Source of the DNA: Candidatus Thorarchaeota archaeon | GTDB lineage: Archaea; Asgardarchaeota; Heimdallarchaeia; Hodarchaeales; Hodarchaeaceae | Length of the DNA: 8,963 nt | Reading direction: 5' to 3' | Assembly (NCBI GenBank): GCA_048882505.1 | Contig: JBHLRO010000048.1 | Coordinates: forward strand, 1-8,963 | Part shown: positions 1-8,963 of the stretch, one piece after another | How the letters are laid out: every line of letters begins with the position of its first letter | Position numbering within the stretch: the stretch's first letter is position 1 | Notes under the pieces: generated by a model | Seen by the model: the letters and a program-made list of their open reading frames with translations, nothing else | Told to the model about the DNA's origin: nothing | Database searches by the model: none | Made by a program: the position numbers and the translations under genes

Positions 1-117
1 CTCATCCACCCACACAAAAGACATCGTATCCATGGCCAGCCACGTATAGATGGTAAGGACTCCAGTAACCAGGGCCAACAGGATTACGGTTCCCTTATTC
101 CTTGTCCTGCTCAGCAT
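1..117 (-). CDS. N-terminal part of a membrane-anchored or secreted protein, running off the window start
   Basis: My translation from ATG at 117, open to position 1: MLSRTRNKGTVILLALVTGVLTIYTWLAMDTMSFVWVDE (basic N-terminus then a hydrophobic helix). AGTGA SD-like motif upstream. Starts about 30 nt after the stop of the DZR gene on the same strand. Not in the supplied ORF track. Confidence 0.6.
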   Translation of the reverse strand, partial: MLSRTRNKGTVILLALVTGVLTIYTWLAMDTMSFVWVDE

Positions 118-147
118 TCAATCACTAGCTTGCAATTCACAGGCTGA

Positions 148-489
148 TTACCCTCCCCCATAGTCCTGTTCTTCTGGTGGAAGCGCTGTTCCACAATTGT
201 TACACGTAACACTATCACTTCGATTGGCAAATTGGCATTCCGGACAGATTCTAGGGACTCCCGACGAAGCTATTCCTCTCTGGCCTATCCGTAAGGAGGG
301 CGTATGTTTTAGCAGCAAGTTCCCACCCAAAATCATCACCAGCAGCCCTAACACCCAAATTTTCGTTATTATCTGCACAGGCATCATGAGGAAGGTTACC
401 AATCCGATAAAAAACAGCATGAGGCCAATAAGCACTTTAAGACCTACCCAGTCCGAGATTTTTTCGTGCGCTTTCACCTTAAATCCCAC
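148..489 (-). CDS. Membrane protein with two TM helices and a C-terminal double zinc ribbon
   Basis: Two hydrophobic stretches (VGLKVLIGLMLFFIGLVTFLMM, IWVLGLLVMILGGNLLL) followed by CPECQFANRSDSVTCNNCG (CxxC-x10-CxxC). GTG start. Confidence 0.8.
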   Translation of the reverse strand: MGFKVKAHEKISDWVGLKVLIGLMLFFIGLVTFLMMPVQIITKIWVLGLLVMILGGNLLLKHTPSLRIGQRGIASSGVPRICPECQFANRSDSVTCNNCGTALPPEEQDYGGG

Positions 490-528
490 CTAACTCTTCT
501 ATCCAACACTTGCTGTAACAACGTAGCC

Positions 529-608
529 AGACATCAGATCGCTCCATTTCCACTGACTCTCCTCATCTGTTCGTCTCTTGCCTCCTAATCCTATCTGCCG
601 ATTGGGCC
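529..608 (+). repeat. Dispersed bipartite repeat, copy A (complete)
   Basis: Left arm AGACATCAGATCGCTCCATTT (529-549), pyrimidine-rich middle, right core TCCTAATCCTATCTGCCGATTGGGCC (583-608). Confidence 0.9.
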
Positions 609-741
609 ACAATAATCGGGATATTTTTGCTCCTACACCTTTGTTCCCTTCTAGATTATTACGATCTTCTCTAAACGATTTCAATAGAAGTAAAAGATAC
701 TCTCAAAATATAAACCAATCCCTCTCCAACGATTATTGTGG
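607..741. repeat. 135-nt segment bounded by a perfect 12-bp inverted repeat (possible MITE)
   Basis: CCACAATAATCG (607-618) is the exact reverse complement of CGATTATTGTGG (730-741). No target-site duplication seen. Confidence 0.4.
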
Positions 742-913
742 TACCTTCCCCATTCTTTGGAAAAAAACGGTGAAATCATTACCCTGCTAATCTTATAAAG
801 GTATGTTCATGGTGGTCTCGACCCAACTGTTCATGCACCTTTATACCAAGCGGTTCAAGACTCTAATCTGGAGACGAGAATCGACATCGAAGGTGTTGAA
901 GGGTGTGAAAGAC

Positions 914-1222
914 ATGGATAAAAGTAAAGATTTACGATGTACTGCGTGGAATAATGGAGGTAATGGGTGGGGGATCAGGATGGGAAAAGAACGCCACAAA
1001 ATAAGCAGGGATACTACATCTATAACGGTGAAACTAGCTGAAAAAACTATTGAACTCCCTATCAAGGATAGTTTTTGGACTACTTGTCCTGAAATTCGAA
1101 GTACAAAGATTAGAGAATTTTTCTTCCAACATGGCATCAATAAAGAGAACAAGACCAATTACTGGGTTATGCTTCATCAACAAAAAGATAGAGTCTTTGA
1201 TGTCACCATAAAACAGAGATAA
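914..1222 (+). CDS. Conserved-looking hypothetical protein (~102 aa, TAWNNG...SFW..CPE.RS motifs)
   Basis: Start moved from the track's 803 to ATG 914 (MDKSKDLRC...), which has GGGTGTGA upstream. The motifs CTAWNNGGNGWGIR and SFWTTCPEIRS resemble, from recollection and unverified, a widespread unnamed family. Confidence 0.75.
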   Translation: MDKSKDLRCTAWNNGGNGWGIRMGKERHKISRDTTSITVKLAEKTIELPIKDSFWTTCPEIRSTKIREFFFQHGINKENKTNYWVMLHQQKDRVFDVTIKQR

Positions 1223-1313
1223 AGTAACTTTCTATTCCAATGCCTTGTCATCTTTCAGCTTTGGTAAATCTACATCAGAAGCCAGAAGAAACACTGATCA
1301 TGAGGAACAGTCG

Positions 1314-2219
1314 ATGGAAGATGAATTAGAAACATTAATCAGCAAAATATGCACACAAATGCGGAGTTATCACGAGATAGACACTCTCAATGCTTTCCAA
1401 CAATTTCTATCTGCTCAACACCCTATTAAAACGTCTTTCATTAGTAATTCTGGGATCGACTTTAATAATAAGGTTCAAAGAATAAATTCCTTTTGGTTAA
1501 AGTCCTTTATGGCAATCCAGGTAGGGCAGGATCCTTTTTTCTATTCGAAATTAATATCTAATATGATATTTGGAGACAGATGGCATGAAAAACTAAAATC
1601 AACGTTGGGATCTAAGACTCTGGAGGAAGAAAAAACAAGAGAACCACTAGAATCACTTCAATTTTCAAAAAAAGATTATAATATTGTTGGATCCATGTTT
1701 TTTGTCCTTATGGTCGGATTAATAGAAGATTACTTAAGAAACTTAAATCTCGAAGTTATGGATACGGTCGAAAAGAGAATCGAAAAGAATAGATTAGGTG
1801 AATTAAGAAATAAGTATGTGAAAGGATCACTACTTAATAAAATTTGGGTAATATTTGATGAACTTGGTATTGAAGAGGTATTTGTTAAGAAAATATTAGA
1901 AAGAGAGAACTGTACAAGCTTTATTAATTCATTTAAACAGCTCGTAAATGATAGAAATAGAATCGCTCACAGTGGAAAGATCATTGATCTTTCCGACCTA
2001 GATTATGAAATCGATAGATTATCTCTATTATTAATTGATTTCATGACAGATCTGTTTGACTCTCAAATGAAAATTGCACGTTTTCCTAAATCTGAATACA
2101 AAGTCATAATTCAGAAATCAATGCCTTTTATGGTTTTTCTTTTTGCTATTTACATGAAGGTTGTTCCCTTACTGACAATTTTAGATCACTGCTTCATCTT
2201 CATCCGTAATTCCGGTTAA
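1314..2219 (+). CDS. HEPN-domain protein (putative RNase toxin or defence effector)
   Basis: RNRIAH matches the HEPN RxxxxH motif, in the typical helical context (FKQLVNDRNRIAHSG) and preceded by GLIEDYLR. Likely start ATG 1314 with TGAGGA SD 7 nt upstream; the track's TTG 1245 is less likely. Confidence 0.75.
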   Translation: MEDELETLISKICTQMRSYHEIDTLNAFQQFLSAQHPIKTSFISNSGIDFNNKVQRINSFWLKSFMAIQVGQDPFFYSKLISNMIFGDRWHEKLKSTLGSKTLEEEKTREPLESLQFSKKDYNIVGSMFFVLMVGLIEDYLRNLNLEVMDTVEKRIEKNRLGELRNKYVKGSLLNKIWVIFDELGIEEVFVKKILERENCTSFINSFKQLVNDRNRIAHSGKIIDLSDLDYEIDRLSLLLIDFMTDLFDSQMKIARFPKSEYKVIIQKSMPFMVFLFAIYMKVVPLLTILDHCFIFIRNSG

Positions 2220-2281
2220 AAAATGGAACTTCGACCACTTTTCTATGAAATTTCCTAAATGCACCTTGAAATGGCAGTTAA

Positions 2282-2325
2282 TCCTAATCCTATCTGACGA
2301 TCGGCCTACTCACTTCAAAACGATT
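2282..2325 (+). repeat. Dispersed repeat, copy B (right core plus extension; left arm degenerate or absent)
   Basis: TCCTAATCCTATCTGACGATCGGCCTACTCACTTCAAAACGATT; 35/44 identical to copy D by manual count. Confidence 0.9.
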
Positions 2326-2391
2326 TCCCTAGTGTTGTTTATCATAACAGCAGAAGGCAAATAATACCATAACTGATAAAATGGGGTTTAT

Positions 2392-3018
2392 ATGAAAATT
2401 AACAAGCTTTGGTATAGTAAGGACTCAAATGTATGGACTAACGCATTGGATAACTACTGGAGTTATATTAAACCCTCGAACATGGCGCTAGAGCGAGAAT
2501 TAGACTCACTGGATCCAATTATTGTAAGCAGAATTAATGTTTCAGAGTTTTACGCCTTTTTGCTACATAAATATTTTAAATGGAAGTATACCGCTCCTCA
2601 CAGGTATGCAAGTACAACGAAATTCCTTAAGCAGTACCCAAGCGGTACGATGTCTGATCTTGGCAAAATCAAAGAAGCTTTATTTCAATTTGACAAAAAT
2701 GATATCAAGAATGGATTGAAAATAGCTAATAAGATACGGGGATTAGGCCCTGCTGGTGCCTCGGGACTGCTGGCATTATTATTCCCCCAATACTATAGCA
2801 CTGTTGATCAGTTCGTGGTCAAAGCATTATCTGAGATTACGGATCTCCCCCAAAGAACTTTGATAATGAGAATGAAACCCGAATCATTGAGCTTGAAGGA
2901 TGGAGCTTTATTAATTCAGATAATGCGGGATAAAGCTAAAGCACTCAATACCGCTTTTAACACGAATTTTTGGACTCCCAGAAAAGTAGATATGGTGCTA
3001 TGGACCTATGGTAGGTAA
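2392..3018 (+). CDS. HhH-GPD-fold DNA glycosylase-like protein
   Basis: Helix-hairpin-helix IRGLGPAGASGLLALL followed by STVDQFV (VD motif carrying the conserved Asp), and C-terminal TPRKVDMVLW. GGGGT upstream of the ATG. Confidence 0.65.
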   Translation: MKINKLWYSKDSNVWTNALDNYWSYIKPSNMALERELDSLDPIIVSRINVSEFYAFLLHKYFKWKYTAPHRYASTTKFLKQYPSGTMSDLGKIKEALFQFDKNDIKNGLKIANKIRGLGPAGASGLLALLFPQYYSTVDQFVVKALSEITDLPQRTLIMRMKPESLSLKDGALLIQIMRDKAKALNTAFNTNFWTPRKVDMVLWTYGR

Positions 3019-3091
3019 AAATGGTAGCTTCAGGTTCCAACAAACTTCTCGATGAAGCAGGTGCTGAAAGCATCAAAAATTAATACATAAG

Positions 3092-3108
3092 CATCAGACC
3101 GACCCATT
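3092..3108 (+). repeat. Orphan left arm of the dispersed repeat
   Basis: CATCAGACCGACCCATT is 14/17 identical to copy A (532-548), and the three differences match copies F and G. Preceded by AAAAAT as in E, F and G. No right core follows at the expected distance. Confidence 0.7.
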
Positions 3109-3517
3109 AGATACTAGAGGGATTAAACCACGTTACGCCGCTAGAATTAATTTTTCGTTCTATTTCAAGGCGGTACATTCTATATTTGACGACGAAATTT
3201 GCCAGGTAAAATGCAAAAGCAAAGACCAGGAATACTGAAAAAAACGTTAAATTTCCAATCAAATTTTGAAGATTTGACCCTAGATATTCGTATAATACTA
3301 GAATAAGATTTAAGGAACTGGCAAGGATTGTTACCTTAGAAAAAGCCAATGATTCGAATCTTTTTCGAAATGTTGATCTTTTGTATAAGGGAATTGTAAC
3401 CTTCCAAAAATGATCTTTATAGATAAAGACTGAAAAAATGGAGAGAAGTAGAGTCACCGCGACATACCCAGTCATCTCTATTTGAAACGCAAAGAGTACC
3501 AGGACTATCGTACTCAT
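3107..3517 (-). CDS. Small membrane protein, 3 or more hydrophobic segments (5' end uncertain; start may be ATG 3475)
   Basis: Hydrophobic segments YVAVTLLLSIFSVFIY, VTILASSLNLILVLY and LTFFSVFLVFAFAFYLANFVV. Its stop overlaps the orphan repeat arm, and its 5' end overlaps the GTPase C-half head-to-head. Confidence 0.6.
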   Translation of the reverse strand: MSTIVLVLFAFQIEMTGYVAVTLLLSIFSVFIYKDHFWKVTIPLYKRSTFRKRFESLAFSKVTILASSLNLILVLYEYLGSNLQNLIGNLTFFSVFLVFAFAFYLANFVVKYRMYRLEIERKINSSGVTWFNPSSI

Positions 3518-3850
3518 ATCCTCAATCAGGACATCCCAATATATTTGGTTGGCTGTAAAGGCCTTCTACATAATAAAGCCAAAAGCAAATCATTCCGAAA
3601 GAAGACATTGAAATGGTTAGAGGAAAAAGCGGTCCGTTATGAGGTTGCTGAGGCCATAGACTTAGTAACCGGGGATTTCACGGAAAAGAAAAGTGCATGT
3701 TCAGGTGACGCGGTTTCAATGTCTGAAGGCAAGGAACAAGCAGCTAGGATGGGGGCAGCATATTACGAGGTCAATGTTTGGACAGATGGCCCATTGATTG
3801 AAGAAATCTTTCACGAGATTGTAAATAACCTACCAAAAACCAAGGGTTGA
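3482..3850 (+). pseudogene. C-terminal half of a degenerate Rab/Ras-like small GTPase
   Basis: DIPIYLVGCK (beta5/G4 region, canonical xPxxLVGNKxD), VSMSEGKEQAARMGAAYYEV (alpha4/beta6/G5) and IEEIFHEIV (alpha5). No P-loop. TTG start without SD, and an in-frame stop at 3449. Confidence 0.65.
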
Positions 3851-3892
3851 GGAAGTGAGGATGCTAAGAGGGGTCATAGATACCTTCATCGA

Positions 3893-3970
3893 GCTGTTCT
3901 AGAAAGGAACAGTCCAATCGTCAGATAGGATTAGTATAGATAAGACTTATCGAAAGGTAGAGGAGTGGGG
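3893..3970 (-). repeat. Dispersed repeat, copy C (middle plus right core, inverted; left arm missing)
   Basis: Reverse complement reads CCCCACTCCTCTACCTTTCGAT...ACTAATCCTATCTGACGATTGGACTGTTCCTTTCTAGAACAGC. 29-nt perfect match (3900-3928) to copy E (5439-5467); the middle CCTCTACCT-TTCGAT is shared with copy G. Confidence 0.9.
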
Positions 3971-4174
3971 CATCCAAGGAGCCTCCTGGCCTTTATTTGT
4001 TGAAATCCTAATATCTGCCATGTTCTGTTCGCGATAATAAACATCGAAATCAAGGGTGAATTCTACTCCTGTTCTAAATTCTGGTTCTTGAGTCAACTCT
4101 CGGAGAAATTTTGATTTCAATGAAGGAGGGCCCCCTACCGTTAGAACTCGTACAAATTGTTCGTTTTTGGCCAT
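3947..4174 (-). pseudogene. N-terminal half of a degenerate Rab/Ras-like small GTPase, truncated just after G3
   Basis: Likely start ATG 4174 with GAGGAG SD at 4185-4190. VRVLTVGGPPSLKS (degenerate G1), RTGVEF (Rab-like TxGVEF effector motif), ISTNKGQE (cf. WDTAGQE). The last codons (PHSSTFR*) are read from repeat copy C. Confidence 0.6.
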
Positions 4175-4325
4175 TTGGGTGCCACTCCTCGTTCTATTAC
4201 TCACCTAAAGGCGATCTGTTTCTTTTCCAGAGAAGACATAGGGGTAGATATCCCCTTTAAGAGTCCTTCATTCTAGGCCTTTCTACCAAAAATCCTGTTA
4301 CAATTACCTGTTTATTGGCTCTGTA

Positions 4326-4369
4326 TCCTCATCCGATCTGACAATCCGACCACTCGTTTCAACACGATT
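4326..4369 (+). repeat. Dispersed repeat, copy D (degenerate right core plus extension)
   Basis: TCCTCATCCGATCTGACAATCCGACCACTCGTTTCAACACGATT aligns without gaps to copies B and F. Confidence 0.75.
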
Positions 4370-4574
4370 CGTCCATGTAAGTATCTCAAGTTCAAACCGT
4401 AGCATACGGCTTATTTTCTGGGGCCTACCAGATCAAACATTCGCTGTATATCGGGAGCAATATTCATATTAATAATGGTCTTCTTACTCTGTTCCATCAT
4501 TTTCCTGTATTGATGGGCAACGGATCTAGTAATTGATTGAATATTGTGGAAGTAATTCATTTCCTCACGAATAA

Positions 4575-4985
4575 TTAGTATCGATACTCTTTAACTCTCA
4601 GATTCTGGATAGATGGTAAATCTTTCTCGGTAGTATGAAGAACAAGGCTTTCATTCAGTACATATGCAATGACTAAACAATCAAAGTACGAAAGTATTCT
4701 TCTATATTGACACTTTAATCCTCCTGCCTTCAGGATTATATCATTTGATAACGATACAAATATTACTGGATAATTCTTCTGGAAAGCACTTACGCTTGAT
4801 TCAGCAAAGGATTTCCCGTTGGCTATACATAAATGCTTGAATACTTCAACTAAAATCGGAAAAATAACATAAGCTTCAGTTTTTTGTTGTTTAATATCAT
4901 TCATGAGGCTTGTTATTTCTTTAGGCTCGTCCTTAGTAAAGTGAAGTGTGATAGGCCCTGTATCAAGACAGATTCTCCCAGGCAT
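4575..4985 (-). CDS. vapC: PIN-domain toxin (VapC family)
   Basis: N-terminal ICLDTG, ILVEV, LSYFDCLVIAYVLNESLVLHTTEKD follow the PIN acidic-residue pattern. ATG overlaps the antitoxin stop (TAATG at 4983-4987). Confidence 0.9.
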   Translation of the reverse strand: MPGRICLDTGPITLHFTKDEPKEITSLMNDIKQQKTEAYVIFPILVEVFKHLCIANGKSFAESSVSAFQKNYPVIFVSLSNDIILKAGGLKCQYRRILSYFDCLVIAYVLNESLVLHTTEKDLPSIQNLRVKEYRY

Positions 4986-5224
4986 TATTTTTCTAACTCC
5001 AGTTCGGCTTCCCTAGATCTTTTCAGGATTTCCAGCATTTGTTTTGTAGTAATAGATCGCTTTTGGAGAGTTTTAATACTCTCAAGTGGAATGATTTTCA
5101 ACATTCCTTCATCCTCTACGACGATAACTTGATCTCCATCTTGCAGGCCATATTTTCTCCTTAAACTAGCCGGAATAGTAACCATCCCACGATTGGTAAC
5201 TTTCACGATCCTATCAAGCGTCAA
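4985..5224 (-). CDS. vapB: AbrB/MazE/SpoVT-family antitoxin (VapB)
   Basis: IVKVTNRGMVTIPASLRRKYGLQDGDQV is the classic AbrB swapped-hairpin signature. TTG start with AAGTGAT upstream; translationally coupled to vapC. Confidence 0.9.
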   Translation of the reverse strand: MTLDRIVKVTNRGMVTIPASLRRKYGLQDGDQVIVVEDEGMLKIIPLESIKTLQKRSITTKQMLEILKRSREAELELEK

Positions 5225-5265
5225 TTCAAATCACTTAGTTATTTGAATCCTTACTAAGTATATAA
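5224..5265 (-). promoter_or_regulatory. Archaeal TATA promoter and candidate autoregulatory operator of vapBC
   Basis: TTATATAC on the - strand (5258-5265), 34 nt upstream of the start codon. Two interleaved perfect inverted repeats: ATTCAAAT (5224-5231)/ATTTGAAT (5241-5248) and ACTTAGT (5233-5239)/ACTAAGT (5253-5259). Confidence 0.55.
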
Positions 5266-5377
5266 GATTTATGCTTAGAGTTTGGCCATCTTTTGTTCCT
5301 TTTTTTTTCTATCTTTTTGAATTATCGGGGGTATGCGATATAGGACAACCTAGAAAAACCAGGAAAAAATGATCAAC

Positions 5378-5474
5378 AGACATCAGATGGCTCCATTTCC
5401 CCTGTTTTTCCACGATTGTCCTTTTTTCTATCCTAACACTATCTGACGATTGGACTGTTCCTTTCTAACATAGC
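5378..5474 (+). repeat. Dispersed repeat, copy E (complete)
   Basis: Left arm AGACATCAGATGGCTCCATTT (5378-5398); right core TCCTAACACTATCTGACGATTGGACTGTTCCTTTCTA (5431-5467). Confidence 0.9.
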
Positions 5475-5520
5475 TATAGTTTTCTACTCTATTATTGGTT
5501 AATTCGCATCTCTTATTTAA

Positions 5521-5832
5521 TCATATGAAAGAGTGATCATAATTCTTCACTCCTAAAAAGGTGATAAGTGAAATCATTTCTTCCCATCCTTGTTTTCGAA
5601 CTTTTCCCCTAATGAAAGATCCTCCTTTCTCGTTTAGGGTTCGCTTTATTGGAAGAAAGAAAGGTCCGTAATTTAGCTTATACGCATTTACACAAATATC
5701 TCTATAGTCATCAGTTTCATGCACAATTTCGAATTTTATCAGAATAGCTCCATGACCAAAGAGATGACTAAGGATCCCTCCTCTCTTTATTTTTATAAAG
5801 CCGCAGTCATTGATATCGGGTTCTTTTAAAAA
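5521..5832 (-). pseudogene. Start-less open frame, possibly the 3' remnant of an unknown gene
   Basis: The frame of track ORF 5521..5724 stays open to 5832 (...CGFIKIKRGGILSHLFGHGAILIKFEIVHETDDYRD...) with no ATG/GTG/TTG upstream of 5724, and overlaps the FG-GAP stop. Confidence 0.4.
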
Positions 5833-7435
5833 TTAGTAGTATTGAAATTAACCCGAGACTAAGTAAAGTGGGCATTAATGAAATTGAACTAGCCTGAGTT
5901 AAGATTAATACTGGAAATGGATATAGAACCATATAACTTTTCCCTGCCCTAACTCCACTGTCCCCATTCCATTTTGCACCGATAATAAAGTCATTGAATC
6001 CATCTTTATTTACATCGCCAGTTCCAGAAACAGAACTACCAAACAGATCATTCTGTGATTCTCCTGTAAAGGTAGCATTAGCTTCAGAAATGGGTGTATC
6101 CATCTCCCATTGTTCAGTAGTTTGGCCAAGAAAAAGGTAAGCTCGACCAGCATCGACTCCACCCTTGTCATTTCGATTTGCTGTAATAATGAAATCATCT
6201 AGGTTATCCCCGTTTGTATCACCCAATCCCGCTCCTGACCATCCTGCTTGATCTCCTGCCGCTTCTCCGATAAATGAGGCATCCGCTGCTGATAAGCTCA
6301 TATCCATGTTCCATTCCGTCGTCTCACGCCCAAGAAAGAGATAAATCTGACCAGCAGTATCCCCTCCTTCATCGTTACCAATTGCGCCAATGATAAAGTC
6401 ATCATACCCATCATTATTTACGTCCCCAGCACCAGAAACACTATTCCCTAATTCATCCCGTGCGTTTTCTCCGATAAATGATGCATCAACTCCTGAAAGA
6501 TCCACATCCAAATGCCATTCGCCCGTTGCACGCCCAAAAATAAGATAAGCTTGTCCAGCAAAAGACCCTCCTTCATCGTTACCCCCTGCCCCAATCATAA
6601 TATCATCATAATCATCATTATTGATATCCCCTACAATCTCTATATTAATTCCTACCTCATCATCTGGTTCTTCTCCGATAAATGAGGCATCTGCCGCTGA
6701 TAAGCTCATATCCATGCTCCAATCCGTCGTCTCACGCCCAAGAAAGAGATAAACCTGACCAGCATTATCTCCCCCTTCATCGTTACCAGGTGCGCCAATA
6801 ACAATGTCATCATACCCATCATTATTTACGTCCCCAGCACCAGAAATACCTGTTAATGTATCTCCAGTAGTTGCAATAAATGAGGCATCCGCCGCTGATA
6901 AGCTCATATCCATGCTCCATTCCGTCGTCTCACGCCCAAGAAAGAGATAAATCTGACCAGCATTATCCCCTCCTTCATCATTTAATGGTGCGCTAATCGC
7001 TAAATCATCATAATCGTCATTATTAACATTTCCTATCCCAGAGACTTCAAATCCAGACCAATCACCGCTTGCTTCACCAATTAACGAAGCATCTGCATCC
7101 GCTAAAGACGGATCAGCATTCCATAATTCTGTATCTCGACCGAATACAAGATATGTCTGCCCCGTATTTGCTCCTCCTTCATCATTAAATAGCGCACTAA
7201 TCGCAAAATCATCAAATCCATCATTATTAACATCTCCTGTGATAGTCACATCCGATCCTGACCAATCTTCCTCAAATTCTCCAGTATATTCGACAACTCT
7301 GACATCATCGTGAATTGCATAGGCTCGAACACTGCCATTGGAAACAGATAGAGAATTTTGAAATTGTAAAATAGTCGTTTGAAAGAAGCTTAAAAATAGA
7401 AGAATAATGATAAACAAAAATCTAGAGGTTCTCAT
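5807..7435 (-). CDS. Cell-surface FG-GAP (integrin-alpha-like) seven-bladed beta-propeller protein
   Basis: N-terminal signal peptide (MRTSRFLFIIILLFLSFF). Seven repeats of G(D/N)xNxDxxxD...A...G..Y, with DxNxDGxDD-type Ca-binding loops and ~68-aa period. C-terminal TM plus basic tail (LMPTLLSLGLISILLIFKRTRYQ). GGTG SD at 7443-7446. Confidence 0.9.
   Translation of the reverse strand: MRTSRFLFIIILLFLSFFQTTILQFQNSLSVSNGSVRAYAIHDDVRVVEYTGEFEEDWSGSDVTITGDVNNDGFDDFAISALFNDEGGANTGQTYLVFGRDTELWNADPSLADADASLIGEASGDWSGFEVSGIGNVNNDDYDDLAISAPLNDEGGDNAGQIYLFLGRETTEWSMDMSLSAADASFIATTGDTLTGISGAGDVNNDGYDDIVIGAPGNDEGGDNAGQVYLFLGRETTDWSMDMSLSAADASFIGEEPDDEVGINIEIVGDINNDDYDDIMIGAGGNDEGGSFAGQAYLIFGRATGEWHLDVDLSGVDASFIGENARDELGNSVSGAGDVNNDGYDDFIIGAIGNDEGGDTAGQIYLFLGRETTEWNMDMSLSAADASFIGEAAGDQAGWSGAGLGDTNGDNLDDFIITANRNDKGGVDAGRAYLFLGQTTEQWEMDTPISEANATFTGESQNDLFGSSVSGTGDVNKDGFNDFIIGAKWNGDSGVRAGKSYMVLYPFPVLILTQASSISLMPTLLSLGLISILLIFKRTRYQ
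6263..6979. repeat. Near-identical intragenic blade repeats inside the FG-GAP gene
   Basis: 6263-6438 vs 6671-6846: 163/176 identical. 6270-6373 vs 6876-6979: 101/104 identical (manual counts). Blade period 204 nt, with one interval of 198 nt. Confidence 0.9.
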
Positions 7436-7473
7436 TTTTTAACACCTTTTGATTAAGAAAATAAAACAATAAA

Positions 7474-7647
7474 TCAGATATTTTTTATTCTCAAAATTAT
7501 TATTGGAAAAAATACTATAGCTAATATGGGAACAATGACTACTTTGATTATCAAGAATCCGGCGAAGGTAGGACTTATCAAATTAGTGATAAAAACTGGG
7601 ACAAACACCGCAAGAAGATTAATTAGAGAATAGATTACGAATAATGT
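7474..7647 (-). pseudogene. Possible remnant of a small membrane-protein gene
   Basis: 58 codons including the TGA, no start: TLFVIYSLINLLAVFVPVFITNLISPTFAGFLIIKVVIVPILAIVFFPIIILRIKNI*. Preceded by an in-frame TAG; ends 38 nt before the FG-GAP start on the same strand. Confidence 0.25.
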
Positions 7648-7733
7648 CTAAAAAGGAAATAGGGTCACTTGTTCACTAAAATTTCAAGAAAAATGGTGAT
7701 TTTATTAACGGATACTCAAAAATGATTGACTAC

Positions 7734-7828
7734 AGTCACCAGACCGCTCCTCCATTTCTATGCTCCTTCAATTGTTCTTCTTTCTCCTAATCCTATCTGA
7801 CGATCGGACCGCTCGTGTCTGAAGACAG
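7734..7828 (+). repeat. Dispersed repeat, copy F (complete)
   Basis: Left arm AGTCACCAGACCGCTCC (7734-7750); right core TCCTAATCCTATCTGACGATCGGACCGCTCGTGTC (7785-7819). Confidence 0.9.
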
Positions 7829-7988
7829 TAACCGTCTTCTTTCCCAATTGAGTTCGCAAGAGGCTTAACCAAATTTACTTTCTTGTTTTAACTCGTTTTG
7901 GACAGGCAAATTAAGAACGTAATTTTCTTAAGGAAATATACATTCTTTCTCTGTTAAATAACGATGAACCTATCAATGAAGTGATTTG

Positions 7989-8873
7989 ATGCCGTTTAGA
8001 ATCGGACTAACCATTCAAGGACTTGGGGAGCTCACCCCCTCAACTCTCATCAAACTCGGAAATGTTATAGCGCTGGAGCACATAGAATTCGATGTCTCAG
8101 TTTTTACTGATTTAGAAGACGTTAAACAAGTAATTAAAGCCAAACAAACTGCTATTCATGCTCCTTATTCACCCGATTATAAATATGATCTCTCATTTCC
8201 ATCTGAAGACGCTGACCAACTAGTAACCGCTATTCTCAAAGCGAAAGCAGATTTAAATATCATTGGAGTCGTGGTTCATTCCCCCAAAGAGACTAATGAC
8301 TTATTCTATGAACGCGTGTCACAACTCCCCTTTCCATTACTTGAAAACATCCCCAATCAATCGTGGGATACTTTCATGGCATTTCGAGATAAGGTTAGAG
8401 AGAATTCCACTAAGAATTTTGGATATTGTTTTGATATCCCTCATTCTTTTATTACCAATGGCGATGCCTTCTTAGACGTCCCACCCGAAGTGATGACATC
8501 CCTAAAAAGGAAATCAGGGTACATCCATATTTCAGGCGGGAAGAGACATCACGACCAGCATTTTCCCTTAGTTACTGAAGGGGATATCCCATTTCACGAG
8601 ATTAAATCCTTTTTGAAAGATATCCAGTTTTCGGGGACTGTTACCATGGAACTCGTTCCCCGCTCGCTGGAGGATGTTTCTAAAATGCTGAAATCTTACA
8701 GCATTATGTTGAATGTGGCAGGAAAACGATTTCAGAGTTTGGTAGCTAGATTAAAAGCGAAAATCGTCATGTATAGGATGAGTAAATATAAAGACCAAAT
8801 TAATTCCGAATTGAAAGGCCTAAAAACCCATTTTGATGATTATATCGAATCTCAACGCACAGAAGAATTCTAG
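7989..8873 (+). CDS. Xylose-isomerase-like TIM barrel (AP endonuclease 2 / sugar phosphate isomerase-epimerase family)
   Basis: Metal-ligand motifs in the expected order: AIHAPY, VVHSP, LLENIP, CFDIPH, YIHISG, DQHFPL, TMEL. ATG 7989 is preceded by AAGTGAT. Confidence 0.85.
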   Translation: MPFRIGLTIQGLGELTPSTLIKLGNVIALEHIEFDVSVFTDLEDVKQVIKAKQTAIHAPYSPDYKYDLSFPSEDADQLVTAILKAKADLNIIGVVVHSPKETNDLFYERVSQLPFPLLENIPNQSWDTFMAFRDKVRENSTKNFGYCFDIPHSFITNGDAFLDVPPEVMTSLKRKSGYIHISGGKRHHDQHFPLVTEGDIPFHEIKSFLKDIQFSGTVTMELVPRSLEDVSKMLKSYSIMLNVAGKRFQSLVARLKAKIVMYRMSKYKDQINSELKGLKTHFDDYIESQRTEEF

Positions 8874-8890
8874 CAGAGAAAAAATTCAAC

Positions 8891-8963
8891 AGACACCAAA
8901 TCGACCCGTTCCCCCTCTACCTCTTCGATTGCATTTGAATTGTCTCCTAACACTATCTGACGA
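8891..8963 (+). repeat. Dispersed repeat, copy G (cut by the window end)
   Basis: Left arm AGACACCAAATCGACCCGTT (8891-8910); right core TCCTAACACTATCTGACGA (8945-8963). Begins 17 nt after the TIM-barrel stop. Confidence 0.9.

Follow-up and report, generated by a model that had tools for sequence, protein, structure and literature searches.

Orphan copies of the 23S rRNA tail bound gene modules at a Hodarchaeales locus

The analysed window is a whole contig of 8,963 nt (C48; JBHLRO010000048.1 of GCA_048882505.1) from an Asgard (Hodarchaeales) genome, referred to here as G000. The first gene, 148–489 (−), encodes a small membrane and zinc-ribbon protein with weak zinc-ribbon hits in Pfam, one of five paralogues in the arrays of this genome (one each on contigs C45, C48 and C52, and two on C47). 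It is followed at 803–2219 (+) by a 139-aa ORF of no known family and a 324-aa protein with a weak HEPN match (PF18735, E 0.0014, below the Pfam cut-off), for which nothing was found in PADLOC or NCBIfam. The 208-aa protein at 2392–3018 (+), called HhH in the preliminary description, had no hit in Pfam, NCBIfam or PADLOC. The two halves of a Ras-like GTPase follow on opposite strands as pseudogene pieces: the C-terminal half at 3482–3850 (+) (PF00071, E 0.004) and the N-terminal half at 3947–4204 (−). Further downstream are a vapBC-type toxin-antitoxin pair at 4575–5224 (−), consisting of a PIN toxin (4575–4985; PF01850, E 3.5e-5) and an AbrB/MazE antitoxin (4985–5224; PF04014, E 6.9e-13; TIGR01439), a secreted FG-GAP repeat protein at 5807–7435 (−) (PF01839, E 5e-43, 7 repeats), and a xylose-isomerase-like TIM-barrel protein at 7986–8873 (+) (PF01261, E 7e-15). 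PADLOC gave no defence-system hit for the cargo. The PIN, AbrB/MazE, FG-GAP, TIM-barrel and Ras-like C-terminal assignments were confirmed, whereas HEPN remained weak and HhH obtained no family support. Exact-protein look-ups found no record of the TIM-barrel protein, while the 208-aa protein was found on one Logan contig (SRR30758835) with the same arrangement, which gives no alternative context.

These genes are separated by seven copies of a unit of ~100 nt, six on + and one on −. The right core CCTAATCCTATCTGACGAT, allowing up to 3 mismatches, matched at 584, 2283, 3917 (−), 4327, 5432 and 7786, that is, 6 matches against 0.01 expected, and none of 200 shuffles reached 6; a seventh copy at 8946 is cut by the contig end. 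The left box CAGACATCAGACCGCTCC lies about 55 nt upstream in units A, E and F (3 matches against 0.01 expected), with a weaker one in G. Unit extents were determined with a sequence-only covariance model of 18 copies (R1). Units A (519–613, +; left box 528–545, right core 584–602; R1 positions 2–96, 77.6 bits), E (5371–5470, +; positions 5–105, 79.4 bits) and F (7726–7823, +; positions 4–104, 73.0 bits) are full copies, and similarity of A to the other units is lost after ...CTGCCGAT. Unit B (2243–2324, +; positions 33–108, 32.4 bits) is a partial copy with an intact right core (exact 19-mer at 2283) and a degenerate left part, unit C (3896–3965, −; positions 38–106, 37.8 bits) consists of the spacer plus right core (3917–3935, 1 mismatch), and unit D (4313–4368, +; positions 53–108, 29.3 bits) of the right core only (3 mismatches). 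Unit G (8887–8963, +; positions 8–84, 51 bits) is cut by the contig end inside the right core. All copies lie between the long ORFs, although C overlaps the last codons of the 85-aa ORF at 3947–4204, which reads into it. The co-oriented repeat reported in the preliminary description is therefore real, with the corrections that B, C and D are partial or degenerate and that the window is a whole contig ending inside G.

The single minus-strand copy belongs to an inverted segment (3109–3965), as the preliminary description had proposed. An orphan left box (GCATCAGACCGACCCATT) remains on + at 3091–3108, sharing a 10-nt exact run, CATCAGACCG, with the left-box consensus (about 0.02 such runs are expected by chance in the window), whereas the rest of unit C lies on − at 3965–3896. 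A hidden Markov model (HMM) of array GTPases from relatives matched + 3491–3562 and 3698–3829 (HMM positions 101–166) and, weakly, − 4174–4085 (positions 2–31, E 0.03), and four inverted-repeat pairs (I1–I3 and I7) were also associated with the segment. However, a simple re-inversion does not restore an intact gene, because about 290 extra nt remain, and a tblastn search with the two halves found no intact copy in G000 or in contig C8 of the relative G007.

The unit is the 3' trailer of the 23S rRNA gene, which is the 3' strand of the pre-rRNA processing stem, and it often carries a remnant of the 23S 3' end. Although an Rfam search of the window at E up to 1 returned nothing, Rfam placed LSU rRNA positions 2721–2973 directly beside units on C45 and C52, and the 23S 5' end directly after a leader-type copy on C38. 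Leader and trailer co-folded into a long stem of −109 and −132 kcal/mol, with complementarity over about 100 nt; on reading, only one side of its bulge-helix-bulge-like motif looked canonical (4-bp helix plus 3-nt bulge). The native 23S 3' end of G000 is not assembled, and the link between array and gene therefore rests on the same-genus relative G004, where a contiguous 23S (model positions 1068–2973) is followed by the native trailer, and a second copy in the same direction lies 3.6 kb further on. We had expected the native 23S to read CCTATCTG|ACG at the orphan boundary, but this was ruled out by G004, which reads TTTATCTATTGG|ACGTG. The retained 23S portion ranges from 5 to 311 nt, and most units carry only 5–35 nt. 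Transfer RNA scans of eight loci gave nothing, so the units are not tRNA-derived att sites.

The units are strongly clustered rather than spread genome-wide: 27 of 34 nhmmer hits lie on six small contigs totalling 43.7 kb, or 1% of the genome, and these strong copies share one direction within each contig, regardless of gene direction. Same-genus genomes showed the same architecture, with 22 of 22 copies on one strand over 84 kb in G010 (contig C12, 440.9–525.0 kb; none in 395–440 kb) and 28 of 29 over 55 kb in G007 (C8). The copies decay with distance from one end: in G010 they scored 99–128 bits at 485–525 kb (except for three truncated copies, 37–53 bits) and 12–66 bits, more widely spaced, at 440–484 kb, and a model built from another species found only the 485–525 kb copies. 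The same trend was observed on C20 of G000. The G000 model scored 60–92 bits in G000, at most 68 in the nearest relative and under 35 in the others, consistent with concerted evolution. A loose pattern scan of genome contigs returned 81 stretches, mostly chance matches, of which only seven loci were real, from five Hodarchaeota/Heimdall-group MAGs (TM2S.58, DZ2M.341, DZ1M.117, CSMAG_10 and WORE3). A scan of JGI metagenomes with the right core gave four loci matching only the 20-mer, with no arrays, and a closed genome of another family (G028) showed no tail repeats in the 20 kb after its 23S gene.

The modules bounded by the units recur in different contexts. A 490-nt module bounded inside units at both ends (model positions 49 and 55) sits between different neighbours on C47 and C52, and unit A with its neighbouring zinc-ribbon gene is 95% identical to C47 8377–8978, where the right-hand neighbour differs and the identity ends inside the right core. 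Shared blocks end at model positions of about 33–39, 49–56, 74–81 and 95–101, although BLAST end points are fuzzy and this is only moderate evidence for variable junctions. Arrays in sister species carry almost no shared cargo, and the cargo is often Ras-like GTPases. Gene direction is mixed, at about 55:45, with 20/33, 24/46 and 37/66 ORFs in the 23S sense (binomial p = 0.30, 0.88 and 0.39, respectively). No tyrosine (PF00589) or serine (PF00239) recombinase gene was found in any array examined, including G007 C8 and G010 C12 440–525 kb, and no family of interest appeared at the array edges. The only PF00589 gene in G000 is Xer-like and lies on C5, although absence of others is not proven in a MAG that is 94.5% complete.

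The preliminary interpretation, an undescribed recombination-site family or a miniature mobile element driving gene capture, was thus only partly supported. Clustering, common direction, recurrent modules, species-variable cargo and the inversion at C agree with it, and integron-like organisation is a fair description, but an integron-like mechanism is not shown, and the unit is neither an undescribed site family nor a miniature transposon. As in sedentary chromosomal integrons, such as the Vibrio super-integron with its VCR sites, and archaeal integrons or CALINs (Ghaly et al. 2022, PMC9668308), sites of ~100 nt in one direction lie between small, unrelated, often orphan or toxin-antitoxin modules in arrays of tens of kilobases, and arrays without an integrase are common. 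In contrast, the site here is an rRNA gene tail rather than a folded attC: five copies folded on both strands gave z-scores of −0.22 to +1.81 against shuffles and minimum free energies of −2.9 to −9 kcal/mol, one strand being pyrimidine-rich. No IntI was found, genes do not share one direction, junctions were not at one fixed nucleotide, and in G004 the second copy follows a 23S gene rather than an attI site.

The units also resemble tandem elements integrated at the 3' ends of RNA or housekeeping genes, where the 3' part of the gene is duplicated as attL and attR, as in tRNA and tmRNA islands (Williams 2002, cited in PMC8813620). SCCmec composite islands at rlmH are a further example. In both cases the direct repeats copy the 3' end of a gene and point the same way as the gene, and displaced 3' fragments pile up downstream. 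However, the arrays here contain 22–29 units with modules of 0.4–5 kb, no module carries an integrase, and the retained 23S length varies; our literature searches found no report of a 23S rRNA 3' end or trailer as the target. The unit corresponds to one strand of the archaeal pre-23S processing stem (PMC7038931, PMC12918454), but about 30 copies have no 23S gene and no partner strand, and no published case of multiplied stem halves was found. By analogy only, the 3' end of eukaryotic rRNA genes (replication fork barrier, Fob1) is also a site of recurrent recombination and circle formation in a heavily transcribed gene, although those events change rDNA copy number and do not capture foreign genes.

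The identity of the repeats as orphan 23S tails, and their layout as same-direction copies punctuating a 45–85 kb island of unrelated one- to four-gene modules, are established by these data, whereas the mechanism is inferred from sequence alone. We consider it somewhat more likely than not that modules are repeatedly inserted and reshuffled by recombination within the tail. In this view, a circle carrying one tail copy would recombine with a resident tail (Campbell-type), leaving a tail on each side of the insert; recombination between two direct tails would pop modules out again or duplicate them; gene conversion would keep copies alike within a species; and copies far from one end, by unit orientation the 23S end, would decay. 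General homologous recombination (RadA-type) is judged more likely than a dedicated site-specific enzyme, because junctions fall at several places and no recombinase is linked to any array. However, homologous recombination cannot by itself give a tail to a new, unrelated gene, yet the cargo is highly diverse. In addition, the distal unit edge is sharp and the same in several species, orphan 23S domain-VI pieces start within about 20 nt of one another in four species, and breakpoints recur after the left box and after ...GACGAT, all of which a sequence-specific enzyme would give.

A true integron analogue, in which an unlinked or unrecognised site-specific recombinase, possibly the universal XerA-type enzyme, would act at a defined point in the tail serving as both attB and attC, is possible but less likely. 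The common direction and polarity, the second tail copy in G004, the existence of half-units, and two boxes conserved across species, including CAGAC-AT-CAGAC and the small palindrome TCCTATC-TGAC-GATTGGA, agree with it, and every genome of the genus examined holds one XerA-like gene scoring 157–166 bits. However, no recombinase gene lies in or at the edges of the 45–85 kb arrays of three species, junctions fall at four or more positions, no single-strand hairpin forms, and there is no dif-like 11-6-11 palindrome as in Xer/dif-type modules (IMEX, pdif; PMC2958812), the best match being 6/11, which 77% of shuffles equal.

It is unlikely that the copies persist because they act as RNA, each pairing with the 23S leader or an inverted copy to direct cutting by the splicing endonuclease, or acting as a decoy or regulator of rRNA maturation. 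The two boxes conserved in orphan copies are stem segments, the right core holds the 4-bp helix and 3-nt bulge (CGUC plus an AGA bulge, half of the bulge-helix-bulge-like motif) facing the leader's GGCG, and Asgard archaea circularise 23S transcripts (PMC12918454). However, same-direction copies cannot pair with each other, there is one leader for about 30 trailers, many copies are truncated or decayed, and this reading explains conservation but not the cassette layout. It is very unlikely that the stand-alone domain-VI pieces are the working 3' part of a split 23S gene. They begin at the same place in four species, at least one per genome keeps an intact sarcin-ricin loop, the only domain-VI copy of G010 stands alone in a 525-kb contig, and positions 2079–2720 are missing from several assemblies; but G004 has a contiguous 23S across the boundary, copies number up to 11 per genome, some are clearly decayed (one has a mutated sarcin-ricin loop and a 7-nt deletion), and most units carry little 23S. 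An ordinary dispersed element (miniature transposon, REP-type repeat, repeated promoter or terminator) or an assembly artefact is already largely refuted, although the units are intergenic, short and numerous and contigs break at them, because the copies are confined to one island in one direction, no terminal inverted repeats or target duplications were seen in the unit alignments, there is no fixed relation to gene direction or distance, an independent Logan contig reproduces window 527–6317 at 99.98%, and the same architecture appears in several independently assembled species.

In practical terms, these units and the orphan domain-VI pieces break assemblies and can be mistaken for rRNA genes or split rRNA genes. 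The system would add a second, unrelated way to build cassette arrays, with a site borrowed from an rRNA gene tail and no dedicated integrase linked to it, and it marks a 45–85 kb hypervariable island per genome where orphan genes, toxin-antitoxin pairs and many Ras-like GTPase paralogues turn over, in the archaeal lineage used to reason about eukaryote origins. More tentatively, Hodarchaeales, among the closest known archaeal relatives of eukaryotes, may run a gene-capture platform of a new kind anchored at the 3' end of the 23S rRNA gene, with the trailer serving as the recombination site either for an unrecognised enzyme or through a programmed break at the end of the gene. New modules would then enter next to the gene and older ones would decay outward, and the island would also be a nursery where Ras-family GTPases, a eukaryotic signature family, are duplicated and diversified.

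The window represents a complete 8,963-nt contig (C48) of a 4.32-Mb assembly consisting of 83 contigs with a G+C content of 41%. Repeat finding and pattern scans confirmed the repeat copies, and the preliminary description of a dispersed, largely co-oriented intergenic repeat therefore held. The right core CCTAATCCTATCTGACGAT, allowing up to 3 mismatches, matched at 584, 2283, 3917 (minus strand), 4327, 5432, and 7786 (copies A to F, respectively), i.e., 6 matches against 0.01 expected, and none of 200 shuffles reached 6; a seventh copy (G) at 8946 was cut by the contig end. Approximately 55 nt upstream, copies A, E, and F carried the left box CAGACATCAGACCGCTCC (3 matches against 0.01 expected), while copy G had a weaker one. 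The full unit was about 100 nt long and was composed of the left box, a pyrimidine-rich variable spacer, the right core, and then ...GGACTGCTCGTTTCAAC. The left box is a direct pentamer pair (CAGAC-AT-CAGAC), and the right core contains a small imperfect palindrome (TCCTATC-TGAC-GATTGGA, with 6/7 arm matches and a 4-nt spacer), for example at window positions 7790-7807. Copies B, C, and D were partial or degenerate, and all copies lay between the long ORFs. The cargo predictions of the preliminary description mostly held, with a PIN toxin and an AbrB/MazE antitoxin, an FG-GAP repeat protein, a xylose-isomerase-like TIM barrel, Ras-like pieces, a weak HEPN match, and two proteins with no family; the toxin-antitoxin pair (vapBC) lies between copies D and E, and the TIM barrel lies between F and G. 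Five tandem repeats of ~200 nt (62-100% identity) at 6242-7251 lie inside the FG-GAP gene and correspond to its protein repeats.

The identity of the unit was revealed by scanning the other repeat-bearing contigs with Rfam. On contigs C45 and C52, the last ~310 nt of an archaeal 23S rRNA (model positions 2721-2973) abutted a unit, so the reverse complement of the unit is the 23S 3' trailer. On C38, a weaker unit in the opposite relation was located directly upstream of the 23S 5' end, and that copy is the leader. The leader and trailer co-folded into a long stem (-109 and -132 kcal/mol), which is the archaeal pre-23S processing stem. By our reading, the CGUC of the trailer pairs with the GGCG of the leader next to a 3-nt AGA bulge, which is half of a bulge-helix-bulge-like motif, and this motif lies in the conserved right core. 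Many units retained a remnant of the 23S 3' end, with lengths of 311 nt in the units C45_1708 and C52_7402, about 25 nt in the unit C45_41, about 5 nt in most copies of this genome (G000), and about 27-36 nt in most copies of G010, a relative of the same genus. The dispersed copies are therefore derived from the trailer, not the leader. The bin also contained a second, complete LSU rRNA (contig C57, 307-3242) that was only 75-80% identical to the Hodarchaeales-type 23S on C38; its flanks carried no unit, and it probably represents a contaminant contig or a second organism.

In this genome, in which the native 23S 3' end is unassembled, nhmmer detected 34 copies. Of these, 27 were located on six small contigs (C45, C47, C48, C52, C59, and C81) that total 43.7 kb, or 1% of the genome, and one was the leader copy on C38. 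The remaining six were weak, degenerate copies in one direction on C20 at 13.8-33.8 kb, whose scores fell along the contig (25, 26.5, 16, 13, 16.5, and 12 bits) among ordinary-looking genes; this region is probably the old, distal part of the same island. Within each contig, all copies shared one strand, except for copy C of the window. Contig ends lay at or close to units or at shared modules, and an independent Logan contig (SRR30758835) carrying window positions 527-6317 starts at unit A. The six contigs are probably pieces of one locus that was broken up by the repeats, and their G+C content (38-41%) fits that of the genome.

A sequence-only model of 18 copies found matches in six other genomes of the same genus, but none in 19 genomes of other genera of the class. 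Using species-specific profiles, we found 29 units, 28 of them on one strand, on a 54.8-kb contig of one relative (G007:C8). A 525.5-kb contig of G010 (C12) held 22 units, all on one strand, from 440.9 to 525.0 kb, and none in the 46 kb before that. In G010, the units at 485-525 kb scored 99-128 bits (three truncated copies there scored 37-53), whereas those at 440-484 kb scored 12-66 bits and were more widely spaced. A profile built from another species found only the 485-525 kb copies, so this gradient is not an artefact of the choice of seeds. By the orientation of the units, the well-kept end points toward the 23S gene. In another relative (G004), a contiguous 23S (model positions 1068-2973) was followed by its native trailer, and a second trailer in the same direction was located 3.6 kb downstream; there, a tail copy follows the native tail directly. 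A closed genome of another family showed no such repeats after its 23S gene.

Orphan pieces of 23S domain VI were multi-copy across the genus, with up to 11 hits in one genome. In four species they began within about 20 nt of the same 23S position, each with an unrelated upstream flank. One copy had a mutated sarcin-ricin loop and a deletion, so at least some of these pieces are decaying. On contig C44 of G004 (~1745-1765), the native 23S reads TATCTATTGGAC just before the point where the orphan pieces start, and the trailer carries the reverse complement of TATCTGACGATTGGAC; domain VI is thus bracketed by an imperfect inverted repeat that could pair in the RNA. Independent assemblies were also found to break at the same 23S positions, as G000:C38 (position 1) and G016:C9 (72465) both stop at Rfam position 2078, while G033:C1 (136836), from another family, stops at 2717, which is the orphan domain-VI boundary. 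This hints at repeats or insertions at these rRNA positions beyond this genus.

Among 259 ORFs in the arrays of six species, few had a homologue in the array of another species, and none of the cargo of the window did. The largest family was Ras-type small GTPases, with 16 paralogues in four species, and all ten members tested matched PF00071. The arrays on G007:C8 and G010:C12 (440-525 kb) were rich in such divergent GTPase modules, many with weak P-loop scores, and the split GTPase of the window belongs to this kind. Within this genome, a zinc-ribbon membrane protein recurred five times. In G010:C12, a ~220-aa ORF of no known family recurred three times (468662-469321, 483035-483703, and 515628-516305), each copy lying just beyond a unit or beyond the domain-VI orphan. 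Gene direction was unbiased (20/33, 24/46, and 37/66 ORFs in the 23S sense), and the direction of the units is therefore not a by-product of transcription.

As far as paralogous blocks can show, the units do bound mobile modules. A 490-nt block on C47 (5329-5821) was 91.5% identical to C52 (5035-5526); it begins and ends inside units, at model positions 49 and 55, and sits between different neighbours. C48 1-602 was 95% identical to C47 8978-8377, and the identity stopped inside the right core after ...GACGAT. C45 1395-1805 matched C47 805-393, and that identity stopped exactly at the trailer/23S boundary. The end points differed from case to case, clustering after the left box, in the spacer, after GACGAT, and at the unit end; although BLAST end points are imprecise, the spread was larger than that imprecision.

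The single copy on the minus strand had been ascribed in the preliminary description to an inversion through the repeat itself. An orphan left box remained on the plus strand at 3091-3108, while the spacer and right core lay on the minus strand at 3965-3896. An HMM built from the array GTPases of relatives matched the C-terminal half on the plus strand (3491-3829) and the N-terminal end on the minus strand (4174-4085). A segment of about 860 nt (roughly 3109-3965) is therefore inverted, with one break inside the unit, just after the left box, and the other in a Ras-like gene. The gene is not restored by simple re-inversion, because about 290 nt are in excess, and it is a decayed pseudogene.

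The features of known systems were then examined one by one. Regarding integrons, ten single-strand folds gave z-scores from -0.22 to +1.81, so there is no hairpin; no IntI was found, gene direction was mixed, and junctions varied. Regarding Xer/dif-type modules, as defined in PMC2958812, there was no 11-6-11 palindrome beyond chance. No serine recombinase lay in any array, and neither the array edges nor the first modules carried a recombinase-like family. The preliminary interpretation, an integron-like organisation built on an undescribed recombination-site family or a miniature mobile element, was only partly supported. Literature searches on Asgard integrons, Asgard mobile elements, 23S integration sites, and processing stems found none that describes arrays of 23S tails; the papers reached included those on archaeal integrons with folded attC sites (PMC9668308), aloposons and tRNA-integrating elements (PMC8813620), and archaeal Tn7-like elements (bioRxiv 10.1101/2025.07.27.667033).

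Overall, our analysis established the identity of the unit, its clustering, uniform direction, and polarity, the reshuffling of modules at units, and the absence of a linked recombinase of known family, whereas the mechanism is inferred from assembled sequences alone. We tentatively place homologous recombination ahead of a site-specific enzyme, as favoured by the variable junctions and the missing enzyme. The site-specific reading remains possible, though less likely, because of the sharp, conserved distal edge of the unit, the recurrent break sites, and the conserved start of the domain-VI orphans, and neither model explains how a new gene first acquires a tail. RNA-level roles for the orphan stem halves are possible in a lineage that circularises 23S (PMC12918454), but they cannot explain the layout. 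A miniature transposon or regulatory repeat is excluded by the confinement to one island, the uniform direction, and the lack of any fixed relation to genes. In the inferred mechanism, modules enter and move by recombination in the tail: a circle that carries one tail would integrate into a resident tail and leave two, two direct tails could recombine to excise or duplicate a module, and conversion would homogenise the copies.

Follow-up and report, generated by a model that had tools for sequence, protein, structure and literature searches.

A probable inversion scar in a 23S rRNA trailer repeat within a variable gene block of a Hodarchaeales-type Asgard archaeon

In Archaea, the leader and trailer of the pre-rRNA pair into a processing stem, a helix with a bulge-helix-bulge motif (PMC8339473, a review; PMC7038931, a study). 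Integron cassette arrays, which involve attC x attC or attI sites and IntI, are also known from archaeal genomes (Ghaly et al. 2022, PMC9668308). A further system for comparison is provided by stacks of displaced gene ends, as in the tandem accretion of integrated elements at the 3' ends of tRNA and other genes and in the displacement of C-termini in rhs/cdi loci. A full-text search of the literature returned no paper linking copies of the rRNA processing stem with gene cassettes. The aloposons of Heimdallarchaeum (PMC8813620) were considered for comparison and set aside: they integrate at tRNAs, carry giant genes and offer no parallel.

The window, by which we mean the whole stretch of DNA analysed (8,963 nucleotides), is the entire contig C48 of an assembly of 4.3 Mb in 83 contigs, with a completeness of 94.55% and an estimated contamination of 3.7%. 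The assembly represents a Hodarchaeales-type Asgard archaeon, and C48 belongs to a variable block where orphan copies of the 23S rRNA trailer, all in one orientation, stand between unrelated genes (Table 1). Near the middle of the window this order is disturbed. The explanation that we consider the likeliest, and hold with moderate confidence, is an inversion scar, in which ~860 bases were flipped by homology-poor joining and both one repeat copy and an apparent GTPase gene were cut.

Table 1. Positions of repeat copies, repeat and gene pieces, and other features in the window
Feature	Position	Strand	Description
Copy A	528-611	+	Full (profile)
Copy B	2261-2313	+	Right part; left arm degenerate
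Orphan left arm	3092-3108	+	Distal end of a trailer copy, model 6-22; ends at junction J1 (3108/3109)
AT-rich filler (S2)	3109-3466		GC 33% (0.332); no Ras signal, paralogue or homologue
Putative GTPase C piece	~3467-3850	+	alpha3, degenerate G4, insertion, C-terminal part; called ORF 3482-3850
Copy C	3903-3970	-	Model 23-90, without left arm; ends at junction J3 (3970/3971)
Putative GTPase N piece	3971-4174	-	beta1, degenerate P-loop, G3-like KGQE; within ORF 3947-4204
Copy D	4319-4359	+	Recognisable right part only
VapBC-like toxin-antitoxin pair	4575-5224	-	Occupies the D-E cassette
PIN-domain ORF	4575-4985	-	Toxin of the VapBC-like pair
MazE/AbrB-type antitoxin ORF	4985-5224	-	Partner of the PIN-domain ORF
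Copy E	5376-5463	+	Full
FG-GAP repeat protein	5807-7435		542 residues; 7 Pfam repeats
Copy F	7732-7817	+	Full
Copy G	8890-8963	+	Cut by contig end

A repeat family derived from the 23S rRNA trailer

Reading and comparison of the sequence identified seven copies of a repeat of ~95 nt in the window, and a profile built from these copies and iterated on the genome recovered 31 copies genome-wide. The copies are confined to contigs C45, C47, C48, C52, C59 and C81, one stretch of C20 and one site on C38. On every contig they share one orientation, with copy C (profile match 3957-3904) as the sole exception, and modules of gene size bounded by the repeats recur in varied combinations across contigs. 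Alignment of 18 full copies showed that the repeat has three parts: a conserved left arm (consensus CAGACATCAGACCGCTCC), a variable middle rich in pyrimidines, and a conserved right arm which begins TCCTAATCCTATCTGACGATTGGAC. The left arm is recognisable in all but about a quarter of the copies. Where it is missing, similarity is lost at model position ~11, ~20, ~27 or ~57 (near position 20 in copy C52_5547), and one copy on C20 consists of the left part only.

The repeat is a copy of the trailer strand of 23S rRNA, one side of the archaeal pre-rRNA processing stem. Orphan 23S 3' ends of ~310 nt (LSU model positions 2721-2973) are present at C52:7081-7391 and C45:1819-2129, and ~17 nt beyond each lies a repeat copy in reverse complement. 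The copy on C38 lies directly 5' of the 5' end of a 23S gene, and is therefore the leader. Pairing between leader and trailer spans their full length: the C38 leader and the C52 trailer cofolded at -86.7 kcal/mol, compared with -48.7 +/- 3.6 kcal/mol for shuffled trailers (n=100). Copy E and copy C, the latter rebuilt as described below, gave -73.9 and -72.7 kcal/mol with the same leader. The right arm in the window copies is the trailer version and not the leader version, and what the earlier note had called the left arm is the far end of the 23S trailer. Folded by itself, the repeat gave no sign of structure. RNAalifold on the 18 full copies predicted 0 pairs, single-strand DNA folds of four copies, on both strands, had z scores of +0.1 to +1.1 relative to shuffles, and Rfam, searched with the window at E<=1, gave no family. 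We rejected attC identity of the repeat on these folding results and the lack of an IntI match above the cut-off.

Several further observations concern the repeat units and their surroundings. In copy A and other full copies the left arm resembles part of the right arm in direct orientation (CAGACCGCTCCTTT vs TTGGACTGCTCGTTT), and in copies without a left arm the right arm itself is the best match to a left arm. Just outside the left arm, a flank of ~27 nt (CTTACCCTCAATCAGATCAGCGGT...) is common to five copies, and a second upstream flank (TCCAACACT.GCTGTAAC.ACGTA...) is common to four, both groups being among the repeat copies on C45, C47, C52 and contig L009. As each group with a shared flank joins different downstream cassettes, the repeat units form sub-families that extend past the trailer. 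The orphan 23S ends on C52 and C45 sit inside arrays, where some units consist of a partial gene plus trailer. A full-length 23S rRNA gene is present at C57:307-3242. Its identity with the C38 partial 23S is only ~75-84%, and the repeat profile, run over the whole genome, had no match in its flanks; this gene may come from another organism binned into the assembly, for which contamination is estimated at 3.7%. At the left end of the window, positions 1-602 (a zinc-ribbon membrane ORF with copy A) are 95% identical to C47:8377-8978 on the opposite strand. Duplication of the cassette or the presence of a second strain would account for this match, and the near-duplicate is probably the cause of the assembly break here. 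The FG-GAP repeat protein has a hydrophobic segment at its N-terminus and a hydrophobic tail at its C-terminus, and its gene is made of five DNA repeats of ~200 nt that are 62-100% identical.

Repeat halves and GTPase-like pieces around 3109-3970

The earlier note, made from the letters of the window alone, described an orphan left arm on the forward strand and a copy without a left arm starting at 3970 on the reverse strand. Both were read directly in the sequence and confirmed with the profile. Positions 3092-3108 (+) read CATCAGACCGACCCATT. Taken as its reverse complement, 3970-3892 opens with CCCCACTCCTC and continues into a good right arm. Copy C alone aligns at model positions 33-89, and its first 13 bases (3958-3970) reach positions 23-32 only when the orphan is joined to it. 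The joined sequence gives a single full-length profile match (model 6-90) of 44.8 bits, compared with 33.1 bits for copy C and 3.8 bits for the orphan apart. The halves meet at model position 22/23 with no gap and no overlap, and the starts of the two arms then lie 55 apart, which is the mode of the family and the spacing in copies A and G. The proposal that joining the halves rebuilds a full element with the spacing of A and G was thus borne out. So was the proposal that flipping the segment brings all copies in the window into one orientation, copy C being the only reversed copy of the 31.

We also considered how often a left arm occurs by itself. A degenerate 14-mer (CATCAGAYCGMYCC) had 12 matches in the genome on both strands, 11 of them in recognised copies and one at the orphan, and a control with the reversed pattern had 0. 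The orphan is therefore not a chance match, and orphan left arms are not common genome-wide; the earlier note had named a common occurrence of such arms as speaking against its proposal. The evidential weight lies in the exact complementarity of the two halves; the missing left arm of copy C is not in itself unusual.

Two pieces with similarity to small GTPases lie on opposite strands within and beside the segment. By reading, the reverse-strand ORF at 3947-4204 resembles a small GTPase over about its initial third. This similarity extends to codon 3973-3971, after which the frame enters copy C for 9 codons and then stops. The G1, G3 and G4 motifs are degenerate, also by reading. The C piece matched Pfam Ras at positions 82-160 with E=0.004 and 17.1 bits, below the curated cut-off of 21.6, and the N piece had no Pfam match even at E<=10. 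When 45 Ras-family genes of the same genome were made into a profile, the score of the C piece was reached by 0 of 2000 shuffles (empirical p <0.0005) and that of the N piece by 16 of 2000 (empirical p ~0.008). In a protein-feature atlas, the ten best Pfam-bearing matches of the N piece all belonged to one family or clan, small GTPase, and the best matches of the C piece were to the Ras family, with scores <0.9 that make them a lead only. The two pieces are alike in GC content (0.423 for N, 0.427 for C) and in sense-strand purine content (0.573 and 0.578). Homologue searches returned only the piece itself for C and, among 1.8 billion representatives, itself and two repetitive, unrelated-looking proteins for N. 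About 30 GTPase residues, from switch II to beta4, are missing between them.

An inversion that breaks a gene is expected to leave complementary pieces that face each other, one of them stopping where the repeat is cut, as the N piece does. Judged by their sequences, the N and C pieces are apparently one small GTPase gene cut in two in this way. The assignment of the N piece to the GTPases is tentative, and the two pieces could come from different genes.

Flipping 3109-3970 back would make the repeat whole but not the GTPase, as the N piece would then read '...APWM-RY-stop'. Ras similarity on the forward strand begins only at ~3467-3494, at position ~95 of the own-genome profile, which leaves ~360 bases (3109-3466) without explanation and ~30 residues missing. 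A further event or a complex repair must therefore be assumed. These bases hold most of a membrane-like orphan ORF (3107-3517, -), for which a homologue search returned only the ORF itself. The own-genome Ras profile found nothing in this filler, blastn of the window against its own genome found no second copy of it, and no terminal repeats surround it. Two candidates for the missing GTPase sequence were rejected: a second N-terminus hidden in 3109-3451, with an alignment score of 26 that was reached by 118 of 300 shuffles and a blank in the Ras profile, and strings resembling beta4 and switch II at ~3355-3430, noticed by eye, which lack profile support and contain stops. The event is complex and not a clean inversion, in line with a remark on 'inversion plus deletion' in the earlier note. 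The data agree equally with three histories: the gene received an insertion before the inversion; the repeat received one, and only 3467-3970 was then inverted; or a single untidy repair captured filler DNA. In a second sample from the same study, we observed a contig of 197 nt at depth 2.8 that is identical to 3170-3366 within the filler and to nothing else in the stretch examined, and that probably represents the same organism at low abundance.

The proposed joining event and its alternatives

The order of events and the mechanism of joining are inferred from this scar as follows. The ancestor would have carried a complete repeat copy, with the left arm at 3092-3108 followed directly by the present 3970 down to 3892, and behind that repeat a cassette whose minus strand encoded a divergent Ras-like GTPase. 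One break would have split the repeat at model position 22/23, and the other would have fallen in the GTPase gene, past the G3 motif. The intervening piece would then have been rejoined in reverse, presumably by end joining that used no homology. An untidy repair would account for the ~360 AT-rich bases between left arm and C piece and for the loss of ~30 GTPase residues. The outcome would be a fixed scar with two dead GTPase fragments, and no programmed switch.

Among the alternatives, the one that holds up best is two unrelated decay events with a coincidental fit of the halves. On this account the arm at 3092 lost its right part to other DNA, and copy C is a fragment that was separately acquired or inverted and that lost its own left arm. 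Left arms are unrecognisable in about a quarter of copies, one C20 copy retains its left part only, and the 360-base filler directly abuts the left arm. A nearest-neighbour concordance test did not place the orphan and the middle part of copy C with one relative. However, with arbitrary truncation points a junction at model 22/23 with the modal spacing would arise by chance in an estimated few per cent of cases, and an inversion would still be needed to explain the lone reversal of copy C and the facing GTPase pieces of equal composition. We therefore regard independent decay as unlikely, while leaving it some weight.

A chimera of assembly or library, with the arrangement absent from the cell, has to be considered in a block that is rich in repeats, where the assembly breaks at repeat copies and where both available assemblies come from the same run. 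Against this, a Logan contig of 5791 nt (depth 27.5) from the probable source run covers 2500-4800 with zero differences, so that a second assembler reproduces 2.3 kb over all junctions. Chimeric reads would not reach full depth. No repeated 31-mer, searched genome-wide, lies within ~70 nt of any junction, and repeated shorter words near the junctions occur only in the right-arm core at 3900-3934; a de Bruijn assembler thus has nothing to mis-join there. The inverted segment is unique sequence and not a fold-back duplicate. An assembly artefact is unlikely, and a chimera of either kind appears improbable. The contigs contain only one orientation; the Logan and deposited assemblies rest on the same reads, and contigs drop rare variants and cannot show a minority orientation.

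Searches for an un-inverted allele, which covered relatives, the genome itself and public contigs, found none. In 40 relatives, 2900-4400 matched nothing but one right-arm-like sequence in G016. The 25-nt right-arm core, with <=3 mismatches allowed, was absent from the same 40 relatives. Blastn of the window against its own genome, run for a paralogue, returned only the repeat copies and the 95% duplicate of 1-602 on C47, and exact-protein look-ups returned only the Logan contig from the probable source run. A 24-nt query for the junction expected before inversion was absent from JGI metagenome contigs, and the right-arm core (21 nt) from metagenome_contigs and genome_contigs.

The earlier note had gone on from the inversion to infer strand exchange within the element, just after the left arm, and hence a role for the repeat as a recombination site. 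In such a scheme a recombinase or nuclease of an integron-like system would cut the repeat after its left arm and react aberrantly with a site in the GTPase gene. One breakpoint does lie at the border of the conserved left arm and the variable middle, similarity in C52_5547 is lost close to the same point, and the repeats bound gene-sized modules that recur in varied combinations. The other breakpoint does not fit. It lies in a gene, the profile found no repeat-like sequence outside 3971 even at E<=100, and by reading its inverted orientation is unlike the crossover region. The truncation points of other copies vary from model ~11 to ~57 and give no sign of a fixed crossover point. The products are two half copies, each joined to non-repeat DNA, where a legitimate exchange between inverted copies would leave two whole ones. 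No inverted repeat joins the ends of 3109-3970, no terminal inverted repeats were found in 3060-4060, and microhomology flanking the segment, by reading, is <=2 nt. The repeat forms no hairpin and has an ordinary origin as 23S trailer.

The best match to the integron integrase model TIGR02249 scored 76.9 bits against a cut-off of 265, in an assembly that, at 94.55% completeness, may miss some genes. This match, on C5, is the sole tyrosine recombinase in the assembly, an Xer-like protein with SAM_1 and Phage_integrase domains. There was no match to the Resolvase family of serine recombinases in the genome, and no recognisable recombinase or transposase among the ten window ORFs scanned against Pfam. 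Three related candidates were examined and rejected. A degenerate forward-strand repeat copy at 3971-4040 had no profile match at E<=100, and an 18-mer shared there was an unrelated match on C15. A microhomology or inverted pair between the left arm and 3971-3989 agreed, by reading, with the actual orphan at 4 of 8 positions, not a significant number. Transposon-mediated inversion was set aside in view of the missing terminal inverted repeats, second filler copy and transposase match.

The inversion proposed earlier thus gained support from the complementary halves, the co-orientation that a flip restores, the split Ras-like gene and the spanning assembly, and the step from there to a dedicated recombination site did not, with the other breakpoint in a gene, no flanking inverted repeats, no hairpin, a trailer origin and scattered truncations. 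We give a recombination-site origin a low probability, on a par with a chimera. Slightly less credible still is the specific proposal that the model 22/23 border is the crossover point of an enzyme that builds the cassette block, with the inversion as its rare off-target product; if true, it would mean recombinase-driven, integron-like gene capture in the archaeal lineage closest to eukaryotes. A programmed switch that inverts 3109-3970 to turn a gene on and off, which the short segment, the repeat-derived boundary and ORFs on both strands might bring to mind, is most improbable, given that there are no inverted repeats at the ends and no invertase, that the GTPase is intact in neither orientation, and that contigs show a single form, though contigs drop rare variants.

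Comparison with known systems

By itself the inversion matters little. It would be one more scar in a fast-changing region, at the cost of a gene whose sequence was already degenerate in appearance. It shows that the block is reshuffled by untidy, homology-poor events besides whatever adds cassettes. It also removes apparent evidence for a dedicated recombination site, and cautions against an integron-type reading of cassette repeats in Asgard archaea. We consider the inversion an ordinary kind of event that left a real scar; the ~30 orphan trailer copies that surround it are more unusual.

In its form the scar resembles inversions by illegitimate end joining. In both, breaks fall in unrelated sequences, the segment between them is reversed and features are truncated on both sides; the joined ends share <=2 nt, and one junction contains additional DNA. 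It differs from them in that the mechanism here is deduced from the scar alone. To our knowledge, there are no studies of end-joining repair in the Asgard archaea.

The repeat shares with processing stems that its reverse complement follows orphan 23S 3' ends and that the trailer pairs with the pre-23S leader. Unlike in those stems, ~30 copies lie far from rRNA genes and have no leader partner, so that the stem cannot form.

With integron arrays the block shares co-oriented repeats of ~90 nt that separate modules of one or two genes of unrelated function, including a toxin-antitoxin pair. It differs from them in having no hairpin, no pairing of R''/R' cores and no IntI, and in that the repeat is a 23S trailer. 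In addition, attC x attC recombination between inverted sites would leave two whole sites, whereas two halves are found here.

The target in this block is a strand of the rRNA processing stem and no integrase is linked to it, which sets it apart from stacks of displaced gene ends. As in those stacks, copies of the end of one gene (23S plus trailer), all on the same strand, bound inserted accessory DNA. Two units carry 310 nt of 23S and most start in the trailer, so that the near boundary varies and the far boundary is sharp. The block appears closer to stacks of displaced gene ends than to an integron array.

Follow-up and report, generated by a model that had tools for sequence, protein, structure and literature searches.

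The window analysed in this work, a stretch of 8,963 nt, comprises the entire contig C48 of a 4.3-Mb archaeal genome (83 contigs, 94.6% complete). A repeat of about 90 nt is present in this genome in 26 copies on six small contigs. Copies share their orientation per contig, the sole reversed one among the 26 being that at positions 3897-3970 of the window. Seven repeats are found in the window, where they account for about 7% of its length. The relevant features are as follows:

528-609, plus strand: intact array repeat
2266-2316 (partial), 5377-5465, 7734-7819 and 8890-8963: other array repeats
3088-3108, plus strand: orphan left core of a broken 23S-trailer repeat; left breakpoint at 3108/3109
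3109-3970: inverted segment of 862 nt (filler, C-terminal GTPase part and right part of the repeat)
3109-3450, minus strand: filler, a membrane-protein gene fragment with its 3' end cut at the junction; low GC (32%), hydrophobic segments
3497-3850, plus strand: C-terminal GTPase part (end of alpha3, beta5, an insertion, alpha4, beta6, alpha5); frame open from 3452
3897-3970, minus strand: spacer and right core of the broken repeat
3971-4174, minus strand: N-terminal 68 codons of a small GTPase (beta1, degenerate P-loop, switch I, degenerate G3)
4257-4364, plus strand: partial 23S-trailer repeat, head of the GTPase cassette

Elsewhere in the window, a zinc-ribbon membrane-gene cassette (1-602) shares 95% identity with the end of contig C47 but has a different neighbour past the right core. 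An AbrB/MazE-type antitoxin and PIN toxin pair (4575-5224) forms a separate cassette, as in integron arrays. A weak HEPN-like ORF (1245-2219) and an ORF of 208 aa with no match in Pfam (2392-3018) both run against the usual cassette direction and adjoin a partial repeat. Positions 5807-7435 code for a secreted-type protein with about seven acidic repeats of 68 aa, FG-GAP-like by appearance. A sigma-70 scan, for which the model is ill-suited to archaea, yielded matches at chance level.

The N-terminal half starts with ATG at 4174 on the minus strand, 10 nt downstream of a ribosome-binding site (GAGGAG, approximately 4185-4190). Its frame runs through 68 native codons to 3971, continues for seven junction codons in the inverted repeat and ends at a stop codon (3947-3949), giving a coding capacity of a 75-aa stub at most. 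Its likeness to the family extends as far as the final native codon (an equal score is reached by 2% of random peptides). On the plus strand, the frame of the C-terminal half is open from 3452 to 3850 but alignable to its homologue only from 3497; residues encoded by 3452-3496, taken as native alpha3, are matched in score by 28% of random peptides. An earlier sequence-only reading had noted that this half lacks a start supported by a Shine-Dalgarno (SD) sequence, and indeed none precedes either of the candidate starts, TTG 3482 and TTG 3545. The C-terminal half alone scores 17.2 bits on the Pfam Ras profile (PF00071), which is under the cut-off. Both halves are free of stop codons.

When the two halves were searched separately against 60 related genomes, the best match of each was the same 222-aa ORF (G014:C282; E-values of 4.4e-4 for the N-terminal and 2.7e-8 for the C-terminal half). 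This ORF was also top for both in two panels, the first of 46 GTPases (35 of them the genome's own) and the second of 47 from the genus. The N-terminal half aligned with residues 4-50 (20.2 bits) and the C-terminal half with residues 99-212 (34.0 bits), which bears out the earlier description of the halves as complementary and non-overlapping. The comparison with homologues proposed at that time could have returned different paralogues for the two halves; this outcome was not seen. Both halves also fit the subfamily profile and, as judged from these matches, they derive from one parent gene, even though they share only about 33% identity with the best homologue.

Relative to this homologue 28 residues are lost (alpha2, beta4 and most of alpha3), or about 14 codons if 3452-3496 is native, and thus fewer than the 35-40 codons given originally. 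The missing middle of the GTPase is absent from every frame of the window and from the array contigs. In the Ras fold beta4 is a central strand of the sheet. As it is lacking here, complementation between the halves would not be possible even with both of them expressed.

The 222-aa homologue scores 27.1 bits with PF00071, above the cut-off, and Rab1 is its nearest relative among PDB structures. By the usage for Asgard proteins (PMC10933270), 'Rab-like' is thus a reasonable designation. The GTP-binding motifs assigned in the sequence-only reading fared less well than the halves carrying them: while the GTPase halves are real, G1, G3 and G4 are all non-canonical. In the P-loop (GxxxxGK[ST]) the glycine before the lysine is replaced by leucine in the N-terminal half and in most subfamily members. 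Of the G3 motif (DxxG), which is present in some relatives, the N-terminal half retains the glycine but not the aspartate, a residue often missing in the subfamily. The G4 motif ([NT]KxD) is missing from the C-terminal half and throughout the subfamily. Since this degeneracy is common to intact relatives, it is older than the break. The end of the C-terminal half contains no cysteine and so differs from eukaryotic Rab proteins with their prenylated C-terminal cysteines. By their motifs, members of the subfamily are possible pseudo-GTPases. A search of the genome with the subfamily profile returned 43 small-GTPase frames, nearly all with a canonical P-loop. Two further degenerate Rab-like genes are broken in this genome (G000), one by a frameshift (C4:11761-12313) and one reduced to a fragment (C6:101175-101438). 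In another genome a single ORF of 557 or more aa contains several tandem degenerate small-GTPase domains (L009:1-1686; G003:C107).

Between the left core and the C-terminal GTPase part lies a filler of approximately 340-390 nt, the right edge of which falls between about 3440 and 3496. Its GC content is 32%, compared with 41-43% in the GTPase halves, and the GC change point maps to 3437-3452. The filler is open in one frame only; an opening in any frame was obtained in 8 of 5000 shuffles. Its stop codon (3107-3109) was created by the junction, and its 3' end is therefore truncated. Hence, the antisense membrane-gene segment described in the earlier reading is a genuine coding fragment, with the correction that it is a truncated one. 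The filler is single-copy in the genome. No relative was found in the 60 genomes (apart from one weak match with stop codons), in two protein searches or in the Atlas (best 0.83). Two other identities were considered for the filler and rejected: (i) an IS or MITE, as terminal inverted repeats (best terminal match 5/8), a target duplication and a transposase were all not found; (ii) a recoded or frameshifted insertion of the GTPase, as each of the five other frames contains 4-11 stop codons.

The array repeat was verified to be the trailer of 23S rRNA. Copies on contigs C45 and C52 are located directly 3' of 23S 3' fragments. The repeat and the 23S leader of contig C38 form a duplex (-85 to -111 kcal/mol), in which a bulge-helix-bulge is located at the right core. 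Alone, the repeat rebuilt as described below folds weakly (-7.5 kcal/mol), and an attC hairpin with R and L boxes was not found in it. Cassettes common to several contigs change neighbours in the right core. The same organization is seen on a contig of a second genome (G007:C8; L068-L070, 6687-54756), where 20 repeats, all in one orientation, extend across 47 kb behind a 23S 3' end. Reports of 23S-end arrays in Asgard archaea were not found in a literature search. One protein of the tyrosine recombinase family (PF00589) was found in the genome; it is encoded on contig C5, far from the arrays.

The G007:C8 array also contains two orphan 23S 3' fragments (model positions 2721-2973). Orphan fragments in two genomes (L025:1819-2129 and L021:1160-1471 on G000 contigs C45 and C52, and those in L069 and L070) have this equal model span, which suggests that a second fixed joint may exist within the 23S gene. 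A second full-length archaeal 23S gene (G000:C57:307-3242, part of it in L026) is about 75% like the C45 and C52 fragments and has another leader and trailer; it could be either a divergent rRNA type or contamination.

Breakpoints were mapped with a repeat model that had been trained on other contigs only. As found, the left core (3092-3108) scores 3.2 bits and the reversed right part 27.8 bits. Flipping 3109-3970 produces one repeat copy of 40.9 bits that covers model positions 5-90, and a grid of alternative breakpoints has its maximum at 3108 and 3966-3973. In the 3108|3970 join the core-to-core spacing is 63, which is the modal value among intact copies; the break on the repeat side thus lost nothing. 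At the score of the orphan left core, two background hits occur in 8.4 Mb outside the arrays. The rebuilt copy also pairs with the 23S leader across its break. With both halves best matching one homologue and the flipped join rebuilding a repeat, the earlier proposal that one gene was broken by an inversion is supported.

That reading had further called the rearrangement repeat-associated. As a statement of cause this finds no support: only one of the breaks lies in a repeat, and neither a partner repeat at the gene-side break nor an inverted repeat common to both breaks was detected. Moreover, the repeat-side break falls within the spacer, and the right core, at which shared cassettes switch, is about 45 nt away. 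Given this offset and the other break without a repeat, the inversion is explained neither by repeat-by-repeat nor by site-specific recombination. At the share of the window occupied by repeats, the landing of one of two breaks in a repeat is not rare and needs no special cause. The bulge-helix-bulge site was considered as a site of breakage and rejected because of the same offset of about 45 nt. The present 3970/3971 joint is located in the loop of an imperfect hairpin (3952-3994) which ranks among the 1-3% most stable windows, an observation made post hoc; the other two joints are not among the most stable hairpin windows.

We consider it likely that the locus represents a recent pseudogene produced by an illegitimate inversion, one-off and near-reciprocal, in which DNA was deleted and the filler captured. 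The ancestral cassette, part of a variable array behind a 23S rRNA gene, would have carried an intact, P-loop-degenerate Rab-like gene, encoded on the minus strand, with a trailer repeat behind it. In one illegitimate event with two breaks the intervening piece would have been flipped. The first break, in the repeat spacer, would have lost nothing, and the second, inside the gene, 14-28 codons. At the left joint a piece of approximately 340-390 nt from an unrelated membrane-protein gene would have been captured, such that the right repeat part was joined straight to the N-terminal part, and the left core to the C-terminal part via the filler. Two breaks and one captured fragment could thus account for all three junctions. 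The event may have proceeded through end joining or through template switching at a stalled fork; the same picture is expected from both. The predicted outcome is a 75-aa N-terminal stub and a C-terminal part without a start, and no beta4. In Escherichia coli, near-reciprocal non-homologous inversions with small losses or gains at the junctions have been explained by template switching inside a single fork (PMC3161906). The filler of more than 340 nt exceeds the junction insertions of that precedent, which speaks against the present reading. The absence of stop codons from both halves fits a recent event, and the pseudogene is probably recent.

A close homologue or intact allele was detected neither in a search of 5.8 billion proteins nor among 1.84 billion representatives, in which the only other match (P0003) was an unrelated repeat protein of 1673 aa. 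Scans of metagenome and genome contigs likewise returned no intact allele. The ancestral state is thus reconstructed rather than observed.

Of the alternatives, one invokes two repeats and two events: the membrane-protein gene would be a native cassette, a deletion would have joined it to the left core, and a separate inversion with deletions would have flipped the C-terminal GTPase part together with the right part of the next repeat. In line with this scenario, the filler shares the minus strand with most cassette genes. Foreign capture would be unnecessary, and as all repeats are alike, pieces of two copies could seem continuous. However, four or more breaks are needed instead of two, and independent breaks in two repeats would have to fall at an equal position within a few bases to give the spacing of 63. 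We therefore regard it as unlikely.

An artefact of assembly or library preparation (a chimeric join or an amplification chimera) might be suspected in a short, 9-kb MAG contig from a repeat-rich region. Yet a Logan contig covers 2200-5600 in one piece with no differences and at a depth of 27.5 (27.4 for another repeat-bearing contig). No alternative joint at either breakpoint is present in the contigs, from which rare variants are dropped, and the sequence at the breaks is too short to confuse an assembler. The Logan contig results from assembling the probable source run anew and does not represent an independent sample; a match of 197 nt in a second sample spans no junction, and a raw-read run yielded no coverage of the locus. 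On balance, an artefact appears very unlikely.

The low identity to the best homologue and the tandem occurrence of the subfamily in related arrays leave room for halves that come from two different GTPase paralogues or that act as a split protein. Against this stand the shared top match in two panels, the lack of overlap, the order restored by flipping, the lack of a start signal in the C-terminal part, the missing beta4 and the failure to find stand-alone relatives of either half in large protein searches, and we judge both versions highly improbable. A programmed, shufflon-like inversion acting as an on/off switch of the GTPase is hardly credible despite the clean repeat-side break inside a recombining array, because the segment is not flanked by inverted sites, the break is off the usual joints, the tyrosine recombinase on C5 is remote, a second form was not seen in the contigs (in which rare variants are dropped), and reversal of the inversion leaves the gene defective: the N-terminal part then reaches a stop after two codons, and the filler remains.

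The earlier suggestion that the gene family could be shuffled in this manner is not supported, as the central beta4 was lost and no useful fusion resulted. Inactivation of the gene is likely, but it concerns one of about 40 paralogues in a subfamily already devoid of canonical motifs; one dead paralogue in one population matters little by itself. The locus does provide a base-resolved illegitimate inversion with apparent filler capture in an uncultured Asgard lineage, among the closest prokaryotic relatives of eukaryotes. It also illustrates that motif-degenerate and broken copies are included when the small GTPases of Asgard archaea are counted.

Of more interest than the broken gene are the array-borne intact members of the subfamily. 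Seven of them are present in the G007:C8 array, all on the strand of the N-terminal half in the window, and further ones occur in G002, G016 and YT5_056. Intact subfamily members are thus recurrent cargo of 23S-trailer arrays. Within loci of about 3 kb, the repeat was found at 3 of 18 degenerate and at none of 12 canonical GTPase genes. Two of these three repeat-bearing loci were first found via the repeat, and the closest homologue (G014:C282) has no repeat on its 7.4-kb contig, so that enrichment of degenerate GTPases near trailer repeats is suggestive, not established. The occurrence of the subfamily in trailer arrays of several genomes offers a testable route for expansion and turnover of a eukaryote-signature family. 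Whether trailer arrays of this Hodarchaeales genus serve as a birth-and-death nursery, in which motif-degenerate Rab-like proteins are acquired, swapped and destroyed as cassette cargo, is a tentative and rather doubtful proposition. If true, the locus would be a snapshot of illegitimate joining that also imports foreign DNA into the array.

In shufflons and other invertible segments (Rci/sfx, Hin/hix) an inverted segment alters the 3' part of a gene. The inversion described here likewise changes the 3' part of a gene, but it has no inverted sites and no invertase nearby, and it is not reversible to a working gene. It has more in common with the E. coli inversions (Lin et al. 2011, PMC3161906), which are also shorter than 2 kb, one-off, without long homology at the breaks and with small junction loss. 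It differs in the unrelated coding fragment of more than 340 nt at one joint, in its archaeal host, in being deduced from one genome, and in that stalling hairpins are not shown in the ancestral sequence. Thor-Rab and other Asgard Rab-like GTPases (PMC10933270) resemble the subfamily in their Ras-family fold signature, the large set of paralogues and the absence of prenylatable C-terminal cysteines, whereas in the subfamily canonical G1 and G4 motifs are missing and alpha4 is preceded by an insertion, and its copy in the window is broken. Finally, although their repeat is a 23S rRNA trailer instead of an attC hairpin, no integrase adjoins them and the inversion occurred off the cassette joint, the arrays are similar to integron cassette arrays and to the CALINs of archaea (Ghaly et al. 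2022, PMC9668308) in having co-oriented repeats between modules of one to three genes, recurrence of these modules in varied neighbourhoods and toxin-antitoxin cargo.
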